Positions 1 to 59,588 of a stretch of 59,588 nucleotides of DNA are shown here, piece after piece. The stretch is from Patescibacteria group bacterium. GTDB lineage: Bacteria > Patescibacteriota > Saccharimonadia > Saccharimonadales > CAIOMD01. Where the stretch lies: positions 1-59,588 of the forward strand of contig DATKGW010000006.1 in assembly GCA_035510605.1 (NCBI GenBank), in the 5' to 3' direction. The translations under genes were made by a program, and so were the position numbers. The notes below the pieces were generated by a model that did no database searches, was not told the DNA's origin, and saw only the letters and a list, made by a program, of their open reading frames with translations. Every line of letters begins with the position of its first letter. The first letter of the stretch is position 1.

Positions 1-1
1 T

Positions 2-460
2 GAACAGGCATTAGCTAATAATGCTGATGATTTTAGCGGTCTTGACGGGCACTTAGCTATTGGACTTGCACGAGGGCTAGATGGTCAACCACGAGATTTC
101 AGGCAAGTTTATGAAGTGCTTGAGAAATACTATTTACTGAATAATCTTACAAAAGGAAAAGAGCTAGATGAAGCTCTGGTAAAAGCACAGAATACCGCTT
201 GGAATCGTTCAGTTCGTACATTTCGAGGAACAAATTGTAAAACACCAGGGGTATGCTTCACAAAAGATATTATATACAGAGAAGGAAATATGGGCGTCTG
301 GGATGTTATTAGAAATAACCCAGAAGAAATGATTCATTTCAATATAGGAAAATATGACCCCTCTAATGTCAGACATTTGTGGATTTTAGAACAACTTGGA
401 ATAACCGAAAAAGATTTATCACAGTTTGAAGAAGAAGAAGAGGAAGAACTCGAATATTAG
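2..460 (+). CDS. hypothetical protein, C-terminal part (frame is open to the left window edge; GTG at 116 is only the first in-window start)
   Basis: Frame 2 has no stop from nt 2 to TAG 458-460. It ends in a poly-Glu tail (EEEEEEELEY) and is followed by a hairpin terminator. Confidence 0.5.
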   Translation, partial: EQALANNADDFSGLDGHLAIGLARGLDGQPRDFRQVYEVLEKYYLLNNLTKGKELDEALVKAQNTAWNRSVRTFRGTNCKTPGVCFTKDIIYREGNMGVWDVIRNNPEEMIHFNIGKYDPSNVRHLWILEQLGITEKDLSQFEEEEEEELEY

Positions 461-484
461 AACAGCAAGTTTTGATTTATAAAA

Positions 485-508
485 AACCTCCTGTTTTTAG
501 GAGGTTTT
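485..508. terminator. bidirectional intrinsic terminator hairpin
   Basis: AACCTCC (485-491) pairs with GGAGGTT (500-506). An A-run lies upstream and a T-run downstream. It sits between the converging + ORF and the minus-strand tRNA. Confidence 0.7.
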
Positions 509-515
509 ATAATAT

Positions 516-590
516 TGGTCGCGGGGGCCGGACTCGAACCGGCGACCTTGTGGTTATGAGCCACACGAGCTGCCACTGCTCTACCCCGCA
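516..590 (-). tRNA. tRNA-Met(CAU), initiator-like
   Basis: Hand-folded cloverleaf: UGCGGGG/CCCCGCG acceptor, D arm GAGC..GCUC with A11:U24, anticodon loop CUCAUAA, T loop UUCGAGU, encoded CCA. It closely resembles E. coli tRNA-fMet but has U1-G72 and only two G:C pairs at the base of the anticodon stem. Confidence 0.8.
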
Positions 591-629
591 ATAGGGTAAT
601 GCCAATACTACGCTATTTAACTCCTTAAG

Positions 630-1067
630 TCAAGATTGCTGACGGTGTAAAAAGAAGTTAATCCAGTCTTGAAAATTCTGTACAAAATGCGATTTTGGCT
701 TTGTTGGTTTATTGCTCAGTGTGCTTTTAGGGGCCGGATGAACGTATTTTTGGGCCACCTCATCTGGTACCAAAATTAACTTCTCGCCGGGATTAGCTAA
801 ACCAAAATATTTGCGGGCTGCCAAATCCAAAAAAGCATTGGTGTTGTAATACTGATTCTTCAATTCTTGATTCTTATTCTGTTGATCTAGCACATCAACC
901 TCTTGCTGCAACCTGGTAATTTGCTTTTCTAAGCCATAATTTTTTTGGATTACTTTAATACTGCTCCAAGTAACCGACAAAGCAATAATAACCAATAAAT
1001 ACAAACCCAAATTATGGCTGTTGATTAACATTTTTAATGTTTGATTATTTTTGATTTTATTTAACAT
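630..1067 (-). CDS. septum formation initiator (FtsB/DivIC family) protein
   Basis: One N-terminal TM helix, then a coiled coil (LEKQITRLQQEVDVLDQQNKNQELKN), then ARKYFGLANPGEKLI, which is typical of FtsB/DivIC. Confidence 0.65.
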   Translation of the reverse strand: MLNKIKNNQTLKMLINSHNLGLYLLVIIALSVTWSSIKVIQKNYGLEKQITRLQQEVDVLDQQNKNQELKNQYYNTNAFLDLAARKYFGLANPGEKLILVPDEVAQKYVHPAPKSTLSNKPTKPKSHFVQNFQDWINFFLHRQQS

Positions 1068-1166
1068 TTTGGCTACTCATCATTATAACTCACTAGTAAA
1101 TATTACCCCTGTTTTGCTATACTAGGCAACGTCGGGGGCGTAGCTCATCGGTTAGAGCAGGCGGCT

Positions 1167-1764
1167 CAAGAAGTTCATTCTAAATTATGCTGCGGATAAT
1201 GTAGTTCCTGAGGGCAATTGCAGCAGACAAGGATACATTTTTGTACCTCCTTATCTATCGATTCTTCCTTCCGATTGGATAAGGCTCGTAAATCGAGCTT
1301 AAACTCCTTTTATTCAGGGTTTCGATGGTGAAAAGCTAGCGTAGACAAATTTTTATTGTAGCCACAAATGGAACATCTTCCTACGTATTTTAGTACAACA
1401 GCACGTTTTCTTTTTAGACCTCTTGATTGTTGAGCTAAATATGATTGGAGATAGTTATTTTGACATTTTGGCGAACAATAAAGTTTCTGTTTACCTCTCA
1501 GTAGTTTCCCGCATTTTACGCAGGTTATGATATTATTCATAACCATTAGCACAACACGAATGATCTTGCAGGGCTACCTGAAAAGTAATTTTCAGGTGAT
1601 AATCTGTCAAATTCGGGGAAGCCTTAAATGGTAATCCCGAGCCAATCTCGCCTTGGCGAGCAGGTGTAGAGACTAAACGGCAGACATCCTTAAGCACAAG
1701 TCGAAGGATGAAGAGATAGTCCAGCTCACAAAGTCGAAAGATGTTGCGAAAGCAATAGTGAGAG
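1167..1764 (+). ncRNA. group I self-splicing intron (IC3-like core) in the anticodon loop
   Basis: The 5' exon ends in U1166 and the intron ends in G1764. Core blocks GUCAAAUUCGGGG (1606-1618), CCCGAGCCAA (1636-1645), GGUGUAGAGACUAAACGGCA (1663-1682) and GAUAGUC (1715-1721) match the Azoarcus/Anabaena pre-tRNA intron core as I recall it. UCUUG 1564-1568 pairs with the first five intron nt, CAAGA 1167-1171. Confidence 0.8.
1175..1552 (-). pseudogene. Zn-ribbon + HNH endonuclease gene, antisense to the intron, interrupted by an in-frame TAA
   Basis: The track ORF 1310..1552 ends ...AFHHRNPE at TAA 1310-1312. The same frame continues KEFKLDLRALSNRKEESIDKEVQKCILVCCNCPQELHY to TGA 1175-1177. It aligns with the intact paralog at 50965-51336 (DFHHDSLEKKDF...KCSVLCANCHRIVHY). 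CxNCH is changed to CNCP. Confidence 0.7.
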
Positions 1765-1902
1765 CATAACCGCTTGGTAGTTGGTTCGATTCCAACCGCC
1801 CCCACCACTTTAAGCATTGCTTAACTTAATCTACATAAAATGTAAGTTTTACTTATGCCTGTAGGTTATGTTAATAATTAACTGGTAAACCAAAATAAAA
1901 AC

Positions 1903-2856
1903 ATGGAAGACCAAACCGAAGAAAACCAACAATATGAGAACCTTCCCATACATCGAACTGAACTAAATGATCACACGGAAAACAATTTGACGGAACAAAA
2001 TCAATCGCTAAATGTAACAGAAGAGACAATCTCTTTCACTAAGCCAAAGCCAACCATACTGCACAGAAAGTTCAAGCCTACTTCTATAATCCAATTCCCA
2101 AAAAGGCCCTCGAAATTATTAATAGCAATTTTAGTTATTATCGTTTTGTTATTAGCTATATGCGCGGGTGCTACTTGCTGGTTCTGCGGTCGCAAGATGC
2201 CGACTTCCAGCTTGACCCAGAGTAACTCAAAGAGCAATAGCTCCAAAACCAACGCAGTCTCTAGTACCCCAACCCCCTTATGCAGTGTAGACTACAGCCA
2301 AGTTCCTAAAATGTCAGACTTTGCCGTTAAGGCAGATCAACTATGTGATGAAATTTATCCAAAAATATCGCAAAAACTAGGTAACGTTAATCCTCTTGAG
2401 AAAATTCAACTTGTGTTTGTAAAGTCGCAGCTAAATCCTGGTCAGACATCTGGCAACATTATTTCCCTAGACAGCAATTGGTACGCACAACATCCTGATG
2501 ACTTAGGCTCCATCGCCCATGAAATTACTCATGTTGTTCAGAGCTATCCCACAAATGTTTCCTGGATTACGGAAGGGATGGCTGATTATATCCGATATTG
2601 GGCAGGCTATCAAACCAGTTGGAGCTATCCTCATTGCGGTGCGGGTAGTCTAAGCTACACTTCGGGGTATTGGTGTGCTGCCACCTTTTTACGTTTTATA
2701 GAAAAAACATATGATCCGAATATTGTTCCAGAATTGAATAGCGCCTTAGATAATAATAACTACAATGATTCATTGTTCGTATCATATACAGGAAAAGATT
2801 TATCGCAGTTATGGGCCGAATGCATAATGCAAGACTGTGCCGGAGGCTCCCCCTAA
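1903..2856 (+). CDS. membrane-anchored HExxH metallopeptidase-like protein (basic secretory protein/BSP-like)
   Basis: One TM helix (LLIAILVIIVLLLAICAGA), a Ser/Thr linker, then SIAHEITHVVQ...WITEGMADYIRYW. Confidence 0.45.
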   Translation: MEDQTEENQQYENLPIHRTELNDHTENNLTEQNQSLNVTEETISFTKPKPTILHRKFKPTSIIQFPKRPSKLLIAILVIIVLLLAICAGATCWFCGRKMPTSSLTQSNSKSNSSKTNAVSSTPTPLCSVDYSQVPKMSDFAVKADQLCDEIYPKISQKLGNVNPLEKIQLVFVKSQLNPGQTSGNIISLDSNWYAQHPDDLGSIAHEITHVVQSYPTNVSWITEGMADYIRYWAGYQTSWSYPHCGAGSLSYTSGYWCAATFLRFIEKTYDPNIVPELNSALDNNNYNDSLFVSYTGKDLSQLWAECIMQDCAGGSP

Positions 2857-2951
2857 CCTAATTCCTACTATGATAAACTGTTGCCAAGGTGTTGCAAAAA
2901 GTACTTATTAAACTTATGCTAATAACATATTAAAAGCAAAGGAAAGTAAAA

Positions 2952-3524
2952 GTGGGTAAACTCCAAAAAAACCAAAGTGGTTTTAGTGCAATCGAAGCCA
3001 TACTAATTTTAGTAATTATTATTGTTATTGGCGGTGTTGGCTACTATGTCTATAATTCCAGAAACAAAACAGACAACACTTTGAATACTACGGTTCAAAC
3101 CAATACAACAGTTCCTGCGGTCAAATATGTAACAATTAGCCAATGGGGAGTCAGAGCGCCTTATTCTGGTAGTTTAACAATGCAATATACAATTGACCCG
3201 AGTAATCCCAATAGCGTTTTACTTACGTCGGCTCAATTAGTTGCATCAGATATAGCTTGTAATACAGATTCTGCTAAATTTATGATTACGAGATATCATG
3301 CTGATGATCAGGTGGTTGGCGAACTTGCTGCTAACGGTGGCACTGCTGCACAAGTTGCAGCAAACGTAGCAAAGACACAATATACCTATATTGGTGATTA
3401 TTACTATTTTGGTACCAGTGGCCCACAGGCAAACTGTGGAACAAGTCAGGCTTCTATTAGTGCCCAGCAGCAAACAGCTCTTGCCGTTGATGCAATATTA
3501 CAAAAATTAGAAGCCGTTAAATAA
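2952..3524 (+). CDS. pilin-like protein with prepilin-type N-terminal cleavage/methylation motif
   Basis: N-terminus KNQSG|FSAIEAILILVIIIVIGGVGYYV (G-F-x-x-x-E followed by a hydrophobic helix). Confidence 0.7.
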   Translation: MGKLQKNQSGFSAIEAILILVIIIVIGGVGYYVYNSRNKTDNTLNTTVQTNTTVPAVKYVTISQWGVRAPYSGSLTMQYTIDPSNPNSVLLTSAQLVASDIACNTDSAKFMITRYHADDQVVGELAANGGTAAQVAANVAKTQYTYIGDYYYFGTSGPQANCGTSQASISAQQQTALAVDAILQKLEAVK

Positions 3525-3555
3525 TATATCTTTCAATTGATCAAATAGAAGACAG

Positions 3556-3628
3556 AAGCTTGTCATTTAGCTCCATGAATGTGTCTTCATGCTGATGAGC
3601 CCAAAAGGGCGAAAGCGAGTACATGCTT
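3556..3628 (+). ncRNA. hammerhead ribozyme, type III topology (stem III open)
   Basis: Stem I: CAUGAA 3574-3579 pairs with UUCAUG 3586-3591 (loop UGUGUC). CUGAUGA is at 3592-3598. Stem II: GCCC 3599-3602 pairs with GGGC 3607-3610 (loop AAAA). GAAA is at 3611-3614. Stem III: GCU 3570-3572 pairs with AGC 3614-3616, extended imperfectly out to 3556/3628. The predicted cleavage site is after C3573 (CUC|C). Confidence 0.8.
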
Positions 3629-3656
3629 TTGTGTGGTTTGGGTTATAATAATTGTC

Positions 3657-3901
3657 ATGACTGCGGATGAATTTACTAAACTCTTCAACCTATGAACAAG
3701 CGGTTTGATAAGATTGATAAGGTCTTAGAGGATAAAGCTAGTTCTGCTGATCTGCAGAGAGCTTTGGGGCTTCTTGACACACTGGCTAAGCGTCAAGAAA
3801 TCTCTGATGACGAGCGTTTAGTGATGGCTCATTAACTTACGTGCCTCCATGAATGGGTTGAACAAGCTGCTGCGCGCATTGATCTAAAGTTCGTCCATTG
3901 A
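3657..3901 (+). pseudogene. decayed small coiled-coil protein gene (one frameshift plus one in-frame TAA)
   Basis: There are three collinear pieces. MTADEFTKLFNL stops at TGA 3693-3695. MNKRFDKIDKVLEDKASSADLQRALGLLDTLAKRQEISDDERLVMAH (3692-3832) stops at TAA 3833-3835. The same frame then continues LTCLHEWVEQAAARIDLKFVH to TGA 3899-3901. Confidence 0.5.
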
Positions 3902-4023
3902 TCGCCTAATATATTGGTGTTCAATAACGTTAATTCGATTGTAGTTTGAAGAGGCGTTTTATCTCATCCCGTAGGTTCGAGAGTTGTCCAGTTAGGTCCA
4001 CCATTATGATTATATTAATAATT

Positions 4024-4056
4024 AAAAAACCTCCCCTTAAAAAAGGGAGGTTTTTA
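4024..4056. terminator. bidirectional intrinsic terminator
   Basis: CCTCCC 4030-4035 pairs with GGGAGG 4045-4050, flanked by an A-run and a T-run. It lies just downstream of the minus-strand RRM gene. Confidence 0.7.
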
Positions 4057-4074
4057 TTAAAGTTCTAGTAAGAA

Positions 4075-4434
4075 TTACCAGCTTTTTTTACGGAATGAAC
4101 CGCGATCTCCACCACCGCCATTACCGCCGTGGTAACCACCGCGATCTCCACCACCATTTCCGCCAAAGTCGCGACGTGGGTGATCTTCGCGTGGACGAGC
4201 TTCGTTCACAACGATTTCACGGCCATCGAGTTCTTTGCCGTTCATAGCAGCTTCGGCAGCTTTGCCTTCGGTCTCATCTTCGAACTCCACAAAGCCAAAC
4301 CCTTTGCTGCGGCCACTATTGCGATCTTTCACAACAGTTGCGCTGACAACGGTGCCAAATGGAGCAAAAGCAGCCTGCAAGGCAGCGTCATCAGTATTCC
4401 ATGATAGGCTGCCAATAAATAACTTATATGCCAT
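4075..4434 (-). CDS. RNA-binding protein (RRM domain, Gly/Arg-rich tail)
   Basis: RNP-2 KLFIGSL, RNP-1 KGFGFVEF, and a C-terminal GGNGGGDRGGYHGGNGGGGDRG tail. Confidence 0.9.
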   Translation of the reverse strand: MAYKLFIGSLSWNTDDAALQAAFAPFGTVVSATVVKDRNSGRSKGFGFVEFEDETEGKAAEAAMNGKELDGREIVVNEARPREDHPRRDFGGNGGGDRGGYHGGNGGGGDRGSFRKKSW

Positions 4435-4576
4435 TGCTTGTTCTATTTACTTCCTTGTTCTTAAACTTACGCAAGTACGACCTCGTCTGCCCTTGCGCCT
4501 CAAGATCCAAACGGCCTTAAGAAGAGACAAAACCTTGCTGCAGGTAGTAAAGCATACTATTTAAAATCTGTACAGA

Positions 4577-5968
4577 CTAGATACACTTTATCTTGTTGGC
4601 GGCAATACGGATAGCTTCATTCCAAGATGGGAATGGGTGTGCGGTATTGGATATTGTGCAGGCGTAATGGTGATGTTCAATAGCATAAGTAAGCTCTTGC
4701 AGCATCTCACTGGCATATGGTGCTACGATGCAGGCGCCCAATAATATTCCACTGTGCGTAGCGATAATTTTTACGAAGCCGGTACTATAGTTATTGGTCA
4801 TAGCTTTACCGATAATTCCAATCGGGGCGATGGCAGTTTGATAAAGTTCACCTGATGTCTTTAGTTCGTGCTCTGTTTTGCCGACAACCGCAATCTCCGG
4901 GTCTCCATGAAAACAGCGGGGGACAGCATGAAGATTAATGGCAACCTTCCGGCGGTGAAACATGTTATGGACGGCTATTCGACCTTCTTGTATGGCGGCT
5001 TGGATAGAAGCGTTTATGTCTATGACATCACCAGCTGCAAAAATGTGTTTGGCGCTGGTTTTCATAAAGCGATTTACTCTTATACCGTTGTCTGTGGTAT
5101 CTACGACTGCATTATCCAGACCTATGTCTATATTGGGCTGGTCGCCGACGGCTACCATTACTTCTTCTACCGCTATCCGATGTTGGCGATTGCTCCAGAT
5201 AAAAGTGATAATTTTCCGCCCGGGAGAGCCTATGACATTTGTAACTTTGGTGTTGGTGCAGACAAATACACCCTTTGAGCTTAAAGCGGCTTCGGCGCTA
5301 TCACTAACTTCCGGATCTTCTTTTGGCAACAGATGATCTTTGGCTTCGGCTATATAAACCTTAGTGCCAAATATGCTAAAGATTTGAGCATACTCATAGG
5401 CAGTTGCACCGCCACCGATGATGAATAAACTGCGCGGTGGTTTTAATAGATGGCCGGCTTCTTTATAGGTAATAAATCCAGAGGACATTAACCCTGGGAT
5501 ATCGGGTATTTCCGGGCTGGCACCGGTGCTGATTAAAAATTTAGTTGCACTGTAGCGTCTTAAACCGGCACTAACTACCCACGGATTTAAAAAATGGGCT
5601 GCCCCGTGGATTATAGTGATACCTTCGGATTGATAGACTTTGGTTTCGTTTTGTATACCGCTGCTAGCCAGCACTTTTTCTTTCCAGGCTTGTACCGCTC
5701 GGTAATTAAAACTGGCTCCGCTGGTTTTGATACCAAACTGGTAAGCGTTTTGGACGGTTTTTAGAGTCAAGGCGGATTTAAGCAAGGCTTTGGTTGGTAA
5801 ACAACCATTGACAAAGCAATCTCCTCCCAAAATATGAGATTCTATTAAGCCGACTCTTTTACCTTCGGCGGCAGCTAACTGGGCAGCCACACCGCCACCG
5901 GGGCCGCTGCCAATAACGATTAGGTCAAAATCGAATTTCTTGGGTTTTTTGGGCTTTATTTTATACAT
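4577..5968 (-). CDS. FAD-dependent pyridine nucleotide-disulfide oxidoreductase (dihydrolipoyl dehydrogenase/glutathione reductase family)
   Basis: GSGPGG FAD fold, redox-active GGDCFVNGCLPTKALL, a second GGGATAYE NAD fold, and a C-terminal dimerisation-type region. Confidence 0.8.
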   Translation of the reverse strand: MYKIKPKKPKKFDFDLIVIGSGPGGGVAAQLAAAEGKRVGLIESHILGGDCFVNGCLPTKALLKSALTLKTVQNAYQFGIKTSGASFNYRAVQAWKEKVLASSGIQNETKVYQSEGITIIHGAAHFLNPWVVSAGLRRYSATKFLISTGASPEIPDIPGLMSSGFITYKEAGHLLKPPRSLFIIGGGATAYEYAQIFSIFGTKVYIAEAKDHLLPKEDPEVSDSAEAALSSKGVFVCTNTKVTNVIGSPGRKIITFIWSNRQHRIAVEEVMVAVGDQPNIDIGLDNAVVDTTDNGIRVNRFMKTSAKHIFAAGDVIDINASIQAAIQEGRIAVHNMFHRRKVAINLHAVPRCFHGDPEIAVVGKTEHELKTSGELYQTAIAPIGIIGKAMTNNYSTGFVKIIATHSGILLGACIVAPYASEMLQELTYAIEHHHYACTISNTAHPFPSWNEAIRIAANKIKCI

Positions 5969-5975
5969 ATCGCTT

Positions 5976-6245
5976 TTACCAAATTATACGGTGGTGAAGA
6001 TATAAATAACCGGCACCAGGGTTAATTTCTGATAAATACTTACCGGCTACCTTACGGATATCGTTAGCGGTAACCTCATTTTTATTAAATAGCCAAGTTT
6101 CAATATCTTTGGTAACTTTTTGAGCAACTAATTCGGCAGCGGTGGGTTGCTCGTGTACGCTCAAGCACGAAGCATAAATACTGGCATATAATTTGCGGTT
6201 GTCAAAGCCTTCTGTTTTACCATTTCTTTTAACAATATGCTTCAT
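5976..6245 (-). CDS. ATP-cone domain protein
   Basis: VKRNGKTEGFDNRKLYASIYASC... matches the ATP-cone pattern. It is 89 aa and has no other domain. Confidence 0.65.
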   Translation of the reverse strand: MKHIVKRNGKTEGFDNRKLYASIYASCLSVHEQPTAAELVAQKVTKDIETWLFNKNEVTANDIRKVAGKYLSEINPGAGYLYLHHRIIW

Positions 6246-6250
6246 AATAT

Positions 6251-6940
6251 TTAGCCTAATACTCCATTGAGTAATAGTAAGATTATCCAGCCCAGTACTA
6301 TATGTGTCAGCCCGATAGTCAGGCGCATCATGGCCTTATTATCCTCTTTCCATTTTAAGATGGCACTGACTTTTATACCCCTAAGACTGAAAACAAAAAT
6401 AGTTACTAAAGGCACCAGAAAAACTACAGCTAATAAAAGCATCCAGGCTGGCGAATATGGTTTAACTAGCGCCAGTATTAACGCAAAGCTGATAATTTGA
6501 ATGCTGATACCAATAAGCGAAGAGGTGGCGGCAATAAAACCCAATATCGCCGCACTGAACGGGTCATTTTTTTTAACGGTGTAGCTATGCAAAGTGCCAT
6601 GGATAAACCGAGGCACACCACCACGGTTCCCATACCAGAAAAAGTCTTTGATAAATCTCAAGCCCCAGAGTATAGCAATGGTAGCCACGATTAATCCAGC
6701 CCAGTTTAGTAAATTGATTGACGCCGAGCTTAAGATTTCTAACAGAGCTACGCCAAACAGTGCCATAAAAGCTCCATATGCCAGCAGAAAAGAGATGGCT
6801 ACTCCGTGGATCATGGTTTTAGTGTGGTTTTTACCAAACGCTCCGGCTATTAAAGCCGCAAACAGGGCAATATTAAACGGGTTTAAAGAAAGTAATAACC
6901 CGGCCACCACAAACAGTGCAAATAGGCTAAAGCTACTCAT
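6251..6940 (-). CDS. polytopic membrane protein (about 6 TM, no cysteines)
   Basis: Hydrophobic helices run throughout. There is a weak resemblance to DsbD/CcdA-like transmembrane proteins (SLNPFN... at TM1), but no Cys is present. Confidence 0.45.
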   Translation of the reverse strand: MSSFSLFALFVVAGLLLSLNPFNIALFAALIAGAFGKNHTKTMIHGVAISFLLAYGAFMALFGVALLEILSSASINLLNWAGLIVATIAILWGLRFIKDFFWYGNRGGVPRFIHGTLHSYTVKKNDPFSAAILGFIAATSSLIGISIQIISFALILALVKPYSPAWMLLLAVVFLVPLVTIFVFSLRGIKVSAILKWKEDNKAMMRLTIGLTHIVLGWIILLLLNGVLG

Positions 6941-7176
6941 AATATTACCCCGACGGTCTGTTGAATATGGTCCAGGGCAGTTGCCAAGAGTATGGTGGTG
7001 GTGAAGGCAATGATTATGACAATGAGGACGAATAATACCAACGTAACTCTTTTATTTTTTCTAAATAAAGCTGTGAGGGCCAGCAACAATATTAAAGCTG
7101 CGGTCGTGCCAACTACCACTCGAACACTCAAATCTGTCACAGCACTAGTCGCGGCTGCAAAATAATTAATGCCCAT
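6937..7176 (-). CDS. small membrane protein (2 TM)
   Basis: The 79-aa ORF overlaps the downstream gene by 4 nt and has two hydrophobic helices. Confidence 0.4.
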   Translation of the reverse strand: MGINYFAAATSAVTDLSVRVVVGTTAALILLLALTALFRKNKRVTLVLFVLIVIIIAFTTTILLATALDHIQQTVGVIL

Positions 7177-7267
7177 CTTTTCGTTTTGCCCTCTTTTAAT
7201 AAAAACTATATCATTAAAATAGCCACTAGCATAATAGGCCTTAAGTAGATAGTAACTGCTAGTAGAA

Positions 7268-8317
7268 GTGATTGATGCGATGAAACCATGGTATCTGCAA
7301 ACAGATAAACAAGTTCAGACTTTTTTTGATGTTGATTCGTCAGAAGGTCTGGATGAACAAAACGCGCTGGTGAGGCTTAAAAAATTTGGCCCTAACACCG
7401 ACCCTTTACTGTCTCCGGAAATGCAAGGTGTTTATCAAGTCTGGGTAAAGCGACAGGGTCAGCCCAAACGGATTCCGCTGATACAACTGGTGCCGGGTGA
7501 CATTGTGATTTTGAACTCTGGAGATAGAGTTCCGGCGGACCTGCGTTTGATAAAGGTCAACGACCTTTATATAGATCAGTCAATACTCACTGGAGATAGT
7601 CTACCGATGGCCAAAAACACGTTTGCCCTAAACGAAGAAACACCATTTGCCGACCAAAAATGTATGGCATATGCCGGTTCATTTGTGTCTTATGGTTCTG
7701 GCTTGGGGATTGTAGTGGCCCACGGTGATAAACTGGCTATAAAAAATATTTTGCCCAAAATTCATCACAGGCATAATTTAACTCCTAATTTAGCTGAGCG
7801 ACATCTTAAGAAAGCTGGGGTCGTTGTTCAAAACGCCCAAGCCAGTCACTTGCTTGGTTCGATTGACGTGGTTTTTATAGATGCTGAGATGCCCGATGAA
7901 AAAATATTGGAAATTATTAGAAAAGTCCAATTTAGTCATGGTTTACCATGTAAATTTTTACTGACCGGTTTGGTAGCCAAGCGGTTAAAAAGGGAACTAT
8001 TGGGAGCTTTAATATATCCGGGTGATCAGTTAGCCAAACATGTGCCAAAACAGTTTTTAGGTATGATTATTGATGCTCAGTTTACAGCTGATGCTGCCCT
8101 GAGCGATGTTTTAAAACTGGTTTGCACAATGCAACGTCACGGTACCAAAGTTTTATGGGTGAGCGATGGTAAAAAACCGACACCAATTATTCAAGCGGCA
8201 ACTGTCTCTCTGTTAGTGGGCAACTTGGCCAGAGGTGATTGCATCGCTCGGGCTGATCTTATCGCACCGGGGGCTGATGCGACTGTACTAACAAGTATTT
8301 TATACAACAAAAAATAA
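7268..8317 (+). CDS. P-type ATPase-like protein lacking all transmembrane segments
   Basis: It has a cation-ATPase N-terminal motif ([17 protein letters not shown]) and an actuator domain ([22 protein letters not shown]...[10 protein letters not shown]). The phosphorylation loop is degenerate (VVFIDAEM in place of DKTGT), as is the hinge (SDGKK in place of GDGxND). No hydrophobic helix is present. Confidence 0.6.
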
Positions 8318-8328
8318 GCATAAGACTG

Positions 8329-8357
8329 TTGACAAATAAAAACAATATGTATACAAT
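8329..8357 (+). promoter_or_regulatory. sigma70-type promoter
   Basis: TTGACA 8329-8334, 17-nt spacer, TACAAT 8352-8357. Confidence 0.5.
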
Positions 8358-8412
8358 GCCATCATTGCCGTAAAAAAGCAAAAATCAAACAAAATTAAAG
8401 GAGAAAGAGCCA

Positions 8413-8493
8413 ATGAATGAAATTGGTTTTAGCTATGAGCTTTCTCCTACAAACAACGAGGAACTCCAGAAGATTGACAAACTTCTGGCCTAA
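8413..8493 (+). CDS. 26-aa small protein candidate (MNEIGFSYELSPTNNEELQKIDKLLA)
   Basis: The ATG is preceded by AAAGGAGAAAG. A consensus promoter lies upstream and an intrinsic terminator downstream. It is below the ORF-track size cutoff. Confidence 0.4.
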   Translation: MNEIGFSYELSPTNNEELQKIDKLLA

Positions 8494-8517
8494 GCGGGCG
8501 TAGGAACAAGCGCCTAA

Positions 8518-8547
8518 AAAGACTCGCCAAAATAGCGGGTCTTTTTA
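8518..8547 (+). terminator. intrinsic terminator
   Basis: AAAGACTCGC 8518-8527 pairs with GCGGGTCTTT 8535-8544 (one G-U pair), followed by a T-run. Confidence 0.6.
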
Positions 8548-8557
8548 TTCTACAGGG

Positions 8558-8587
8558 TTGGCTTAACAGAGATAAATTTGTTATAGT
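8558..8587 (+). promoter_or_regulatory. extended -10 promoter for the tRNA-Met transcript
   Basis: TTGGCT 8558-8563, 18-nt spacer, TGtTATAGT ending at 8587. Confidence 0.45.
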
Positions 8588-8597
8588 ACTTCTAGTG

Positions 8598-8692
8598 AGG
8601 CGGTGCCATGTAGTGGACTTTTGCTAGTCTTTGTTTTGCACAAAGACACATGCAAGCACTATTGGTACTTGCTAAGCAAAAGCTCACTACAT
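8598..8692 (+). other. structured 5' leader of tRNA-Met (20-bp helix closing two inner hairpins)
   Basis: 8606-8625 pairs with 8675-8694 (10 bp, one G-U, one A-C mismatch, 8 bp). The inner hairpins are 8627-8633/8641-8647 and 8652-8656/8668-8672. The helix base abuts tRNA position +1. Confidence 0.5.
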
Positions 8693-8769
8693 GGCGGCGT
8701 AGCTCAGTTGGTTAGAGCGTAGGACTCATAAGCCTAAGGTCACTGGTTCAATTCCAGTCGCCGCTACCA
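8693..8769 (+). tRNA. tRNA-Met(CAU), elongator-like
   Basis: GGCGGCG UA GCUC AGUUGGUUA GAGC G UAGGA CUCAUAA GCCUA AGGUC ACUGG UUCAAUU CCAGU CGCCGCU A CCA. The D and T arms resemble E. coli elongator tRNA-Met. Confidence 0.85.
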
Positions 8770-8862
8770 TAAGCATTTAAATGGCAATATTACTGGTATA
8801 ATTACATTGACTCTTAGTAAAATATATGTTATAAATAATATATAAATATAAAACAAAAAATT

Positions 8863-10272
8863 ATGCCTGCTGTATCAGAAATTTACCCGCATTTAGATTC
8901 ACAAGAAATTGCTTCTTTGGAGCAAGAGGAATCTGGTGAATTTTTAATCACAAAGGAACTTATTGGCAAGTTGGGTAACGTAGCAACTTCGGAATTGCTG
9001 AAGACTAGCGAAATTGAAACAAATTTAGCTAATCAAACTGATGCAAATGAAAGAATATATTTAAACCCGGAGTTTACTAAACTTGAGCCTGAGCTAAAAA
9101 AAGCGATCCTTGATATAAAACCATTAGGTACTTTACTGGATACTCTTGAAAGATACGGCGATCCAGATATAGAAAAAGGGCAGGATGTAAATTTAGAAAA
9201 TATTGTATTTATTAGAGCCGCCGATTTTTATCCAGTTGAAAAAGGGGGCAAATTTGTAGTTGAAACGCCGTATGAAGCAACGAAAAATGAAGAAGACCCT
9301 GATATGGTATCGTTACGTTTAACATCACACTGGACTTTAAATCATAAGGTTACGAGTCATATGATGGGCAATTGGGAGGGGGCACCTTACACTATATTGG
9401 CACCGGGTAAGCAAATGGTAGAAATTAATGGTGCTCCTACCGACCTGTATCCGATTGATACTTTTTGGACCCGTAGTTTAGAGCTTCCAAAAGGAACAGC
9501 CATAATAAGCGTTGACAATAATTTTGAAAATAGACTAGACATTATAGATGGCGTAGATGTAATCCACGTCAAACCCAATGAGCCAGTTGATGAGGTTATA
9601 TCTTTGGTCATGAATAAAATGGGCTTTTCTGAAATGTCTGGAGGCAGTCATGGCTCAGCATCGCATGAATTTGAGAAACAGGTTACTACCACCCTGGCAG
9701 ATAAAATGGGTGTTGAATTGAGAGGAAAGCATGAGTCAGCAGCACTTCATGGCAACTTGGAAACACTTATAGAAGTCGGATTTGAGAATAGTTTCGCCAG
9801 TCTATTAGTTTCTAGAGACGAGGCAAGGAGAATAATAGTGAACGAACGGTGGGACCAATTACCTCAAAAAATGAAGGATCTGTTAATTGATAGGATGGAC
9901 ATTATCCCAGATATTGATAGTATTGGCTCTACTTTAGATGAGCAAATTGAAAGAACCAACGCTCTATTTTCAAATGGATCGAGATCTCTTCCAGAGGTAT
10001 ACAGGTTTGAGAGAAGAAAAGAAATTTTTGATAAAAAACCTCCAGAATTTTGGATTAGCTATGTTAGAAAACTGTTTCAACTAGAGAAACAGCTTAAAGA
10101 TGCGGGTAAATACGATTTTATGAGTAAGGTGACTGAAATTGAAACCGATAGATTTGGTTATATGTCTGAAGGATATATAAAAAGCCTTGCAGAACTTATA
10201 GCCGGTGATAATAGCCATGATAGTAAGCTTGAAGAACTTGAAAACCGCTTAAGGACCGAGATAGGGTCATAG
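8863..10272 (+). CDS. hypothetical protein (469 aa, no recognisable domain)
   Basis: A long uninterrupted ORF in an AT-rich block. TTGACT-17-TATAAA lies upstream (8807-8835). The N-terminus is acidic and the C-terminal half looks helical. Confidence 0.6.
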   Translation: MPAVSEIYPHLDSQEIASLEQEESGEFLITKELIGKLGNVATSELLKTSEIETNLANQTDANERIYLNPEFTKLEPELKKAILDIKPLGTLLDTLERYGDPDIEKGQDVNLENIVFIRAADFYPVEKGGKFVVETPYEATKNEEDPDMVSLRLTSHWTLNHKVTSHMMGNWEGAPYTILAPGKQMVEINGAPTDLYPIDTFWTRSLELPKGTAIISVDNNFENRLDIIDGVDVIHVKPNEPVDEVISLVMNKMGFSEMSGGSHGSASHEFEKQVTTTLADKMGVELRGKHESAALHGNLETLIEVGFENSFASLLVSRDEARRIIVNERWDQLPQKMKDLLIDRMDIIPDIDSIGSTLDEQIERTNALFSNGSRSLPEVYRFERRKEIFDKKPPEFWISYVRKLFQLEKQLKDAGKYDFMSKVTEIETDRFGYMSEGYIKSLAELIAGDNSHDSKLEELENRLRTEIGS

Positions 10273-10595
10273 AGGAAAATCAGTAATATGTTCCCAAAAT
10301 AATTATTTATAAAACACTGCTCTCGGTCTCGGCGTTTATATCTATTTATATCAGACAGCCAAAGCTTAATCATTTCTGTAAATAATCATTAAATAATTAT
10401 TCATTTGCCACATTTCTAGTAGCTCCAGTTTAATTTGGTTCCATTTCGTTACAGTCCGACCTACCAAACAAAGGGCCCTATTTTTTGGGGCTTTTTGTAT
10501 AGTAGTAACTATATTTTGATATTTACGTTAAACTCCGTCTGAATTATTACAGCCACTAATATTCTTTTACTACATACTAATGTCGTAATAATGGG

Positions 10596-11183
10596 ATGGG
10601 TGTTATGGCTAATGCTTTTGGCAATATTTATACACAGTTAGAAGATACAACTAAGTCAATCGATGCTTTTGATTTTCCGGTTAATATTATTGGCGCGATT
10701 AAAAAAGCCATCGCCACAAGAACAAGAGCCTCCACTTATCCAAAAGAGATTTTAACTAGTCCTGATAGCCATAGTCTGGCCAACGTTATAGTAAAATGCC
10801 ACGACGAACTATTTCGTGCCAAAACAGTTTTTCCTTTTACACTTTTTCCCAATAAAGTCACATTGGATAGGGAGAAGGTAACAATTATTAATCGCCCATT
10901 TTTCTATAGTGCCAAAATTATTAGCATACCGATTCGGGACCTTTTGAATGTCGAAGCCGATGTGGGTCCTTTTTTCGGTTCGATACATATGTCTTCAAGA
11001 TATTTTGCTACCACTCCCTGTTCTCTCAACTATCTTAAACGGAGCGATGCCCTGCAGCTACAGAGATTATTGCAAGGCTATATAATTTGCGAAGAGCAAA
11101 AAATAGATTGTTCCAAAACAGATAAAAACCAATTGATTATTTTACTAAATGATCTAGGCCGTGGCGATATAGGGCTCAAGTAA
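10596..11183 (+). CDS. hypothetical protein, possibly bacterial PH (bPH_2/YdbT-like) fold
   Basis: VTLDREKVTIINRPFFYSAKIISIPIRDLLNVEADVGPFFGSIHM resembles the bPH_2 pattern. The assignment is weak. Confidence 0.4.
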   Translation: MGVMANAFGNIYTQLEDTTKSIDAFDFPVNIIGAIKKAIATRTRASTYPKEILTSPDSHSLANVIVKCHDELFRAKTVFPFTLFPNKVTLDREKVTIINRPFFYSAKIISIPIRDLLNVEADVGPFFGSIHMSSRYFATTPCSLNYLKRSDALQLQRLLQGYIICEEQKIDCSKTDKNQLIILLNDLGRGDIGLK

Positions 11184-11517
11184 AACCTGTTCAATAAAAA
11201 TTGATCTAGTTGATTATCACGTATCTTATCGGGGTTGACTAATTTAGTTTTGTTTAGTTTGCAAAGATGACTACCAAATAAAAAAGCTCTCTTGTTTTGG
11301 CTTAAAATAACTGGACTTAAATCTTATTGTCTCAGTGCCAAATAGAGAGCTGAAAAATAACAATTTTTACATTTAAAATTCTAACGCTTTACTAACTCTG
11401 TCTGCAGTAATAAATTTTACTCTTTCAAAAACACTGCCGTTAAAATTATTACAGATAACTACCCAAGGGTTACTATATTATTTTGCATAACAGACACGCT
11501 AAACTTTTTGGGGAGTC

Positions 11518-11931
11518 ATGATGTCGGAGATGTATGAGGATATACACAGTAGGCTGGAGGGTAAGGATGATTTTCGTACTGCTTCTGAAGAGACATTATT
11601 TGGTCCTGTATCTGTGATTAAAGGTCTAATAATTTTTATTAGTGCAGTAATTATTAGCCTGCTGGCCTTAAGGCTTATTTTTATTGTGATGGGCACAAGT
11701 TCTGATAATGGTCTTGTTAGTTTTATTTACACCGCTACCCATCCGCTAGTAGTACCTTTTACAGGGGTATTAGATCATCATTCTGTTTTTGGGGCTATAA
11801 ATTTTGATCCAGAATCATTGCCGGAATCATCAATTGCTATTATCGTTAGTTTATTCGTGGTGTGGATATTAAACCGGTTATTGTCGGTTTTTTACTTATT
11901 TAATACTAAAAAACCTTCTCTAGACCATTAA
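11518..11931 (+). CDS. membrane protein, YggT-like
   Basis: TM helix LIIFISAVIISLLALRLIFIVMG, then FIYTATHPLVVPFTG, and a second C-terminal TM helix. Confidence 0.4.
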   Translation: MMSEMYEDIHSRLEGKDDFRTASEETLFGPVSVIKGLIIFISAVIISLLALRLIFIVMGTSSDNGLVSFIYTATHPLVVPFTGVLDHHSVFGAINFDPESLPESSIAIIVSLFVVWILNRLLSVFYLFNTKKPSLDH

Positions 11932-11988
11932 TGGACAGCGTAACAGGGTAATTTCTTTTGTGTATGATAAAAGTGTGAGTTAAGCCAT

Positions 11989-12675
11989 ATGAAATTAAAA
12001 CTGATTCAAAAAAAAGTCGAAACCAAAGATGTGGAGTCGTTTGTATTTGAGCCATCCAAACCGATAAAATGGCAAGCCGGTCAGTTTTTGCATTATGTAC
12101 TTGATCACAAAAATCCGGATGACAGGGGTATTGAGCGGTGGTTTACAATTTCTAATGCTCCGTTTGAGGATTGCCCGAGAATCACCACTCGCATAACTGA
12201 CCCGGATGGCAGTACTTTTAAAAAGGCTTTGCTGTCAATGAAAAGCGGGGATTTTATTGAAGGTGATAACCCCGAAGGTGATTTCATTTATGATAAAAAG
12301 GCTCAAAAGCATATTTTGATTGCCGGTGGGATTGGCGTGACCCCTTACCGATCAATGCTTTTACAGCTAGATCATGATGACCAACCCATTGATGCCGAGT
12401 TGCTTTATGCTAACAGGGATTCTGATTTGGTGTTTGATGCAGAATTTTCTCAGTTGGAAAATAAATATCCAGATTTTCACATTTTGCGGTTTACTGACGA
12501 TAAGTACATAGAAAAAGCCGATCTGGCTAAATATATCAACGAAAAGAGCATCTTGTTTTATATATCCGGCCCTAAAAAAATGGTAGATATTTATCAGGCT
12601 ATGCTGGCCGAACTCGGAATACCTGAGAATCAGATTATTTTAGATTACTTTCCTGGCTACGGTGCTTACAATTAA
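11989..12675 (+). CDS. ferredoxin-NADP reductase-like FAD/NAD(P)-binding oxidoreductase
   Basis: RWFTISNAP (RxYS-type FAD motif), GGIGVTPYRSM (NAD-binding), ISGPKKMV. Confidence 0.75.
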   Translation: MKLKLIQKKVETKDVESFVFEPSKPIKWQAGQFLHYVLDHKNPDDRGIERWFTISNAPFEDCPRITTRITDPDGSTFKKALLSMKSGDFIEGDNPEGDFIYDKKAQKHILIAGGIGVTPYRSMLLQLDHDDQPIDAELLYANRDSDLVFDAEFSQLENKYPDFHILRFTDDKYIEKADLAKYINEKSILFYISGPKKMVDIYQAMLAELGIPENQIILDYFPGYGAYN

Positions 12676-12728
12676 GCATAAGTACGTATTGACAAGCTAA
12701 TTAAATAAGTGTATAACAAAAAACAGAG

Positions 12729-13484
12729 ATGAATAATTTACAACAAAACAAAAATATTGCTGACTATTGTATGCTGACCGATCAGGAACGGTTGAAACAG
12801 TGGCACAGTGAAGATGCTGAAAATAAACGTCTAGCAGAAGAAAAACGCTGTCAGCCCATTAAAGAAAAATTATTATCGAAAGAATTTAAGGAAAAAATTA
12901 AAGTAATGGCCGGAGAAGCAATTAAAAGTTGTTTTGTGGTATATGACGACGGAAAGACTAGCCAAATAATTGCATTAACAGATCAAGAACCATACGATTT
13001 ATTTCAAAAGACTGCGACGGATACAGCTCTCGGGCTAGATGAATTTGAGAAATTATTTATAGATAAAGATGTTGATACTGGTGAAGTCAAACGCAAAACT
13101 GGTATTTCGATGGTTGTGTATACGCCTGATCTAGATAGCAAAGATGCAACCATAGCCACAGAGGAGTGTCGTGTTAATCCATCATTGCGAGATATTGAGC
13201 TTTTAGAGCGAGCGAGCGAATATAATCCTGGTATCACAGAAGTTCTGGTAGTAAAAGAGAAAAAAGATATGGATATAGTATTATCACGGATAAATCCAGA
13301 AAGCCATTATCACAGACCCCGGTTAGATAATTTGGGTGCAACCGCCACTAAAGAAGTTGTTCGTTCTATGTATGAAGGTAGCGGCGTTAGTGTGAAAGAA
13401 ATACATAAAAACGGTAGTGAAATTGCATACGGTCTGCAGGTTAAAAAAGCAGTTCCTAAGTTAATGCAAAAATCAGCCGCCTGA
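12729..13484 (+). CDS. hypothetical protein (251 aa)
   Basis: Uninterrupted ORF with TTGACA-17-TATAAC upstream (12689-12717). No domain recognised. Confidence 0.5.
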   Translation: MNNLQQNKNIADYCMLTDQERLKQWHSEDAENKRLAEEKRCQPIKEKLLSKEFKEKIKVMAGEAIKSCFVVYDDGKTSQIIALTDQEPYDLFQKTATDTALGLDEFEKLFIDKDVDTGEVKRKTGISMVVYTPDLDSKDATIATEECRVNPSLRDIELLERASEYNPGITEVLVVKEKKDMDIVLSRINPESHYHRPRLDNLGATATKEVVRSMYEGSGVSVKEIHKNGSEIAYGLQVKKAVPKLMQKSAA

Positions 13485-13550
13485 TTTACTGCCTAATTAT
13501 CAGTCTCTAAAGAACATTAAATTTGACCTGTTGTATCATTAGTAGCAAGT

Positions 13551-14441
13551 ATGGATGAGAAAAATACATTACCTCCGGGTAAGTATGTGGTGGCGGTGTC
13601 CGGTGGAGTAGATTCCGTTGTGTTGCTCGATGTATTAGCCAAACACAAGAATCTAGAGTTGATTGTGGCTCATTTTGACCATGGTATCAGAGAAGATTCG
13701 GCCAAAGATGCTGATTTTGTTAAACAATTAGCAGGCAAATACGGTTTAACTTTTGAAATGGCTCAAGGCAAATTGGGTAGCGAGGTCAGCGAGGCTGATG
13801 CTCGCGAAAAACGCTATAACTTTTTAAGACAGACAATGGAGAAATATGACGCCAGAGCCATAGTGACCGCTCACCACCAGGATGATGTGATAGAAACCAG
13901 CATTCTGAACATTTGCCGCGGTACCGGTCGGCGAGGTTTAAGCTCATTAAAAAGCCGCCATGATATTGCCAGGCCATTCTTGCACATCCCTAAATCCGAA
14001 TTAAAAAAATATGCCGAAGATAACGACTTAATTTGGCACGAAGACAGCACTAATGCCGACCCAAAATATTTGCGTAATTATGTACGTCTTAATGTTGTCC
14101 AGAAGATGAATAATGAAACACGGGCTAAATGGTTGCAAATCTTACAAAATATGGATCAAGTAAACAATAAACTGGATGCTGAAATCGAGCAGATTTTAAG
14201 GCACGGTTTGCATAAGGGGCAACTGGTTTTAAGCAGAAAATGGTTTATCATGTTGCCACATAGTATTGCCAAAGAAGTTTTAATGAGCATTTTAGATAAA
14301 CTAAATGCCCAGGATATTGATAAAAAAACTATCGAACGAATTACTGTGCAAATTAAAACTCTGCCGCATGGTAAGACTTTGCAAGCGGTCGGTGTAGACG
14401 TTTATTTAACAAAACGTTCGGCCAGATTTAAAAAACGATAG
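13551..14441 (+). CDS. tilS: tRNA(Ile)-lysidine synthase (short form)
   Basis: PP-loop VAVSGGVDSVVLLDVL, HFDHGIREDS, AHHQDDVIET. It sits in the usual position upstream of ftsH. Confidence 0.85.
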   Translation: MDEKNTLPPGKYVVAVSGGVDSVVLLDVLAKHKNLELIVAHFDHGIREDSAKDADFVKQLAGKYGLTFEMAQGKLGSEVSEADAREKRYNFLRQTMEKYDARAIVTAHHQDDVIETSILNICRGTGRRGLSSLKSRHDIARPFLHIPKSELKKYAEDNDLIWHEDSTNADPKYLRNYVRLNVVQKMNNETRAKWLQILQNMDQVNNKLDAEIEQILRHGLHKGQLVLSRKWFIMLPHSIAKEVLMSILDKLNAQDIDKKTIERITVQIKTLPHGKTLQAVGVDVYLTKRSARFKKR

Positions 14442-14475
14442 CCAATCAAGCTCAGAACAAGTATAATTACATCTT

Positions 14476-16344
14476 ATGGAGAAAAAGTTACCAAGAGGTA
14501 AAAATCAGACCACTCAGCGCAAGTGGTTCAAGAATATTGGCTTTGTTGTAATTGTCGGGCTGATTGCTGCGATATTTTTAGTCGGTTATAACCAGCCGGC
14601 TAAATTAACCGAAGTGCCATATAACCAAGTGATTAATAGTGCCAACAAAGGTGAAATATCTAACTTAAACGTCAATGGCGCGAATATTACGGTTACCAAA
14701 AAAGGTGATAGCAAAGCGAGCGAAAAAACCATTATGCAATCCGGGTCGGATTTGTATAACTCAGTCGGCGGCTTAACTAATCGCAATGTTACGGTTAGTT
14801 TTCAACCGGTTTCAACCAGCGGCGCAACTTGGACGGCTCTGGCGATAAACTTACTGCCGGTCATAATTATTACCATGGTTTTGGTTTTTATGCTGCGCTC
14901 AGCGCAGGGTCAGGGTAATCAGGCATTGGGTTTTGGCAAAAGCAGTGCCAGATTGTATGGTAATGAAAAAGAACCGGTAAAATTTGCCGATGTCGCCGGC
15001 AGTGTCGAAGTAAAACAAGATTTGGAAGAAGTTGTAGAATTTTTGAAATTTCCTAAAAAATTCCAGAATGTCGGTGCTCGGATACCAAAAGGAGTTTTAC
15101 TTATCGGACCGCCCGGTACCGGTAAAACATTATTGGCTCGGGCCGTAGCTGGTGAAGCCAATGTACCATTTTTTAGTATTTCCGGTTCGGAATTCGTAGA
15201 AATGTTTGTGGGAGTCGGTGCCAGCCGGGTGCGGGATTTATTTGCCAAAGCCAAAAAGAATGCTCCTTGCATAATTTTTATAGATGAAATTGATGCTGTC
15301 GGGCGCCGTCGTGGATCCGGTATGGGCGGCGGGCATGATGAGAGAGAACAAACACTCAACCAAATTTTGGTTGAAATGGACGGTTTCGAACAGGGCCAGA
15401 ATGTTATTGTTCTGGCGGCTACCAACAGGATGGATGTGCTCGACCCGGCGCTACTTAGGCCTGGTCGTTTTGATCGTCGGGTAAACATTAGTTTGCCGGA
15501 TCGTAAAGACCGTCTGGCTATTTTAAAGGTGCATTTTGCCAAAAAACCGCTGGACAAAGATGTAGATCTGGATGCACTGGCTGCCAAATCAGCCGGTTCC
15601 AGTGGTGCGGACCTTGCTAATATAACCAACGAAGCGGCCATTGTGGCAGCCCGGGCTAACCGAACCACAATTAGTTCAAGTGATGTGACCGAAGCTTTTG
15701 AAAAAGTAGCTATTGGCCCGGAGCGAAAAAGTAAGATTATGAGCGATAAAGAAAAGGAATTAACCGCTTATCATGAATCCGGCCATGCGGTTGTCGGCCA
15801 CGTTTTACCGGACAGCGACATGGTACATAAAGTCACCATTATCCCAAGGGGAAATACGGGTGGCGTGACCTGGTTTATTCCACCGGAAGATAAAAGCTAT
15901 CATTCGATTGTTGAATATAAAGATGTTTTGGGGCGAATGCTTGGTGGCCGTATAGCCGAAGAAATAATTTATGGCTCGGATAGAGTTACGACAGGAGCTG
16001 GTAATGATTTGCAGATGGCCGCCGAACTAGCCAGAGAAATGGTAGTAGAGCAAGGTATGGGTAAAAAACTGCGTGATCAAGTGTTCCACATAGATGAAGG
16101 AATGATGATGGAAAGGCTGGTTCATGAGCGGCAATATTCTGACGAAACAGCCAAAGTGATTGATGAAGAAGTGGAAGAATTAATAACCGAAGCCGCCAAG
16201 CGAGCCCGAATTGTAATTAGAGCCAATCGTGAACCATTGGAAAAATTAAAAGTTGCGCTGCTGGAAAAAGAAACCGTCGAAGCTAACGAGGTTGCCGAAA
16301 TATTAAAAGGTACCAAATTGCCGAAGGAAGCAACTTTATATTAA
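14476..16344 (+). CDS. ftsH: ATP-dependent zinc metalloprotease FtsH
   Basis: [28 protein letters not shown], Zn site HESGHAVV, two N-terminal TM helices. Confidence 0.97.
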
Positions 16345-16398
16345 ATATTTTTGCCTTAAAAGTGCATAAACAACTTATAATCAAAACAGAGTTTTAAA

Positions 16399-17973
16399 AT
16401 GAACCGTATATTTGGACGCGCAAACAGAAAGCTATCACTCGGCTCTGCAGCTATGCTTCTATCCAGTACCGCATTGGTGGGTACGGTACTAGGCATACTG
16501 CGCACCAAATTGATTAATGCCAACTTTAATAACTTCGAATCAGATGCTTATTTTGCCGCTTTTAAAATACCTGATTTTGTGTTTTTTACTTTGGCTTCCG
16601 GTGCTTTGGGTGTAGCCTTTTTACCGATTTTAAGTGAGCGTTTGCGAAAAAATAAGCAAGCCGCCTGGGATGTTGCCAGCTATATCTTAAATGCATTAGC
16701 GGTTGTAGCCTTTTTTGCAGCTCTATTTATTATGATTTTTGCCGGGCCGCTTCTGAAATATGTAGTAGCACCCGGTTTTACACCCGAACAGTTGCAATTA
16801 GCGATTGCGATTATGCGTATAATCTCGGTCAATATCTTTTTATTTGCTATTTCTACGGTTTTGACTACGGTGCAGCAAGCAGTCGGCCGATTCTTTTTTA
16901 TGGCTATAGCACCACTTTTTTATAACGGTTGTATTATTGCCAGTATCTTTATTTTTGGTAATCGTTTTGGCATTGTGGGCTTGGGTTTGGGTGTGGCAAT
17001 CGGTGCCGTTTTGCAGCTACTTGTTGTGGCTCTGGGAATGATTGGCATGAATTTTCGTTTCAGGTTGGCTATTAATTTTAAGAACAAAAGCTTTAGAGAA
17101 GTCTTGCGCATTTTACCGGCCCGCTCTATCGACCAAGGCATGGACTATATAGAAGGTATCGTTGAAACCCGTTTTGCTTCGGAGCTCAGCATTGGCTCGG
17201 TCACCAATTACGAAAATGCGCTTATTTTGCATAATGCGCCGGTGGCATTAATCGGTACAGCCATATCTACGGCTGCTTTCCCAAGGTTAACGGATCGTTT
17301 AGCCCAGGGTAGGTCAGATCTGTTCAGGAAAGACTTTTTAAAAATCCTTCGAACTATGATCTGGATTGCCGCCCCTGTAGCAGTGCTTAGCTTTTTTGCT
17401 CGCGGTTACCTGGCCCGTATTATCTTTGCCCGAAGTAACCGTGAAATTGCTCTTATATTTGGCTTTTTGTGCATAGCGATATTCTTTAGGATTATCTACA
17501 CTATGGTTTCGCGTTATTTTTATGCTCATAAAGATACCAAAACACCACTTTATGTTTCGTTGTTTGTAATTGCTCTAAATATCTTTTTGGCCTATAGCTT
17601 ATCCAAGCCTAATGTTTATGGTGTGGCTGGCCTGGCTATCGCTCAAAGCATAGTAGCTTTCACGGAAGTATTTACTTTAATGACAATAATGGTTTACCGC
17701 GATCATAAATTCTTTGATATTGAGTTTTTCCGTTCGGTACTGAGGATTTTCTCGGTTACCGGTTTTAGCGCCGTGACCGGATATCTGGCAGTCCACTTTT
17801 TGCCATTGAACCAGCTTGATCAAGGGCTGGGATTAATTGTCAAATTAGCATTTATAACCCTGATAGTATTTAGCGTACATATTACCCTGTCTTATGTTTT
17901 TGGTTTTGACGAGGCTAAGCTGGTTGTTGAGCGCCTGAAGAGAATAGTCCTTAGACCTGTCAAGTTGGCTTAG
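16399..17973 (+). CDS. murJ: lipid II flippase MurJ (MviN family)
   Basis: About 14 TM helices. The N-terminal pattern GILRTKLINANF...DAYFAAFKIPDFVF is typical of MurJ. Confidence 0.8.
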   Translation: MNRIFGRANRKLSLGSAAMLLSSTALVGTVLGILRTKLINANFNNFESDAYFAAFKIPDFVFFTLASGALGVAFLPILSERLRKNKQAAWDVASYILNALAVVAFFAALFIMIFAGPLLKYVVAPGFTPEQLQLAIAIMRIISVNIFLFAISTVLTTVQQAVGRFFFMAIAPLFYNGCIIASIFIFGNRFGIVGLGLGVAIGAVLQLLVVALGMIGMNFRFRLAINFKNKSFREVLRILPARSIDQGMDYIEGIVETRFASELSIGSVTNYENALILHNAPVALIGTAISTAAFPRLTDRLAQGRSDLFRKDFLKILRTMIWIAAPVAVLSFFARGYLARIIFARSNREIALIFGFLCIAIFFRIIYTMVSRYFYAHKDTKTPLYVSLFVIALNIFLAYSLSKPNVYGVAGLAIAQSIVAFTEVFTLMTIMVYRDHKFFDIEFFRSVLRIFSVTGFSAVTGYLAVHFLPLNQLDQGLGLIVKLAFITLIVFSVHITLSYVFGFDEAKLVVERLKRIVLRPVKLA

Positions 17974-17995
17974 CCCTGTTATAATTATTTCACTT

Positions 17996-19771
17996 ATGGA
18001 ACATATCAGGAATTTTTGCATTATCAGTCATATTGACCATGGCAAGACGACCCTGGCCGATCGTTTACTGGAGTTGACTGGTACTGTTGCTATGCGCGAT
18101 ATGCGTGACCAGCTTTTAGATCGCATGGATCTGGAGCGGGAAAAGGGTATTACCATTAAGCTACAACCTGTTAGGATGCAATATAAAGGGTTTGAACTTA
18201 ACTTAATCGATACGCCCGGCCATGTCGATTTCAGTTACGAAGTTTCGCGCAGTTTGGAAGCTTGCGAAGGAGCTCTATTGGTAGTAGACGCTTCGCAAGG
18301 CATCCAGGCGCAAACTTTGGCCAACGTTTATCTGGCTTTGGCGGCTAACCTAAAAATTATTCCGGTACTCAATAAGATTGATTTGCCGGCGGCTGATATT
18401 GGCCGTGCTAGCAACGAGATTGTTTCTTTGCTGGGCTGCCAAAAAGAAGACATTATAAAAATCTCAGCCAAAACCGGTGAGGGTGTAGAGGCAATTTTGG
18501 ATGAGATTATCAAGCAAGTTTCGCCACCCCGGGGGGAGATAAATAAACCATTAAGAGCTTTGATATTTGACAGTTACTATGATGATTTTAGAGGGGTAAT
18601 TTTGTATATTCGGGTTGTCGACGGGATTTTAGCTAAAAATAACGGAATACATATGATGGCTTCTAAAAACCATGGTATTACCTTGGATATTGGTGCCCTA
18701 AAACCTGACATGCTGCCACTTGAAGATCTAAAAACCGGTGAGATCGGCTATGTGGTGACAAATCTTAAAAGTACGGCCCAGGCTCAGGTTGGCGATACGA
18801 TTACGCTGAGTGAATATCCAGCCGTTACAGCTTTGGCTGGTTATAAAAAAGTCAAACCGTTTGTTTATGCCGGAATATTTCCCAATTCCAACGAACAGTA
18901 TCAGCTGTTAAAAGCTGCCATAGCCAAACTGAAACTTAGTGATTCGGCTCTAGTTTATGAGCCGGAAAATTCCCCGGTTTTGGGTTTTGGTTTTAGGGTC
19001 GGCTTTTTGGGTCTGCTGCATATGGATATTGTCAAGGAGCGGTTGGAGCGGGAATACGATCTGGAGTTGATAATCACCAACCCCAGTACCAATTATCAGA
19101 TAATTTTAGTAAATGATGAAACCATTGATATAAAATCAGCCAATGAATTACCGGATCCGGTCAAGATTAAAGAAGTAAAAGAACCATGGGTCAGGGGTGA
19201 GATAGTTTGCCCAAAAGATTATGTGGGGGCAGTAATTCAGCTAATTGCTAACTCGAGAGGCCAGCAAAAAAATATTAACTTTATTGATACCGAGCTGTCG
19301 ATTATCAATTTTGAAGCACCGTTGGCTAATTTATTAACCGATTTTTATGACAAATTAAAAAGTATCACCTCTGGTTATGGTTCTTTTAATTATGATTTAG
19401 ACGATTATCGTTCAGAAAATCTGGTTCGGTTGGACTTCTACGTAGCCGGTGAAAAAGTTGATGCCTTAAGTATTATGGTACACAAATCAGAAGCCGATAG
19501 AATCGGCCGCGAAACGGTAGGTAAGCTAAAAGAGGTTATTCCTAAGCAATTATTTAAAGTCAGTTTGCAAGCTGCTGTGGGGATGCGTTTTATTGCCCGC
19601 GAAGATATCCCTATGCTTAAAAAGGATGTAACCGCCCATTTATATGGCGGTGATGTATCGAGAAAGAAAAAGTTATGGGCCAAACAAAAAAAGGGCAAAG
19701 CCCGGCTAAAACGGTTTGGCAAAGTCGATATACCAGCCGAAGCTTTTCAGATAATGCTCAAACGCGACTAG
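17996..19771 (+). CDS. lepA: translation elongation factor 4 (LepA)
   Basis: IRNFCIISHIDHGKTTLADRLL, DTPGHVDF, NKIDLP, and a LepA-specific C-terminal region. Confidence 0.97.
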   Translation: MEHIRNFCIISHIDHGKTTLADRLLELTGTVAMRDMRDQLLDRMDLEREKGITIKLQPVRMQYKGFELNLIDTPGHVDFSYEVSRSLEACEGALLVVDASQGIQAQTLANVYLALAANLKIIPVLNKIDLPAADIGRASNEIVSLLGCQKEDIIKISAKTGEGVEAILDEIIKQVSPPRGEINKPLRALIFDSYYDDFRGVILYIRVVDGILAKNNGIHMMASKNHGITLDIGALKPDMLPLEDLKTGEIGYVVTNLKSTAQAQVGDTITLSEYPAVTALAGYKKVKPFVYAGIFPNSNEQYQLLKAAIAKLKLSDSALVYEPENSPVLGFGFRVGFLGLLHMDIVKERLEREYDLELIITNPSTNYQIILVNDETIDIKSANELPDPVKIKEVKEPWVRGEIVCPKDYVGAVIQLIANSRGQQKNINFIDTELSIINFEAPLANLLTDFYDKLKSITSGYGSFNYDLDDYRSENLVRLDFYVAGEKVDALSIMVHKSEADRIGRETVGKLKEVIPKQLFKVSLQAAVGMRFIAREDIPMLKKDVTAHLYGGDVSRKKKLWAKQKKGKARLKRFGKVDIPAEAFQIMLKRD

Positions 19772-20375
19772 AAAATTCAAACAACCTGTTTATAATTTCG
19801 GTGGTGACCTCATCTTGTTTGGGGTCGCCGTTGATTTCTATCAACAATCCTTTATCGCGGTAAAAATCAATCACCGGTATGGTCTTATCCTGGAATTCAG
19901 CCAAACGAATCTTAATCGATTTTTCGTTGTCGTCGGTTCTTTTGCCACGGTCATTAATTTGCTTAGATACTTCCCATCGATTCCAAACTTCACCTTCGCT
20001 TAGTTGTAAAAAGATAACTGCCATAAGAAGGTGGCCAGATAACGCTGTAGCTTTTATAACTCCCTCTTCTTCTCCGTGCCATCGGCCAACGGAACTTAGT
20101 ATTAGAGGTTTGCCTGTAAAATCTGTTTGTCCCAAATAAGGTAAAACTATTTGCATATATTCTTCGGTGGGTGCCAACTGTCCGGCCTCCATATGGTTTT
20201 TTACATAATCTGGTGTAGCCTGGCTTCTTAAAATATCCCCGCCACCAATCAGCTGGCCGTGGAACAGTTTTGCTAATCTTTGGCCCTGGGTGTCTTTGCC
20301 GGCAAAAGGGCTGCCAAAAATGTTAATTGAACCGGTTCCCAGCCAATTGTTAATAGTTTGGATTTTATTTTCCAT
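19758..20375 (-). CDS. adenylate kinase-family nucleoside monophosphate kinase
   Basis: The P-loop variant INIFGSPFAGKDTQGQRLA and GGGDILR match the AK fold. The start is moved to MENKIQT (20375) because the longer ORF would run into the CIRCE operator. Confidence 0.6.
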   Translation of the reverse strand: MENKIQTINNWLGTGSINIFGSPFAGKDTQGQRLAKLFHGQLIGGGDILRSQATPDYVKNHMEAGQLAPTEEYMQIVLPYLGQTDFTGKPLILSSVGRWHGEEEGVIKATALSGHLLMAVIFLQLSEGEVWNRWEVSKQINDRGKRTDDNEKSIKIRLAEFQDKTIPVIDFYRDKGLLIEINGDPKQDEVTTEIINRLFEFSSRV

Positions 20376-20395
20376 CTTAACGAAATTATAGCATG

Positions 20396-20422
20396 TTGGC
20401 ACTCTTGACATGAGAGTGCTAA
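20396..20422. promoter_or_regulatory. CIRCE operator (HrcA binding site)
   Basis: TTGGCACTC-N9-GAGTGCTAA, against the consensus TTAGCACTC-N9-GAGTGCTAA. Confidence 0.85.
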
Positions 20423-20444
20423 TTTAGTTATTATTAAACCTAAG

Positions 20445-20471
20445 TTAGCACTTTAGCTAAACGAGTGACAA
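20445..20471. promoter_or_regulatory. second, degenerate CIRCE-like inverted repeat
   Basis: TTAGCACTT-N9-GAGTGACAA, ending 1 nt before the hrcA ATG. Confidence 0.6.
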
Positions 20472-20472
20472 A

Positions 20473-21183
20473 ATGACTGATAGACAAGCCAAAATATTAA
20501 GTGCCATCGTTGAACAATATGCCGAGGTCGCTGCTCCGGTTGGTTCAGTGCTGTTGGCGGATTTGTTTGGCGTTTCTTCGGCTACTATTCGAGCCGAAAT
20601 GGTTCATTTAGAAGAAATGGGTTTTATAGAACAGCCCCACACTAGTGCCGGTCGTATTCCGACAGATAAGGGTTACCGTTTTTATGTTAATAATCTAACT
20701 GAGCAGAATCAGGGCAGTACCCTGTCCAGGATGAATCGCAATGCAAGAGCGATTGATGTGAGAGTGCGTGGTGCCGGCGAGGCTACGCGAGCAATAAAAT
20801 CGGCGGTTGATAGCCTTGTAGAAATCACCCATAACCTAGGCATTGGTACTATCGGCGACCAGCTATATATGAGCGGAATCTCTAACCTGTTTAGCCAGCC
20901 GGATTTTGCCGATGGCATGGCGGTGTACGAAGTTGCCAAACTGTTGGATAACCTGGAACCATGGCTACGCGAGGCTCAACCCAACGAACCGTTAAGCGTT
21001 TATATTGGCCACGAAAACCCTATCGGAAAAGCAAGTGGTTGTTCGCTAATAGTCAGCAGGTTCCGCAGCCCCTATAGCGACCGAAGTTATATAGGCGTGG
21101 TTGGGCCAACGCGGCAGAGTTACCGCCAAGTTATGAACTTGGTCAACCATACCGGTGCCACACTAGAATCATTAATGTATTAA
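20473..21183 (+). CDS. hrcA: heat-inducible transcription repressor HrcA (short, 236 aa)
   Basis: Winged-helix N-terminus ILSAIVEQYAEVAAPVGS...SSATIRAEMVHLEEMGFIEQPHTSAGRIPTDKGYRFYV, with CIRCE upstream and grpE-dnaK-dnaJ downstream. Confidence 0.9.
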   Translation: MTDRQAKILSAIVEQYAEVAAPVGSVLLADLFGVSSATIRAEMVHLEEMGFIEQPHTSAGRIPTDKGYRFYVNNLTEQNQGSTLSRMNRNARAIDVRVRGAGEATRAIKSAVDSLVEITHNLGIGTIGDQLYMSGISNLFSQPDFADGMAVYEVAKLLDNLEPWLREAQPNEPLSVYIGHENPIGKASGCSLIVSRFRSPYSDRSYIGVVGPTRQSYRQVMNLVNHTGATLESLMY

Positions 21184-21198
21184 ACATAAGAATTCAAC

Positions 21199-21657
21199 AT
21201 GCCAAAAAATAAGCCTAAATCACCAAAAAACGACGAGATTAACACCTTAACAGCTGACTTGCAGCGCATCCAGGCCGATTTTATTAATTTTAGAAATCGA
21301 GCCGATGCCAACCGCGTACGCGATATCAATGCTGGCAAAGAAGCGGCAATAGAGGCATTCTTGCCAATCCTAGATAATCTGGACCGGGCAATTGCTCACG
21401 AGCCAAAAGATATTATTGATCATCAGTGGGTTAAAGGAGTTACCCAAATGGTAAAACAGCTGGACAGCCAACTAGAATCAATAGGTGTCGTAAAAATCGA
21501 CCAGGTTGGTGAAGTGTTTGACCCTTACAAGCACGAAGCCATTGCCATGGAAGAATCAGACGGTGAAACAGAAGTGATAGCCGAAGTTATACAAACCGGT
21601 TATCAGTTCGGTGACACGGTCATTAGGGCGGCAAAAGTGAAAGTAAAAAGGATTTAG
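21199..21657 (+). CDS. grpE: nucleotide exchange factor GrpE
   Basis: Q+DFINFRNRA, LPILDNLDRA, FDPYKHEAI, and operon context. Confidence 0.9.
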   Translation: MPKNKPKSPKNDEINTLTADLQRIQADFINFRNRADANRVRDINAGKEAAIEAFLPILDNLDRAIAHEPKDIIDHQWVKGVTQMVKQLDSQLESIGVVKIDQVGEVFDPYKHEAIAMEESDGETEVIAEVIQTGYQFGDTVIRAAKVKVKRI

Positions 21658-21659
21658 TT

Positions 21660-21881
21660 ATGGAAAAAGAATTTATCACATCACTTACATCTAAGGAACA
21701 GGCAAAAATTGTGTTTTATGCCTTCGTGGGAGCATTTAGAGATGTAAATGTTGGCGACCCGGATCAAACACAAGAAGATTTTGGACAATCTGTAAGATTG
21801 TACGGATTAGGTGCTGACTTTGGAATCTCGCAGCCAGACTTAGACTTGGCTTATTCAAAAGCAGAGAGCGATTATAGATAA
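21660..21881 (+). CDS. hypothetical small acidic protein (73 aa) between grpE and dnaK
   Basis: The ORF starts 3 nt after the grpE stop. No domain recognised. Confidence 0.4.
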   Translation: MEKEFITSLTSKEQAKIVFYAFVGAFRDVNVGDPDQTQEDFGQSVRLYGLGADFGISQPDLDLAYSKAESDYR

Positions 21882-21908
21882 TTTAATAAATTGTAAAGGA
21901 GATTTAAG

Positions 21909-23813
21909 ATGGGAAAAATATTAGGAATCGATTTAGGAACAACCAACAGTGCCATGGCGGTAATGGAGGGCGGCAAGCCCGAAATCGTTGCCAACGCCGA
22001 AGGTAGCCGTACGACACCTAGCGTAGTTGCTATAAGTAAAAACGGTGAACGCTTAGTGGGCCAATTAGCCCGCCGCCAAGCTGTCACTAATCCCGGCAAT
22101 ACCGTTTATGAGATGAAGCGCCTTATCGGCCGGCGTTGGGAAGATAAAGAAATTCAACGCGATATCAAGCTTATGGGCTACGAAATGGTTAAAAGCGGTA
22201 CCAGCGTAAAAGTTAAGATGGGCGATAAAGAATACAGCCCCGAAGAACTTAGCGCTATGGTGCTCGGTAAACTAAAAGCCGACGCTGAGGCCTATCTTGG
22301 CCAGCCGGTAACAGAGGCTGTAATTACTACACCTGCCTATTTTGATGATGCTCAGCGTCAGGCCACTAAAGATGCCGGTAAAATTGCCGGTTTAGAGGTA
22401 AAGCGTATTATTAACGAACCAACTGCCGCCGCCCTAGCTTACGGCTTGGATAAAGACGGTAAAGACGAAAAAATCGCTGTTTACGATCTTGGCGGTGGAA
22501 CTTTTGATATTTCTATCTTAGAACTCGGTGACGGAGTTTTTGAAGTTAAGAGCACCAACGGCGATACACATCTCGGTGGTGCCGATTTTGACCGCACAAT
22601 TGTTAATTATTTGCTGGAGGAGTTCAAAAAAGATCATTCCGTTGATATTACAGATGATCGCAGCGCTATGCAGCGTCTGCGCGACGAAGCCGAAAAGGCC
22701 AAGATTGAGCTTAGCACTACCAATGAGGTAGATATTAATTTGCCATTCTTAACAGCTACAGCCGATGGCCCGGTTCATTTTGAGCTAAAACTGACCCGCG
22801 CCAAGCTGGAAAGCCTGGTTGGCGATCTGGTAAACCGTACCAAAGAACCTTGCGAAAAGGCCCTAAAAGACGCCGGTGTTAAAACCAGCGATATAGATGC
22901 CGTAGTTTTGGTCGGTGGAATTACTCGAATGCCATCTGTTGTCGCCAAAGTTAAAGAGATTTTTGGCAAAGACCCGATGAAAGGCGTTAACCCGGACGAA
23001 GTCGTAGCCATTGGTGCCGCCATACAGGGCGGTGTGCTGGCCGGTGACGTTAAAGACGTTCTGTTACTCGATGTTACCCCCTTAAGCCTCGGTATAGAGA
23101 CTATGGGCGGTGTCAGCACCAAACTAATAGAGCGCAACACCACTATCCCTACATCAAAAAGCGAAACCTTTAGTACTGCTGCCGATAACCAGCCGCAGGT
23201 AGAAATCAATGTTTTGCAGGGCGAACGCGAAATGTCGGCTGATAATAAAAGCCTTGGTCGCTTTCTTTTAGATGGCATTGCTCCGGCGCCTCGTGGGATT
23301 CCGCAGATCGAGGTTACCTTTAACTTGGATGCCAATGGCATTTTGAATGTTACGGCTAAAGATAAGGGCACCGGTAAAGAACAGAGCATAACTATTCAGA
23401 ACAGTGGCAACTTAAGCAAAGACGATGTCGAAAAAGCTCGCAAAGAGGCCGAAGCTCACGCTGATGAAGATAAAAAGAAGCGCGAAGTGATTGACAGTAA
23501 AAATCAGCTAGAAAACGCCATTTATCAGGCCCAGAAATTGAAAGATGATAACGGTGATAAAATTAGTGAAGATGATAAGAAAACTTTGGATGAAGCCATA
23601 GAAGCAGCCAAAAAAGAACTGGATAACACTGATAAAGATAAGCTGGAGGCTGCCGGCAAAGAACTTAGTAATAAGATTATGCCGATTGGCGCCAAACTGT
23701 ACGAGCAAGCCAGTAAACCGGCCGAAGATGCAAAGTCTGATGAGGATAAAAAAGACGACAAAGAGGGCCCGGTAGAGGGCGAAGTCGTCGACGATGATAA
23801 GCAGGAGAAATAA
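21909..23813 (+). CDS. dnaK: molecular chaperone DnaK (Hsp70)
   Basis: [27 protein letters not shown], and an acidic C-terminal tail. Confidence 0.98.
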
Positions 23814-23890
23814 TGATCGTTATGCGGCAGACTTTGGCTGATATACTAGTATTGACAGAGAGAATTTAATAGTGATAACAAGGAGTAGAA

Positions 23891-24079
23891 ATGTCTTTAA
23901 TAAACAGACACGAATTAGGATTAGATAATCTGTATGCTTTAGAAATTGATCGTACCGATGATGGTTATAAATTGCACAAAAGGGAAGTTATAGATGTGAC
24001 AAAGGTTAATCAAGCATTCCAAGAACTAGGTGCTGCAGCCGCAATCGCCTCTGATATCGAAGCCCCAAACGTACAATAA
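23891..24079 (+). CDS. hypothetical small protein (62 aa) between dnaK and dnaJ
   Basis: AAGGAG lies 5 nt upstream of the ATG, and the ORF ends 6 nt before dnaJ. No domain recognised. Confidence 0.4.
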   Translation: MSLINRHELGLDNLYALEIDRTDDGYKLHKREVIDVTKVNQAFQELGAAAAIASDIEAPNVQ

Positions 24080-24085
24080 GTTAGT

Positions 24086-25198
24086 ATGACCAAGCGGGAT
24101 TATTACGAAATACTGGGAGTAGGTAAAGATGCGAGCGCCGACGAGATAAAAAAGGCGTTTCGCCGGTTAGCCGTGCTTCATCATCCCGATAAAGAAGGTG
24201 GCGACGAAACCAAGTTTAAAGAGATAAACGAAGCTTACGAAGTTTTAAAGGACAGCGAAAAACGTAAACGTTATGACCAGTTCGGCCATGCTGGTGTTGG
24301 CGGTAATGGCGGCCCGAGCGGTGCGGGCGGCTTTGATTTTAATAATTTTGGCGGATTTCAAGGCCAAAATATTAACTTCGACTTCGGTGATATGGGCCTG
24401 GGCGACATATTCGGCAGTTTTTTCGGCGGCGGCCAGCGCCAACAACAACGTTCTCGCCGTGGCCGGGATATAGAAACGGTAATTGATTTAAGCTTCGAAG
24501 AAGCGGTTTTTGGCGTCGAAAAATCCTTGAAACTGAATATCGAAGCCGAATGTGACCATTGTAAAAGCAGCGGCGTTGAGCCGGGATATGAACTGGTCAC
24601 ATGCGACACCTGCAAAGGCTCAGGCCAAGTCGTATCTGTTACACGGACGATTTTTGGCAATATTCAGCAGCAAAGCGTTTGCCCGACTTGCCATGGTACC
24701 GGCAAAAAACCGGAGAAAAACTGTTCGGTTTGCAGTGGCAAGGGCGTAAAACGCAAAGATGTGACGGTCGAACTAAAAATCCCGGCCGGTATCGACGATG
24801 GGGCGACCATTCGATTACGCGAACACGGCGAGGCTATTTTAAACGGCCCCAAGGGTGATCTGTATGTTCACGTAAGGGTAAGACCGCACAAAAAGTTTAC
24901 CCGAGAAGGTGTTTTGATACTCTCCCACGAGGGCATAGATATGGTTACGGCAGTGCTGGGTGGCGAAATTAAGGTAGATACCGTTGACGGTCCCATTAAG
25001 ATGAAAGTACCGGCCGGCACCCAGAGTGGGTCCGACTTTAAATTATCCGGCCACGGCGTGCCGCATTTAAAGGGTGAGGGTCGAGGTGCACACATAGTAA
25101 CTTTAGAGGTAGAAATACCCCAAAAGTTAAGTAAACACCAAAAAGAACTGCTAGAAGAGTTCAAAAAAGATAGCGGCAAACACAGCTTCTTTAGCTAG
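24086..25198 (+). CDS. dnaJ: molecular chaperone DnaJ
   Basis: J domain with HPDK, a G/F-rich region, and four CxxCxGxG zinc-finger repeats. Confidence 0.97.
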   Translation: MTKRDYYEILGVGKDASADEIKKAFRRLAVLHHPDKEGGDETKFKEINEAYEVLKDSEKRKRYDQFGHAGVGGNGGPSGAGGFDFNNFGGFQGQNINFDFGDMGLGDIFGSFFGGGQRQQQRSRRGRDIETVIDLSFEEAVFGVEKSLKLNIEAECDHCKSSGVEPGYELVTCDTCKGSGQVVSVTRTIFGNIQQQSVCPTCHGTGKKPEKNCSVCSGKGVKRKDVTVELKIPAGIDDGATIRLREHGEAILNGPKGDLYVHVRVRPHKKFTREGVLILSHEGIDMVTAVLGGEIKVDTVDGPIKMKVPAGTQSGSDFKLSGHGVPHLKGEGRGAHIVTLEVEIPQKLSKHQKELLEEFKKDSGKHSFFS

Positions 25199-25231
25199 AC
25201 AAAAGTTAACTTAAGCGCAATAATCATCTAA

Positions 25232-25342
25232 ATGAGCCGAAAAGATCAATCTGGCTTTATACCAATGTTAATCATGATACTTTTAATACTTATTGTAGCC
25301 ATTGCGTTTGCGTTTATTAGAGTCTTGCACCACAACAGATGA
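25232..25342 (+). CDS. 36-aa single-TM peptide candidate (MSRKDQSGFIPMLIMILLILIVAIAFAFIRVLHHNR)
   Basis: A small ORF below the track cutoff with one strongly hydrophobic helix. No clear RBS. Confidence 0.3.
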   Translation: MSRKDQSGFIPMLIMILLILIVAIAFAFIRVLHHNR

Positions 25343-25450
25343 AATTAGACGAACCTACCATTGACAATATGCTAAAAAAATGCTATTTTATAGTGACTTT
25401 TTAAATGAGCTAGATTTAAGCAGTTTTACTTAAATTTAAAGAGTAATTGT

Positions 25451-25888
25451 ATGGTTAAGCGAGAAATTCACAACATTGGCACCGTTGAGTGCATTAACCT
25501 GCCTGATGCGGGCGTATTTAAGATATCTGCAAAAATTGATACCGGTGCGACCTTTAGTGTCATCTGGGCCAGCAATATCAGAGAAGAAGATGGAATTTTA
25601 TACTTTACTCTTTTTAACAAACAAAGTTCTTTTTATACAGGCCAAGAGATAGTTGCTAAAAAATACGAGGTTGCCAGAATCCGCAACTCATTTGGGCACA
25701 TTCAACAAAGGTATAGAGTAGCGCTTAAGATCACTATGGGTTCGCAAACTTTTAGGGCCAAATTTTCTTTAGCCAATCGCTCTCGTAACAAATATGCAAT
25801 TCTTCTGGGCAGAAAGTTGTTACATGGGCGATTTGTGGTTGATGTAGCTAAAAAGAATATACATAAATTGCAGGTCAAAGCCTGCTAA
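25451..25888 (+). CDS. retropepsin-like ATP-dependent zinc protease family protein (RimK-associated, DUF785-like)
   Basis: KIDTGATFSVIWA Asp-protease-like motif, and the conserved position directly upstream of rimK. Confidence 0.6.
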   Translation: MVKREIHNIGTVECINLPDAGVFKISAKIDTGATFSVIWASNIREEDGILYFTLFNKQSSFYTGQEIVAKKYEVARIRNSFGHIQQRYRVALKITMGSQTFRAKFSLANRSRNKYAILLGRKLLHGRFVVDVAKKNIHKLQVKAC

Positions 25889-25907
25889 GATTAAGAATGT
25901 AAAAATT

Positions 25908-26810
25908 ATGAAAATAGTAATACTTTCTAAAGGGCCAGGTAACTTTTCTACCAAACGTCTTAAGCAAGAAGCTATTGACCGCGGCCACGAAGTTCGAGTA
26001 GTGGACTATGCCAAGTGTTATATAAGCGTAGAACAAGATAAGCCGCGCGTTCGCTACGAAGGCGAAGATATTTCTGATGCCGATGTAATAATTCCAAGAA
26101 TTGCCTCTAGCTATACCAAGTATGGTTCGGCTATCGTTAGGCAGTTCGAAATGATGGGCGTTTACACCACCACTAAATCAATTGCTTTAGTTCGCTCAAG
26201 AGATAAATTGCGCTGCTTACAAATTTTAGCTAAATCTGGTGTTGGTATTCCTAAAACTGTTTTTTCCCGCGAAACGGCAGAGATAGAAGACGTTTTAGAG
26301 CAAGTTGGCGGGCCGCCGGTTGTTATTAAAGTTGCCCGTGGTACCCATGGCAAAGGCGTGGTGTTGGCCGAAACCAGAAAAGCAGCCCAGGCCGTGATGC
26401 AAGCCTTTTATGTAGAAGGCGTGAGCTTTTTGGTGCAAGAATTTATCACCGAAAGCGCCGGCACGGATATTAGGGTCTTTATTGTTGGCGGCCAGGTAGT
26501 CGCCAGCATGAAGAGACAGAGTTTGGACGACGATTTTAGATCTAACTTACACCAAGGTGCCGAAGGCTCGCTTGTAAAACTAACTGACGAAGAAAAAAGA
26601 ACAGCCTTGAAAGCTGCGCGGGCCATGGGCCTCCAGATTTGTGGTGTAGATATGGTTAGGTCAGACCGTGGGCCACTGATTTTGGAAGTAAATGTCAGCC
26701 CGGGCTTTGGGATAGAAAAAGTTACGGGTAGGGACGTTGCTTCAAAAATAATTGAATACGTAGAAAAAAATGCCAAACAAACTCACAGAAAAGACCGAGT
26801 CGGCGCCTAA
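25908..26810 (+). CDS. rimK: RimK-family ATP-grasp alpha-L-glutamate ligase
   Basis: IPRIASSYT, PVVIKVARGTHGKGVVLAE, GTDIRVFIVGG and ICGVDMV...LILEVNVSPG match the RimK ATP-grasp fold. Confidence 0.9.
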   Translation: MKIVILSKGPGNFSTKRLKQEAIDRGHEVRVVDYAKCYISVEQDKPRVRYEGEDISDADVIIPRIASSYTKYGSAIVRQFEMMGVYTTTKSIALVRSRDKLRCLQILAKSGVGIPKTVFSRETAEIEDVLEQVGGPPVVIKVARGTHGKGVVLAETRKAAQAVMQAFYVEGVSFLVQEFITESAGTDIRVFIVGGQVVASMKRQSLDDDFRSNLHQGAEGSLVKLTDEEKRTALKAARAMGLQICGVDMVRSDRGPLILEVNVSPGFGIEKVTGRDVASKIIEYVEKNAKQTHRKDRVGA

Positions 26811-27261
26811 AAAAAGCAGGATAACCTCTTTTTTGGTTATGGTTGTTTTCATTGTTTTGATTTTTACCATAGGTGTTTTAGTGGCTATCGAACGCAACCA
26901 AACCCATTTTAAAGATGTAAAAATTGGCAATACGGTTTTTACGTTAGAGGTTGCTGATACTGACAAAACAAGGGAAAAGGGGCTTTCTGATAGGTATAAT
27001 CTGCCAAAAAACAGCGGCATGTTGTTTGATTTTAAAACCTTAGGCGATTGGCGGATGTGGATGATAGACATGCGTTTTGATATTGATATGGCCTGGCTAA
27101 ACAGCAATAATCAGATTATTTACATCAAAACCGATGCGACTCCTGGTTCTTATCCACAGACTTTTGGTGCCGGTTCGCCAAGCCGTTATGTCATAGAGGT
27201 GCCAGCCAATACCTTTAATGAGCTTGATATTCATATTGGCGACCCTATTAAAATTAATTAG
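26770..27261 (+). CDS. DUF192 domain protein with N-terminal membrane anchor
   Basis: VADTDKTREKGLSDRYNLPKNSGMLFDF...MWMIDMRFDIDMAWL matches DUF192. The start is uncertain because it overlaps rimK by 41 nt. Confidence 0.6.
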   Translation: MPNKLTEKTESAPKKSRITSFLVMVVFIVLIFTIGVLVAIERNQTHFKDVKIGNTVFTLEVADTDKTREKGLSDRYNLPKNSGMLFDFKTLGDWRMWMIDMRFDIDMAWLNSNNQIIYIKTDATPGSYPQTFGAGSPSRYVIEVPANTFNELDIHIGDPIKIN

Positions 27262-27270
27262 TTAGATGTT

Positions 27271-27774
27271 ATGCTAGTGCTTATGAACGCACCGGTACTT
27301 TTAGGTATTGTCGCCGTAGTTTTTGGTGCCATGCCTCTATTATTAGGCAGTAACGCGGTATATATTTTGCTGACTTTGTGTGCCGGAGACCTGCTCGCGA
27401 CACTAGCGGCGAAAGATGTAACCCAAATTATAAATTCGATAGTTACCGTTAATGTGCCGCTTTACAGCTACGTTCAGATTTTCTTGTTGGTGATTGCACC
27501 GTTAATTGTTTTACTGATTTATCGAAAAAGCATCGGAGCGGGGCGGATTTTACAGATTATCCCTGCCGCCGCCGCAGTTTTAATCTGTTTTATGCTGGTA
27601 ACGGCGATGTTACCAAGCAATATGCAGAATAATATTCAAAATTCTCATCTATATTCATTGCTAAATCCTTTTTTTGAATTTGCCATAGCTGCCGGATTAT
27701 TGGTAAGTGTGTTTTATCTTTGGACAAAACGTACCCGCAATCATAAACCGGGTCGCAAACACCATGCCTTGTAA
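27271..27774 (+). CDS. membrane protein (about 5 TM)
   Basis: Hydrophobic ORF with a basic C-terminus. No domain recognised. Confidence 0.45.
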   Translation: MLVLMNAPVLLGIVAVVFGAMPLLLGSNAVYILLTLCAGDLLATLAAKDVTQIINSIVTVNVPLYSYVQIFLLVIAPLIVLLIYRKSIGAGRILQIIPAAAAVLICFMLVTAMLPSNMQNNIQNSHLYSLLNPFFEFAIAAGLLVSVFYLWTKRTRNHKPGRKHHAL

Positions 27775-27857
27775 CTCTTACTAACAGATTGACAAAACGT
27801 CGTAAATAAGAGAGAATAACAATGCTTTTTAAGCTTATTGCTGTTAAAGCCAAATGG

Positions 27858-27934
27858 GGGCCCATAGCTCAGTTGGTTAGAGCACCTGCCTTTTAAGCAG
27901 GGTGTCGTGGGTCCGAGTCCCACTGGGCCCTCCA
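27858..27934 (+). tRNA. tRNA-Lys(UUU)
   Basis: GGGCCCA UA GCUC AGUUGGUUA GAGC A CCUGC CUUUUAA GCAGG GUGUC GUGGG UCCGAGU CCCAC UGGGCCC U CCA. Confidence 0.9.
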
Positions 27935-28019
27935 ATATATTTATGCTTAAACGATTTTATGATCGTTTAAATTATGGATATTACTTGACATATAAACTAC
28001 TAGGTATATACTTGGTAGT

Positions 28020-28289
28020 ATGAATACAGTTATTAGCGTAAAATTAGATAAAGATCTGAAGGACTCCGCTCAAGAAGTAGCGAAGAGCGCTGGTCTTACT
28101 ATAAGTTCTCTGGTAAATGCTTACTTAAGACAAGTTGTAGCAACTCGACGTATTGAGTTATTCGCACCAGAGCCCATTACTCCAAATCTAGAAAAACTAA
28201 TAGCTGAAGTCGAAAATGAATTAAAATCAGGAAATATAAGTAAGAAGTTTGATAATGTTGAAGATTTCTTAGTAGACCTTAAAAAATAG
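28020..28289 (+). CDS. type II antitoxin, RelB/DinJ family
   Basis: Ribbon-helix-helix N-terminus VISVKLDKDLKDSAQEVAKSAGLTISSLVNAYLRQVV, located 7 nt upstream of the toxin gene. Confidence 0.75.
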   Translation: MNTVISVKLDKDLKDSAQEVAKSAGLTISSLVNAYLRQVVATRRIELFAPEPITPNLEKLIAEVENELKSGNISKKFDNVEDFLVDLKK

Positions 28290-28296
28290 TTTTATC

Positions 28297-28557
28297 ATGA
28301 CAATTCAGTACATGCCAAAATTTAAGAAGCAATATAAAAAACTGCCTATTAAATTTCAGAATCAATTTGATGAAAAAGTACAGTTATTTGCGATCGACCC
28401 GACTAATTCCATATTACGTATTCATCCACTTAAGGGAATCTACAAGGGTTACTGGAGTATGAATGTTAACGGAGATATAAGAGCACTTTATATTATGCGG
28501 GGTCAAGAGATGATAATTTTTGCACTTATTGGCTCTCATAGTGAATTATACGGTTAA
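28297..28557 (+). CDS. type II toxin, RelE/YafQ-like mRNA interferase
   Basis: 86 aa. KFKKQYKKL..., LRIHPLKG...YWSMNVNGDIRALY..., IGSHSELY. Confidence 0.7.
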   Translation: MTIQYMPKFKKQYKKLPIKFQNQFDEKVQLFAIDPTNSILRIHPLKGIYKGYWSMNVNGDIRALYIMRGQEMIIFALIGSHSELYG

Positions 28558-28575
28558 CTGATTCAATTGAATTTT

Positions 28576-28614
28576 AGTTGCGATAGCATCTACTATGGCC
28601 CTCCAATCTATACT
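28576..28614 (+). repeat. copy 1 of a roughly 38-nt repeat containing a tRNA-Lys 3'-end-like GGCCCTCCAAT
   Basis: GTTGCGATAGCATCTACTATGGCCCTCCAATCTATAC. About 25 of the first 32 positions match copy 2 by hand alignment. GGCCCTCCAAT is identical to 27926-27936 at the tRNA-Lys 3' end. Confidence 0.55.
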
Positions 28615-28636
28615 TAGTGAAATACTATCGCAACTG

Positions 28637-28657
28637 AGAGCCGTAAGGCTCTTTTTG
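28637..28657 (+). terminator. intrinsic terminator after the relBE module
   Basis: AGAGCC GTAA GGCTCT followed by TTTTT. Confidence 0.65.
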
Positions 28658-28670
28658 TTATAGTTATAGG

Positions 28671-29174
28671 ATGACAGAATTACTGTGCTTGTCCAAAAAC
28701 AAAAAACGAATCTATTATGATTCGGTAAATTCCCACGCATCAACACACTTTGCAGATACTCTAGGTCTACGAGAACTAGTTATTGAGGTACTAGAGAATA
28801 GAGATTTAGATAATGATAACCTTGAGTTTGACGTTGATATGGGTCGGCCTATTGGAACATCAGATGTGTTAGAAACTAATGAATCTGATGAGATTGTATA
28901 TGCTATTCGTAAAAACCGTTCTGAGCAAGGATATGTACCTTTTACAAAATCTCGCTCTGCACAGCCCAGCACAAATCTCTCGGTAGCGTTAGTGGCTAAT
29001 ACGGACGAAACTTATCAACTTTCAAGTGTTTGGATTGGTACTTGGGATGACCCGCCATTCCCACAACAGCCACATGCAACTCTCGAGAGCAAACCTTATT
29101 GGAGTACACATGCATTTGTTTGGGGTAGTCAGGAGATTGAACCAAACTCCGAGCTAAAAAGTTGTCCTTGGTGA
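28671..29174 (+). CDS. hypothetical protein (167 aa)
   Basis: Uninterrupted ORF between the two repeat copies. No domain recognised. Confidence 0.45.
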   Translation: MTELLCLSKNKKRIYYDSVNSHASTHFADTLGLRELVIEVLENRDLDNDNLEFDVDMGRPIGTSDVLETNESDEIVYAIRKNRSEQGYVPFTKSRSAQPSTNLSVALVANTDETYQLSSVWIGTWDDPPFPQQPHATLESKPYWSTHAFVWGSQEIEPNSELKSCPW

Positions 29175-29427
29175 TTGTTTAATTAAGTTGCGACACTTTA
29201 GTAAAATAGTGTTATAAAAAAACTAATTAGTATTATTTTAATTGTTGGCTTTTTATTTGTAGATTTTTTATTCTTTCATGATATTTTTAAGCCCGGGGAG
29301 ACTACAAGCATAGCCCAATACTTAACCGGTGTTTTGAGTCTTCCAGTTCTTGCCTTATCAATACGAGAATTTCTAAAAAATAATAGTCACACCAAAAGTT
29401 CATAATGTATACGCCTACTTTAATTTC

Positions 29428-29466
29428 GGTTGCAATAGTGTCTATTGTGGCCTTCCAAGTTTATAT
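29428..29466 (+). repeat. copy 2 of the roughly 38-nt repeat
   Basis: GTTGCAATAGTGTCTATTGTGGCCTTCCAAGTTTATA. The differences from copy 1 are mostly transitions. Confidence 0.55.
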
Positions 29467-29472
29467 TTCCGC

Positions 29473-29679
29473 CTAATTAAAATCCCTGTAGATTTCTATA
29501 TAGTAAACAACCGCACCTATCAGGCTGCCAACAATCAAGAACATAAGCCAAAATTGTTTATTGGGTATATTGCTTTTTATGGCGTGGCTTAGCATTTCAT
29601 ACCAAAATATAAGCAGCGGGATAATCAGAAGCATGGGCAACAGCCATAACAATATATCCATCAATTTATGATATCTCAT
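29473..29679 (-). CDS. small 2-TM membrane protein (PLD-nuclease N-terminal, PLDc_N-like)
   Basis: LLWLLPMLLIIPLLIFWYEMLSHAI...FWLMFLIVGSLIGAVVYYI. Confidence 0.5.
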   Translation of the reverse strand: MRYHKLMDILLWLLPMLLIIPLLIFWYEMLSHAIKSNIPNKQFWLMFLIVGSLIGAVVYYIEIYRDFN

Positions 29680-29745
29680 TCTAAGCCACTGACGATAAAA
29701 GTACTGCTGTAATAATAATTAAGCTAAGCCTGATACTATAAGTAA

Positions 29746-30600
29746 ATGATCTTATATTTAGCGTTATTAGCGGCATTCGGTTGCGCCTTATGCAATGGCA
29801 TCGCGGCAGTTTTACAAAAAGTGAGTGCCGACAAAGAAAAGATAACATTTTCGCTAAACGTGAAGTTTTTATTTCGTTTACTAAAAGATTGGCCGTATTT
29901 GGTCGGGATAATTTTAGATATCTTGGCATGGGTGTTTACGCTTATAGCCGTACATAATTTACCATTATTTGTAGTCCAGCCGATTATCGCATTTAGTGTC
30001 GTAATAACGGCGATTGTAGAGAGATTTATATTCCATAAAAAATTTACTACTACAATAATTTGTGCGATTGCCCTAACAATTGCAGGTTTATCATTATTAG
30101 CTACCACTGCCGCACCAGAAACCTCGGTTAATGTGAGGGGTTTAGTACAAACAATAATAATACTCGGCCCGATTTTGTTTGGTATTATTGGCGTAATTTT
30201 TGTAAAAAAGAAAGATCAATCTGCAACTATAGTACTGGCTGCTATTGCCGGGCTTTCTTTTGGCGGCACTACCGTTACCGGCAGGATGCTTAAATTTTCG
30301 CAACCCTATTGGCATACGTTTTTTAGTTTTCTGTTTGTGGCGCTTGTTGCCTACGGGATAATCGGTTTACTTCTATTCACCATGGCGCTTCAGAGAAATC
30401 TAGCTACCATAGTTAGCGCCGTAATGATAACTTTTGAAACAGTCGTGCCAATTATTATCGGCTTGCTTTTTTTGGGTGATACACCTAAGCATAATTTATG
30501 GACTGTAATGGTTATCGGAGCTTGTATCGCACTATCGGGCACATTACTTATCGCCGCTAAAGGGCTGTATCCAACTTCCAACCGTACAGCCAACGACTAA
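29746..30600 (+). CDS. DMT/EamA-like polytopic membrane transporter
   Basis: About 9-10 TM helices arranged as two similar halves. Confidence 0.4.
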   Translation: MILYLALLAAFGCALCNGIAAVLQKVSADKEKITFSLNVKFLFRLLKDWPYLVGIILDILAWVFTLIAVHNLPLFVVQPIIAFSVVITAIVERFIFHKKFTTTIICAIALTIAGLSLLATTAAPETSVNVRGLVQTIIILGPILFGIIGVIFVKKKDQSATIVLAAIAGLSFGGTTVTGRMLKFSQPYWHTFFSFLFVALVAYGIIGLLLFTMALQRNLATIVSAVMITFETVVPIIIGLLFLGDTPKHNLWTVMVIGACIALSGTLLIAAKGLYPTSNRTAND

Positions 30601-30798
30601 TTATTGAATCAATTCTTAGTCAAATCTCAATTTACTGGCTTGGTTTGCCAAACGCCCAGCAGCTCAAGACAGGGCCAGCATTGATATAAGCAGCTTGTTA
30701 GTTTTATACGTAATTATTATCATAATTACTATTGGGCTCAAAAACGAGCTGCATCTGTTAGAATAAAAGCAAGAACAACTAGTGAGGCTTGATTTTTT

Positions 30799-31527
30799 AT
30801 GTCCGGACATTCTAAATGGTCAACAATTAAACGTCAAAAGGGTTTAAATGATGCTAAACGGGGCGCACTGTTTACCCGCATTGGTAACCAAATAGCTATT
30901 GCTGCTCGTGGTGGTTCAGATTCTAAAATGAATCCATCTTTGGCTATGGCAATGGAAAAAGCCAGGGCGGCTAACATGCCGATGGCTAATATCGAGCGGG
31001 CTATTCAAAGAGCTTCTGATAAAAACGCCGCCACTCTGCAAGAGGTCATGTATGAGGGTTATGGCCCGGGTGGCGTCGGCATTCTGGTGGAATGCGCCAC
31101 CGATAACATCAACCGGACACATCCGGAAGTACGCAATGTGTTTGTAAAAAAAGGTGGAAATTTGGCAGAATCCGGTGCCGTATCGTTTTTATTTGACCGC
31201 AAAGGTCAGATTAGACTGAAAGATACTGGAGACGAAGCGATCTTAAAAGTACTGGATGCTGGAGCCGAAGATGCAACCGAAGAAGATGGCGGTATAACGG
31301 TTTATACCGATCCGAAACAGCTTGCCAAAGTGCGCGGTGAAATCGCCTCACAGGGACTCACAATTGAAGAAGCCGAATTAACTTATGTACCAAAGAACAC
31401 AATTGAAATAGCCGATCAAGATACCGCCAAAAAAATCGTTAATTTGCTCGATGCGTTAGAAGAACTTGATGATGTAGTGGCGACGCACACCAATTTTGAT
31501 ATCGCCGAAGGTGTTGAGGTAAGCTAA
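30799..31527 (+). CDS. yebC: YebC/PmpR family DNA-binding regulator
   Basis: MSGHSKWSTIKRQKG..., in the conserved position upstream of ruvC. Confidence 0.95.
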   Translation: MSGHSKWSTIKRQKGLNDAKRGALFTRIGNQIAIAARGGSDSKMNPSLAMAMEKARAANMPMANIERAIQRASDKNAATLQEVMYEGYGPGGVGILVECATDNINRTHPEVRNVFVKKGGNLAESGAVSFLFDRKGQIRLKDTGDEAILKVLDAGAEDATEEDGGITVYTDPKQLAKVRGEIASQGLTIEEAELTYVPKNTIEIADQDTAKKIVNLLDALEELDDVVATHTNFDIAEGVEVS

Positions 31528-32013
31528 ATGAAAATTCTGGGTATTGACCCGGGGACGGCAACAGTTGGTTTCGGCGTCATTGAAAGTGATGGCCACAAAC
31601 ATTTACTTATTGATGCCGGCATCATAAAAACTCCGGCCAACCAAGCACTGGAGCTCAGACTTAAAACTATTTACGAGAGCGTTCAAGAATTAATTAAGCA
31701 GCATAAGCCAGAAGTCATGGTGATTGAAAAGCTGTATTTTGCCAAAAACGTAACGACAGCCATATCAGTCAGCCATGCCAGGGGTGTGATAATGCTGGCC
31801 GGCTCTTTAAATAAACTAAAAATGGCCGAATATACCCCACTGCAAATTAAACAATCCTTAACCGGTTATGGGCGGGCCGATAAAGCTCAAATACAGGAGA
31901 TGGTGCGGGTATTTTTGGGGTTAAAAGAGAGGCCTAAACAAGATGATTGTGCCGATGCCTTGGCGGCTGCCCTCACGCATGCTACCGCCTCTTTGTTATA
32001 CTTAAAAAGATGA
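31528..32013 (+). CDS. ruvC: crossover junction endodeoxyribonuclease RuvC
   Basis: ILGIDPGTATVGFGVI, VIEKLYFAKN, DCADALAAAL. Confidence 0.95.
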   Translation: MKILGIDPGTATVGFGVIESDGHKHLLIDAGIIKTPANQALELRLKTIYESVQELIKQHKPEVMVIEKLYFAKNVTTAISVSHARGVIMLAGSLNKLKMAEYTPLQIKQSLTGYGRADKAQIQEMVRVFLGLKERPKQDDCADALAAALTHATASLLYLKR

Positions 32014-32594
32014 TATCGACTCTAACCGGTAAAGTTACCGAACAACTTGGCGAGGTGGTGGTACTTAATGTGGCTGGAGTTGGCTACGGTTTATGGGTAC
32101 CACAAGAAGATTGGGGTCATTTGAGTACTGGTGCAGAAGTTAAAGTTTACGTTTATGAACATATCCGTGAGCAGACGTACGACCTGTACGGATTTTTGTC
32201 GCCAGCCACCAAGAGTTTATTCGAGCAGTTACTAAGTGTAAATGGTGTTGGCCCAAGAATGGCGCTGGCAATTTTAAGTGTTGGCTCTATAAATGAAGTA
32301 AGAGCTGCTATTGCCGAAGGCAATGTTAAATATCTGCAAGCAGCTAGTGGTGTAGGTAAAAAAGTTGCCGAGCGCATCGTTGTGGACCTTAAAGATAAAG
32401 TTGGTTTGGGCTTAAATCCGGATGCTACAACTTTTTTGACGAATCCGGTTGTCAACCGGTTTGATGAAGCTCAAGAAGCTTTGGTTTCGCTTGGATTTTC
32501 TGCTCAAGATGCCGCCACTGCGCTTGGTGGCGTAGATCCTAAATTATCGATAGAAGAACGAGTTAAACTGGCACTTCGAGGAAAAACCAAATGA
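32010..32594 (+). CDS. ruvA: Holliday junction DNA helicase subunit RuvA
   Basis: MISTLTGKV... start in an ATGA overlap with the ruvC stop. [16 protein letters not shown] and [11 protein letters not shown] HhH motifs. Confidence 0.9.
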
Positions 32595-33616
32595 TTGAGA
32601 GACTAGTTGATGGCAAGAATGTTGATGTTGTTGATGAACAAATTGACATGACTCTTAGGCCTAAAGATTTTAAAAATTATATTGGCCAGGAGAAAATGAA
32701 GCAGAACTTACAACTGGCAATTACTGCCGCTAAAAAACGCGGTGAGCCGATTGATCATGTTTTACTATATGGCCCACCCGGCTTAGGCAAAACTACTATG
32801 GCAAGTGTGATCGCCAACGAAATGGGCGCTCAGATTCGAATTACCAGCGGCCCAGCTGTAGAACGGTCTGGTGATCTGGCCAGCTTACTGACAAATCTGC
32901 AAGATGGCGATATCTTGTTTATCGATGAAATCCATCGTTTAAATCGTACGGTAGAAGAAGTTTTATATAGCGCCATGGAAGATTTTAAGCTTGATATTAT
33001 GCTTGGCAAGGGTCCCAGCGCCCGGTCTTTAAGACTTGATTTACCTAAATTTACAATTATCGGAGCGACCACCCGAACCGGTGCCCTATCGGCACCGCTT
33101 AGAGATCGATTCGGTTTAGTTCATCGCCTGGAATTTTATACTCCCGAGCAAATAGGTAGAATTGTTAATCGTTCAGCCAAGATTCTAGGAGTAAAGGTAA
33201 AGCCAGAAGCAACAGATGTTATTGCCGAACGATCGCGATTGACTCCAAGAATCGCCAACCGCTTGCTAAAACGCATTCGTGACTATGCCGACGTTAATGG
33301 CGATGGTATTATTGATAAATCAACAGCTCATAAGGCTTTAGACTTGTTAGAAATCGATGAACTTGGATTAGATTCGGCCGATCGCATGTTACTTTCTGCC
33401 ATAATCGATAATTATCACGGTGGCCCGGTAGGCGTTGAAACGCTAGCGGCGCTAATTGCTGATGAGCGCTCGACAATTGAAGATTTCTACGAACCATACA
33501 TGTTACAAATTGGGCTTTTAGAGCGAACCCCCAGAGGCCGTAAAGCGACCCACAAAGCCTATAAACATCTGGGTAAAACTCCTAAAAAAGATTTATCACA
33601 GCGTAGCCTGCTGTAA
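32591..33616 (+). CDS. ruvB: Holliday junction DNA helicase RuvB
   Basis: [20 protein letters not shown], and an ATGA overlap with ruvA. Confidence 0.97.
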
Positions 33617-33622
33617 TTTTTT

Positions 33623-34195
33623 ATGATAAATCAAGCTAACATACAAACGCTACAACCCAAAGTGGATAGCAAGATTGCCGAAGTACTGCTGCCCAACGAG
33701 CAACATATTGTAACTATACATCAGCACATAATCGTACTTATAAAATATTACTTGATTACTGTAGTAGGGTGTGCGGGGTTTTTCTTGTCATTGGCAATAT
33801 TGTTTAAATATTCAACCGTAATGAGTGATACGGCAACAAAGGCCGTTCTATTGGTTGTGGCCGCCTTTACGGCATTAGTTTTTAGCTTTGTGTTGTTCGT
33901 TGTCACCACAGCTTATAAGCAAACGGTATTGGTAATTACTAACCGTAGTGTAGTTCAAATAATACAGACGGGATTATTATTCCATAAGGTAGCCAGATTA
34001 TCGATGGCAGACGTGGAAGATGTTTCGAGTGAGCAGAAAGGTATACTGCCAAAACTTTTTGGATATGGGTCTTTAACTATAGAGACAGCCGGCGAGGAAA
34101 TAAACTTTGTCTTTAAATATTGCGTTAACCCAATCCATATTACCGAGATTATTTTAAATGCCCGAGACCAGTTTAACGAAAATAATAGCGAGTAA
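33623..34195 (+). CDS. membrane protein with bacterial PH (bPH_2/YdbS-like) domain
   Basis: Two TM helices, then VLVITNRSVVQI...GYGSLTIETAGEEINFVFKYCVNP. Confidence 0.55.
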   Translation: MINQANIQTLQPKVDSKIAEVLLPNEQHIVTIHQHIIVLIKYYLITVVGCAGFFLSLAILFKYSTVMSDTATKAVLLVVAAFTALVFSFVLFVVTTAYKQTVLVITNRSVVQIIQTGLLFHKVARLSMADVEDVSSEQKGILPKLFGYGSLTIETAGEEINFVFKYCVNPIHITEIILNARDQFNENNSE

Positions 34196-34236
34196 TTTTA
34201 AAACATATTTGATATTACTTGATATTTGTTAGAATA

Positions 34237-34527
34237 CTATTCAAATGGGTTGGCACGACCGTTATTAAATAAGGTTTCTATGTTAATATTTTGATCTTGG
34301 AGCTGATTAATTTTCTGTACGGCATTATCGTCGAGCTTAAACGTTTTTAGACTGCTTTTAGTATCCTCTATTTGATACTGAGTTGGTTCCAGATTAGAAT
34401 AATGAGCAATAAGTAGTGTCATAAAGCTAAAAATACCAACTACACAGACTATAAAAATAAGTACGGCATAACGCACTACAAAGTTTTTTATTGGTAATAA
34501 TTTGTCGAGTATTTTCTTTAGTTTCAT
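34237..34527 (-). CDS. small single-TM protein at the distal end of the pilMNO cluster
   Basis: 96 aa, one TM helix, 4-nt overlap with the pilO-like gene. Confidence 0.45.
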   Translation of the reverse strand: MKLKKILDKLLPIKNFVVRYAVLIFIVCVVGIFSFMTLLIAHYSNLEPTQYQIEDTKSSLKTFKLDDNAVQKINQLQDQNINIETLFNNGRANPFE

Positions 34528-35150
34528 GGCTTTATAAAAATAGTTAATGTTGCATCAAAGGTGATACCGCCATTTTGGGTATCTGCCTGGACGGATATAT
34601 TTTTAATTTGCATGCTGCGCCGGTTGGCTTCTACATTCTGTAAAAATTTAATCATATTGTCATAACTGATTGATTTACCGGAAGCCGGCAGTAAGCCGAT
34701 TTCAATATCAATACCCAGGACCCCAGGCATACCAGTGACTGGTTGAGCCTGTGTAACAACCGAGGCGGCTGAGCTAGCCGTGGTGGCCGTAGAACTAGTG
34801 GTGGCTGTTTTCTGGCCTAAGGTTGAAGTCGGGAATTGGATCTTATCGATTACGATGCCGGTTTCATCACCTATTTGATATAACTCTTTGACTGCCTGGG
34901 CCTGATCTTTACTTTTGGGTAGTATTTTTTGGATGGTAGCGTTAAGGGAGCTGTATTTTTCCAAATCTTTACGGGCGTTTAAATAAGATTGTTCTTCGGT
35001 ATCAGCACTAACATTGCTAAGTTTGGCGTTGACTAACTTATTGGCATTTTTTTGCATGAGTGAATTGCCAAAATATAACATGGCGATGGCTCCGGCAATA
35101 GAAAGAGCAAGTAAGCCTATCATAATAAAATAAAACTTTTTGGCAGTCAT
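34524..35150 (-). CDS. pilO: PilO-like type IV pilus assembly protein
   Basis: N-terminal TM helix plus coiled coil, in the position after pilM-pilN. Confidence 0.5.
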   Translation of the reverse strand: MTAKKFYFIMIGLLALSIAGAIAMLYFGNSLMQKNANKLVNAKLSNVSADTEEQSYLNARKDLEKYSSLNATIQKILPKSKDQAQAVKELYQIGDETGIVIDKIQFPTSTLGQKTATTSSTATTASSAASVVTQAQPVTGMPGVLGIDIEIGLLPASGKSISYDNMIKFLQNVEANRRSMQIKNISVQADTQNGGITFDATLTIFIKP

Positions 35151-35773
35151 TAGTTTTTTGCTCCACCGGTTATAGAATTTAAAAAGTAGAATGAGGAATC
35201 AGTTTTAATAACAACTTTGATTACCGTTACACAGGGATATTTACCAATGGTACCACTGTTACTGGAGTTACTTTGAGCACAACTGACAGACACTAAATCG
35301 GCTTTTTCAAAGAGTCCGTTAGCCGGGTCGCCGATATTTACAAAAGCTTGCGTAGCGGTATCGCGGGTTGTCGAAGCTATGTTAATATCCAGTACAGAAT
35401 CCGTATTAGAAAGTGTAATACCACTTAAAATAGCACCATTTGGAATGATGCCACCTATTTTTACAAACAACTTGGAAAATAATAATTGTTTGCTTAGTAA
35501 CTGTGTCACGGTTTTAAAATTATTTGATAAGTTTTGAATATCTGTTTGGGTAGATGTTAAATTTTGGTCGGAGATCCTGGCCTGAGTAAGTTTAGCAACA
35601 GATTGCAGAGTGTGGACGTTTTTATTTATAAATAATTCGCCAAAAACAGTCATACCACCGACACCGGCAATTACAATAATTACCGACATAATCCAATGTA
35701 GTAATACCCGGTTACGCCGGCCATAAATAATTTCTTTTTTGATTTGATCCGGTAAAAGATTTATCATTTCCAA
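35150..35773 (-). CDS. pilN: PilN-like type IV pilus assembly protein
   Basis: MEMINLLPDQIKKE (the INLLP signature), one TM helix, overlaps pilM. Confidence 0.65.
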   Translation of the reverse strand: MEMINLLPDQIKKEIIYGRRNRVLLHWIMSVIIVIAGVGGMTVFGELFINKNVHTLQSVAKLTQARISDQNLTSTQTDIQNLSNNFKTVTQLLSKQLLFSKLFVKIGGIIPNGAILSGITLSNTDSVLDINIASTTRDTATQAFVNIGDPANGLFEKADLVSVSCAQSNSSNSGTIGKYPCVTVIKVVIKTDSSFYFLNSITGGAKN

Positions 35774-36825
35774 ATCTCTCCGGGGTTTATTAAAGCCAAA
35801 CCGGCTGCGGTAATATACAAGGATTTTTCGACTTCATTGGGTGGCTGTAATTTGCCAAAACTAAGACTGTCCCACGGGATACACATGCGGGTAGGCATAC
35901 GCAGTTCACTGGTAAGGAATTCTGACAAGCCCGGTAAATTAGCGCCACCACCCAGTGTTATGATCTGGCCAATCTTATTTTCGGTTTTGGTGCGTTCGTT
36001 ATAATAACGCAGCATCTTACGGATTTCTTTGCTTAAGGAATTTAAGATTGGCTTTAGAGCTTCTTCTATCTCATGTTGTTTTTTGCTGACACTTAAACCA
36101 TATTTGGTTTTTATTGTATGGGCGACCTGTTTGCTGACATTCAATTTTTCGCCGATTAACTCTGTGAATGTATCACCGCCACCGGCTACCGTACCGGTGA
36201 CAATTAGTTGTTTGTCAAAAATAGTTATATCGGCCGACAAGGAACCGAAGTCAATTAGTATGGTTGGTATATCATTGCGTTCGGCGTGGGCTACTAATCG
36301 GCTGGATGCTCCAATGGTTGTTTCTAGAACGCAAATATCTAAACCAAGCAGATTAGTGTAAGTAACATAGGAGTCGATTATTTGTTTAGGTACGGCCACA
36401 ACCAAGAGCTCAAAACCATCTTTGTTCTCGGTTGTAATACTGTAATCGATATATAACCCCTCTAGGGCTACGGGTATGTATTGTTCGGCCTCCAACCGGA
36501 CGGCTTCATCCAGATCTTTTTTGCTCATACTGGGAAGTGTCATCACGCGGTTGTATGTCCTGGCTACAGGGACGCTTAAAGCTACTCGCCGAGTCGTAAT
36601 TTCACCGATAATATTTTTTTGAAATAGTTCTTTAGTGGCCTTGGCCAAGGCTAGGGGATCTACAATAACCCCATCTTGGACAGCTTTTTGATCATAATCA
36701 GCTACACCGTAGCCAATAATTTGTTGGTGTTTACCTTGAGTTACTATTTGCATTACTTTGACGCTACTAGAACCAACGTCAAGGCCAAAAAGCGGTTTGT
36801 CTTTATAAAATAGCCCAGTATTCAT
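35764..36825 (-). CDS. pilM: type IV pilus assembly ATPase-fold protein PilM
   Basis: Actin-like fold motifs FGLDVGSSSVKVMQI, LIDFGSLSADI, ITLGGGANLPGL. Confidence 0.85.
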   Translation of the reverse strand: MNTGLFYKDKPLFGLDVGSSSVKVMQIVTQGKHQQIIGYGVADYDQKAVQDGVIVDPLALAKATKELFQKNIIGEITTRRVALSVPVARTYNRVMTLPSMSKKDLDEAVRLEAEQYIPVALEGLYIDYSITTENKDGFELLVVAVPKQIIDSYVTYTNLLGLDICVLETTIGASSRLVAHAERNDIPTILIDFGSLSADITIFDKQLIVTGTVAGGGDTFTELIGEKLNVSKQVAHTIKTKYGLSVSKKQHEIEEALKPILNSLSKEIRKMLRYYNERTKTENKIGQIITLGGGANLPGLSEFLTSELRMPTRMCIPWDSLSFGKLQPPNEVEKSLYITAAGLALINPGEIWK

Positions 36826-36915
36826 GTTTGTATAAAAAGTAATTAAGTATAAGCGTTTTCAAGATTACTCTACCACACTTTGCCCTTAAAATCACTGGTT
36901 TAAAGAGAGAGCTGG

Positions 36916-38505
36916 CTATGGTTTGGTAAGAACCTCGCGCCATGATAATACGTTATAGGTACTGGTTATCGGAAAACTGGGCGGTGGAGTATAAAGCAGA
37001 TTGTAATCATATTGAGAGCTATTATTTTCGATACCGGAAATATACTGCCCACTGGTATTATCTCTTACTGCATCACCACAAGAGCCACTGCCGTCAAGCC
37101 AAGTCCATGTCCAGGTTTGTCTGGTAGCTATTGCCCCGTAAAAGATGTAAGTCTGATTGCTGCTAGTCCAGCCGCGGGTACAAGCATTAGAATTAGAGCG
37201 GTAGGTGCCAGGATACCAAACCTCACCCGATTGGGCGATGATGGCTCCGTCGACTTCGAAATTAAAACTACCGGTAGCCGGCGGAGCGTAGGGTGCAATA
37301 ATTACTGAATCCTCGGCCACCAACCCAATTGAATCGGAACCGTTTTTAGTGCTGTATAGCAAGTCGTCGGCAATGACTATATCGGCGTTAGTTGATGTTG
37401 CTAAACGTCCAGCACCAATTGTCACTCGGCCATGGAAAGTTGGGTTGGTTCTAACCCAGACATTGTCTTCGGCAAAAATAACACCGGAACTTGGGACACT
37501 GATACCGGTAGCTACGGACTGCAAAGTCAGGGCGCTGGTATAAGGAGTCAAAGTATCATTCTCGGCGTTGACGTAATATAAATCGTATGTACCATTGGTG
37601 TTGAGCTGAATAAGATAACCTTTGCTTATGCTATAACTGCCACTGGTACTGCGTTGGGGTAGATAAGCTGCTGTACGGGTAGTGGGAGTCTGTGAACAGG
37701 CATTGGACTGACTGGCCAGGGCTGCCGTAGAGGAGTCTGACAAGAAAGCCGTCTTCTTCATCGTGCACAAGCTGCCGGTTACACCGTTAAAATCTAAAGA
37801 AGGTGCCCCCATAAGCCAGTTGGTCTTTGATCTGGTATTGCAATTAACCGGTGAAGTTACGCTGGCGCTGCACCATACTCCGGCGTGGCTGTTGCCATCG
37901 CCGCCCAATTCGTAGGATGGTACATAGGTCAGATTACTGCTAGAGACAGTATCTGTATTTGGGCCGTCCATTCTGATGCCTTGGTTTGATTCAACCGGCC
38001 CGTCAGCGGTTTCAGTATTGCCAAACCACAGGGCACTATCGGACGCTACAGCATAACTGGCGTAAGACGGTGAACCAATTTGAGCATCAATTGTGCGGGT
38101 AAAGTTGGAACCGGTGACTTTACCAATCGAACGGATTTTGGCAATGGTTGATCCACCGCCTTGGGGGTTAATCCATAAAGTAAATGTGCCTTCGGTAATG
38201 GCATTATTGTCGACATAATTATGAGTGTAGGGACCATAGCCTAAAGTTGCATCCGGTGTGGTGGGGGTTGATTGGCCATCTTTAAAATCGTTGGGATTAT
38301 GGCTAAGATGCCATAAGTAATAATTAATTCCGGCCTCGGCAATGTTAAAGGCCTCCTGGCTTTTAATACCATTGCCAATAATACCGGTATTTGTGCTAAT
38401 AACCTCGATAGCTACTACAGAAATAATGCCGATGACGACCATAAAAGCAATAATAGCCGGTAAGATAAAACCCTCTTTTGATTGTTTTAAATTAATGATT
38501 TTCAT
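36916..38505 (-). CDS. large pilus-associated protein with PilX-like N-terminal anchor (529 aa)
   Basis: N-terminus KEGFILPAIIAFMVVIGIISVVAIEV, without Glu at +5. The ectodomain is rich in Ser, Thr, Gly and Asn. Confidence 0.55.
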   Translation of the reverse strand: MKIINLKQSKEGFILPAIIAFMVVIGIISVVAIEVISTNTGIIGNGIKSQEAFNIAEAGINYYLWHLSHNPNDFKDGQSTPTTPDATLGYGPYTHNYVDNNAITEGTFTLWINPQGGGSTIAKIRSIGKVTGSNFTRTIDAQIGSPSYASYAVASDSALWFGNTETADGPVESNQGIRMDGPNTDTVSSSNLTYVPSYELGGDGNSHAGVWCSASVTSPVNCNTRSKTNWLMGAPSLDFNGVTGSLCTMKKTAFLSDSSTAALASQSNACSQTPTTRTAAYLPQRSTSGSYSISKGYLIQLNTNGTYDLYYVNAENDTLTPYTSALTLQSVATGISVPSSGVIFAEDNVWVRTNPTFHGRVTIGAGRLATSTNADIVIADDLLYSTKNGSDSIGLVAEDSVIIAPYAPPATGSFNFEVDGAIIAQSGEVWYPGTYRSNSNACTRGWTSSNQTYIFYGAIATRQTWTWTWLDGSGSCGDAVRDNTSGQYISGIENNSSQYDYNLLYTPPPSFPITSTYNVLSWREVLTKP

Positions 38506-39107
38506 AGGTTGGTCTTTCTGTTTCTAAGGCTCACCTGGTTAGATATCGTGGAATAACTGTTAGCAGTTGGCCCAGTGGAAGGCACACTTAAGTTAACCTT
38601 GATGCTCTTAATGGTATTTAAATCGCTAACAGGAAAAGACAAAGCTGTACCGGAGGCATCAAGATAATCAAAAATATTGACCCCATTGACCGGGTAAACC
38701 TTATCGATTACCGTATAAGTTATTTTACTAGAATTTATGAGTGTACCAATCGGCGGATTGGCTGTCATATGGGTAACGTCCGCTAAAAGAGACGACCCGT
38801 TAATATAGTAATGAACTAGCGATACGTATGTATCATTGGGTGAAAAGTAGGCATAAATTTGTAAATCATTAGCCGCGGCATTGTTAATACCGGTTAGCCC
38901 CCGCAGTACCGCGCCAATTCTTTGCGACTGCAGTGCCATATCACCAAACTGGACACCATCCTGCTGCAATCCGAGATACTGATCGAAAGAACTGTTAAAG
39001 AATCCGAAAGCTATCGTACCGACTATGACTGTGACGACCAGAACAATTAAGACCTCAACAATGGTAAAGCCTTTTTGCTTGGATTTGGATGGCTTAAGGT
39101 GTAACAA
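38502..39107 (-). CDS. minor pilin-like protein (prepilin-type N-terminus)
   Basis: SKQKG|FTIVEVLIVLVVTVIVG. Confidence 0.7.
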   Translation of the reverse strand: MLHLKPSKSKQKGFTIVEVLIVLVVTVIVGTIAFGFFNSSFDQYLGLQQDGVQFGDMALQSQRIGAVLRGLTGINNAAANDLQIYAYFSPNDTYVSLVHYYINGSSLLADVTHMTANPPIGTLINSSKITYTVIDKVYPVNGVNIFDYLDASGTALSFPVSDLNTIKSIKVNLSVPSTGPTANSYSTISNQVSLRNRKTNL

Positions 39108-40695
39108 TGATGCCTCCTAACTGCCCACCGTTTGGCAAAGTCAGTGTATTGCCGCCGGAGCTGATTTGTAACTGGGTATTGCCCTGGCTGGCAGCACTCA
39201 AGTTAACGGTACAATTTAATGTGGTACCGGCTGATGAACCGGTACAGGCGGCTGTATAAGTTGATGAGCCCTGCAAAAACTTGACTGTTGTACCACAGCC
39301 ACTGCCATTACTGGTACATGGCAGATTGACGCCGGTAATTGAGAAGCCAAAGGAGTTCAAAGTACCTGATGCCTGACTGGCATCATAAGGATTCAAATTA
39401 TAAACCCTTGGGAAATTGCTATTGGTTGTTAACATCAGGCGGACTTTTTGATAATAGCCTATACCACCATAATCATAAGTGGTGGATGGAGGGTTAGAAG
39501 CCAAATAGGTCGGTACGTTTACGGGGTTAAACGGATTGACTCCACCGTAAGGTACTGCTGCCGCTAGATAATAGGTAGTTGAACCGATTTTACAATTTGT
39601 GCTGCCATTATCGCCACAGAAGATATAAGGGCCGGGCACAAGATTGGTGAGACTGGTTTGGCCACCACTATCGGTTGTCGGGCGATTATCAGTCGGGGTG
39701 TAATTGTCATAATAATAGTTTGTATCTGCAGCGCTGGTATATTTTTTATAGCCACCCTTAACGTAAACTTTTACACTGGCTAGTGGTGAACCGGAGGTAT
39801 CGGTAGTCTCTATAACCAGGCTATTCTGGCCCGTCGGCTTAATAGTTAATGTAACAAAAGAAGATAGCTGCGTAAAAACATTTTGGTTGGAATAATTTGG
39901 TTGCAATGAACCAGATGGCACAATAGTTGTTAGCGTTGAGTAACCCGACATAGAAGCCGTTATGTTATAATCGTAGCCCGAAGTATCTGGCGGTAATCCA
40001 TAAAAAATTGATATGCCGTTTGTATCTGTCGAATCAGATAAATTTATGGTCGGAGAGAAAGTGCTGTTAGTAATCTGGACAGTCACACCGGATACCGGAT
40101 TGCCATTGCCGTCTATGACTTTTACAAACAAAGCGCCGGTAGTGCTGGAAGTTTCGGCCACCCTGGCCGATACATCAGTATCAACCTGAGCTATAAGAGC
40201 GTTATTTTTATCATACACACGTACATTCAGGTCTTTATAATCCATAGGGTTAAGATCTTCTGCAGGTGCACCGCTAGGTGGTGGATAATTACGGCAATAA
40301 GTTTGCAAAAGCGTTTGATTGGGGTAGGAAGTGCAGCCATCGTAAGCGTCGTCAACATAGGCTATGGCTGTTGTAATCGTATAGGTAATACCGTTGACGG
40401 TTTTAGTAAAAGAGGCAGGCAAGGGATTGGAGTTGACAATATCACCACCAGCTACCGCCAGACTATCGTATGGCAGTGATTTTAGATATTCCATCTGGTC
40501 GGTAGCTAGCGTCATGGCCACGGCTTGTTTTTTTATATAACCGGCACTAAAAAATAATCCGGCCAGTAACGTAAGCGTACCCAAAGTCAACAAACCCAAC
40601 ACCACGATAGCAATCATTAATTCAATTAGCGTAAAACCTTCTTGGGAGCTGTTTTTTTCCACCATGATATTAGATTGATTATAAACCATAAGCAC
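39094..40695 (-). CDS. large pilin-like protein (533 aa) with carboxypeptidase-regulatory-like beta domains
   Basis: SQEG|FTLIELMIAIVVLGLL, and an internal VKVIDGNGNPVSGVTVQITN-type repeat. Confidence 0.65.
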   Translation of the reverse strand: MLMVYNQSNIMVEKNSSQEGFTLIELMIAIVVLGLLTLGTLTLLAGLFFSAGYIKKQAVAMTLATDQMEYLKSLPYDSLAVAGGDIVNSNPLPASFTKTVNGITYTITTAIAYVDDAYDGCTSYPNQTLLQTYCRNYPPPSGAPAEDLNPMDYKDLNVRVYDKNNALIAQVDTDVSARVAETSSTTGALFVKVIDGNGNPVSGVTVQITNSTFSPTINLSDSTDTNGISIFYGLPPDTSGYDYNITASMSGYSTLTTIVPSGSLQPNYSNQNVFTQLSSFVTLTIKPTGQNSLVIETTDTSGSPLASVKVYVKGGYKKYTSAADTNYYYDNYTPTDNRPTTDSGGQTSLTNLVPGPYIFCGDNGSTNCKIGSTTYYLAAAVPYGGVNPFNPVNVPTYLASNPPSTTYDYGGIGYYQKVRLMLTTNSNFPRVYNLNPYDASQASGTLNSFGFSITGVNLPCTSNGSGCGTTVKFLQGSSTYTAACTGSSAGTTLNCTVNLSAASQGNTQLQISSGGNTLTLPNGGQLGGIIVTP

Positions 40696-40734
40696 CTAAG
40701 TCATAAAACTGATATAGCGGCCTTTATGGTAAAT

Positions 40735-40768
40735 AAAAACAAGCGAGTTATTTACTCGCTTGTTTTTG
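40735..40768. terminator. hairpin terminator downstream of the major pilin gene
   Basis: ACAAGCGAGT 40739-40748 pairs with ACTCGCTTGT 40754-40763, flanked by an A-run and a T-run. Confidence 0.7.
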
Positions 40769-40791
40769 TACTTACTTTTTAAGCCTAGATA

Positions 40792-41289
40792 TTAATTCAA
40801 ACTATTCTTAACATAAGTACCGGAACCGTTGATAGTACCTTCTAGGGTAGCTGTCAGGGTGTACTTAGGACAAAGCGTACCAGTAGCACCTGTGCAGGCG
40901 GTCGTGCCGTCTGCTGCCCATGTCTGATAAGAATATGACTTAGAGGCCGGTGCTGATACGTCGACACAGCCGGTCTGGCTGGATGCACTAGGATCGCACA
41001 ATGCACTGGGGTCTAGACCCTTCATATTAGTTGTTCGCCAGGCGGCTGTGTTTAAGTCAACCAACACTGGATATCCGCCACCGTTCTGGGCATAGAATGC
41101 TTCGAGCATACTATACTGAGCACGGAGATCTGTTTGCCGCTTGGTATCGCGGGCCTTCTGTTGGATACCACTAAAGGTGGTAATAACCAAGGCTGCCAAA
41201 ATACCGATGACAACGATTACGATTAACAGTTCCACAATGGTGAAACCTGATTGTTTAGTTTTTTTGATACTCATACTTATTTTGCCCAT
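40792..41289 (-). CDS. type IV pilin (paralog 2)
   Basis: TKQSG|FTIVELLIVIVVIGILAALVITTFSGIQQKARDTKRQTDL, and a Cys-containing C-terminal domain. Confidence 0.85.
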   Translation of the reverse strand: MGKISMSIKKTKQSGFTIVELLIVIVVIGILAALVITTFSGIQQKARDTKRQTDLRAQYSMLEAFYAQNGGGYPVLVDLNTAAWRTTNMKGLDPSALCDPSASSQTGCVDVSAPASKSYSYQTWAADGTTACTGATGTLCPKYTLTATLEGTINGSGTYVKNSLN

Positions 41290-41350
41290 CCTTTTATCTT
41301 AATAACTTAGTTTATACATCAAAAAGCTAATGATTACAACAGTATTTCAG

Positions 41351-41833
41351 CTAATTCAAACTATTCTTAACATAAGTACCGGAACCATTAACAGTTCCTT
41401 CAAGGGTTGCTGTCACGGTGTATTTGGGGCATGTCTGGCCGGTAGTAGCTGTACAAGCGGTCGTGCCATCTGTTTGCCATACCTGATAGGCATATGACTT
41501 GGCGGCCGGTGCTGATACTAAAGCACAACCAGTCGTAGCACTGGCACTTGGATCACACAGAGCACCTTCATCCAAACCCTTCATATTAGTTGTTCGCCAA
41601 CTGGCAGTATTGAAATCAACCAGCACTGGATATCCGCCACCGTTCTGGGCATAAAATGCCTCGAGCATACTATATAATGCCCTGATATCTGTTTGCCGCT
41701 TGGTATCGCGGGCCTTCTGCTGGACACCACTAAAAGTAGTAATAACCAAAGCTGCCAAAATACCGATGACAACGATTACGATTAGAAGTTCCACAATAGT
41801 GAAACCTGATTGTCGTTTTTTCATTCTGAGCAT
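41351..41833 (-). CDS. type IV pilin (paralog 1)
   Basis: KRQSG|FTIVELLIVIVVIGILAALVITTFSGVQQKARDTKRQTDI. High identity to 40792-41289 along the whole length. Confidence 0.85.
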   Translation of the reverse strand: MLRMKKRQSGFTIVELLIVIVVIGILAALVITTFSGVQQKARDTKRQTDIRALYSMLEAFYAQNGGGYPVLVDFNTASWRTTNMKGLDEGALCDPSASATTGCALVSAPAAKSYAYQVWQTDGTTACTATTGQTCPKYTVTATLEGTVNGSGTYVKNSLN

Positions 41834-41904
41834 ATTTTGTGCCTACCCCCTTATTTACTTTTTTATAGATAACACAAACAAACGACCCGTGTGGTCTGGT
41901 CTAG

Positions 41905-41934
41905 ATTATCAAACATAAGCATTACTACTGTCAA
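41905..41934 (-). promoter_or_regulatory. promoter for the pilin genes
   Basis: On the minus strand: TTGACA (41934-41929), 18-nt spacer, GATAAT (41910-41905). Confidence 0.45.
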
Positions 41935-41948
41935 CGGCTTTCTTATAA

Positions 41949-43166
41949 CTACTGGCCTATATTTTTACTCAGGGATGCAATTGGCCCCATAACGCTGGCG
42001 GCAATCAAACCGACAATAGCTCCGAGTATTACAATCATAATTGGCTCAATCAGGGCGCTTAAGCTATTTATAACGGTATCGACTTCTTCTTCGTAAAAAT
42101 CAGCGACTTTTAAAAGAATAGTGTCAATTTGGCCGGTCTCTTCGCCGACAGCCAGCATTTGGCTGACAATCGGTGGAAAGTATTTGCTTTTGCTTAGTGG
42201 TTCAGACAGCTGCTTACCGTTTTTTACTTCTTTAGCAGCCTTTTTTAATTCTGACTCTATAATCTTATTACCGATTGCGCCGCCGGTTACGTCCAAAGCC
42301 TCCAGAACTCCCACCCCGGCCGACATTAATGAGGCAAAGGTGCGCGAAAACCGGGCGATGGCAATTTTGGTAATAACGTCTTTAATAATCGGAGTATTAA
42401 GCAATAGCAGGTGAAATTTTACCTTACCTTTTGGGGAGCGGATATAAAAGCGCACTCCGAATATAACCACAATAAAAGTCAGGATAATAATTAGGGAATT
42501 CTTCTGGACAAAATGAGAAGTGTTAATCATGATTTGAGAATATATCGGTAGTTTGGCGTTGGGGGTAAGGTTGTTAATTATAGAAGTTATTTTAGGCATT
42601 ACAAAAATCATGATGCCAAAAAAGGCCACCACCGTGATACTACCGACTACCATGGGGTACATCATGGCGCCCTTGATTTTTTTACGGATGCTGGAATCTT
42701 TTTCTACTTGCAGGGCCAAGCGTTTTAGGATTTCGTCTAAAATACCGCCGGCCTCTCCGGCGCGAACCATATTGACATAGATTTCAGAGAAAATATTGGG
42801 ATATTTGGAAAAAGCATCACCCAAATTTGAACCACCCTCGATATCTTTAGCGATTTCGGATATTGCTGTTTTAAAATATTTATCCTGGGCTTGTACTTGG
42901 AGCGTATTAAGCGATCGGTTAAGCGGGACGCCAGCCGATATCATGGTAGACAGTTGGCGGGTGAATATTACCAAGTCCTTGAGTTTAACTTTATTGCTTT
43001 TACCGATTTTTAATCCGAGTTTAAAACCGGTTTTTTGTTTGATAATCAGGGGCCGGTAGCCTTGGTGTTGAAGGGACTCCATTAATGATTCTTTAGAAGT
43101 AGAGTCAATAGAACCGTTGACGGTTTTACCTTCTTTTGTTACGGCGGTATATGTGAATGTTGGCAT
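41949..43166 (-). CDS. pilC: type IV pilus platform protein PilC (GspF family)
   Basis: Two T2SSF repeats (e.g. FTRQLSTMISAGVPL and FSRTFASLMSAGVGVLEAL). The start is set at MPTFTYTAV, just after the pilB stop. Confidence 0.9.
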   Translation of the reverse strand: MPTFTYTAVTKEGKTVNGSIDSTSKESLMESLQHQGYRPLIIKQKTGFKLGLKIGKSNKVKLKDLVIFTRQLSTMISAGVPLNRSLNTLQVQAQDKYFKTAISEIAKDIEGGSNLGDAFSKYPNIFSEIYVNMVRAGEAGGILDEILKRLALQVEKDSSIRKKIKGAMMYPMVVGSITVVAFFGIMIFVMPKITSIINNLTPNAKLPIYSQIMINTSHFVQKNSLIIILTFIVVIFGVRFYIRSPKGKVKFHLLLLNTPIIKDVITKIAIARFSRTFASLMSAGVGVLEALDVTGGAIGNKIIESELKKAAKEVKNGKQLSEPLSKSKYFPPIVSQMLAVGEETGQIDTILLKVADFYEEEVDTVINSLSALIEPIMIVILGAIVGLIAASVMGPIASLSKNIGQ

Positions 43167-43167
43167 T

Positions 43168-45024
43168 TTACTCCTCAGAAGTAACGCGCAATATTTCCTC
43201 GATGGAAGTTTGGCCACGCAGGGCTTTTATAAAACCGTCAAGTTGCATAGTCAGCATGCCTTCTTTGACGGCTTGATTTTGAATAACTTCGCTGGTGGCA
43301 TTACTGACAATCATTTTTTGTATCTCAGGGGAGTTATTGAGCGACTCATAAATACCCATTCGCCCCCGGTAACCGTTGTGATTACATTCGTCACAACCAT
43401 CTTCGTGGGTTTTCCATAGCTTTAATATCTTAGTTTCCGAGGTAGACAAGGGAGCTGTAGATTTGGGATTAGTACTGGCCAGCGTTGTTTTACCGATGCC
43501 ACCCTCCAGAGCCTTGGCTTCGAGCTCATGTATTCGTTTCATCGGCAAAGCGTCATTGATGCCGAATGATTCCTCGATTTGCTTAATAGTCGCCGTATCG
43601 GGGACATAACTTTCACGGCAGTTCGGACAAAGCTTGCGGACTAGCCGTTGGCCCACTACAGCCCTAACAGTCGAAGCAATCAAAAAAGGCTCAACACTCA
43701 TGTCCAGCAGTCTGGGTAGGCAGGTTGCGGCATTATTGGTGTGCAGCGTGGCAAAAACCAAATGACCGGTTAGAGCAGCCTGAACAGCCAATCCGGCAGT
43801 TTCAGTATCGCGGATCTCACCGACCATAATAATATTAGGATCTTGGCGTAGCAGGGCTCTTAAACCGTTGGCGAATGTCATATTGGCTTGAGGATTAACC
43901 TGTGTCTGATTGGCGCCAATAATTTTATATTCCACCGGGTCTTCGACGGTCGAGATATTGACTTCCGGTTTGTTTAAGATACTTAAAATACTGAACAAAC
44001 TGGTTGATTTTCCGGAACCGGTCGGGCCGGTAATCAGTACCATGCCGTGTGGTTGAACGATGGCGTGGTTAATAGTGTCCAGCGCCGTTCCCCAGTAACC
44101 TAGTTCTTCTAGAGTCAGAGCTTTTTGCCCCTCGCTTAGGATACGCATAACGACTTTTTCACCTTCGGTGATCGGCAGAGTTGAAACACGCAGGGCATAC
44201 AGCAGGCCATTTAATTCTATTTTAAAGCGACCATCTTGAGGCGAACGTCGCTCATCAATTTTTAGATTGGAAAGAATCTTAATGCGAGAAACCAGTGCGT
44301 TATGAACTTTTTTTGGTAGTTTATTGACCTCCGCCAAAATGCCGTCGACACGATAGCGTATAGAAACGTGGTTTTCTCGTGGTTCTATATGTACATCAGA
44401 AGCACCGGCTTTAATGGCGCCTTCTATAATCAGATTAACGGTTTGGGAAATTGGTGAATCTTCGGCCAGGTCGGCTTCATCGACTTCTTCATCTTGTGAT
44501 TGGTCTTCATCCTCTTCTGATATGACCTGAGTGATTTCGCTGCTGATATTTTCACGGTATTGATCAATCGCCTGTAGAATGTTGGTCTTGGTAGCGATAT
44601 AAATTTTTAAATCAGTACCCAGTTGTTTTTGCAAAAAGCTGATGGCCTGGATATCGTCGGGATCCTCCATGGCCAGTTCTTTGGTACCGTCTTCTGCAAC
44701 CTTAAAGACCACAACATTATACTGGCGGGCAATCCGCTCGGGGATCTGGTGGAGGACTTCACGTTCAATATCTTTGGGGTTGATATCTACATAGGGGACT
44801 TCAATTTCATCGGCAAATAATTGAGTTAATTCTTTTTCGGAAACTATATTGCCGGCAATAACCACATCCTGGAGCGGCTTTTTTTCGTTTTGCTCTTGTT
44901 GTTTAAGTGTTGTCAACTGCTCGTTGGTGACTTTTTTGGTCTTTTTGAGCAGTTTTTCAACCAAACTGTCTGATATGCGCATACTTGTCATCATTATACA
45001 GCCAGCATAAGCGTTTTTGCTCAC
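43168..45024 (-). CDS. pilB: type IV pilus assembly ATPase PilB (GspE family)
   Basis: Walker A GPTGSGKST, MVGEIRD, an Asp box, and a tetracysteine region CPNC...CDEC. The true start may be the internal MRISDSL (44982). Confidence 0.93.
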   Translation of the reverse strand: MSKNAYAGCIMMTSMRISDSLVEKLLKKTKKVTNEQLTTLKQQEQNEKKPLQDVVIAGNIVSEKELTQLFADEIEVPYVDINPKDIEREVLHQIPERIARQYNVVVFKVAEDGTKELAMEDPDDIQAISFLQKQLGTDLKIYIATKTNILQAIDQYRENISSEITQVISEEDEDQSQDEEVDEADLAEDSPISQTVNLIIEGAIKAGASDVHIEPRENHVSIRYRVDGILAEVNKLPKKVHNALVSRIKILSNLKIDERRSPQDGRFKIELNGLLYALRVSTLPITEGEKVVMRILSEGQKALTLEELGYWGTALDTINHAIVQPHGMVLITGPTGSGKSTSLFSILSILNKPEVNISTVEDPVEYKIIGANQTQVNPQANMTFANGLRALLRQDPNIIMVGEIRDTETAGLAVQAALTGHLVFATLHTNNAATCLPRLLDMSVEPFLIASTVRAVVGQRLVRKLCPNCRESYVPDTATIKQIEESFGINDALPMKRIHELEAKALEGGIGKTTLASTNPKSTAPLSTSETKILKLWKTHEDGCDECNHNGYRGRMGIYESLNNSPEIQKMIVSNATSEVIQNQAVKEGMLTMQLDGFIKALRGQTSIEEILRVTSEE

Positions 45025-45121
45025 GTTTTTTGTGGGTTTTTGTTTGCCCCACCCTGTCTTGGTTTTGATATACTAAAACCAGTCTAAATTTTAAGTGAAG
45101 CAGAAGGGAAATTATTAGATT

Positions 45122-46147
45122 ATGGCGGCAAAAAAAGAAGCCAAAGCTGTAGATAAGGTTGAACAAAGTGGTAAAGATCAGGCATTGGGGTTGGCAGTCG
45201 ATCATATAAAGAAACAATTTGGTCAAGGCGCCATTATGCAACTTGGGGCTGATCAAAAAATTGATATAGAAACTTTTTCATCCGGTAGTCTGGGGCTGGA
45301 CATTGCCCTTGGCGGTGGTATACCAAAAGGTCGAATCGTGGAAATTTATGGCCCGGAAAGTAGCGGTAAGACAACGCTAGCTCTACATGCCGTTGCTGAA
45401 ATTCAAAAACAAGGCGGTACGGCGGCTTTTATTGATGCCGAAAACGCCCTGGACCCAATCTATGCCGAAAAAATCGGTGTCAATATCAAAGACTTTTTAG
45501 TATCGCAACCGGATAATGGCGAGCAGGCCTTGGAGATTGTTGAAACTTTGGTGCGCAGCAACGCAGTGGATCTAATTGTGGTTGATTCGGTCGCGGCACT
45601 GGTTCCGCAAGCTGAAATCGAAGGCGATATGGGTGATGCCCATATGGGCTTACAAGCCAGACTGATGAGCCAAGCCTTACGCAAACTAACCGGTGTGATT
45701 AACCGTAGCAAATGTACGGTAATATTCATTAATCAATTGCGCATGAAGATTGGCATAATGTTTGGTAACCCGGAGACCACAACCGGCGGTAACGCCCTCA
45801 AGTTTTATGCCTCGGTACGCATGGATATCCGGCGGATTGGCCAAATAAAGAACGGTGATGAAATTATTGGTAATCACGCCCGCGTCAAAGTCGTGAAAAA
45901 TAAGGTTGCCCCACCGTTCCGCGAAGCCGAATTCGATATTATGTATAACGTCGGAATCAGCCGCGAAGGCGATGTACTCGATTTGGCGGTTCAGCACGAA
46001 GTTGTTGATAAAAGCGGTTCATGGTTTGAGTATGAAGGCGTTAAAATCGGGCAGGGCCGTGAATCAGCCAAGCAATATTTGAAAGAGCACCCCGAGATTT
46101 TAAAGAAGATTGAAACTGCAGTTCTTAAAGCTACAATTGCCGATTAA
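45122..46147 (+). CDS. recA: recombinase RecA
   Basis: [31 protein letters not shown]. Confidence 0.98.
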
Positions 46148-46159
46148 ATAATATTTCGT

Positions 46160-46753
46160 ATGCGCATCACTCGTATTACCGAGCAGATAAGAAATCCAGA
46201 GCGGGTGAGTGTTTTTTTTGATGGAAAATATGGTTTTTCACTGAATTTAGACCAACTATTGCAAACCAAGCTTAAAACCGGTGACGAAATTGATGGAGCT
46301 GATTTAAAAGTTTACAAAAAACTTTCTCAAGACGGCAAGCTTAAGATGCGAACATTAGAATGGCTGATGATTAGGCCGAGATCAGCCAAGGAGCTAAGGG
46401 ATTATTTATACCGTAAAAAACTTGAGCCCGAAGAGATAAACGGTTGGCTGTTCAATTTTCAAGAAAAAAAATACCAAAACGACGGGTCATTTGCCCGTTG
46501 GTGGATTGAACAACGTCGCAATAAACAACGTAGCAGTTCATTCATCAAACACGAACTTCGATCAAAAGGAGTAACTGTTGAAATTATCGATGAAGCATTA
46601 AACGAATCCGGAATTGATGACAGGCAGGTACTCAAAGAATTGATTGTAAAAAAGCGCCACTTGGCCAAATACCAGGACAATCAGAAACTGGCTGAGTATT
46701 TAATGCGCCAAGGCTACCACTATTCTTTAATCAAAGAAGAACTTGTCGAATAA
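46160..46753 (+). CDS. recX: recombination regulator RecX
   Basis: Position after recA. Basic helical repeats with the SAKELRDYL and ELRSKGV patterns. Confidence 0.75.
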   Translation: MRITRITEQIRNPERVSVFFDGKYGFSLNLDQLLQTKLKTGDEIDGADLKVYKKLSQDGKLKMRTLEWLMIRPRSAKELRDYLYRKKLEPEEINGWLFNFQEKKYQNDGSFARWWIEQRRNKQRSSSFIKHELRSKGVTVEIIDEALNESGIDDRQVLKELIVKKRHLAKYQDNQKLAEYLMRQGYHYSLIKEELVE

Positions 46754-47280
46754 TTCGTTGACAGCTTGGGTACGGCAGCAGTTTTTTTACTAGTGTCTTT
46801 AACCTCGGGACCGGAAATTACAATATGGTTATCGGTGACTTCTATAACACTAGTTCGGTCAATGGTTAAACGGTTTTGATTAATGCTTTGCCAGACCGGT
46901 GGTTGTACGTAGAGTTTTTGAATAAACAGACCTTCTTTGTCGATAGCATACTCGGCAACTTTGCCAATTCTTTTTTTACCGGCCAGTACCGGCTTATCAA
47001 CCAGTTGAAAGTTAATATCCAGCACCGGTTTTAGACGGATTAAGTCATCAGGTTCGCTCAAGCTGGTATGGCCATCAATAATAATTCCGGCAGGAGTGAA
47101 CTCTCTAATGTCAATATCGAGCAAAACTACCCGGTCTTTGCTGTGAGGCGTCTGGCAATAAAAGCCATCGATATGTAAGTTATGCGGGTTAATTATCGGT
47201 TCTAAAACTGTACCGATTCGACCCGAGTTGCGGATACTTAAAAGTGGTAAGTCAGCCAGTTTTGTGGATAAGAACAGCAT
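46720..47280 (-). CDS. PRC-barrel domain protein (two barrels)
   Basis: LPLLSIRNSGRIGTVLEPIINPHNLHIDGFYC and AGKKRIGKVAEYAIDKEGLFIQKLYV. The start is set at MLFLSTK. Confidence 0.55.
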   Translation of the reverse strand: MLFLSTKLADLPLLSIRNSGRIGTVLEPIINPHNLHIDGFYCQTPHSKDRVVLLDIDIREFTPAGIIIDGHTSLSEPDDLIRLKPVLDINFQLVDKPVLAGKKRIGKVAEYAIDKEGLFIQKLYVQPPVWQSINQNRLTIDRTSVIEVTDNHIVISGPEVKDTSKKTAAVPKLSTNYSTSSSLIKE

Positions 47281-47493
47281 TATGTATTTATTGTACTTTA
47301 AAAAGTTTGTGCTTAACAAACAATCAAACAACTACCTTGATAATTGATGCCGCAAATATAATAATCACCAAGTTGGAACCGGATAAAACCGCCAAAATAA
47401 CCGTTACAAAAGTTGATAGTCCAAGCTTAATTGATGCACCTCATCCGCTACCAACTTGGCTGCTTGCAGTGTCAGGGGCTTTAGCTGTAATCT

Positions 47494-47973
47494 ATGCCTG
47501 TTATGAATACCGATTTGAAATCTCAAATTACATCTACAAGCTCAAGCAATACCGAGAGAATCGCAGCGCAAATCGGTAAAAACTTGCATGGCGGTGAAGT
47601 AATCGAACTGGTTAGTGACTTGGGTGGTGGCAAAACAGTGTTTGTTAAAGGCCTGGCCAGCGGTGCCGGTAGCAAAGATGATGTAACCAGCCCGACTTTT
47701 ACAATTTCTAAAATCTACAATTGCTCCAAATTTGCCATTCATCACTTTGATTTTTACCGTTTAAGTGACCCTGGCGTAGTAGCTTTGGAGCTTAAAGAAG
47801 TGATGCAAGACCCAAAGATTGTGGTAGCAATCGAATGGGCCAATATAGTCGACAATGTTTTACCGGCCGATCGCTTAAGAGTAGAGATTGCCCAAACCGG
47901 TAATGATAGCCGGATTTTAAAAATATGCTATCCGGCAAATTTGTCTTATCTTATAAAAGGGGTAAACGCATGA
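47494..47973 (+). CDS. tsaE: tRNA t6A37 biosynthesis ATPase TsaE
   Basis: GGEVIELVSDLGGGKTVFVKGLA, VTSPTFTI, HFDFYRL. Confidence 0.9.
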   Translation: MPVMNTDLKSQITSTSSSNTERIAAQIGKNLHGGEVIELVSDLGGGKTVFVKGLASGAGSKDDVTSPTFTISKIYNCSKFAIHHFDFYRLSDPGVVALELKEVMQDPKIVVAIEWANIVDNVLPADRLRVEIAQTGNDSRILKICYPANLSYLIKGVNA

Positions 47974-48362
47974 TTATCTTATCGATTCGAACCGATAAAC
48001 CAGAGGCTGAGATTGCTTTATTTAAAGATGATAAAAAAGTTGACGAGATTATCTGGGAAGCTCATCGTACGCTGGTTGAAACTATCCACTTGCGTATAAA
48101 AGAATTATTAAATACAAATTCTTTTGATTGGGCGGACATTCAAGGAATAGTTTGCTTTAAAGGACCGGGCAGTTTTACGGGCCTCCGGATTGGGCTAACG
48201 GTTGCCAATACATTGGCTTATGGCCTAAATGTTCCAATAGCCGGTTCGGTTGGTGCTAAATGGCAAGCCCGGGCTATAAATAATTTGCTGGCCGGCAAAA
48301 ATGAGGTAATTATAGTACCCGAATATGGCGGCGAAGCCAATATAACGCCGCCTAAGAAATAA
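47970..48362 (+). CDS. tsaB: TsaB-like protein (N-terminal domain only, 130 aa)
   Basis: MIILSIRTD..., GPGSFTGLRIGLTVANTLAY. ATGA overlap with tsaE. Confidence 0.75.
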   Translation: MIILSIRTDKPEAEIALFKDDKKVDEIIWEAHRTLVETIHLRIKELLNTNSFDWADIQGIVCFKGPGSFTGLRIGLTVANTLAYGLNVPIAGSVGAKWQARAINNLLAGKNEVIIVPEYGGEANITPPKK

Positions 48363-48373
48363 AAAGTATAAAA

Positions 48374-49141
48374 ATGCCGAATAATTATGACGTACTAATA
48401 TTCACTCTTATTGGCAGCATTGTCTCCCTGGTAGGTGGTTTTTTGCTGATTAGCCGTAAAAAGACTGCTTTAGGATTGGCAAAATATGCCACTCCTTTTG
48501 CTGCCGGTGGTCTGCTAGCCGCCGTGTTTATTGACCTTCTGCCGGAGGGTATTAAAACCGCCAAACCGGAAACTGTTTTTACCAGCACCATGATTGGGTT
48601 AATCGTTTTCTTTTTTCTGGAGAGGTTTTTGCGCTGGTTTCACCATCATCACGAACATGTTGGTGATGAAGATAAAAAGCAAACTTCAATACCTCTGATA
48701 ATCACTGGTAACACGCTTCATAATGCACTTGATGGCGTAGCTATTGCCTCGGCTTTCTTGATTAATTTTCAGGCAGGGGCGGTTACCACAATTGCAGTGG
48801 CGGCACATGAAATACCCCGGGAAATCGGGGATTTCGGGTTACTTTTGGCTAAAAAAATGAGCCGCCGTGGGGTTATTTGGGTGCATATTTTTAGCTCTTT
48901 GGCGACTATTTTGGCGGCTTTATTGGCCTTTAACTTGGGTGGGTTGGGTGATCTACCGATTGGTGTGTTGTTGGGGTTGAGCGCCGGTTTTATGCTATAC
49001 ATTGCTTCGTCGGACATTATTCCGACTATTCACGAAGAAACCCGGGATGACAATCTGCTTGATATCCGGCCGTTTTTGCTGCTTGTTGGAGCTGTGGTAG
49101 TCGGTTTGGCAATAATTATCGCCAAACATTTTGGCGGCTAA
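48374..49141 (+). CDS. ZIP family metal cation transporter (ZupT-like)
   Basis: His-rich loop HHHHEH, HNALDGVAIA, HEIPREIGDFGLL. Confidence 0.9.
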   Translation: MPNNYDVLIFTLIGSIVSLVGGFLLISRKKTALGLAKYATPFAAGGLLAAVFIDLLPEGIKTAKPETVFTSTMIGLIVFFFLERFLRWFHHHHEHVGDEDKKQTSIPLIITGNTLHNALDGVAIASAFLINFQAGAVTTIAVAAHEIPREIGDFGLLLAKKMSRRGVIWVHIFSSLATILAALLAFNLGGLGDLPIGVLLGLSAGFMLYIASSDIIPTIHEETRDDNLLDIRPFLLLVGAVVVGLAIIIAKHFGG

Positions 49142-49331
49142 AACCATCTTGTAAATAAATATTATTGTCAGCTTGGCATGATTAGCGGTATTATATTATT
49201 TAGGATTTGAAGTGAAGTTTTCGAAAATCCTTACCTGATAATTAAATTTTATTCGATACTCAGATAATTTTGATGCTAATGAAGTGAGAGTGATGCACCA
49301 AAAATATCTGCACCGATAGAAAGGAAGAGAT

Positions 49332-50846
49332 ATGGAAGTAATTGCCATCATTTTGGCTGTAGTTGGTATTGGAGCTGGTTTTGGAACCAGCCAAGTTGTT
49401 ATGCGCCGTAAAATCGGCTCGGCAGCAGACGAGGCCGAAAAGCAATTAGCCAAGGCCAATAAGGAGTCCACAGCTATTACTAGAAAGGCTCAGGAAGATG
49501 CTGCCAAAATTGCCGAAGACACGCGCAAAGAAGAACAACAGCATCGTCGTGAATTAAAAGAAACCGAAAGCCGTTTGCTCGACCGGGAAACTTCACTCGA
49601 TCGAAAGCTGGACGACTTGGATAACCGGAGTGAAAAATTACGTAAAAGCGAAGACGAAGTTGAAGAACTTAAGAATGAAATCCGTGAACTTCGCACCAAG
49701 CAGCAGGATAAGTTAGAAAAAGTTGCCAAGCTTACAAAAGCCGAAGCGGCCGACAAACTCATGCAAATGACGGAGCGTGACATAAAAAACGATTTAACAG
49801 GATTAATAGTTAAGTTACAAAGCGATGCCCAGGATTTGGCCGAAGAAACCGCCGGTACGATTATCGTTTCGGCGATGGAACGGATGGCCAGCGAAGTGGC
49901 TGCCGAGCGCACCGTAACTGCCGTTAAGCTCGAAGACGAAGAAATGAAGGGCCGCATAATCGGTAAAGAAGGTCGAAATATCCAGGCCTTACAACGTGCC
50001 ACCGGAGTTGATGTTTTGGTTGATGATACCCCTGGAATGATTGTGCTTTCCAGTTTTGATCCGGTCCGACGCGAGGTTGCCCGGGTGGCGCTGGAGATGC
50101 TGCTTAAAGACGGTCGGGTACATCCCGGACGTATCGAAGAGGTTGTCGAAAAAGCCCAAAAGCAAGTTCAAAAAGAAGTTGTCCAAGCCGGTGAAGACGC
50201 TGCCCGAGAAGTCGGTATCGTAGGAATCCCGCGCGAAATTCTGCAGTATCTGGGCGAGCTAAAATTCCGCACTAGTTATGGCCAAAACGTGCTCAAGCAT
50301 TCTACCGAAATGGCTCATATGGCCGGCATTATCGCCGAAGAATTAGGGGCAGATGTTAGAATCACTAAATATGCCGCCCTGATCCACGATATCGGCAAAG
50401 CCCTTAGCCATAAGATGGAAGGCAAGCATCATGTAATTTCCGGCGAAATGGCTCGTAAATACGGTGTGCCGGAAGAGGTTGCCCATGCCGCTGAAGCTCA
50501 CCACGAAGACATGGAAGCTACAACCGTAGAGGCTTTAATTATTCGGGTTGTAGATGCCATTAGCGCTGCTCGCCCAGGTGCCCGTAACATTAGCAGCGAG
50601 AACTTTGCCGAAAGAATGAAGGAGCTGGAAAACGTAGCCACCGGTTTTGACGGTATCGAAAAGGCTTACGCTATTAGTGCCGGCCGAGAAGTTCGTATTT
50701 TTGTTAAGCCCGGTGAAATCGATGATCTTAGCGCCATAAAGCTAGCCCGAGATATTGCTACCAAGATAGAATCTACCATGCAATACCCCGGCACGATTAA
50801 GGTAAACGTTATCCGTGAAACCCGCGCCATCGAATTCGCCAAGTAG
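49332..50846 (+). CDS. rny: ribonuclease Y
   Basis: N-terminal TM helix, coiled coil, KH motif GRIIGKEGRNIQAL, HD domain LIHDIGKA. Confidence 0.95.
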   Translation: MEVIAIILAVVGIGAGFGTSQVVMRRKIGSAADEAEKQLAKANKESTAITRKAQEDAAKIAEDTRKEEQQHRRELKETESRLLDRETSLDRKLDDLDNRSEKLRKSEDEVEELKNEIRELRTKQQDKLEKVAKLTKAEAADKLMQMTERDIKNDLTGLIVKLQSDAQDLAEETAGTIIVSAMERMASEVAAERTVTAVKLEDEEMKGRIIGKEGRNIQALQRATGVDVLVDDTPGMIVLSSFDPVRREVARVALEMLLKDGRVHPGRIEEVVEKAQKQVQKEVVQAGEDAAREVGIVGIPREILQYLGELKFRTSYGQNVLKHSTEMAHMAGIIAEELGADVRITKYAALIHDIGKALSHKMEGKHHVISGEMARKYGVPEEVAHAAEAHHEDMEATTVEALIIRVVDAISAARPGARNISSENFAERMKELENVATGFDGIEKAYAISAGREVRIFVKPGEIDDLSAIKLARDIATKIESTMQYPGTIKVNVIRETRAIEFAK

Positions 50847-50895
50847 AAAAATATAGCTAATTACCCCTTAATCTGTTACAATTATGCCGTTTTAA

Positions 50896-50928
50896 CGGGG
50901 TGTGGCGCAGTTGGCTAGCGTTTTGGGA
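50896..50928 (+). pseudogene. tRNA-Pro 5' fragment (acceptor and D arm, then an anticodon-loop-like UUUUGGGA)
   Basis: 50896-50920 is identical to the first 25 nt of tRNA-Pro(CGG) at 51860-51884. No 3' half follows. Confidence 0.75.
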
Positions 50929-50964
50929 TATTGCAATGGCACCCAAATCAAATATAATCAAGGA

Positions 50965-51336
50965 ATGCTTAAAACCTGTCGTTATTGTCATAAGCAATAC
51001 CCAGAAACGGACTTTGGTGTAGCGGTGACACTTCCTGAAAAAATATATCGTCGTCAAAAATGCCGATATTGTTACAGGAAAACCAAAAGACTACTAATAG
51101 ATCGTCATCGCAAATGGATTGAAGAATATAAACAATATGAACGTTGCGAAAAATGTGGGATAGCTGACTTTCGAGTGCTAGATTTTCATCATGACAGTCT
51201 TGAGAAAAAAGATTTTAACATATCTGATTTTCGCTACAGGGCAGGCTTTAAGAAACTAAAAGAAGAGGTGAAAAAGTGTTCGGTGCTTTGCGCAAACTGC
51301 CATAGGATTGTACACTACGAAGAGAGCAAGAAGTAA
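50965..51336 (+). CDS. Zn-ribbon + HNH endonuclease (apparently intact)
   Basis: CRYC...CRYC and CEKC...DFHH...N...CANCH motifs. The longer track ORF starts at a GTG inside the tRNA fragment, so the start is uncertain. Confidence 0.75.
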   Translation: MLKTCRYCHKQYPETDFGVAVTLPEKIYRRQKCRYCYRKTKRLLIDRHRKWIEEYKQYERCEKCGIADFRVLDFHHDSLEKKDFNISDFRYRAGFKKLKEEVKKCSVLCANCHRIVHYEESKK

Positions 51337-51349
51337 TACTTAAAAATCT

Positions 51350-51426
51350 CGGGGATTGGCGCAGTTGGCTAGCGCGCGCGCTTTGGGAGCGCGAGGTCGG
51401 AGGTTCGAGTCCTCTATCCCCGACCA
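51350..51426 (+). tRNA. tRNA-Pro(UGG)
   Basis: CGGGGAU UG GCGC AGUUGGCUA GCGC G CGCGC UUUGGGA GCGCG AGGUC GGAGG UUCGAGU CCUCU AUCCCCG A CCA. Confidence 0.9.
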
Positions 51427-51445
51427 CGTCGCAATAAACTAAAAC

Positions 51446-51473
51446 GCTCTGCAATCCAAAAGCAGAGCTTTTT
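51446..51473 (+). terminator. intrinsic terminator after tRNA-Pro(UGG)
   Basis: GCTCTGC pairs with GCAGAGC, followed by TTTTT. Confidence 0.65.
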
Positions 51474-51505
51474 AGTTGTTATGAGCTTACCGTTATTGTT
51501 TCTTT

Positions 51506-51543
51506 AAACTACTTAAACAGCTAAAGCTTGGTTTAAGTAGTTT
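51506..51543 (+). repeat. conserved hairpin motif, copy 1
   Basis: AAACTACTTAAAC-AGCTAAAGCTTG-GTTTAAGTAGTTT: a 13-bp stem and a T-run. Homologous to 52846-52883, with compensatory changes. Confidence 0.6.
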
Positions 51544-51605
51544 TGTTAAATTGCGGAGCTTGTCTCCGGTCTTTTTACGCTGTCAATTTGTGATATATTA
51601 CAGGC

Positions 51606-51818
51606 ATGAATACAATTTCAATCAACACGAGTTTGGCAGTCGCAATAGCCGCTGCCTTAATATTAGATCTAATATTAAGAGGCTTCGCTCTTTGGCGGGC
51701 CGCACATCGAAATGACAATGTGTGGTTTATTGTCTTATTGGTGGTCAACACCGTAGGCATATTGCCATTAATTTACTTGCTATTCTTTTCCAAACCACAA
51801 AAGAAATCAGCAAAATAA
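51606..51818 (+). CDS. small 2-TM membrane protein (DUF5652-like)
   Basis: LRGFALWRAAHRNDNVWFIVLLVVNTVGILPLIYLLFF. TGaTATATT lies 6 nt upstream of the ATG. Confidence 0.5.
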   Translation: MNTISINTSLAVAIAAALILDLILRGFALWRAAHRNDNVWFIVLLVVNTVGILPLIYLLFFSKPQKKSAK

Positions 51819-51859
51819 TCTAGTTTATTAGTACAATAAAGTATATCTGCATCCAATAA

Positions 51860-51936
51860 CGGGGTGTGGCGCAGTTGGCTAGCGCGCAGCGTTCGGGACG
51901 CTGAGGCCGGAGGTTCGAGTCCTCTCACCCCGACCA
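51860..51936 (+). tRNA. tRNA-Pro(CGG)
   Basis: CGGGGUG UG GCGC AGUUGGCUA GCGC G CAGCG UUCGGGA CGCUG AGGCC GGAGG UUCGAGU CCUCU CACCCCG A CCA. Confidence 0.9.
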
Positions 51937-51966
51937 TGTTTGCAGATTAGAGTATAATAATTACCT

Positions 51967-52656
51967 ATGAATGGAATGCTGTTCGCAGCATCAGGCACAG
52001 CCGCTCTACTACTTATAGGCGAATGGTTGTGGCGAAAAAAAATAACCAAAGGTGAAATAGCCCGTAAGTTTGTTCATATTACTGCGGCAACTTTCGCAGC
52101 TTTTTGGCCTTTGTTTATGAACCGTAATGACATCGTAATTCTAAGCCTTTTATTTGTTGCCGCACTTGTCGTTATCAAAAAATTACATATATTTAATTCG
52201 CTACACAGCGTACAGCGGGCAACTTACGGCGAGATATGGTATGCCATAAGTATAGGTGTAATCGCACTAGTGTTTAAGGATGATGTGATTTATGCCATTG
52301 CCATTTTGCATCTGGCTTTGGCAGATGGTTTTGCAGCAGTGATTGGGGCAGGATTAGCTAAAAGGGCCAGGAATTTTAGATTCAGAGGTTGCCGAAAAAG
52401 CATTGCCGGTACGCTTACTTTTTTAATAATTTCATTTGCGCTGAATTTAAGCTACTGGGCATTTGCTACTCACTATCCAATAAATAATAGTGGTATATAT
52501 TTATCACCTATTTTGTATAGTTTGTTATCTGCCGCCCTGCTGGCCGGTACGGAAATATCTGCGCCAAAGGGCAGTGATAATGTTATAGTGCCGCTACTGG
52601 CCGGTGGATTGCTGTGGATACCCACAGTTCTATTGGCTGCTAATGTAATTTTTTAG
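51967..52656 (+). CDS. polytopic membrane protein, CTP-dependent polyprenol/diacylglycerol kinase (dolichol kinase/CDS-like) family
   Basis: About 7 TM helices. KFVHITAATFA, YGEIWYAISIG, LADGFAAVIG...KSIAGTLTF. Confidence 0.4.
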   Translation: MNGMLFAASGTAALLLIGEWLWRKKITKGEIARKFVHITAATFAAFWPLFMNRNDIVILSLLFVAALVVIKKLHIFNSLHSVQRATYGEIWYAISIGVIALVFKDDVIYAIAILHLALADGFAAVIGAGLAKRARNFRFRGCRKSIAGTLTFLIISFALNLSYWAFATHYPINNSGIYLSPILYSLLSAALLAGTEISAPKGSDNVIVPLLAGGLLWIPTVLLAANVIF

Positions 52657-52694
52657 ATAAAATAATCGACCAATCAATAGTCGATTATTTTATT

Positions 52695-52772
52695 TGGGGC
52701 GAGCGATGAGGCTTGAACTCACGACCTCCTATTCCACAGATAGGCGCTCTGACCAACTGAGCTACGCCCGCC
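52695..52772 (-). tRNA. tRNA-His(GUG) with encoded G-1
   Basis: G GCGGGCG UA GCUC AGUUGGUCA GAGC G CCUAU CUGUGGA AUAGG AGGUC GUGAG UUCAAGC CUCAU CGCUCGC C CCA. Confidence 0.9.
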
Positions 52773-52845
52773 TTGTTGACGTTCACTATCGGCTAACGCA
52801 AGTTCGGTAAACTCTCTTGCTTACGCCTTTCGCTACGTCTTCTCT

Positions 52846-52883
52846 AAATCAATTAAACAACTAAAGTTTGGTTTAATTGATTT
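52846..52883 (+). repeat. conserved hairpin motif, copy 2
   Basis: AAATCAATTAAAC-AACTAAAGTTTG-GTTTAATTGATTT. Three stem pairs and one inner pair differ from copy 1 by double compensatory substitutions. Confidence 0.6.
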
Positions 52884-52907
52884 TATACACTGTTTTAGCA
52901 AAAGCTA

Positions 52908-52924
52908 TAACAGGGGTAATTATA
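52908..52924 (-). promoter_or_regulatory. TATAAT plus CCCC-discriminator motif (probable promoter of the tRNA-His transcript)
   Basis: The minus strand reads TATAATTACCCCTGTTA, matching 16 of 17 positions of the motif directly upstream of tRNA-Gly. Confidence 0.4.
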
Positions 52925-52943
52925 CTTGGTCATTATCGAAAAC

Positions 52944-52985
52944 TCAACCAAATGAAGTGGTACCCCGGGAAGGACTCGAACCTAC
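52944..52985 (-). repeat. displaced tRNA-Arg-like 3' fragment plus trailer (direct repeat of 53351-53392)
   Basis: The minus strand reads GTAGGTTCGAGTCCTTCCCGGGGTACCA followed by CTTCATTTGGTTGA. About 35 of 43 aligned positions match the T arm, acceptor, CCA and trailer of tRNA-Arg(UCU). Confidence 0.7.
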
Positions 52986-53323
52986 ACTACTATTATTTGT
53001 CACTAATCTATTGAAAGATCGTATTCGGTGACAATTAGAACAAACGACTTCACACTTAGCTATCTCACGATTTAAAGCATCCTTATTATACCTTCGTACA
53101 AATTCATTAATTAGACCCTCTTTATTATCCAGATGATCAAAGTCCATCACATAATGTGGGTATAGTTTTCCGCAATCGGTACACGGAGTTGACTCTTTTA
53201 TCTGCGACACATAGTGTCGCAATTTAGCTCTATTGATTCTATTTCTGTCTAAGTATCGCTACTTATTTTCTCTGTAATGTTTTTGCTGAACTCTAATTGT
53301 TTATTATGGTCTTTATAAGGCAT
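52944..53323 (-). pseudogene. HNH endonuclease paralog, frameshifted near its 5' end and read through into the tRNA fragment at its 3' end
   Basis: ATG 53323 gives MPYKDHNKQLEFSKNITEKISSDT then a stop. A shifted frame continues RYLDRNRINRAKLRHYV...CTDCG...DFDHLDN...CSNCHRIRS (the track ORF 52944..53222 starts at a TTG). The HNH motifs are intact. Confidence 0.65.
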
Positions 53324-53364
53324 AATTGGATTATAACAACAAATAGTAGTTCAAACCAATAAAG

Positions 53365-53441
53365 TGGTGCCCCGAGCAGGATTCGAACCTGCGACCTTGA
53401 GCTTAGAAGTCTCCTGCTCTATCCAGCTGAGCTATCGGGGC
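53365..53441 (-). tRNA. tRNA-Arg(UCU)
   Basis: GCCCCGA UA GCUC AGCUGGAUA GAGC A GGAGA CUUCUAA GCUCA AGGUC GCAGG UUCGAAU CCUGC UCGGGGC A CCA. The anticodon stem has mismatches at both ends (27-43 and 31-39). Confidence 0.8.
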
Positions 53442-53452
53442 TTACTATGACG

Positions 53453-53527
53453 TGGTGCGGGTGGGGAGAGTCGAACTCCCGTTTTCAACTTGGAAGGCTG
53501 ACATAATAGCCGTTATACGACACCCGC
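53453..53527 (-). tRNA. tRNA-Gly(UCC)
   Basis: GCGGGUG UCGUAUAACGGCUAUUAUG UCAGC CUUCCAA GUUGA AAAC GGGAG UUCGACU CUCCC CACCCGC A CCA. Very similar to E. coli tRNA-Gly(UCC). Confidence 0.88.
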
Positions 53528-53547
53528 TAACAGGGGCAATTATATCA
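53528..53547 (-). promoter_or_regulatory. extended -10 promoter with C-rich discriminator for the tRNA-Gly/tRNA-Arg transcript
   Basis: The minus strand reads TGaTATAATTGCCCCTGTTA, ending 1 nt before tRNA-Gly position 1. Confidence 0.5.
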
Positions 53548-53560
53548 CAATAAGGTGTAA

Positions 53561-54172
53561 TTATTCTTGTTCAACACTGAATATTCTGGGTTTTAGCATG
53601 ATTACCCTAAACAACAACGCAAATGAATATATGCAAATTGTATATAGGATGACAGACATTACAAGCCACAACCACGATGAAGGACTTTTTAAGGTAGTGA
53701 CAGATACAAAAAAATGTCTAGTAAGACTGATGTTAATAGACTTAATAAAAACAATTGTCCAAAAAATTAAACCAAAAATGCCAACTATCCGGACAGCAAT
53801 CTTTGTTAAAAAGGCGTTAATTTCATGTATTCGGCTACTGGGATTTTGATAATAATGGATTAATTCGACTTCGTCATCGGCACTTTTTATAGTTGCAATC
53901 ATGACCGAGACTAAGACGAACACTACACAGCCGATTATTATCCAAACAAAAAAATCAATGACATGAGGATTTATTTTATCCAGATTATTTTTAATAAACC
54001 TGCTAAATAAATTATCGGTGCCTTCGATATTATTTACCCAGTTCAACGTATTACCGGATGCTAACAACCAAAATCTTTTTGCGTTTAGCGCAATCAAAAC
54101 AAACAAACCAAGCGCTGTAAATAATATGATTTCAATCCAGCTTGGTACCAATAATTTATAATATTGTTTCAT
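53561..54172 (-). CDS. membrane protein (about 5 TM)
   Basis: Hydrophobic ORF. No domain recognised. Confidence 0.45.
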   Translation of the reverse strand: MKQYYKLLVPSWIEIILFTALGLFVLIALNAKRFWLLASGNTLNWVNNIEGTDNLFSRFIKNNLDKINPHVIDFFVWIIIGCVVFVLVSVMIATIKSADDEVELIHYYQNPSSRIHEINAFLTKIAVRIVGIFGLIFWTIVFIKSINISLTRHFFVSVTTLKSPSSWLWLVMSVILYTICIYSFALLFRVIMLKPRIFSVEQE

Positions 54173-54230
54173 GGAGTTTTAACTAGATACTAGCTGCAGT
54201 TTTTTATAAACACAAGTTTTTGAGAATATA

Positions 54231-55769
54231 TTATAAGTCGTGGAGCGTGTTTATGCGTGCACCAAGCTCTTGCAACCGTTCGACCAATGATTCATAACCT
54301 CTGTTAATTGAGTACACATTTCGCAAAACCGATTTTCCCGGTGCTGCCAACATGGCTGTCAGTATTATTGCGGCTGGGCGCAAGGCGGGCGGGCAAATAA
54401 CTTCTGCGGCTTTAAATTTAGTTGGCCCGGCGACAATCACGCGATGCGGATCCAGCAGACGAACCTGGGCGCCAAGTTTATTAAGCTCAGTAAAATAAAT
54501 TGCCCTATCTTCGTAAACCCAGTCATGGATTAAGGTTTCACCCTTAGCTATAGCGGCAATCGGTACGAAAAAAGGTAAATTATCCATGTTTATACCGGGG
54601 TATGGCATAGCGTGAATTTTATCATCCAAAGCAGTTAATATACCATGGTGGTGAGTTGTGATGTCGACTAGCCTGGTATGCCCGTTTTTAGCTGTATATT
54701 CTGGGCTAAAGGTGAATTTTAAGCCCATTTTTTGAAGTTTTAAAAGCTCAAGTTCCAAAAAATCTATCGGGCATCTGTTTAATTTGATGTTTGAGTTGGT
54801 TAAAACGGCTGCCGTGATAAATAACATTGCCTCTAAGGGGTCTTCGCTGGCAGCATAATGAACTCGTTTATGGATTTCGCTTACACCGTGAACGGTCAGG
54901 GTGCTGGTGCCGATTCCGTCAATCCTAACACCCATTTTTTGTAAAAATAGACAAACATCCTGGACCATATAATTGGATGAAGCAAAGCGGATAATGGTTT
55001 TGCCTTTGGCCATGGCTGCCGCAAACAAGGTGTTCTCGGTAGCGGTATCGCCGGTTTCGTACATGGTAATTTGGCCGGGTTCTTGTTTCTTGACGGTTAC
55101 GCGATATTCACCACTAATGGTTTTAATATTTGCACCAAATCGTTCAAGAGAATATTTGTGGGCAGCAATCGTCCGTTTACCGAGGCTGCAACCACCAGCA
55201 TAAGGTAATGAAAATTCTTTATAACGGTGTATCAGAGCTCCCATAAGCATAATAATACTGCGGGTTTTTTTGGCCGATTCAACGTTGATATTTTCTAATT
55301 GCAAACGGGCAGGTGGTTTGATTTCTAGGTCACCTTTTATCCAACGGACACGTACGCCGATACTTTGCAAGACCTCAATAATTCTAAAAACTTCTTCGAT
55401 TTGGGGGACTTGTTCAAGATAAGTCGTGCCACGATTAAGTAGAGAACCGGCCAGTAACGCCACAGACGCGTTTTTGGATGTTTTCATAATTATTTCACCA
55501 TGCAGTTCATGGCCGCCCTCGATTTCAAAACCAAGAGAACCGGGGTTAAGACTGACAATATTACGCCCTAAAGCCGTACTAACTCTGGATATGGTGTCGA
55601 GGCTTAAGTTTTGTTTGCCTTGCTCGATCCGGTTAACTGCCGATTGGCTGGTTTTTAGGCGTTTGGCAAACTCCGATTGGGTAAGTCCGCGTTCTTGTCT
55701 TATTTGATAGATTAACTGGCCTATTTTTTGGTTATTTGTACTCATACGTTCGGTAATTATATCAAGCAA
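54231..55769 (-). CDS. murA: XRE-type HTH domain fused to UDP-N-acetylglucosamine 1-carboxyvinyltransferase (MurA)
   Basis: N-terminus IRQERGLTQSEFAKRLKTSQSAVNRIEQGKQNLSL (an HTH_3-like domain). Then a MurA fold: GHELHGEIIMKTSKNASVALLAGSLL, and the catalytic-Cys loop LPYAGGCSLGKRTIAAH. Confidence 0.8.
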   Translation of the reverse strand: MLDIITERMSTNNQKIGQLIYQIRQERGLTQSEFAKRLKTSQSAVNRIEQGKQNLSLDTISRVSTALGRNIVSLNPGSLGFEIEGGHELHGEIIMKTSKNASVALLAGSLLNRGTTYLEQVPQIEEVFRIIEVLQSIGVRVRWIKGDLEIKPPARLQLENINVESAKKTRSIIMLMGALIHRYKEFSLPYAGGCSLGKRTIAAHKYSLERFGANIKTISGEYRVTVKKQEPGQITMYETGDTATENTLFAAAMAKGKTIIRFASSNYMVQDVCLFLQKMGVRIDGIGTSTLTVHGVSEIHKRVHYAASEDPLEAMLFITAAVLTNSNIKLNRCPIDFLELELLKLQKMGLKFTFSPEYTAKNGHTRLVDITTHHHGILTALDDKIHAMPYPGINMDNLPFFVPIAAIAKGETLIHDWVYEDRAIYFTELNKLGAQVRLLDPHRVIVAGPTKFKAAEVICPPALRPAAIILTAMLAAPGKSVLRNVYSINRGYESLVERLQELGARINTLHDL

Positions 55770-55815
55770 GGTAATAATAAAGCAATTCGTTGGGGCGTGA
55801 TATACTATTTCAGTT

Positions 55816-57096
55816 ATGTTGCACGATCCCGAATTACAAAAGTTGGTAGAAGCCGAAGAAACTCGACAACGTGATGGTTTTGAGCTGATTCCATCCGAAA
55901 ACTATGTTAGCCGTGATATTTTAAATGCTCTTGGTAGCGTATTTACAAATAAATATTCCGAAGGTTATCCGGGCAAGCGTTATTACGGCGGTCAAATTAA
56001 CACTGACAAAGTTGAAACAATCGCCATTGAAACCGCCAAGCAATTATTTAGAGCCGATCATGCCAATGTCCAGCCTCATTCCGGTGCCCAGGCCAACGAG
56101 TGTGTTTACCATGCCTGGCTGGAGCCAGGCGATACGGTGCTGGCCATGGATTTAAGTCACGGCGGCCATTTAACTCACGGCCATCCGCATACAGCCTTGG
56201 CCAGATTTTATAACTATGTGCATTATAAAATTAAAGATATTGAAACGGGCGAGATTGATTTTGATAACCTGCGCGAGCTGGCTAAAAAACATCAGCCGAA
56301 GATTATTTTAGCCGGCTATTCGTCATTCCCGCGGGCGCTGGATTATGCCAAGTTTGCCGAAATCGGTAACGAAGTCGGAGCAGTTTTGATGGCGGATATT
56401 GCTCATATTGCCGGTTTAATCGCCGGTGGAGCTATGGCTAACCCCTTTGACTCGGGTTTTCATGTCGTCAGTACCACTACACATAAAACTTTAAGAGGCC
56501 CACGTTCGGGCTTAATCCTGACCAAAGGCAAACCCAGTAATCCGTTGGTGGCGGTTGAAAAAACCGTAGAACACTTACCAACTTTGATAGACCGCACGGT
56601 TTTCCCGGGCGTACAGGGAGGCCCGCACATGAATACGATTCTGGCAAAAGCCGTTTGTTTTCGTGAGGCTCAAAAACCGGAGTTTAAAACCTATGTTAAA
56701 AATGTAATTGCTAACTCAAAAAAATTAGCCGACGAGCTAATGAAGCAGGGTGTCAAACTGGTTACTAACGGAACTGATAACCATATGATGTTGCTGGATG
56801 TCCATAAAAGTTATGGCATTAATGGCCAAATTGCCGAAACCGCGCTTGATAAAGCCGGCCTGACGGCTAATAAAAATGTTATCCCGGATGACCCGCTGCC
56901 AATGTATACGCCGAGTGGTGTTCGATTAGGTACACCGGCTATCACTACCCGCGGATTAACGTTAAAGCATATGCCGCAATTGGCCGTTTGGATTGTGCAG
57001 GCCATCCTAAGTCGTGACGATGATAAAAAACTGGCTCAAATCAAAAAAGAAGTAACAAATTTAGCCAGGCAATTTCCTCTACCGTCCAGCCATTAA
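55816..57096 (+). CDS. glyA: serine hydroxymethyltransferase
   Basis: SENYVS, GYPGKRYYGG, SHGGHLTHG, TTTHKTLRGPR. Confidence 0.97.
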   Translation: MLHDPELQKLVEAEETRQRDGFELIPSENYVSRDILNALGSVFTNKYSEGYPGKRYYGGQINTDKVETIAIETAKQLFRADHANVQPHSGAQANECVYHAWLEPGDTVLAMDLSHGGHLTHGHPHTALARFYNYVHYKIKDIETGEIDFDNLRELAKKHQPKIILAGYSSFPRALDYAKFAEIGNEVGAVLMADIAHIAGLIAGGAMANPFDSGFHVVSTTTHKTLRGPRSGLILTKGKPSNPLVAVEKTVEHLPTLIDRTVFPGVQGGPHMNTILAKAVCFREAQKPEFKTYVKNVIANSKKLADELMKQGVKLVTNGTDNHMMLLDVHKSYGINGQIAETALDKAGLTANKNVIPDDPLPMYTPSGVRLGTPAITTRGLTLKHMPQLAVWIVQAILSRDDDKKLAQIKKEVTNLARQFPLPSSH

Positions 57097-58562
57097 TTAT
57101 TAGCCAGATTGCGAGCTTTTTTGTTATATCGCCTAATACGACTTAAGGCATCACTGGTAACGCATTGCTCTATCCATTTATCGGTGGGGTGAGCTTTGGA
57201 ATTGGTGACTATTTCAACGATATCTTCATTGTTTAACGGAGTTTTTAGGGCCATATATTTGCCATTAATCCGGCCGCCACTGGCGTGCTCGCCAACCTGA
57301 GTATGAACGGCATAGGCAAAATCTAAAATGGTGGCCCCAACCGGTAGATCAATAACGTCACCTTTGGGGGTAAATACAAAGATTCTATCCTGCACAAAAT
57401 CCGTGCTGAGCCGTTTTAAATAATCACTCGGGCTTAAATCGGCTTTTTGAAGCTCTCTGAGCTGCGCAACCCAAGCAAAACTTTCCTGATAATTTCCAGA
57501 ATGGAACTGATCCATTTTATAACTGTGGTGGCTGGCGATACCGTATTCATCGAATTCATGCATGGCAACAGTTCTAATTTGAATCTCTACATTTAGACCA
57601 TCACCGCTAAACACCACGGTGTGCAAACTTTGGTAACCATTTGGTTTTGGTACGGCGATAAAATCTTTGATTCGATTTGGTACCGGCCGCCAATGCTCAT
57701 GAACAGCTCCCAGGGCTTTATAGCAATCACTTACCGTATTAACCAAAGCTCTGAGGGCTACCAAATCGTAGATTCTATCAACCTCCCAGTTATATCTTTC
57801 CAATTTTTTGTACAGGCTGTAGACTCCTTTAATGCGTTTATCGATTATGGGTAAATAACCCAAAGAAGTGTGCAAGTCAACCGATAAATTTCTATACATT
57901 TTTGTGATTGTACTGGCACTTTTTTTGATTTGAGTGTCCATTAGAGTTTTGGTTTTTTTGTATTCTTCGGGGTAGGCATAGGGGAAGGCCAGATCATTAA
58001 TTGTGCTGACTAATTTACCCATTCCCAACCTGGACGCTAACGGGGCAAAAATCATGATACTTTCCAGGGCAATGTGTTTTTGCCTTTCAGTGTCGAGATA
58101 TTGCAAAGTCTCCAGATTGTGCCATCTGTCGGCCAATTTTAATATAACCACTCTTAGATCCTGGGCTACCGATATAAGAAATTTGCGGAGTGATTCCACA
58201 AATCTTTCATTACCTAAGTATTGGACTTTGTCTAACTTGCTGACACCCTCTACCAAGTTGGCAATTTCATCGCCAAAATTCTTTCTAATTTCATCAATAG
58301 TTACTTTAGTATCTTCTATGGTGTCGTGGAGTAGGGCTGCACAGATTAGCGTAGGATCCATACCGAGTTCTAAGACATGTCGTGCCACCGGCACGCAGTG
58401 GTCTGTAAAATAGTCGTTACCACTAGCCCGGACTTGCATTTTATGGGCTTTGGCTCCAAAATCATAAGCTTTATTAATCAAAGCCAGCTCAGATGTACTA
58501 ATGTCGGCCGACTCGGCTTTTATATGAGCTATAAAGCTGGCTTTATCTGATACGCTACTCAT
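57093..58562 (-). CDS. rel: bifunctional (p)ppGpp synthetase/hydrolase (RelA/SpoT homolog; HD, synthetase and TGS domains, no ACT)
   Basis: HDTIEDT, DLVALRALV, PKPNGYQSLHTVV, VFTPKGDVIDLPVGATILDFAY. The start is set at MSSVSDK to avoid overlapping murB. Confidence 0.9.
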   Translation of the reverse strand: MSSVSDKASFIAHIKAESADISTSELALINKAYDFGAKAHKMQVRASGNDYFTDHCVPVARHVLELGMDPTLICAALLHDTIEDTKVTIDEIRKNFGDEIANLVEGVSKLDKVQYLGNERFVESLRKFLISVAQDLRVVILKLADRWHNLETLQYLDTERQKHIALESIMIFAPLASRLGMGKLVSTINDLAFPYAYPEEYKKTKTLMDTQIKKSASTITKMYRNLSVDLHTSLGYLPIIDKRIKGVYSLYKKLERYNWEVDRIYDLVALRALVNTVSDCYKALGAVHEHWRPVPNRIKDFIAVPKPNGYQSLHTVVFSGDGLNVEIQIRTVAMHEFDEYGIASHHSYKMDQFHSGNYQESFAWVAQLRELQKADLSPSDYLKRLSTDFVQDRIFVFTPKGDVIDLPVGATILDFAYAVHTQVGEHASGGRINGKYMALKTPLNNEDIVEIVTNSKAHPTDKWIEQCVTSDALSRIRRYNKKARNLANN

Positions 58563-58567
58563 TTTAG

Positions 58568-59584
58568 TTAAATTATTTCTGGTTCCGGTTCTAAAATTAC
58601 GCCAAATTTTTGGTTGACGGTACTGATTATGTGTTCGACCATTAGCCAAAGATCGGTAAAACTCTTCGCCGATTCGTTTATTAGTACCAAAGCCTGCTTA
58701 TCGTAAACCCAAATACCATTTTGCTTGTAACTTTTTAAACCTGATTGGTCAATTAGCCAAGCGGCAGCTAACTTTTCCGTACCATCGGTTTGTGGATAGT
58801 GCGGCATATCCGGGTAAATTTGCAGGAGCCTTTTGGCTATATCGGGTGGCACAATGGGATTTTTAAAAAATGAACCGCTGTTAGCCAGTCTTACGGGATC
58901 TGGTAATTTTTCTTGGCGCAGTGCAATTACAGTTTGCCGCACATATTTTGGTTGGGGAATATTTATTCCACGATTGTTTAATTCCTCGATAAGCGAGGAG
59001 TAGTTTGGCGCCTGGTAGTTTTCGGGAGTTGGTTTTAGTTGCAGAGTAATCTGGCTGATAATAAACCGGCCATGCTCTTTGGTTTTAAATCGGCTATCGC
59101 GGTAACTAAATCCGCACTGGTCGTTTGGTATGTCGATGAATTGATTTATCGAAGTATCGAATGCCCGTACGCTCACCAAAGTATCTTTTATCTCTTGGCC
59201 ATAGGCCCCGATGTTATTTACCGGTGCAGCTCCAACGGTGCCGGGAATGGCAGATAATGATTCTATGCCGCACAGATTGGCATCAATGGCTTTTTGGACT
59301 ACTGCATCCCAAAACACACCACTACCGGCATGTACTAGACCAGTGGAATCATCGACTTCTAGGCCCATAACCCTGTTAATTAAGACGACTCCACTAAAAC
59401 CATTATCCCTGAAGACAATATTTGAGCCGGCACCCAAAGTAATCAATGGCGAATTTTTGGTTTTGGCATAAGATACGATTTCGGTAATATCTTGCTCGCT
59501 ATGTGCAACTATAATTTCATTGGCTGGGCCGCCAATCCGTATAGTCACATAATTAGCTAGTTGTTTGTCTGGCAAAATATCCAT
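58568..59584 (-). CDS. murB: UDP-N-acetylenolpyruvoylglucosamine reductase
   Basis: TIRIGGPA, LGAGSNIVF, GSGVFWD, IPGTVGAAPVNNIGAYG, SGSFFKNP. Confidence 0.93.
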   Translation of the reverse strand: MDILPDKQLANYVTIRIGGPANEIIVAHSEQDITEIVSYAKTKNSPLITLGAGSNIVFRDNGFSGVVLINRVMGLEVDDSTGLVHAGSGVFWDAVVQKAIDANLCGIESLSAIPGTVGAAPVNNIGAYGQEIKDTLVSVRAFDTSINQFIDIPNDQCGFSYRDSRFKTKEHGRFIISQITLQLKPTPENYQAPNYSSLIEELNNRGINIPQPKYVRQTVIALRQEKLPDPVRLANSGSFFKNPIVPPDIAKRLLQIYPDMPHYPQTDGTEKLAAAWLIDQSGLKSYKQNGIWVYDKQALVLINESAKSFTDLWLMVEHIISTVNQKFGVILEPEPEII

Positions 59585-59588
59585 ATAT

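Follow-up and report, generated by a model that had tools for sequence, protein, structure and literature searches.

Group I introns interrupt tRNA genes in a range of bacteria, and those of the tRNA-Leu(UAA) and Azoarcus type carry the IC3 label in the literature (as given by a title cited in PMC3984707). Small IC3 introns of tRNA genes, such as that of Azoarcus, self-splice efficiently in vitro (PMC13168695). Group I introns in tRNA genes have also been noted in circularized CPR genomes (PMC8172020), and 36 bacterial genomes have been reported in which the tRNA for fMet or Ile2 is interrupted by one (PMC8450103). An earlier sequence-only reading of the locus described here had held that such introns were not known in a CPR-like lineage, a statement that is too strong in view of these two reports and of the matches that our scan returned in many CPR genomes. 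Here, we analyze a tRNA(CAU) gene interrupted by an intron of this kind within a 59.6-kb stretch of DNA (hereafter, the window, meaning the whole stretch analyzed). The CPR-like nature of the host agrees with the best named matches of its FtsH protein, which belong to Candidatus Saccharibacteria/Saccharimonadales (81-83% identity).

The Azoarcus tRNA-Ile intron resembles that of the window in its host gene (a tRNA-Ile with a CAU anticodon), its ribozyme subtype, its core blocks, and the presence of GNRA loops on P2 and P9, and beta-proteobacterial introns of 204-205 nt that split the gene at CAU|AA (L027, L028, and L115) match the core pattern of the window. Both systems would also follow the same logic, in which an essential tRNA depends on splicing, as we infer for the window. 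They differ in the insertion site, which is U33|C34 in the window and after the anticodon (36|37) in Azoarcus-type loci, and in length, the Azoarcus intron having 205 nt and no ORF whereas that of the window reaches 598 nt owing to an endonuclease insert in L1. Unlike Azoarcus, the window lacks the P5 receptor hairpin, and the guide sequence is GUG in Azoarcus and GGGCU in the window. The tRNA-Leu(UAA) introns, also present in Alphaproteobacteria, Acidobacteriota, and Burkholderiales, have an IC3 core like that of the window and form the majority class among the matches to its core pattern, but they reside in another tRNA at another site (34|35), are usually ORF-free, and measure 200-260 nt.

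A closer parallel in architecture is the tRNA-fMet intron of Synechocystis PCC 6803 (I-Ssp6803I, PDB 2OST), an IC3-like intron which, as in the window, splits the anticodon loop of a tRNA(CAU) and has a homing endonuclease encoded in its P1 loop. A homolog of I-Ssp6803I (E = 6e-47 to 2OST) is encoded at locus L029 in a 33/34-site intron with a GGGCU guide, again as in the window. However, the host of the I-Ssp6803I system is the initiator tRNA and not tRNA-Ile2, I-Ssp6803I is a PD-(D/E)XK enzyme encoded on the sense strand whereas the window endonuclease is of the HNH type and antisense, and the two intron lineages are set apart by signature changes in P4 and J8/7. Finally, the 16S and 23S rRNA genes of CPR bacteria harbor group I introns with LAGLIDADG endonucleases (PMC11270868; PMC8172020); these have in common with the window the host radiation and the combination of a self-splicing intron and a homing endonuclease in an essential structural RNA gene, but differ in their rRNA hosts, endonuclease family, and intron subtypes.

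Results

The split tRNA gene and its splice junction

Joining nucleotides 1134-1166 and 1765-1807 yields a 76-nt sequence that ARAGORN folds into a tRNA(CAU) cloverleaf; the CCA is encoded, the acceptor stem is GGGGGCG/CGCCCCC, and the anticodon loop reads CUCAUAA (Table 1). Coordinates, stem, loop, CCA, and the intervening 598 nt had all been given in the sequence-only reading and were verified here, as were the exon end at U1166 and the intron end at G1764. Since U1166|C1167...G1764|C1765 is the only junction that meets the group I rules of U(-1) and a terminal G, the intron is placed between tRNA positions 33 and 34 (U33|C34). The registers one to three bases downstream (C|, A|, A|) each break these rules, and the third would produce a CAA anticodon. 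A terminal G (omegaG) at the junction that restores CUCAUAA is found in 18/18 related introns of CAU tRNAs, as in the window; for all loci, junctions were re-derived by the U(-1)/omegaG rule, and the intron placement of ARAGORN was not used. A default ARAGORN run on the window did not detect the split tRNA gene. The intron mode, proposed earlier as a check, did recover the gene (1134-1807) and its 598-nt intron, but it mislabeled the product as tRNA-Leu(CAA) because this mode forces the canonical 37/38 position. A scan of nucleotides 1000-1950 on both strands for promoters and terminators returned no sites, including no sigma-70-like promoter for the tRNA or for the antisense ORF.

Table 1. 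Predicted features of the split tRNA locus and of its context in the window.
Feature	Position	Strand	Details
Initiator-like tRNA-Met(CAU)	516..590	-	ARAGORN; in E. coli, tRNA-Met genes match best (median 4 places per genome)
tRNA-Ile2(CAU) (best reading), 5' exon	1134..1166	+	tRNA positions 1-33; ends ...GGCGGCU, universal U33
Group I (IC3-type) intron	1167..1764	+	598 nt; starts CAAGAAG, ends GAGAG; omegaG = G1764
P1 extension, 5' strand	1168..1180	+	Pairs with 1558-1567 (AAG/CUU + UCAUUC/GAAUGA), MFE fold; terminal loop carries the endonuclease insert
Putative HNH homing endonuclease pseudogene	1175..1552	-	Antisense to tRNA; PHROG 2255; likely original start ATG 1540-1538
Internal guide sequence GGGCU	1571..1575	+	Pairs with G1163-U1166 + C1167 = P1, including U1166.G1572 wobble
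P2 hairpin	1576..1597	+	9 bp, GUAA loop; recovered by MFE fold
Catalytic core	1603..1764	+	P3 1603-08/1679-84; P4 1612-18/1635-41; P5 1621-23/1630-32
Catalytic core, continued		+	P6 1642-43/1663-64; P6a 1647-51/1656-60; P7 1671-75/1717-21; P8 1685-91/1704-10
Catalytic core, 3' part		+	P9 1725-29/1758-62; P9a 1733-35/1740-42 and P9b 1744-47/1752-55, each with a GAAA loop
tRNA-Ile2 (best reading), 3' exon	1765..1807	+	Starts CAUAACC with C34 (lysidine target); ends with encoded CCA
Elongator-like tRNA-Met(CAU)	8693..8769	+	ARAGORN; in E. coli, annotated tRNA-Met genes match best
tilS, tRNA lysidine(34) synthetase	13551..14441	+	TIGR02432, 179.5 bits (cut-off 93.6); context, outside the element

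The ribozyme

The Rfam covariance model RF00028 matches the window at 1557-1746 over its full length (1-253) with 73.8 bits and E = 6.7e-17, well above the gathering score of 50. The core blocks quoted in the sequence-only reading were all located, namely GUCAAAUUCGGGG (1607-1619), CCCGAGCCAA (1636-1645), GGUGUAGAGACUAAACGGCA (1664-1683), and UAGUC (1717-1721), and the ribozyme is complete, with P1, then P2 to P9, and omegaG. Model match, junction, and covariation agree with the earlier assignment to an IC3-type group I intron in the anticodon loop of a tRNA(CAU).

MFE folding yields P1 for the window and for 7/7 relatives folded, and a GGGC(U) guide is present at the equivalent place in every relative. 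At L123, the exon reads GACU and the guide GGGUU, a compensatory change between exon and guide, and ORF-free relatives have the same P1-extension architecture as the window. As observed earlier, UCUUG (1564-1568) can pair with CAAGA (1167-1171), but the helix so formed is part of the P1 extension, and the role of guide falls to GGGCU (1571-1575). Taken as P1 proper, CAAGA/UCUUG would leave U1166 unpaired, and the family-wide GGGCU guide fits better.

All 56 core pairs are standard in the window (56/56). Across 16 related introns, 94.2% of the pair cells are standard, as compared to 31-43% with slid partners, and 37/56 pairs change on both sides, including 9/9 pairs of P2; covariation is uninformative for P6, P7, and most of P4, which do not vary in this alignment. 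The observed pairing and covariation values were matched by 0/500 shuffles. The MFE fold of the core (z = -3.4) recovers P2, P3, P4, P5, P6a, and P8. Relative to L143, the closest relative, the window has compensatory double changes in P2 (G-C to A-U) and P9 (C-G to U-A), as well as a deletion of the 13-nt P5a hairpin, a loss that could weaken tertiary docking. P5 itself has only 3 bp, and a short P5 is also present in L108, a 205-nt tRNA-fMet intron. P10 does not exceed 1-2 bp.

An antisense HNH endonuclease gene in the P1 loop

The ORF inserted in the intron had been placed in the P1 loop, and this placement holds when P1 is taken together with its extension. Our analysis corrects its strand and its state, identifying it as an HNH homing endonuclease gene on the opposite strand that, judged from its sequence, is dead in the window copy. 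This ORF matches PHROG 2255 (HNH endonuclease) with E = 1.2e-18 over residues 4-123, the match spanning an in-frame stop (TAA 1310-1312, codon 81), and PHROGs 3106 and 35854 match as well. Pfam and NCBIfam scans of the ORF of the window returned no HNH match; PF01844 is recorded for some of its homologs, and an intact homolog searched against PDB sequences had no significant match. In addition to the stop, the window copy has Pro in its NCH motif at the position where the other 11 aligned sequences, from intact homologs, have the conserved His.

At least 142 homologs were found, of about 121-129 amino acids and mostly from CPR genomes, and in 5/6 distinct loci retrieved with their DNA the gene is located within an equivalent intron. 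It is antisense inside a 33/34 intron at L143, L145, L146, L150, L110, and L076, with an intact reading frame in, for example, P0001 (from L143), L110, and L076. The gene is degenerate at L094, L105, and the window, and at L148 and L149 it is free-standing and adjoins a tRNA(CAU) gene. The intact enzyme would presumably have a homing role, cutting intron-less tRNA-Ile2 alleles.

Distribution of the intron and its alleles

The sequence of the window was recovered from four independent assemblies (ENA and Logan) at 99.9-100% identity; exons and ribozyme are identical in all four, and the sole SNP of the intron falls within the dead ORF. A search for the exact 49-mer that splicing would produce found it in 17 metagenome contigs, and in 13/17 a homolog of DivIC adjoins the tRNA, so that these represent the same locus without the intron. 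The exons are also 100% identical to the intron-less gene of L142. Searches with a 34-base pattern from the core of the window intron gave matches in at least 120 bacterial species, CPR and non-CPR, including tRNA-Leu(UAA) introns at 34/35 and Azoarcus-type CAU introns at 36/37, and dozens of unrelated genomes share a comparable intron architecture. The window intron is thus genuine, but it is a rather unremarkable representative of the mobile tRNA introns, a family with a wide distribution.

Discussion

Our analysis makes it very likely that a tRNA-Ile2(CAU) gene of a member of the Saccharibacteria, the sole copy visible, is interrupted at U33|C34 by an IC3 group I intron that was once mobile and that would be removed by splicing. 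The precursor would be transcribed as a single RNA, in which the guide GGGCU would pair with the exon end GGCU and the first intron base, giving P1 with its U1166.G1572 wobble. The first attack, 3' of U1166, would come from a free guanosine docked in P7; omegaG1764 would then enter the site, and the freed 3'-OH of U33 would attack 5' of C1765, joining the two halves into the mature tRNA. Since the anticodon loop does not exist before splicing, only then could TilS convert C34 to lysidine and produce the decoder of AUA as Ile. Originally, the intron would have been mobile through the antisense HNH endonuclease gene that the extended P1 carries in its loop; in relatives, the intact endonuclease presumably cuts the intron-less tRNA-Ile2 gene, and repair copies the intron in. 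In the genome of the window, the endonuclease would be dead and the ribozyme kept intact by selection, because the tRNA presumably needs splicing.

This model has to be weighed against other explanations. As the sequence is a metagenome assembly, the intron could be an artefact, a chimera in which an intron-like fragment was put inside a tRNA gene, but the nearly or fully identical sequence in four independent assemblies and the equivalent architecture in dozens of unrelated genomes leave this explanation with practically no credibility. The identity of the tRNA calls for more care, given that a CAU anticodon by itself cannot tell tRNA-Met from tRNA-Ile2 and that ARAGORN calls the spliced product tRNA-Met; were the gene an elongator tRNA-Met, neither lysidine nor AUA decoding would be involved. 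Against this, the closest E. coli match is an annotated tRNA-Ile with a CAT anticodon (82-84% identity over nt 8-76, with about 2 places per genome), the block GGTTAGAGCAGGCG.CTCATAA.CGCTTGGT is common to both, and the split tRNA has the G27.U43 wobble of E. coli tRNA-Ile2 whereas the elongator-like tRNA at 8693 has U27-A43. The window, moreover, already contains one initiator-like and one elongator-like tRNA-Met. We therefore consider an elongator identity very improbable, and by similarity the split tRNA is best read as tRNA-Ile2, in line with the earlier remarks that its anticodon arm is close to that of E. coli tRNA-Ile2 and that tilS lies in the same window, where the TIGR02432 match was found.

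Two further explanations accept the intron and bear on its function. In one, the locus is a decaying relic that no longer splices, and AUA is read by another tRNA, a tRNA-Ile2 or one with a UAU anticodon, whose gene lies beyond the window. The dead endonuclease gene, the P5a hairpin deleted relative to L143, and a view limited to 59.6 kb of the genome would fit such a relic. We nevertheless judge it very unlikely, as the core pairs are all intact, P2 and P9 differ from those of L143 by compensatory changes, the exons remain identical to those of the intron-less L142 gene, tilS is retained, and ARAGORN found no second Ile2-like tRNA within the window. CPR genomes usually have single-copy tRNA genes, which also counts against a relic. 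The other explanation, a genuine group I intron whose splicing in vivo requires a host protein or chaperone, draws on the truncated P5, which lacks the usual tetraloop-receptor helix, on the minimal P10, and on the dependence of many group I introns on protein cofactors in the cell. It is nonetheless unlikely, given the efficient self-splicing of small Azoarcus-like IC3 tRNA introns in vitro (PMC13168695), the compact core with its full set of standard pairs and three GNRA loops, and the absence of a maturase-like ORF. The reading that we retain is the interrupted tRNA-Ile2 gene with a spliced intron set out above.

A broader proposal, which we regard as possible rather than probable, is that the window belongs to an undescribed, CPR-centered lineage of mobile tRNA introns that occupies the U33|C34 site of tRNA-Ile2 and of the initiator tRNA, carries a dedicated zinc-ribbon/HNH endonuclease of ~121-129 amino acids, always antisense in the P1 loop, and has spread horizontally on repeated occasions (Patescibacteria, Chloroflexota, Bacillota, and Planctomycetota). 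If so, this would be the second endonuclease family known to mobilize bacterial tRNA introns, after I-Ssp6803I, and an uncommon example of a homing endonuclease gene that lies antisense within a group I intron of bacteria; such a gene would need its own promoter and would be read through the ribozyme in antisense. The HNH family may also be a source of new site-specific enzymes for the DNA sequence of the tRNA anticodon loop. Together, the loci form a series of stages in the life cycle of the intron, comprising intron-less alleles, introns with an intact endonuclease (L143) or a dead one (the window), and ORF-less introns.

The locus also matters for annotation, as split tRNAs of this kind are missed or mislabeled by standard tools, so that CPR genomes seem to be without tRNA-Ile2 and inferences on completeness and codon usage go wrong; gene callers, in turn, report a false 94-aa ORF on the strand opposite the ribozyme. 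If the single tRNA-Ile2 copy visible in 59.6 kb is the only one, AUA decoding in this organism would depend on the splicing of this one gene and, in a reduced genome, would hinge on a ribozyme that acts ahead of TilS.

A group I intron splits a tRNA-Ile2 gene

An Rfam scan of the whole window, a check that the sequence-only reading had proposed, returned a single group I intron match, to the full-length RF00028 model (73.8 bits, E = 6.7e-17; gathering score = 50). The split tRNA gene was not detected by a default ARAGORN run on the window; with introns allowed, the program recovered the gene and its 598-nt intron, albeit at the wrong position and labeled tRNA-Leu(CAA), since this mode imposes the archaeal/eukaryotic 37/38 position. 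Joining the exons gives a 76-nt cloverleaf (ARAGORN) whose anticodon loop reads CUCAUAA and whose CCA is encoded, as originally proposed from the exon coordinates. The 7-nt anticodon loop is compatible with four splice registers, the first three of which yield an identical mature sequence, and U1166|C1167...G1764|C1765, the boundaries first assigned by the group I rules, is the only register in which U precedes the 5' splice site and G closes the intron at its 3' end. The intron is real, and its initial interpretation is largely right.

Features of the split tRNA locus and its surroundings in the window
Feature	Position	Strand	Remark
CAU tRNA, initiator-type	516-590	-	A11:U24; matches E. coli tRNA-Met
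Split tRNA gene	1134-1807	+	intron of 598 nt
tRNA 5' exon	1134-1166	+	GGGGGCGUAGCUCAUCGGUUAGAGCAGGCGGCU
P1-extension strands	1168-1180, 1558-1567		flank the endonuclease ORF
RF00028 match	1557-1746	+	
94-aa ORF	1533-1817	-	
tRNA 3' exon	1765-1807	+	CAUAACCGCUUGGUAGUUGGUUCGAUUCCAACCGCCCCCACCA
CAU tRNA, elongator-like	8693-8769	+	matches E. coli tRNA-Met genes
TilS ORF	13551-14441		TIGR02432, 179.5 bits (cut-off 93.6)
FtsH	14476-16344		

The best E. coli matches of the spliced sequence are genes annotated as tRNA-Ile (82-84% over nt 8-76; 5,426 complete genomes, median of two places per genome). The matched gene, whose anticodon is CAT, has the block GGTTAGAGCAGGCG.CTCATAA.CGCTTGGT in common with the spliced sequence, in line with the tRNA-Ile2 likeness claimed at the outset. 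Because the other two CAU tRNAs match tRNA-Met (the initiator-type one at a median of four places per genome) and TilS, also recognized in the first reading, is encoded in the window, the split gene is probably, by similarity and elimination, the third CAU species, tRNA-Ile2. The earlier assignment to a CPR host stands on FtsH, whose best named relatives belong to Candidatus Saccharibacteria/Saccharimonadales (81-83% identity).

Ribozyme anatomy and proposed splicing pathway

GGGC(U) lies directly upstream of P2 in all 18 related introns inserted at tRNA position 33/34. When the exon end and 5' intron region were folded together, the MFE structures of the window and of seven relatives agreed on P1, followed by an extended P1 hairpin and P2; in the window, G1163-U1166 and C1167 pair with G1571-U1575, including a U1166.G1572 wobble. 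A compensatory change is found in the Heliomicrobium intron L123, with exon GACU for GGCU and guide GGGUU for GGGCU.

Helices P2, P3, P4, P5, P6, P6a, P7, P8, P9, P9a, and P9b were assigned on the window, where 56 of 56 pairs are standard. In the 16-sequence alignment used for pair counts (A2), 94.2% of cells are paired, versus 31-43% with the 3' partners slid by 1-3 columns; 37 of the 56 pairs show changes on both sides, and none of 500 shuffles reached the observed pairing values. P7, P6, and most of P4 are invariant in A2 and contribute no covariation signal. Folded alone, 1557-1764 recovers P2, P3, P4, P5, P6a, and P8 in its MFE structure (z = -3.4). P5 has only 3 bp, the 13-nt P5a hairpin of the closest relative, L143, being deleted (window 1624-1629), and the same short P5 occurs in L108, a 205-nt tRNA-fMet intron. 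P8 is 4 nt longer than that of L143, which aligns with two 2-nt gaps. The 94-aa ORF antisense to the ribozyme core and tRNA 3' exon, reported as a protein by gene callers in the identical contigs L003 and L004 and without a Pfam match, is almost certainly spurious.

From this anatomy we infer the following splicing steps. Once the precursor is transcribed, P1 would form with the guide GGGCU; as it uses tRNA positions 30-33, it would compete with the anticodon stem before splicing. Exogenous guanosine would attack after U33, omegaG1764 would dock, and U33 would then attack before C34, so that exon ligation would rebuild the anticodon loop. TilS would then make lysidine-34, and IleRS would charge the tRNA.

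An antisense HNH endonuclease gene in the P1 extension

The sequence-only reading had placed an ORF in the P1 loop; the location in the P1 extension holds, and the ORF lies on the minus strand and carries two lesions, an in-frame TAA (1310-1312) and NCPQELH versus NCHxELH in relatives. With the stop read through, the ORF matches PHROG 2255 "HNH endonuclease" (E = 1.2e-18, residues 4-123), with no match in Pfam or NCBIfam scans. A search of a large protein collection found at least 142 homologues, most of 121-129 aa and the best 76-79% identical; Saccharibacteria, Moraniibacteriota, and "ACD" aquifer bacteria account for the few named ones. Aligned with 11 intact members, the window sequence stands alone in having a stop and in lacking the conserved His. 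The insert is a predicted HNH endonuclease gene, antisense and dead in the window; where intact, the enzyme presumably cuts intron-less anticodon-loop DNA.

The genomic context of eight homologues was looked up (P0009 left out). The gene lies antisense inside a 33/34 tRNA-Ile2 intron, beside an RF00028 match, in L143, L144/L145, L146/L147, and L150, and likewise antisense inside a 33/34 intron in L110 and L076 from the genome scan; it is frameshifted in L094, and only a remnant is left in L105. Two more distant homologues are free-standing: that of L148 (1459-1836, +) lies upstream of a tRNA-Ile2 gene with an Azoarcus-type 36/37 intron, and that of L149 (1501-1950, +) overlaps, at one end, a tRNA(CAU) gene with no interruption (1948-2021, -). 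This suggests that the family tracks tRNA(CAU) loci, inside an intron or outside. The ORF-less 33/34 introns L079, L084, L020, L123, and L105 keep (A/G)UCUA(A/U)(A/G)U near their 5' end, the antisense of the HNH gene's C-terminal codons and stop (..HNLE*), suggesting that ORF-free introns derive by deletion from ORF-containing ancestors.

The promoter scan found no promoter-like site for the antisense gene. On its antisense strand, the invariant segment CUGUCAAAUU of the ribozyme (1603-1612) contains TTGACA, a perfect -35 hexamer that lies upstream of the endonuclease ORF, which may be coincidental because no acceptable -10 follows it in the window.

Probable mobility, intron-less alleles, and signs of selection on the ribozyme

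Synteny between L143 and the window takes in the initiator tRNA, DivIC, the split tRNA, an RRM protein, and a Pyr_redox protein (73% nucleotide identity), and the L143 endonuclease is intact, with 76% protein identity to the window copy. The two introns differ by one compensatory double change each in P2 and P9. The exact 49-nt spliced junction sequence is uninterrupted in 17 metagenome contigs, with exons 97-100% identical to those of the window (100% in L142). As a DivIC homologue (40-46% amino acid identity) adjoins the tRNA in 13 of them, as in the window, these represent the same locus without the intron. Four independent assemblies contain the window sequence at 99.9-100% identity, and among them position 1288 (G/A, versus L003), inside the dead ORF, is the only intron polymorphism. 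Taken together, these observations fit the usual homing cycle of invasion, fixation, endonuclease decay, and ribozyme retention.

In L137, partial extra copies flank an intron-less tRNA-Ile2 gene (1453-1529): its 5' half is repeated upstream (about 1301-1335) and a 3' part downstream (1549-1582). Integration or excision events at the tRNA may have left these copies as scars.

Relationship to known tRNA introns

Classical group I introns interrupt tRNA-Ile(CAU) of Azoarcus, tRNA-Arg of Agrobacterium, cyanobacterial/plastid tRNA-Leu(UAA), and cyanobacterial tRNA-fMet (PMC4033280, PMC3984707, PMC1995217), and tRNAscan-SE 2.0 attributed "missing" fMet or Ile2 tRNAs in 36 bacterial genomes to group I introns, including tRNA-Ile2 in Acidovorax and Burkholderia (PMC8450103). 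Group I introns in tRNA genes are thus a known phenomenon, mentioned in passing for CPR too, where the sequence-only reading was aware of no description. Two variant features of the element deserve a note, namely its insertion site and its antisense HNH gene. Azoarcus-type loci carry the intron at 36|37, whereas the window intron lies at U33|C34, a site for which we found no description in tRNA-Ile2 in the literature covered. Nor did we find a description of the antisense HNH endonuclease family, and I-Ssp6803I is the only tRNA-intron endonuclease named in the reviews covered. The 639-nt intron at 33/34 of an initiator tRNA in L029 (CAYJSI010000011.1) has a sense-strand ORF homologous to I-Ssp6803I (PDB 2OST, E = 6e-47) in its P1 loop; this ORF and the HNH gene share that structural site but run in opposite orientations.

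Relatives were found by scanning a 34-base core pattern from the window over one genome per GTDB species, and splice junctions of all matched loci were re-derived by the U(-1)/omegaG rule. The pattern matches at least 120 loci/species, and the matches listed include 18 tRNA(CAU) genes split at 33/34, each in the context ..GGCU|...G|CAUAACC. Among these, 11 are tRNA-Ile2-like, from Patescibacteria (L094, L110), Gracilibacteria (L100), Chloroflexota (L020, L032, L076, L084, L089, L105), Peptococcaceae (L079), and Heliomicrobium (L123), and 7 are initiator-like, from Saccharibacteria (L042), Kaiserbacteria (L049), Patescibacteria (L119), Planctomycetia (L108), and unnamed bacteria (L029, L077, L083). 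Most matches listed (L006-L125, at least 120 species) are tRNA-Leu(UAA) 34/35 introns, hosted by Alphaproteobacteria, Acidobacteriota, Burkholderiales, Bacteroidota, and others, well outside cyanobacteria and plastids. Further host tRNAs are Arg(UCU) at 34/35 (L069, L073), Lys(UUU) (L117), Thr(GGU) at 36/37 (L009, L058), and Arg(CCU) at 36/37 (L059, and L107 in Paceibacteria). IC3 tRNA introns are common far outside the textbook lineages.

In A2, signature changes in P4 (G-C in Ile2, U-A or U.G in fMet) and J8/7 (AAG(G/A)GAUAGUC in Ile2, AAGG(U/C)AUAGUC in fMet) separate the 33/34 introns of Ile2 genes from those of fMet genes, whatever the host phylum. Because these signatures hold across host phyla, they imply two host-tRNA-specific intron lineages, each spreading across phyla.

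Follow-up and report, generated by a model that had tools for sequence, protein, structure and literature searches.

A compact type III hammerhead ribozyme sequence between a pilin-like gene and a decayed gene in a Patescibacteria contig

Between a type IV pilin-like gene and a decayed small gene of a Patescibacteria group bacterium (assembly GCA_035510605.1, contig DATKGW010000006.1) lies an intergenic stretch that bears the core of a hammerhead ribozyme. The locus raises two questions: whether this element is a genuine ribozyme, and which of the two neighbouring transcripts, if either, its cleavage would serve. The window, as the term is used here, is the whole stretch of 59,588 nucleotides that was analysed, and features lie on its plus strand unless another strand is given. 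The initial annotation had described a complete core with U16.1-C17, CUGAUGA, stem II, GAAA, a stem I hairpin and an imperfect, open stem III, and each of these was found where it had been placed when the sequence was read again.

The compact 55-nt type III hammerhead, delimited by the full span of a family-specific covariance model (R1), occupies positions 3566 to 3620, and the element reaches from 3556 to 3628 when the distal extension of stem III in the minimum free energy (MFE) fold is included. The core-proximal 5' strand of stem III, comprising G16.3, C16.2 and U16.1, lies together with C17 at 3570 to 3573, and the predicted scission site falls between 3573 and 3574. Stem I (3574 to 3591) is a 6-bp hairpin in which CAUGAA (3574-3579) pairs with UUCAUG (3586-3591) around loop I, UGUGUC. 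The catalytic core strand C3-U4-G5-A6-U7-G8-A9 (CUGAUGA, 3592 to 3598) agrees with the Rfam alignment consensus and has the form C3-U4-G5-A6-N7-G8-A9 that is required between stems I and II. Stem II (3599 to 3610) is the 4-bp hairpin GCCC-AAAA-GGGC, with the core closed by G10.1-C11.1, and is followed at 3611 to 3616 by G12-A13-A14 and by A15.1, G15.2 and C15.3, the proximal 3' strand of stem III. GAAA thus reads at 3611-3614, and the required G12-A13-A14, A15.1-U16.1 pair and non-G residue at H17 are present as GAA (3611-3613), A3614-U3572 and C3573. The three core-closing pairs, C3574-G3591, G3599-C3610 and A3614-U3572, are all canonical, in keeping with the acceptance rule of PMC3088659.

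Stem III is the irregular part of the structure. Its proximal segment consists of three pairs, A3614-U3572, G3615-C3571 and C3616-G3570, beyond which follow an A3569-G3617 mismatch, two further pairs and a distal helix in which AAGCUUGU (3556-3563) pairs with ACAUGCUU (3621-3628) at 7 of 8 positions. The MFE fold of 3556-3628 (+) is exactly the hammerhead three-way junction, at -18.4 kcal/mol, and both this fold and the R1 alignment display type III topology, with loops capping stems I and II and both ends lying in stem III. With a z-score of -0.76, the fold of the element in isolation is unremarkable, and thermodynamic stability by itself would not flag the hammerhead.

The specificity of the match was assessed against random sequence. 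Chance alone would yield the bare pattern CTGATGA-N6-30-GAAA 0.64 times per window. A lenient type III descriptor, demanding a stem I of at least 4 bp, a stem II of at least 3 bp, the U-H dinucleotide and a stem III of at least 3 bp, matched the window at the ribozyme site only. It returned no match in 82 million strand-bases of first-order Markov sequence, corresponding to a chance expectation below about 0.004 per window, and this absence excludes a chance origin.

Relatives of the element were retrieved with its core and stem II. The exact 23-mer CTGATGAGCCCAAAAGGGCGAAA was found in 12 IMG/VR viral contigs, and the same pattern with a free stem II loop occurred in 26 stretches of GTDB species genomes. 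Most of these core and stem II matches are type III hammerheads of one uniform 55-nt design. A narrower pattern yielded 88 more metagenome stretches, reducing to 62 distinct 55-mers, and the family comprises about 90 relatives of the same 55-nt geometry. Its design runs from a stem III of 3-9 bp through U-H, a 6-bp stem I and a 6-nt loop I of the form UGYGYN to CUGAUGA, a 4-bp stem II with the loop AAAA, and GAAA. U16.1 is invariant in 91 relatives, while position 17 is C, U or A and never G; loop I opens with U-G in at least 90% of relatives, the window copy included, and the AAAA of loop II is nearly invariant. The window copy has this geometry, with its 6-bp stem I, U-G at the start of loop I and 4-bp stem II capped by AAAA. 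For the tertiary contact of loop I with loop II, which in hammerheads supports fast cleavage at low Mg2+, the analysis covered the conservation of the two loop sequences.

Covariation provides evidence that these helices are maintained as helices. Stem I is 99.7-100% paired across relatives, with compensatory changes, and the inner pairs of stem II covary (GUCC/GGAC, GCUC/GAGC, GUUC/GAAC, GUAC/GUAC). In the first set of relatives, stem III, which played no part in selection, is 92.6% paired and includes four covarying pairs. In the second set only positions external to the pattern were scored, namely stem III, the outer half of stem I and the inner stem II pairs; these are 93-99.7% paired with many compensatory changes. 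Over both sets, pairing at pattern-external positions is 93-100%, with 142 and 252 double-sided changes, and slid controls reach 30-45% pairing (31-45% in the second set).

Model R1 was built from 27 relatives drawn from phage contigs and bacterial genomes, with the window left out. It matches the window over its full length (1-55) with 67.7 bits and an E-value of about 5e-22, as the sole match in 59.6 kb, and this score falls inside the 43-77 bits of subfamily members. About 23 nt of the R1 match follow by construction, because the window itself supplied the pattern used to collect the relatives; the pattern-independent parts are the cleavage dinucleotide, stem I, loop I and stem III. We therefore regard the element, with very high confidence, as a bona fide hammerhead sequence of the compact 55-nt family. 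The earlier assignment as a type III hammerhead with predicted cleavage after C3573 is supported by core identity, by family covariation and by the family-specific covariance model.

The Rfam check that had been proposed alongside that assignment gave a divided result. In E-value mode, RF00008 aligns locally to 3572-3614 through model positions 7-48 with 28.6 bits (E = 2.6e-4 on 301 nt, 0.052 on the whole window), which is borderline by itself. This lies under the gathering score, and at the curated gathering threshold of 48.5 bits Rfam reports no hammerhead in the window. Relatives score 27.5-41.8 bits against RF00008 in E-value mode, with some unreported, and among 19 relative-bearing loci scanned at the gathering threshold only another copy, on L008, passed, at 48.7 bits. 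The threshold miss was considered as counter-evidence and rejected, the whole compact subfamily falling under the same cut-off. Since 28.6 bits is typical of this subfamily, failure at the RF00008 cut-off says nothing against the window copy.

Comparison with characterized hammerheads places the element more closely. With RF00008 (clan CL00010) it shares an identical catalytic core (C3-U4-G5-A6-N7-G8-A9, G12-A13-A14, A15.1-U16.1 and H17) and an arrangement of three helices in which stems I and II are capped and stem III is open. It differs in that the window copy and the tested subfamily members, the L008 copy excepted, generally score under the gathering cut-off, in that the subfamily has a stem II of just 4 bp with AAAA and a loop I of UGYGYN, and in that the window copy resides in a bacterial chromosome rather than in a viroid, satellite or retrozyme.

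Knowledge of intergenic type III hammerheads in bacteria dates from 2011 (Perreault et al. 2011, PMC3088659; PMC6155905). In bacteria and phages, hammerheads lie on either side of single genes, and each ribozyme in a polycistronic transcript cleaves it in vitro (PMC3088659; PMC6155905), while the biological role of the bacterial examples has been described as an open question (PMC6155905). The window element resembles these bacterial and prophage hammerheads in being intergenic and beside small ORFs of unknown function. Its relatives, like the prophage hammerheads of PMC3088659, also occur as 3-4 copies flanking single genes, and the role put forward there, the cutting of long transcripts into gene-length mRNAs, is akin to the one considered here. 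In contrast to that system, the window holds a single copy with no evident integrase or prophage genes near it, and many Patescibacteria relatives adjoin housekeeping genes (prfB, ppa, clpP, RNase T). In the literature searched, no pertinent paper connects hammerheads with CPR, Saccharibacteria or Patescibacteria, and the one paper that names both hammerheads and Patescibacteria concerns CCA-adding enzymes.

The distribution and surroundings of the family offer a guide to function. Patescibacteria account for 15 of the 20 compact type III matches in species genomes, by rough estimate far above the share of sequenced bases held by this phylum, and the compact design is abundant both in phage contigs and in Patescibacteria (CPR) chromosomes, including those of Saccharibacteria, the probable source of the window. 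Arrays of 3-4 copies flanking single genes occur in phage contigs and some Patescibacteria contigs (L008, L015, L034, L043). The neighbours of the Patescibacteria copies are ordinary chromosomal genes, often core rather than prophage genes, and include those for release factor 2 (prfB), inorganic pyrophosphatase (ppa), ClpP, a NUDIX hydrolase, an RNase T-type exonuclease and an RRM protein. According to counts based on raw ORFs, and hence approximate, the nearest upstream ORF is co-directional in 55 of the 80 family loci that had sufficient flank, and the median distance from its stop to the ribozyme is 60 nt (43 nt by the same measure at the window). The downstream ORF is co-directional in 41 of these loci and convergent in 27, and only 4 ribozyme copies lie within long ORFs. 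A strong GC-rich hairpin ending 0-3 nt 5' of stem III is found in about 30 of 41 relatives, with a family median of -16 kcal/mol for the upstream hairpin, whereas stretches drawn at random from these loci have a median of -7.1 kcal/mol (p=1.7e-10).

At the window, the upstream co-directional gene (2952 to 3524, +) is an ORF for a 190-aa prepilin-type, type IV pilin-like protein. Its N-terminus reads G|FSAIE and continues into a hydrophobic helix, with a weak N_methyl match, and its homologue P0125 carries the name 'prepilin-type N-terminal cleavage/methylation domain' protein; the pilin-like label given to this neighbour at first reading is borne out by both. The ORF ends at 3524, 31-32 nt before the element, and the ATG of the downstream gene stands at 3658, 29 nt after it, both in accordance with the spacings noted earlier.

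Homologue comparison identified the downstream gene (3658 to 3901, +) as the decayed form of one that encodes a conserved 81-aa protein of Saccharibacteria. It has lost 1 nt between 3690 and 3691 and is interrupted by an in-frame TAA at 3833-3835. The strain variants L060 and L061 retain the extra A, while the TAA is common to all copies; together, these patterns indicate that the decay is recent. The 81-aa protein has 172 homologues at E <= 0.001, and most of the 120 homologues listed are 81 aa long; the only one named by its source comes from a Saccharibacteria MAG. Searches of Pfam and PHROGs with the reconstructed protein returned no family. A TATAAT -10 box at 3644 to 3649 (+), 8 nt before the ATG, forms a leaderless-type promoter. 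Within the 81-aa family, all 6 loci compared have a TATAAT 5-8 nt ahead of the ATG while their remaining upstream DNA is unrelated, which endorses the earlier description of a decayed small gene with its own box. This conserved TATAAT, located past the ribozyme, marks the 81-aa gene as an independent, essentially leaderless transcription unit. Further downstream, a bidirectional intrinsic terminator at 4025 to 4055 (both strands) is the first terminator-like site past the pilin-like gene, and the terminator scan found none between 3524 and 4025.

Taken together, these observations favour the reading, to which we assign a probability of about 0.6, that the element is a genuine and active ribozyme with a 3'-end-forming or insulating role for the pilin-like gene. 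Polymerase would read out of this gene past its stop at 3524 into the ribozyme, such read-through being expected because no terminator precedes 4025. The ribozyme would fold co-transcriptionally and cut between C3573 and C3574, so that the pilin-like mRNA would keep a 49-nt 3' UTR with a terminal 2',3'-cyclic phosphate. The downstream RNA, beginning with a 5'-OH and spanning the decayed 81-aa gene together with its promoter, would be uncoupled from the message and probably degraded. If left uncut, the read-through transcript would extend about 450 nt further, across the pseudogene and as far as the terminator at 4025-4055. Because the leaderless promoter of the downstream gene lies past the ribozyme, the cut would mainly set the 3' end of pilin-like read-through and insulate, and we infer that the ribozyme is no device for expressing the downstream gene. 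The initial annotation had proposed that self-cleavage separates the two transcripts; separation is reasonable on this evidence, but the second cistron would not be liberated by it, having its promoter beyond the cleavage site.

Two well-described systems help to define what such a cut could achieve. The glmS ribozyme of Gram-positive bacteria generates a cleaved mRNA whose 5'-OH end is targeted by RNase J1. It resembles the window element in that self-cleavage inside a bacterial mRNA yields 2',3'-cyclic phosphate and 5'-OH products with different fates, and the logic of those fates is the one proposed for the downstream fragment of the window. It differs in its unrelated fold, its dependence on a metabolite and its place in a 5' UTR, from which it regulates the gene it belongs to, whereas the window ribozyme would be constitutive in design and located in a 3' UTR. 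RiboJ, a synthetic insulator made of a hammerhead plus a hairpin, uncouples the parts of a transcript. Its combination of hammerhead and adjacent hairpin recurs in about 30 of the 41 natural relatives; the hairpin of RiboJ is downstream, whereas that of the natural module is upstream, on the 5' product, and the window copy is without one.

The window copy departs from its family in ways that bear on whether it still works. The fourth stem III pair is formed in 87 of 91 members and replaced by the A3569-G3617 mismatch in the window, which is the sole sequence unpaired at this position among 64, with 3 of 27 unpaired in the other set. The subfamily trait of at least 4 contiguous stem III pairs is thus absent from the window. 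So is the upstream GC hairpin, the 47 nt upstream folding at -4.1 kcal/mol versus the median of -16. A U/G-rich segment at 3625 to 3644 (+) pairs over about 17 bp with 3598-3616 in the MFE fold of 3525-3660, and this competitor fold reaches -34.3 kcal/mol versus -29.1 kcal/mol for the hammerhead fold. The resulting misfolding penalty, 10.5 kcal/mol, is larger than that of any other among 87 family members in a context of +10/+30 nt and lies above 96.4% of shuffled downstream flanks, a marginal effect (p about 0.04). With longer flanks the window is no outlier, 16% of relatives being equally bad or worse. A second candidate competitor, an upstream helix of 3548-3554 with 3582-3588, was non-significant against shuffled flanks (p=0.18). 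As modelled with energies that leave out tertiary contacts and folding kinetics, the window copy would combine the weakest stem III with the least favourable folding context (+10/+30 nt) in the family.

These peculiarities lend substance to the rival that survives best, namely that the hammerhead is intact but vestigial or crippled, an insertion relic or a once-useful element that cleaves poorly or has no effect on fitness. We consider this unlikely. The short and singly mismatched proximal stem III, the missing hairpin and the folding context, worst of 87 relatives, all point in its direction, as does the adjoining 81-aa gene with its shared premature TAA and very recent deletion. It is further consistent with the lack of conservation of the ribozyme at homologous loci of either neighbour. 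Loci of pilin homologues at 39% identity (L053-L058) contain no hammerhead, and no hammerhead precedes the gene where intact 81-aa homologues occur in five other contexts (L046-L052, L062-L064). An unrelated hammerhead copy lies 2 kb from the 81-aa gene of L050. A metagenome search with the neighbouring 463-aa oxidoreductase gave no match, and searches with the pilin, the 81-aa gene and the oxidoreductase together found no diverged orthologue of the window locus. An all-against-all BLAST of flanking ORFs across hammerhead loci revealed no shared gene family involving the window. All 10 contigs that bear the locus are identical across the ribozyme. The window ribozyme is tied to neither neighbour gene.

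Against decay stand the roughly 15 invariant core and closing-pair positions, all of them unchanged, and perfect stems I and II. The distal helix of 7 out of 8 pairs compensates stem III, and three relatives (L031, L039, L040) likewise possess just 3 contiguous stem III pairs. The calculated energies, moreover, take no account of tertiary contacts between the loops or of the head start that local hairpins have in folding. An active element acting at the 3' end of the pilin-like message remains the reading we prefer.

The competitor helix also invites an interpretation in its own right, in which cleavage is kinetically gated. The ribozyme would have to cut before 3625-3644 is made, after which pairing with 3598-3616 would lock the uncut RNA in an inactive state, and the fraction of processed pilin mRNA would be set by transcription speed or by a factor. 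The advantage of the alternative helix over the hammerhead fold agrees with this, as does a penalty exceeding those of all 86 relatives and nearly all shuffled flanks. However, base composition accounts for most of the effect, with a promoter region rich in U and G set against a hammerhead 3' half rich in A and G; comparative support is absent, no diverged orthologue of the locus having been found; and with longer flanks a sizeable minority of relatives do as badly or worse. Gating is accordingly an improbable account of the locus.

Alternatively, the hammerhead might serve the downstream 81-aa gene, by giving its mRNA a defined 5' end or by releasing it from a polycistronic RNA. The family offers some encouragement, with a co-directional downstream ORF in about half of its loci (41 of 80) at a median of 59 nt past the ribozyme and some copies 13-50 nt before a start codon, as at prfB in L045, and a haloviral precedent exists (PMC3088659). 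For the window this is nevertheless very improbable. The 81-aa family brings its own TATAAT 5-8 nt before the ATG, which in the window is past the ribozyme, its homologues in the five other contexts do without an upstream hammerhead, and the window gene is a pseudogene. The RNA released by cleavage would, in addition, have its 5' end 84 nt ahead of the ATG and carry no evident ribosome-binding site.

Finally, a chance match, or a real feature on the minus strand in the form of a CRISPR-repeat-like or terminator-like hairpin, has a negligible probability, for the unmet Rfam threshold with its whole-window E of 0.052, the modest fold z-score and a weak minus-strand CRISPR-DR25 match (E=0.27) are outweighed by the empty 82 Mb of random sequence, the 67.7 bits of R1 and the roughly 90 covarying relatives of the same geometry, and the minus-strand reading was dropped, its only other feature being a terminator-like site at 3574-3555, and the window offering just one copy of the element with no repeat array.

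The ribozyme of the window was previously unannotated, while type III bacterial hammerheads as such were already known, and one more of them would be unsurprising to a specialist. The added value lies in the family-level pattern that it exposes. The RF00008 gathering score under-calls the whole compact subfamily, and the taxonomic bias, the housekeeping neighbours and the hairpin-plus-ribozyme architecture of this subfamily may merit dedicated study. We tentatively suggest, at odds clearly short of even, that the GC hairpin and the 55-nt hammerhead together constitute a chromosomal mRNA-punctuating, 3'-end-forming device that is widespread in Patescibacteria (CPR) and their phages and would lie a median of 60 nt past stop codons, beside both housekeeping and mobile genes. 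If this is true, the upstream message would end after cleavage in a protective hairpin and a cyclic phosphate, the module would partly replace intrinsic terminators or endoribonuclease processing in reduced genomes, and the window copy would form the 3' end of a type IV pilin-like mRNA of a Saccharibacterium. If the ribozymes are active, terminator-independent 3'-end formation and insulation would offer a testable function for bacterial hammerheads. Pilin genes matter for the epibiotic lifestyle of Saccharibacteria, and an active ribozyme at this locus would bear on pilin gene expression in these organisms.

Compact type III hammerhead ribozymes related to the one at 3566-3620 (+) of the window are commonly preceded by a strong GC-rich hairpin, which lies directly 5' of the ribozyme in about 30 of 41 copies (loci L008-L050), with a gap of only 0-3 nt between the hairpin end and the start of stem III. 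The region upstream of the hammerheads has a median folding energy of -16 kcal/mol vs -7.1 kcal/mol in control windows (p = 1.7e-10), and examples include L033 (605-651), L008 (5501-5545), L040, and L031. The GC-rich hairpin is absent upstream of the window hammerhead. In the hairpin-bearing relatives, cleavage would leave the upstream RNA with a 3' end consisting of the hairpin, 5-8 nt, and a cyclic phosphate. On the 3' side, a U-run immediately follows the ribozyme in L012, at about 2030-2052 (-), where U10 comes after GAAACGUC. In L033 (2109-2150, +), the second copy is followed by a distinct hairpin that resembles a terminator and carries a U-tract. Such elements directly after the ribozyme suggest that cleavage and termination may be combined in some relatives.

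Patescibacteria account for 15 of the 20 compact type III matches in GTDB species genomes, a raw, un-normalised count (L020, L022, L023, L025, L031, L033-L037, L040, and L042-L045), with Saccharibacteria, Paceibacterota, Adlerbacteria, Shapirobacteria, and other groups represented. Many of these copies adjoin housekeeping genes, namely prfB, ppa, clpP, NUDIX, and RNase T. Hammerheads of the same class also occur in clusters of 3-4, spaced about 150-1300 nt apart, at L034 (6888-7695, -), L043 (455-1583, -), L008, and L015; two of the clustered contigs belong to Patescibacteria, and single small genes are flanked by copies. Convergent to the window hammerhead lies a gene for an RRM-domain RNA-binding protein (4075-4434, -), and the unrelated Patescibacteria contig L042 likewise carries a convergent RRM ORF on the minus strand, 40-315 nt after the ribozyme core. 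As these are the only two cases, the pairing may be coincidence.

Elsewhere in the window, a ~600-nt group I intron, matched by Rfam RF00028 at 1557-1746 (+) with 73.8 bits, interrupts the anticodon loop of a tRNA with anticodon CAU (1134-1808, +). The 5' half spans 1134-1168 (+; GGGGGCGTAGCTCATCGGTTAGAGCAGGCGGCTCA) and the 3' half about 1767-1808 (+), ending in GGTTCGATTCCAACCGCCCCCACCA, with an HNH-like ORF on the opposite strand (1310-1552, -). ARAGORN made no call for this split tRNA in the window.

The decayed gene downstream of the hammerhead derives from a conserved 81-aa Saccharibacteria protein family, for which no Pfam or PHROG matches were found. A TATAAT box lies 5-8 nt 5' of the ATG in all six family loci compared (window 3644-3660; L046, L049, L050, L062, and L064), implying leaderless mRNAs. 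The premature TAA (window 3833-3835) is common to all contigs compared, and the 1-nt deletion at 3690/3691 is shared by the window and L059 but missing from the strain variants L060 and L061. The decay of the 81-aa gene is caught in these strain-level snapshots.

Follow-up and report, generated by a model that had tools for sequence, protein, structure and literature searches.

Probable homing endonuclease genes of a tRNA-associated HNH family in a Patescibacteria group bacterium

In silico analysis of a 59,588 nucleotide stretch of DNA from a Patescibacteria group bacterium (GCA_035510605.1, DATKGW010000006.1:1-59588; the window in what follows) established that three small genes, designated copies A, B and C, are members of a very large phage-related family of HNH (His-Me finger) endonucleases, and that this family is tied to tRNA genes far beyond chance. 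The three are probably homing endonuclease genes of one tRNA-specialised HNH family, and as the intron-borne and free-standing forms in which they occur are both forms of such genes, they would belong to a known category. An earlier note on this DNA had placed them outside the usual categories; instead, we assign copy A to the intron-encoded and copies B and C to the free-standing homing endonuclease genes, all three matching phage HNH families. The known categories of mobile elements are left unchanged, and the window offers a striking example of an established kind rather than a novel kind.

The HNH motif in copies A, B and C

The description of the three genes as paralogs at their given positions was borne out by sequence and alignment, the motifs CxxC, (D)FHH or DFDH, and KCxxxCxNC(H) being common to all. 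Matches to the 'HNH endonuclease' profiles PHROG 2255 and PHROG 3106 extend over nearly the full length of each protein, with E values from 1e-18 to 1e-27 (copy A against PHROG 2255, E=2.5e-18; copy B against PHROG 2255, E=2.5e-27; copy C against PHROG 3106, E=1e-21); these are direct matches, and the PHROG annotation is silent on tRNA linkage. A Pfam scan gave no match to PF01844 on copies A, B and C themselves, and in 12 of 24 relatives this domain was found below its gathering score, the best E value there being 7.6e-4; PF18780, the homing endonuclease associated repeat, was detected in the one relative from haloarchaea that was scanned for it. Over 24 aligned sequences residues C61, C64, H76, C109, N111 and C112 are invariant and H75, H113 and H117 nearly so, the motif CxxC...HH...CxxCH is kept across the relatives, and the catalytic histidine, the metal-binding His/Asn and the two CxxC pairs for zinc that characterise HNH enzymes can all be assigned. 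Each of the invariant and nearly invariant residues, including the catalytic ones, is present in copy B; NCP replaces NCH in copy A, and in copy C HH is changed to DH and H117 is missing. Copy B is predicted to be the only copy likely to be active.

With regard to the beta-beta-alpha-metal fold of HNH enzymes, the AlphaFold2 model of copy B (pLDDT 92.6) places strands at residues 72-76 and 105-109, and the stretch 110-122 is helical. Foldseek comparison of this model with the PDB returned weak matches only (Hpy99I, E=0.13; Cap5, E=0.5), and a PDB profile search gave McrA (E=0.07). Cellular members of the family are all annotated 'hypothetical protein' and have no precomputed Pfam domain; the present assignment suggests a likely role for this protein of approximately 120 aa, which is found in many Candidate Phyla Radiation (CPR) and other genomes.

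Copy A and its host tRNA gene

The features of the copy A locus are as follows.

1134-1166, + strand: 5' exon of tRNA(CAU), probably tRNA-Ile2 (ARAGORN with introns allowed; the spliced product folds)
1167-1764, + strand: group I intron of 598 nt, after U33, with ribozyme core at 1557-1746 (RF00028; boundaries)
1175-1552, - strand: copy A, pseudogene of an HNH homing endonuclease, in antisense orientation within the intron (translation; PHROG 2255)
1765-1807, + strand: 3' exon of tRNA(CAU) (ARAGORN; splice reconstruction)

With introns allowed, ARAGORN detected a tRNA at 1134-1807 that is interrupted by a 598 nt insert, and the Rfam model RF00028 matched the + strand at 1557-1746 with 73.8 bits, as compared to a gathering score of 50, over the full model (positions 1-253). 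Joining at 1166/1167 and 1764/1765, following the rule of a U at the exon end and a G at the intron end, yields a canonical 76 nt class I tRNA with anticodon CAU. Judged by its core score and exon-restoring boundaries the insert is a group I intron, and splicing is predicted; no convincing P1 pairing was found in it by eye. The split tRNA is presumably tRNA-Ile2, as it resembles E. coli ileX, and the earlier placement of copy A within a tRNA-Ile2 intron agrees with the insert and the RF00028 match, the anticodon having been computed and Ile2 being probable.

The copy A reading frame lies on the strand opposite to the tRNA and contains an in-frame TAA at 1310-1312; by this stop codon and the loss of the catalytic histidine it is judged to be dead. 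Its nearest relatives constitute an intron-borne clade, and copy A represents a classical intron-encoded homing endonuclease gene that has decayed. That the reading frame has decayed while the intron around it seems intact accords with the life cycle of homing elements. I-HmuI and I-TwoI are HNH homing endonucleases in phage group I introns, and copy A resembles them in being an HNH reading frame within such an intron, the ribozyme core being located 3' of the reading frame in relatives; it differs in that the host gene encodes a tRNA, rather than a protein or rRNA, and in its antisense orientation. We are not aware of any HNH enzyme that has been characterised from a tRNA intron. Group I introns in bacterial tRNA genes include those of Azoarcus tRNA-Ile(CAU), Agrobacterium tRNA-Arg, cyanobacterial tRNA-Leu(UAA) and tRNA-fMet, the last with I-Ssp6803I, which is a PD-(D/E)XK and not an HNH enzyme; to our knowledge most such introns are without a reading frame. 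The Azoarcus intron is like that hosting copy A, in that it interrupts the anticodon loop of a bacterial tRNA with a CAU anticodon.

Copy B and the predicted transcription of tRNA-Pro(UGG)

At the copy B locus the following features were recognised.

50893-50920, + strand: tRNA-Pro gene remnant comprising 3 nt of flanking sequence and tRNA positions 1-25, with a promoter-like stretch before it (28/28 identity to 51857-51884)
50921-50948: palindrome TTTTGGGA-N12-ACCCAAAT, left edge of the copy B cassette, just upstream of the -10 box (arms present in relatives)
50931-50958, + strand: promoter-like TTGCAA-16-TATAAT, ending 6 nt before the copy B ATG (consensus scan)
50965-51336, + strand: copy B, intact Zn-ribbon and HNH endonuclease gene, 123 aa (homologs; PHROG 2255)
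51350-51426, + strand: tRNA-Pro(UGG), beginning 13 nt past the copy B stop codon (tRNA scan; Rfam)
51860-51936, + strand: tRNA-Pro(CGG), its 5' end matching the fragment before copy B (tRNA scan; repeat comparison)

The fragment at 50893-50920 is identical to the 5' end of tRNA-Pro(CGG) and 86% identical to that of tRNA-Pro(UGG), and retains 25 nt of tRNA only; the sequence upstream of it resembles the tRNA-Pro promoter region of relative L081. Reading the subsequent TTTGGGA as an anticodon loop was rejected, this being the left arm of the palindrome and part of the HNH cassette in relatives. Both arms are also present in L081, L175/176, L177 and L003, and TTTGGGA or its complement in L001, L002 and L005; the folding energy of the palindrome is modest (z of -1 to -2.4), and no covariation was observed in its arms. 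The promoter-like site has 10/12 consensus matches, and TATAAT recurs 6-8 nt upstream of the start codon in L175 and L177-L181. Among the relatives linked to tRNA-Pro the tRNA starts 0-14 nt past the HNH stop codon. Owing to the promoter before the ATG, and to the gene ending 13 nt from the tRNA, tRNA-Pro(UGG) is probably transcribed from the copy B promoter by reading through the endonuclease gene, which, if so, would illustrate how a selfish gene can make itself difficult to delete.

A total of 192 copy B homologs were found, and comparison with syntenic relatives gave a dN/dS of 0.06-0.10 with saturated dS; copy B is under strong purifying selection. The order rny-HNH-tRNA-Pro is kept in every close relative with enough flanking sequence. 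The cassette is located 5' of tRNA-Pro(UGG) in the window, L175 and L177, and 5' of tRNA-Pro(CGG) in L081. The tRNA-Pro(UGG) sequence is identical in the window, L081 and L093, the last of which has a promoter-like stretch in place of the HNH gene and is probably an empty site for copy B, albeit as judged from a thin 56 nt of upstream sequence. As the tRNA-Pro(UGG) of L093 has the very sequence found next to HNH genes, self-immunity could not be accounted for by a target confined to the tRNA itself.

Copy C and its flanking tRNA-Arg repeat

The third locus comprises the features listed below.

52944-52990, - strand: decayed copy of the tRNA-Arg(UCU) 3' part and downstream spacer, into which the C-terminus of copy C runs on (83% over 40 nt)
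52944-53323, - strand: copy C, frameshifted HNH pseudogene of the MPYKD subfamily, without the N-terminal Zn ribbon (three-frame translation; PHROG 3106)
53365-53441, - strand: tRNA-Arg(UCU), 41 nt upstream of copy C (tRNA scan; Rfam)

Copy C reads MPYKD... in one frame from 53323 and continues in another, and the repaired protein is covered end to end by intact relatives of approximately 110 aa at 60-75% identity; it is a free-standing pseudogene in decay. As had been noted earlier, it is situated between tRNA-Arg(UCU) and a duplicated 3' fragment, which proved to be decayed: 52944-52983 is 83% identical over 40 nt to 53351-53390 (tRNA-Arg 3' part and 14 nt downstream), and a gapped alignment reaches weakly into the spacer. 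Among 165 tRNAs the best match to this fragment is tRNA-Arg(UCU), a tRNA whose sequence is identical in L180. An empty site is represented by L002, where tRNA-Arg(UCU) and tRNA-His are 12 nt apart and copy C is absent. The concern that the tRNA fragments were assembly artefacts was dispelled by two independent metagenome contigs which reproduce the copy B junction at 99.5% identity, and by two further contigs that carry both B and C.

Linkage of the family to tRNA genes

The neighbours of the best 80 relatives in representative genomes were surveyed: 25 lie inside tRNA inserts of approximately 0.5 kb and a further 43 are no more than 200 nt away from an intact tRNA, so that 68 of the 80 are inside or at most 200 nt from a tRNA gene, as compared to an expectation of 1-4% by our own rough estimate. 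The enrichment that the earlier note had proposed looking for is thus present. The group I core RF00028 was found directly 3' of the reading frame in 16 of the 18 tRNA inserts tested. Linkage is not universal in the family: among the best 80 viral relatives, 58 lack any tRNA at a distance of up to 3 kb. Those viral contigs that are nearest to copy B adjoin tRNA-Pro(UGG) as well, and in T5-like phages a B-like reading frame, carried by only 5 phage records, lies between tRNA-Lys and tRNA-Ala.

In a simple neighbour-joining tree (approximately 110 columns, no support values) the proteins group by tRNA identity and not by host taxonomy, hosts being mixed within clades; this bears on the comparison with the host tree that had been suggested. 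The Pro-UGG clade unites CPR bacteria and Armatimonadota, the Gln-CUG clade haloarchaea and one Patescibacteria genome, and the Thr-GGU clade Acidobacteria and Fimbriimonadales, and the Asn-GUU intron clade spans about 10 phyla, with Falkowbacteria beside Gammaproteobacteria and DPANN archaea. In at least nine haloarchaeal genera the relatives occupy a fixed place upstream of tRNA-Gln(CUG). The family pattern constitutes a clean natural data set on how homing endonucleases choose and keep their targets.

Probable homing and possible domestication

The family occurs in two standard forms, within group I introns of tRNA anticodon loops and free-standing beside intact tRNAs. We infer a cycle in which the enzyme would cut the allele without the gene, at or beside the tRNA gene, and repair would copy the endonuclease gene from the filled allele, the conserved tRNA sequence serving as homology arm. 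Copy A would represent the decay stage of the intron-borne form, and copy C a decaying free-standing form.

The stable locus and low dN/dS of copy B are more in keeping with a functional gene that is passed on stably than with a transient parasite. It may be argued that copy B and its tRNA-Pro relatives were domesticated, i.e. kept by host selection, for example as a DNA-binding regulator of the tRNA-Pro operon that acts via the palindrome near the promoter, or with some other function on nucleic acids. The purifying selection at saturated dS, the conserved rny-HNH-tRNA-Pro position, a tRNA so close to the stop codon that it seems dependent on the HNH promoter, the TTTGGGA...TCCCAAA palindrome kept beside the -10 box and the fixed haloarchaeal loci all favour this. 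Purifying selection is, however, also expected under continuing homing, copy B retains its catalytic residues, the cassette stands beside different tRNA-Pro isoacceptors in close relatives, an identical tRNA-Pro exists without the HNH gene, and the intron-borne loci and the abundance of the family in phage contigs mark it as one of homing endonucleases; we consider domestication improbable.

The homing interpretation can be extended, speculatively and against the odds, to a hitherto undescribed cross-domain HNH system whose clades each specialise in a single tRNA gene and whose CPR tRNA-Pro clade has become semi-permanent through captured transcription of an essential tRNA. Such a system may include the group I introns bearing homing endonuclease genes in tRNA-Asn(GUU) of about ten bacterial phyla and of DPANN archaea. 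Copy B might also regulate itself via the promoter-proximal palindrome, an arm of which equals the anticodon-loop sequence TTTGGGA of tRNA-Pro(UGG). If true, this would be an 'addictive' homing endonuclease which the host cannot delete.

Origin of the partial tRNA copies

Every copy in the window does lie in a tRNA gene or by tRNA fragments, as the earlier note had stated, A in an intron and B and C beside partial copies. No support was obtained for its further proposal, that regeneration of the tRNA gene beside a displaced partial copy is a recurring signature, as fragments are absent at the B locus of the syntenic relatives L175, L176, L177 and L178 and at the C locus of L180, and a family-wide scan for partial tRNA copies gave background scores at most tRNA-adjacent loci tested. 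From these comparisons the fragments appear peculiar to this lineage and not built into the element.

This bears on the notion of an insert-and-replace cassette, a distinct class of element that would bring a tRNA segment and leave the displaced one behind, with an intact tRNA plus a partial copy as its hallmark. Both free-standing copies of the window have the partial tRNA on the side away from the intact one, the conserved sequence of relatives has as its left edge the palindrome, exactly at the fragment end, L004 shows a 12 nt echo of the tRNA-Pro 5' end upstream, and L013 comprises an intact tRNA(CAU), an HNH gene and a 26 nt partial tRNA copy. Set against this are the fragment-free relatives, the background scores and the decay of the C repeat; moreover, the promoter-like sequence upstream of the B fragment has its homologue before a complete tRNA-Pro gene of L081, which makes the fragment look like a resident gene after deletion. 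We consider such a cassette very improbable.

Still less credence is given to the view that the partial copies are unrelated to the endonuclease, arising by decay of tandem tRNA duplications in intergenic space which the HNH genes merely co-occupy. Six tRNA genes within 2.7 kb, other small repeats and HNH-bearing relatives without fragments accord with it, but both fragments abut the HNH cassette exactly (B at the palindrome, C under the run-on C-terminus), a repeat scan of the 2.85 kb region revealed no other tRNA fragment, and rearrangements of this kind would readily arise from a nuclease that cuts close to tRNA genes. Under the preferred homing interpretation the fragments would be by-products of break repair or rearrangement between similar tRNA sequences, possibly by one-sided homology, by ectopic repair between tRNA-Pro paralogs, or by deletion in a tRNA-HNH-tRNA sandwich. 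Oddities of tRNA annotation, such as split tRNAs, tRNA fragments and reading frames running into tRNA genes, would be explained likewise.

Relation to known mobile elements

No recombinase was recognised among the 55 reading frames of the window, as inspected by eye over their first 50 residues, with 10 scanned against Pfam; five of the window reading frames have no Pfam match. No mobility function other than the HNH nuclease was visible in those examined, in line with the earlier note, which had singled it out as the only candidate. An integrase-type island was rejected, as the inserts of approximately 0.45 kb hold only the HNH reading frame and no recombinase was seen in the frames examined; attL/attR sites derived from a tRNA 3' end were rejected, the C repeat being 83% identical and the B repeat a 25 nt 5' piece; and an insertion sequence or MITE was rejected, a repeat scan having found no inverted repeats bracketing B or C. 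Integrase-borne islands and prophages in tRNA genes likewise have an intact tRNA and a displaced partial copy at the edges of the insert, but here there is no recombinase, the insert is small and the repeats are not near-identical att sites. Integrases usually target the 3' end of tRNA genes, and the B fragment is a 5' piece.

Among free-standing homing endonuclease genes, T4 segB (GIY-YIG) and those for T5 F-TflI/II/IV reside in phage tRNA clusters, and SegB drives preferential inheritance of the tRNA region, its expression being thought to be tied to processing of the tRNA transcript (PMC2330249). Copies B and C are similarly small endonuclease genes located in tRNA gene spacers. SegB is a member of another nuclease family, and the phage enzymes have phage hosts, as compared to the cellular CPR chromosome described here, on which copy B is stably syntenic under strong purifying selection. 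Across bacteria, archaea and phages, in clades that follow tRNA identity, one nuclease family is found carried within introns, standing alone beside intact tRNAs, and next to an intron without a reading frame, the last in L072, where an ORF-less tRNA intron adjoins a free-standing copy.

A tRNA-linked family of HNH endonuclease genes

Sequence comparison led us to conclude that copies A, B and C, the small HNH paralogs in or beside tRNA genes of the window, most plausibly represent homing endonuclease genes of a single tRNA-specialised HNH family with both intron-borne and free-standing members, a reading which displaces the suggestion of the earlier note that they fall outside the usual categories of mobile element. 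The closest known systems are the free-standing endonuclease genes of phage tRNA clusters (SegB of T4 and F-TflI/II/IV of T5; PMC2330249), HNH enzymes encoded within introns, and the group I introns of bacterial tRNA genes. Islands of the integrase type and insertion sequences were excluded owing to the absence of a recombinase among the window ORFs examined and of att-like repeats for the former or terminal inverted repeats for the latter. The features concerned are as follows:

1175-1552, strand opposite to the tRNA: copy A, with TAA in frame at 1310-1312 and NCP in place of the conserved NCH
50893-50920: partial tRNA copy beside B
50965-51336: copy B, an intact ORF
52944-53323, minus strand: copy C, with MPYKDHNKQ... 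and the HNH core in different frames
52944-52983: partial tRNA copy beside C

All three copies match PHROG 2255/3106 'HNH endonuclease' (E 1e-18 to 1e-27), and Pfam and NCBIfam scans of them returned nothing useful. Among relatives (loci in other genomes or metagenome contigs, designated by L-numbers), PF01844 gave matches below threshold in half of 24, and PF18780 (homing endonuclease associated repeat) was found in one tested haloarchaeal relative, L008. Two CxxC pairs, HH and NCH are invariant or nearly invariant across 24 sequences, and the AlphaFold2 model of B (pLDDT 92.6) consists of a zinc ribbon, a long helix and a C-terminal strand-strand-helix module; Foldseek searches with full-length B gave weak and uninformative matches to Hpy99I and Cap5. 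The family comprises 47,414 clusters (50% identity) at E≤1e-3 and 19,953 at E≤1e-10, and our literature searches returned no description of it, nor of any HNH gene residing in a tRNA intron.

The best 80 of at least 531 confirmed loci, one genome per species, were surveyed for location, and the proposed enrichment of homologs beside tRNA genes was upheld: 25 lie inside a tRNA gene with a 460-620-nt anticodon-loop insert and 43 within 200 nt of an intact tRNA gene, as compared to a chance expectation of approximately 1-4%, our own rough estimate from typical tRNA densities. The remaining 12 are without a nearby tRNA gene, some being at contig ends. A group I core was located directly 3' of the ORF in 16 of the 18 inserts tested. 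In the main intron clade, tRNA-Asn(GUU) is split after U35 when the junctions are re-read with the group I rule, and the ARAGORN labels 'Thr(UGU/CGU)' of many intron-containing tRNAs were rejected accordingly. These introns carry a sense-strand HNH ORF at their 5' end (L020, L027, L032, L035, L043, L049, L058, L059, L061, L062, L065, L066, L069, L070, L074, L078 and others); in some a plausible P1 lies over the ORF start, and Nitrospira loci show overlap between the start codon and a candidate internal guide sequence. Hosts of this clade come from about ten phyla of bacteria as well as two MAGs of DPANN archaea, for which contamination is possible, namely a Woesearchaeota MAG (L047 4023-4606; RF00028, the Rfam group I intron model, 97 bits, HNH ORF inside) and a Nanoarchaeota MAG (L067 982-1279), each with the group I intron in tRNA-Asn(GUU). 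In a 2018 survey, rRNA genes were the only archaeal genes reported to contain group I introns (PMC6125680).

In a neighbour-joining tree the proteins cluster according to the tRNA they accompany and not according to host. Copy B falls in the Pro(UGG) clade, copy A next to the intron clade, and copy C groups with copies beside tRNA(CAU).

Clades of the neighbour-joining tree
Pro(UGG): CPR (Candidate Phyla Radiation) and Armatimonadota
Gln(CUG): haloarchaea and one Patescibacteria genome
Thr(GGU): Acidobacteria and Fimbriimonadales
Asn intron clade

Haloarchaeal relatives from at least nine genera are positioned 60-149 nt upstream of tRNA-Gln(CUG) (L008, L016, L025, L033, L041, L075 and others), and the longer of these (about 260-290 aa, e.g. 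L008 and L016) contain two tandem HNH modules. IMG/VR holds at least 529 relatives; of the best 80, 20 lie within 200 nt of a tRNA gene, several of them in tRNA arrays of phages, and the ones nearest to B adjoin tRNA-Pro(UGG). T5-like phages harbour an unannotated B-like ORF between tRNA-Lys and tRNA-Ala, present in only five records.

The split tRNA and copy A

ARAGORN identified eight tRNA genes in the window, six of them at 51350-53527, and, with introns allowed, a ninth at 1134-1807 which is interrupted by 598 nt. A full-length group I core was detected by Rfam at 1557-1746 on the plus strand (73.8 bits against a gathering score of 50). The ARAGORN label 'tRNA-Leu(CAA)' was found to be wrong, as the exons joined at U 1166 and intron-final G 1764 yield a canonical 76-nt class I tRNA with a short variable arm and the anticodon CAU. 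Its likely identity is Ile2, in view of its resemblance to E. coli ileX. Copy A is a pseudogene. Inserts of approximately 590 nt with an antisense HNH ORF, as in copy A, were also found in two Bacteroidetes loci (L038 3651-4308 and L055 3678-4348), where they split an apparent tRNA-Arg(UCU) after U34 and gave no RF00028 match at the gathering score.

The motif TATAAT-TACCCCTGTT occurs upstream of the split tRNA(CAU) (1098-1113, plus strand), of tRNA-His (52909-52924, minus strand) and of tRNA-Gly/Arg (53529-53544, minus strand), and is probably a local tRNA promoter and start region; similar motifs precede the HNH genes of L178 and L179. A 38-nt hairpin element is also present twice, past tRNA-Pro(UGG) (51506-51543) and within the tRNA-His leader (52846-52883), the stems differing by compensatory changes (AAACTACTTAAAC...GTTTAAGTAGTTT as compared to AAATCAATTAAAC...GTTTAATTGATTT); zero matches would be expected by chance.

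Copies B and C and their upstream regions

Copy B has a dN/dS of 0.06-0.10 against syntenic relatives, with dS saturated, which counts against simple parasitism. Its close relatives L175-L178 show the order rny, a spacer of about 65 nt, HNH and tRNA-Pro(UGG), and in L081 the order is rny, ymdB, tRNA-Pro(UGG), HNH and tRNA-Pro(CGG). The tRNA-Pro(UGG) of the window begins 13 nt past the stop codon of copy B. Gene callers lengthen copy B to 144 aa (50902-51336; protein P0001) from a GTG within the tRNA fragment, and many homologs run on into the downstream tRNA-Pro, with C-termini ...GIGAVG or ...RGVAQLASA; these over-extended ORFs are annotation artefacts which give away the tRNA neighbour.

Copy C is a frameshifted pseudogene of a subfamily without the N-terminal zinc ribbon, and once repaired it is spanned by intact relatives of about 110 aa at 60-75% identity.

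The predicted promoter of copy B ends 6 nt before the ATG, which suggests a leaderless mRNA. The same is suggested for HNH genes of clades B and C generally, where a TATAAT box lies 6-8 nt before the start codon (50953-50958; 53334-53339, minus strand; L175, L177-L181) and no Shine-Dalgarno sequence was found in the window copies or these relatives. The conserved block of B relatives starts exactly at the palindrome TTTTGGGA-N12-14-TCCCAAA, after which come TATAAT and then the start codon, and in the window a 25-nt tRNA-Pro fragment is fused to this palindrome. Several readings of it were rejected. TTTGGGA after the B fragment is not an anticodon loop, as the motif is a palindrome arm unconnected to tRNA fragments in L081, L175 and L177, and upstream mimicry of the anticodon loop of the neighbouring tRNA is no general rule, such mimicry being seen in only 5 of 36 loci, of which the tRNA-Pro clade accounts for four. 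Descent of the palindrome from the P1 helix of a vanished tRNA-Pro intron is disfavoured because its 5' arm is the loop sequence without a break, which is not what a junction of exon and intron would yield, and an RNA hairpin is at odds with the weak stability, the absence of covariation and the position upstream of the -10 box. With its conserved arms beside that box, the palindrome looks like a putative protein-binding site, and autoregulation, as known for I-TevI, might be guessed by analogy.

Origin of the partial tRNA copies

The fragments beside B and C are real: 50893-50920 is identical over 28 of 28 positions to the 5' end of tRNA-Pro(CGG), 3 nt of flank included, and 52944-52983 matches, at 83% identity, the 3' end of tRNA-Arg(UCU) together with the next 14 nt, tRNA-Arg(UCU) being its best match among 165 tRNAs. 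An assembly artefact was excluded since the B junction recurs at 99.5% identity in independent metagenome contigs and two further contigs hold both B and C. The fragments do not, however, constitute the hallmark that the earlier note had seen in a regenerated tRNA gene accompanied by a displaced partial copy, as they are missing from relatives of B (L175-L178) and of C (L180, whose HNH gene is intact and lies with tRNA-Gly, tRNA-Arg and the same promoter spacer of 40 nt). When the neighbouring tRNA was aligned locally with the sequence across the ORF from it, most loci scored at background, and the high scores came mainly from one intact tRNA matching another; a family-wide signature was rejected. 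The promoter-like stretch before the B fragment resembles that before the full tRNA-Pro of L081, and the likeliest reading of the fragment is a resident tRNA-Pro gene from which positions 26 onward were lost. No group I remnants were detected beside B or C in a permissive Rfam scan of 50700-53700, and 19 of 20 further loci (18 free-standing ones together with L038 and L055) gave no group I match at the gathering score, the exception being L072.

Mobility and proposed mechanism

Evidence for mobility of the HNH cassettes is suggestive but thin. An empty site for C is seen in L002, where 12 nt separate tRNA-Arg(UCU) from tRNA-His, and a probable one for B in L093, where the stretch ahead of an identical tRNA-Pro(UGG) contains TATAAT and is dense in stop codons. 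B-type cassettes also occur 5' of different tRNA-Pro isoacceptors among close relatives. In L072 an ORF-less intron in tRNA(CAU) is followed by a free-standing HNH copy, an arrangement which recalls collaborative homing, in which an ORF-less intron is paired with a neighbouring free-standing endonuclease.

Copy B is probably active, and its promoter would drive transcription on into tRNA-Pro(UGG). The target of copy B is likely to include both the upstream flank and the tRNA 5' end, and would not lie wholly inside the tRNA because an identical tRNA without the gene exists and there would otherwise be no self-immunity. The fragments are probably by-products left when breaks were repaired, or DNA was deleted, among tRNA genes of similar sequence. 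The points of interest are the family-wide tracking of tRNA genes and the possible promoter capture. A GOLLD RNA (192 bits) was also noted in a gammaproteobacterial MAG (L015 1892-2371), adjoining a tRNA array and a member of the HNH family in what is probably a prophage.

Follow-up and report, generated by a model that had tools for sequence, protein, structure and literature searches.

A probable free-standing homing endonuclease gene upstream of tRNA-Pro(UGG) in a Saccharibacteria genome, preceded by a dead tRNA-Pro 5' half

Two exact copies of a 28-nt sequence, TAACGGGGTGTGGCGCAGTTGGCTAGCG, occur on the forward strand of a Saccharibacteria (CPR) genome, and only these two in the window, the whole stretch of 59,588 nt analysed here. 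The right copy (51857-51884) consists of 3 nt of flank and the initial 25 nt of an intact, resident tRNA-Pro(CGG) gene (51860-51936; ARAGORN, Rfam). The left copy (50893-50920), at which neither ARAGORN nor Rfam calls a tRNA, precedes a gene for a small HNH endonuclease, HNH-B. What the left copy is, and how it came to stand there, is the question raised by this locus. An earlier note, made from the sequence alone, proposed that the repeats delimit a 964-bp module which had been inserted into tRNA-Pro(CGG) and could be excised again. The left copy is not the edge of such a module; it is the dead front half of a tRNA-Pro gene. Our favoured reading, which we consider probable, is that HNH-B is a free-standing homing endonuclease gene, belonging to a family that resides directly upstream of tRNA-Pro(UGG), and that the left repeat copy is the scar of its arrival.

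The repeat pair and the site it occupies

The exact repeat is real. Zero copies of the 28-nt sequence are expected in shuffled sequence, the arrangement is present at 99.5% identity in two other assemblies (L175 and L176), and a 3374-nt contig of depth 114 spans 50300-52400 without any difference; an assembly artefact or a chance repeat is ruled out by the shuffles and the independent assemblies. A third copy, 86% identical, forms the start of tRNA-Pro(UGG), so that the 28-nt repeat is less special than the word 'exact' implies. Within the left copy, 50896-50920 represent the opening 25 nt of a tRNA-Pro gene (the 5' strand of the acceptor stem and the D arm), and these 25 letters are the commonest tRNA-Pro(UGG) 5' end in related genomes (29/66), which substantiates the identification of the left copy as a dead 5' piece of such a gene. 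The exact match of the fragment to tRNA-Pro(CGG) appears to reflect paralogy, as identity over the first 25 nt is common between the two tRNA-Pro genes in this clade, and the three matching flank letters, TAA, may be due to chance or to later gene conversion.

The content described earlier for the segment between the repeats, an HNH ORF, tRNA-Pro(UGG), hairpins and a DUF5652 gene, was found as stated, all on the forward strand. The tRNA-Pro(UGG) gene is intact and has the C31-G39 type of allele (51350-51426; ARAGORN, Rfam). It starts 13 nt past the HNH-B stop codon without a promoter of its own and is probably co-transcribed with HNH-B; metatranscriptome contigs span 51040-51390, from inside HNH-B into tRNA-Pro(UGG). 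The HNH-tRNA unit ends in a terminator-like hairpin (GCTCTGC/GCAGAGC followed by TTTTT; 51446-51473), read from the sequence and not listed by the consensus scan because of its 9-nt loop. A repeated hairpin element also lies between the two repeat copies, as does the gene for a DUF5652 small membrane protein (51606-51818; Pfam PF18893, E = 2.4e-21).

Related genomes reveal the site without the HNH gene. In L001, whose RNase Y is 87% identical, the order is RNase Y, a 47-nt promoter spacer, tRNA-Pro(UGG), DUF5652 and tRNA-Pro(CGG), with neither an HNH gene nor a tRNA fragment at the locus. The window spacer (50847-50895), which runs from the RNase Y stop to the old tRNA-Pro(UGG) start and contains a TACAAT -10-like box at 50877-50882, aligns with the spacers between RNase Y and tRNA-Pro(UGG) of the HNH-less L001 and L003, the aligned spacers comprising ATCTGTTA, a -10 box and then 11-13 nt to the tRNA start. 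Since the window spacer is a tRNA-Pro(UGG) promoter spacer, the fragment occupies the place at which the resident tRNA-Pro(UGG) would have begun. In L001, which lacks HNH, as well as in L003 and L004, DUF5652 lies between the two tRNA-Pro genes, and the succession of DUF5652, tRNA-Pro(CGG) and a 229-aa protein is a gene order common to relatives. The DUF5652 gene of the window is resident and lies outside the inserted unit. The extra DNA amounts to only ~430-450 bp, comprising the HNH gene with its promoter, an inverted repeat and the dead 5' piece of tRNA-Pro. The 80 closest RNase Y loci contain 0 HNH homologues and 0 stray tRNA-Pro fragments, and the contigs of the runs examined include no HNH-less allele of the same species. 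The organism occurs in permafrost and peat samples (runs X1-X8).

HNH-B and its family

HNH-B (50965-51336) is an intact ORF encoding a 123-aa free-standing endonuclease of the HNH (beta-beta-alpha-Me) type; its true start, judged from homologue starts, is the ATG at 50965. The best-matching profile is phrog_2255, 'HNH endonuclease' (E = 2.5e-27), and no Pfam or NCBIfam model scores above threshold. The N-terminal domain is a Cys4 zinc ribbon, and every Cys, His or Asn residue that is invariant in the family is kept (H75, H76, N111, H117 and four Cys pairs). The AlphaFold model has a pLDDT of 92. A fold search returned the beta-beta-alpha-Me enzyme Hpy99I as its best, weak PDB match (E = 0.067), and comparison with the sequences of solved structures gave a single marginal match to McrA (E = 0.74); McrA and the fold-search matches were used solely to confirm the fold class. 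HNH-B lies outside introns and inteins, as an ORF alone with its own promoter-like site.

Directly after the left repeat copy stands TTTTGGGA (50921-50928). It had been interpreted as an anticodon loop that has lost the 5' anticodon stem, and six other loci, which retain the stem running into CTTTGGGAG, corroborate this; those six remnants hold the same place, before a homologous HNH gene. Compared with an intact gene, the (GC)n anticodon stem is short of 6-7 nt between 50920 and 50921. The anticodon-loop sequence of tRNA-Pro(UGG) here also constitutes the left arm of an inverted repeat, TTTTGGGA ... CCCAAAT (50921-50948), and the pairing of TTTGGG (50922-50927) with CCCAAA (50942-50947) pointed out earlier is genuine and conserved family-wide. 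The inverted repeat is kept in position and sequence before homologous HNH genes, where its stem measures 6-11 bp and an inner pair covaries. In L096, L099, L100, L103 and L109 the left arm follows without a break on a tRNA-Pro 5' half that has no deletion; the inverted repeat is absent from L174, whose HNH is 77% identical. As a single strand the hairpin at 50921-50948 has no unusual stability (z-score -0.97), so that its significance derives from conservation and not from folding energy. A promoter-like site for the HNH gene (50931-50958; TTGCAA, 16 nt, TATAAT; 10/12 matches in the consensus scan) has its -35 box within the inverted-repeat loop, and the -10 box lies at a conserved distance from the HNH gene in homologous loci. 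The inverted repeat holds the presumed target motif twice, flanking the -35 box, and through it the nuclease may repress its own promoter.

At least 192 homologues of HNH-B were found, and the family spans CPR bacteria. Comparison of 37 distinct full-length homologues (34-99% identity) revealed a linkage: tRNA-Pro(UGG) is the first gene downstream, within <=110 nt and on the same strand, in 28 of the 37, the first downstream gene being tRNA-Pro(CGG) in one other and tRNA-Arg(UCU) in two. The gap between the HNH stop and the next tRNA is <=16 nt in the Saccharibacteria loci. Remnants of a tRNA-Pro 5' part that end at tRNA position 38 precede the HNH gene in L094, L099, L100, L103, L109 and L114, and L096 shows a like remnant by eye; these remnants belong to an allele unlike that of the downstream intact tRNA. 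The same layout of fragment, inverted repeat, HNH and tRNA-Pro(UGG) recurs in unrelated CPR lineages.

The distribution of the family is that of a mobile gene. L081 and L172 are 98% identical in RNase Y and only 73% identical in HNH, and the insertion sites of the two differ: one HNH gene lies ahead of tRNA-Pro(CGG), the other ahead of tRNA-Pro(UGG). HNH identity (66-78%) is not in step with host identity (72-98%). At one site the gene is patchy, being present in L090, L087, L172 and L174 and absent from the 80 closest RNase Y loci. The linked tRNA is distinctive in Saccharibacteria, where C31-G39 occurs in 6/6 distinct HNH-linked tRNA-Pro(UGG) genes versus 3/66 unlinked ones (Fisher test, 5e-7, kinship ignored); among non-Saccharibacteria CPR, 10/23 HNH-linked tRNAs are G-C, so that the association with C31-G39 fails there.

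Probable arrival of the HNH gene and rival explanations

The resident locus had the order RNase Y, promoter, tRNA-Pro(UGG), DUF5652, tRNA-Pro(CGG), and a probable course of events starts from there. The targets of the nuclease would be tRNA-Pro(UGG) genes without HNH, cleaved at the anticodon loop or right beside it. Repair of the break from an HNH-bearing copy would carry in both the HNH gene and the tRNA allele linked to it, and cutting is probably resisted by the C31-G39 allele. If the left join formed at the short TTTGGGA match and not further upstream, the resident 5' half would survive as a dead remnant and then decay, here presumably when slippage in the GCGCGCGC run removed 6-7 nt. What now stands behind the resident promoter is 25 nt of tRNA-Pro, a loop remnant, HNH and then a full tRNA-Pro(UGG) belonging to another allele.

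The module proposed earlier, in which HNH, tRNA-Pro(UGG) and DUF5652 would have entered tRNA-Pro(CGG) as one 964-bp piece that regenerated the 5' end and stayed excisable via the 28-nt repeats, has the exact bracketing repeat in its favour, as well as L054, where a promoter directly precedes this tRNA-Pro(CGG) and 759 bp of downstream DNA are identical. However, L054 is only ~69% identical upstream of the tRNA, so that it represents a different genome joined at the tRNA and is most likely an assembly chimera, and in L001, where HNH is missing, RNase Y and tRNA-Pro(CGG) already enclose tRNA-Pro(UGG) and DUF5652, an order retained in L003, L004, L090 and L171. The left repeat, moreover, lies at the tRNA-Pro(UGG) start position, behind the promoter of that gene, and the ORFs between the repeats (HNH and DUF5652 only) include no recombinase. 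In addition, tRNA-integrating mobile elements normally duplicate the 3' end of the gene and not the 5' end. Neither a single-copy deletion junction nor a circle junction of the kind expected from excision was present in the contigs of four metagenome runs, which rare forms could escape. One 111-nt contig of run X2 joins 50896-50921 straight to 51855-51884, its remaining 55 nt being unmatched in the window. An insertion scar that leaves a working tRNA-Pro survives from the earlier proposal, while the 964-bp unit and tRNA-Pro(CGG) as its target are contradicted by the L001 gene order, and we regard the module as the least probable of the explanations considered, with hardly any chance of being correct. 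An integrase-mediated att element was also considered and rejected, as there is no tyrosine or serine recombinase and L001 keeps tRNA-Pro(UGG) and DUF5652 at the empty site.

Some observations speak against an origin of the fragment from the resident tRNA-Pro(UGG). The fragment equals the tRNA-Pro(CGG) of the window over 28/28 letters, flank included, and is without substitution relative to that gene although it is otherwise decayed, while TAA precedes just 3/66 related tRNA-Pro(UGG) genes; the full match and the rare flank make a copy of, or gene conversion from, tRNA-Pro(CGG) possible. Furthermore, the closest relatives, L001 and L005, have a tRNA-Pro(UGG) with a GAT-type acceptor stem, as in the intact tRNA of the window, and not the GTG type, so that either window copy could be the resident one. 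Template switching or gene conversion at a break in the HNH site might therefore have produced the fragment as a local copy of the tRNA-Pro(CGG) 5' end, with HNH still a homing endonuclease. We judge this unlikely, since the fragment follows the promoter of the resident tRNA-Pro(UGG) at the correct spacing and runs into the UGG-type loop TTTGGGA, not the TTCGGGA of the CGG gene; its 25 nt, the commonest clade 5' end as noted above, are also those of L003 (86% RNase Y identity) and recur in the tRNA linked to L171, the closest HNH homologue. Very improbable, in our view, is a relic of a group I intron, in which the fragment would represent the 5' exon, and the hairpin the P1 stem, of an HNH-bearing intron in tRNA-Pro(UGG) that later lost its ribozyme and 3' exon, next to an intact tRNA paralogue. 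The junction does lie at the anticodon loop, the usual spot of group I introns in bacterial tRNAs, the pairing of the exon-like TTTGGGA with TCCCAAA further downstream is what P1 would show, and the anticodon loop of another tRNA in the window contains a genuine group I intron that carries a related HNH. Yet a search of 49500-54500 with Rfam RF00028 gave nothing up to E = 1, and 40 family loci yielded only tRNAs and no group I intron at the gathering score. The short HNH-tRNA gap of the Saccharibacteria loci and a -10 box placed after the hairpin leave no room for a ribozyme, the L114 remnant has a whole anticodon arm with the hairpin as a separate second copy of the motif, and the fragment acceptor CGGGGTG is unable to pair with the ATCCCCG of the next tRNA.

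The homing reading can be extended to the family as a whole, which would then be a widespread group of selfish CPR nucleases specialised on tRNA-Pro(UGG), cutting its anticodon loop, travelling with a cut-resistant allele, using the tRNA as homology for crossing between distant genomes and controlling their promoter through the target-mimic inverted repeat. We offer this extension tentatively, as a possibility worth serious consideration. If it holds, a nuclease drives the turnover of an essential tRNA allele throughout a bacterial radiation. The homing reading itself would provide a natural case of a selfish gene replacing an essential tRNA allele while spreading, and a CPR nuclease family tied to one tRNA over many lineages, with scars that can be dated. 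It would also account for stray tRNA halves that confuse annotation and explain why assemblies from metagenomes break or form chimeras at tRNA-Pro genes. If the presumed target is right, HNH-B is a compact nuclease with a guessable DNA site.

Comparison with known systems and further HNH copies

Group I introns with homing endonuclease genes are found in tRNA anticodon loops, as in Azoarcus tRNA-Ile and cyanobacterial tRNA-Leu or tRNA-fMet. HNH-B shares with them the anticodon loop as the presumed point of invasion and differs in that no ribozyme accompanies it or its 40 homologous loci, the tRNA being replaced and not split. Mobile endonuclease ORFs that bring a replacement gene piece, such as that in Allomyces mitochondrial atp6, act on organelle protein genes, of which the 3' end is replaced. 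Here too an insertion displaces part of a resident gene, leaving a dead remnant, and the incoming DNA brings a working copy; with HNH-B, in contrast, the travelling DNA includes an entire tRNA gene, and what stays of the old gene is its 5' half.

Phage systems provide a further parallel. SegB of phage T4 is a free-standing GIY-YIG enzyme of the T4 tRNA gene cluster that recognises the tRNA T-psi-C motif, spreads with neighbouring tRNA genes and has its expression tied to processing of the tRNA transcript; the F-Tfl HNH enzymes of T5 are likewise encoded in a tRNA cluster (PMC2330249). Like SegB, HNH-B is a free-standing nuclease gene among tRNA genes with a presumed recognition site that contains a tRNA motif. 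Unlike SegB, HNH-B resides in a bacterial chromosome, its presumed site is the tRNA-Pro(UGG) anticodon loop and a tRNA half is left as a scar; being an HNH and not a GIY-YIG enzyme, it is not a relative of SegB. In T5-like phages, HNH genes (F-TflI, F-TflII, F-TflIV and unannotated relatives) stand directly before tRNAs in tRNA arrays. Full-length homologues of HNH-B with 33-34% identity and the same two-domain layout occur in tRNA arrays of T5-like phages (Demerecviridae), the gap to the next tRNA being 18 nt (tRNA-Ala) in Salmonella phage SLAM_phiST45 and 9 nt (tRNA-Tyr) in Vibrio phage VCPH; they thus precede tRNAs other than tRNA-Pro. The tRNA region of T5 itself contains zero HNH-B homologues at E up to 0.01, so that the T5 heg genes belong to other HNH subfamilies. 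On the homing reading, the strategy of phages T4 and T5, in which free-standing homing endonucleases ride tRNA genes, would now extend to the chromosomes of ultra-small CPR bacteria. A literature search across journals accessible without subscription found no description of an association between HNH and tRNA-Pro in CPR bacteria.

Further HNH copies are present in the window. A decayed second cassette of this type (52958-53300, reverse strand) lies 1.6 kb away, downstream of an intact tRNA-Arg(UCU) (53365-53441), and contains HNH-A, 37% identical to HNH-B. The N terminus of HNH-A is broken, with stop codons upstream of a TTG start, and the gene is followed by a 28-nt tRNA-Arg 3' remnant (52985-52958), which resembles the tRNA-Arg(UCU) 3' ends of relatives, and by a duplicated flank. 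In L006 the Arg and His tRNAs are 81 nt apart and the HNH gene is absent. Another related copy is the one within the genuine group I intron mentioned above, which is located at 1134-1807.

The direct repeat and the extra DNA

The window contains exactly two perfect copies of the 28-mer TAACGGGGTGTGGCGCAGTTGGCTAGCG (50893-50920 and 51857-51884), where none is expected by chance; this confirms the direct repeat described in the earlier note. The right copy comprises three flank letters and the first 25 nt of tRNA-Pro(CGG) (51860-51936). The left copy continues as TTTTGGGA, where TTTGGG (50922-50927) can pair with CCCAAA (50942-50947). The interval enclosed by the two copies carries an HNH ORF (HNH-B) and tRNA-Pro(UGG) (51350-51426), followed by a terminator hairpin, a copy of a repeated hairpin element and the gene for a DUF5652 protein. 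The layout is real, since it recurs in two further assemblies at 99.5% identity and a 3374-nt contig (depth 114) from a permafrost run spans 50300-52400 with zero differences. The hairpin element (core TTAAACARCTAAAGYTTGGTTTAA) has two copies, at 51500-51544 and 52840-52884, each close to a tRNA gene; their stems differ and are both still paired, indicating compensatory changes. Two independent short contigs (L175 and L176) both stop at 51552, just past the first copy.

RNase Y (49332-50846), whose matches are found only in Saccharibacteria genomes, was used to select the 80 closest loci, which were then annotated; neither an HNH homologue (0/80) nor a stray tRNA-Pro fragment (0/80) was found in them. 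Locus L001 (RNase Y 87% identical) lacks both the HNH gene and the fragment and reads RNase Y, 47 nt, tRNA-Pro(UGG), DUF5652, tRNA-Pro(CGG). Its spacer is ATCTGTTATGAT, 11 nt and then the tRNA, and it is matched by the window spacer (50847-50895), which is ATCTGTTACAAT, 13 nt and then the tRNA-Pro fragment (50896-50920). This match places the fragment at the start position of the resident tRNA-Pro(UGG), behind that gene's promoter. By this comparison, tRNA-Pro(UGG) and DUF5652 are resident genes rather than cargo, and the extra DNA amounts to only about 430-450 bp. The proposal that the whole 964-bp module had been inserted as an integrative element therefore fails: the HNH-less L001, the empty site, already carries both genes, no recombinase is encoded between the repeats, and contigs of four metagenome runs showed no excision junction of the expected kind.

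Two further sequences touch the right repeat copy. A public MAG contig (L054; DATKGL010000019.1) is 100% identical at 8416-9174 to window 51859-52617 and only about 69% identical upstream, with the switch where the tRNA-Pro gene begins. This is most probably a chimeric assembly fused through the tRNA-Pro start common to both parts, and less likely a genuine recombination junction. In metagenome run X2, a 111-nt contig, with a depth of 9 where the main contig has 7, joins 50896-50921 to 51855-51884, that is, the fragment including the diagnostic T at 50921, followed by AATAA and the tRNA-Pro(CGG) start. Its other 55 nt have no match in the window, and it is unlike the junction expected from recombination between the repeats.

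The HNH-B family and its tRNA-Pro(UGG) link

HNH-B starts, as judged from homologues, at ATG 50965 and encodes 123 amino acids that form a Cys4 zinc ribbon at the N terminus and an HNH domain at the C terminus, with every family-invariant residue kept. It matches the phage family phrog_2255 'HNH endonuclease' (E 2.5e-27) and no model in Pfam or NCBIfam. Its fold is predicted with a pLDDT of 92, and the closest solved structure, a weak match, is the beta-beta-alpha-Me enzyme Hpy99I. A profile search returned 74 cluster representatives at E <= 1e-30 and 11,559 at E <= 1e-10.

Family loci were gathered by exact-protein look-ups and a metagenome scan, yielding 37 distinct homologues that are full-length (34-99% identity) and have sufficient downstream sequence. 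The first gene downstream, within 110 nt and on the same strand, is tRNA-Pro(UGG) in 28 of the 37, tRNA-Arg(UCU) in two and tRNA-Pro(CGG) in one. Apart from this tRNA the neighbourhoods are unrelated: among them are the RNase Y locus of Saccharibacteria, clusters of tRNA genes in further CPR groups, and tRNA arrays like those of phages. Relatives matching only in the C-terminal HNH domain show no tRNA-Pro(UGG) link, and thus the zinc-ribbon domain goes with the link.

Many family genes are preceded by a shared element consisting of TTTGGGA, 10-14 nt, TCCCAAA, a -10 box and the start codon, in which TTTGGGA is the tRNA-Pro(UGG) anticodon loop. Directly upstream of it, six loci (L094, L099, L100, L103, L109 and L114) carry a tRNA-Pro 5' remnant whose match to real tRNA-Pro genes stops at the 3' edge of the anticodon loop, tRNA position 38 (42 in L114); a like remnant in L096 was judged by eye. 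Remnant and intact downstream tRNA are of different sequence types in these loci, which rules out simple tandem duplication as the origin. The window fragment is a decayed remnant of this kind: it holds tRNA positions 1-25 followed by TTTTGGGA, and 6-7 nt of the GCGCGCGC anticodon stem, a slippage-prone run, are gone. The recurrence of such remnants before homologous HNH genes, together with the missing GCGCGCGC nucleotides, supports the earlier note in taking TTTTGGGA for an anticodon loop that has lost its 5' stem.

As to the exact match with tRNA-Pro(CGG), the fragment's 25 tRNA letters are also the commonest tRNA-Pro(UGG) 5' end in the clade (29/66 genomes) and are likewise the start of the tRNA-Pro(UGG) with which the closest HNH homologue (L171) is linked; the stretch is often common to both proline tRNAs. 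TAA precedes tRNA-Pro(UGG) in only 3/66; its identity may be a chance match (about 5%) or may stem from a later gene conversion by the CGG gene, which lies 964 bp away. A less probable rival explanation, confined to the 28 nt, is that they were copied from that gene.

A good promoter-like site (50931-50958; TTGCAA, 16 nt, TATAAT) places its -35 box inside the inverted-repeat loop. The constant arm sequence, one covarying inner pair and the bracketing of the -35 box suggest that the repeat may serve as a self-operator. The intact tRNA-Pro(UGG) has no promoter of its own, and peat metatranscriptome contigs cross from the HNH interior into the tRNA (e.g. 51070-51390), with no coverage of the RNase Y end in those runs. 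This fits co-transcription of HNH-B and tRNA-Pro(UGG), DNA carry-over being an alternative source of the contigs.

Mobility and a proposed homing model

Three states occur at the 87% RNase Y level: no HNH gene (L001), HNH without fragment (L090) and HNH with fragment (the window). Loci L081 and L172 share RNase Y at 98% identity and HNH genes at 73%, and the insertion places differ, between both tRNA-Pro genes in L081 and before tRNA-Pro(UGG) in L172, with conserved flanks around differently arranged tRNA alleles. HNH identity (66-78%) does not track RNase Y identity (72-98%) in the six genomes compared. Of 66 HNH-less Saccharibacteria tRNA-Pro(UGG) genes, 63 close the anticodon loop with G31-C39 and 3 with C31-G39, whereas C31-G39 is present in 6/6 distinct HNH-linked genes (Fisher's test 5e-7, uncorrected for relatedness); this closing pair coincides with the endpoint of the remnants. 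Such a pattern would be expected if a linked allele were co-converted or if the allele were immune. Other CPR clades show a different 31-39 pattern, and specificity may therefore differ between subfamilies.

Taken together, this evidence fits a free-standing homing endonuclease. HNH-B would cleave tRNA-Pro(UGG) genes that lack an HNH gene, close to their anticodon loop, and repair from an HNH-bearing copy would import the nuclease gene with its tRNA allele. If the join formed at the TTTGGGA match, the 5' half of the resident gene would stay behind as a scar; the C31-G39 allele would be immune to cutting. An HNH gene beside a tRNA might also be the relic of a group I intron, which is unlikely here, since neither the HNH-B locus nor 40 homologous loci contain a ribozyme and there is no space for one. 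T4 SegB is a free-standing endonuclease encoded within a tRNA cluster that recognises the tRNA T-psi-C motif and spreads along with adjacent tRNA genes, and the T5 F-Tfl HNH enzymes are likewise encoded in a tRNA cluster (PMC2330249). HNH-B is the same kind of element; unlike these, however, it lies in bacterial chromosomes, and its family is bound to a single tRNA and leaves behind halves of tRNA genes as scars. No account of such a chromosomal, tRNA-Pro-bound HNH element was found in the searchable literature. Intact, unannotated full-length homologues occur inside tRNA arrays of two T5-like phages, Salmonella phage SLAM_phiST45 (L177 1501-1851; 18 nt before tRNA-Ala) and Vibrio phage VCPH (L179 1501-1839; 9 nt before tRNA-Tyr); none was found in the tRNA region of T5 itself at E <= 0.01.

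Related HNH copies in the window

Three related HNH genes thus occur in this genome, all of them at tRNA genes and each in a different state of the homing cycle. HNH-A (53300 to 53001, minus strand) has a broken N terminus, with stop codons upstream of a TTG start, and belongs to a decayed cassette (52958-53300, minus strand) in which a 28-nt remnant of a tRNA-Arg 3' end (52985-52958) and a duplicated 3' flank come after it. This remnant resembles tRNA-Arg(UCU) as found in relatives (..GGGGTACCA) and does not look like the intact gene in the window (..GGGGCACCA). L006 provides the empty site, its Arg and His tRNAs lying 81 nt apart with no HNH gene. In the relative L015 (about 11220-12110, minus strand), three tandem tRNA-Arg(UCU) 3' ends with about 190 nt of flank occur without an HNH gene, so tRNA-end duplications here also arise or persist without the nuclease gene.

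HNH-C (1190-1552, minus strand; 32% identical to HNH-B residues 25-120) lies antisense within a group I intron and is a broken gene, its ORF stopping at 1310 directly past the HH motif. The 598-nt intron (Rfam RF00028, 73.8 bits, core 1557-1746) splits the anticodon loop of a tRNA gene at 1134-1807 (plus strand), which is missed by default ARAGORN. ARAGORN gives its identity as Leu(CAA); by group I splice rules (exon ending in U, intron in G), the loop is CU|CAUAA and the anticodon CAU (Met or Ile2).
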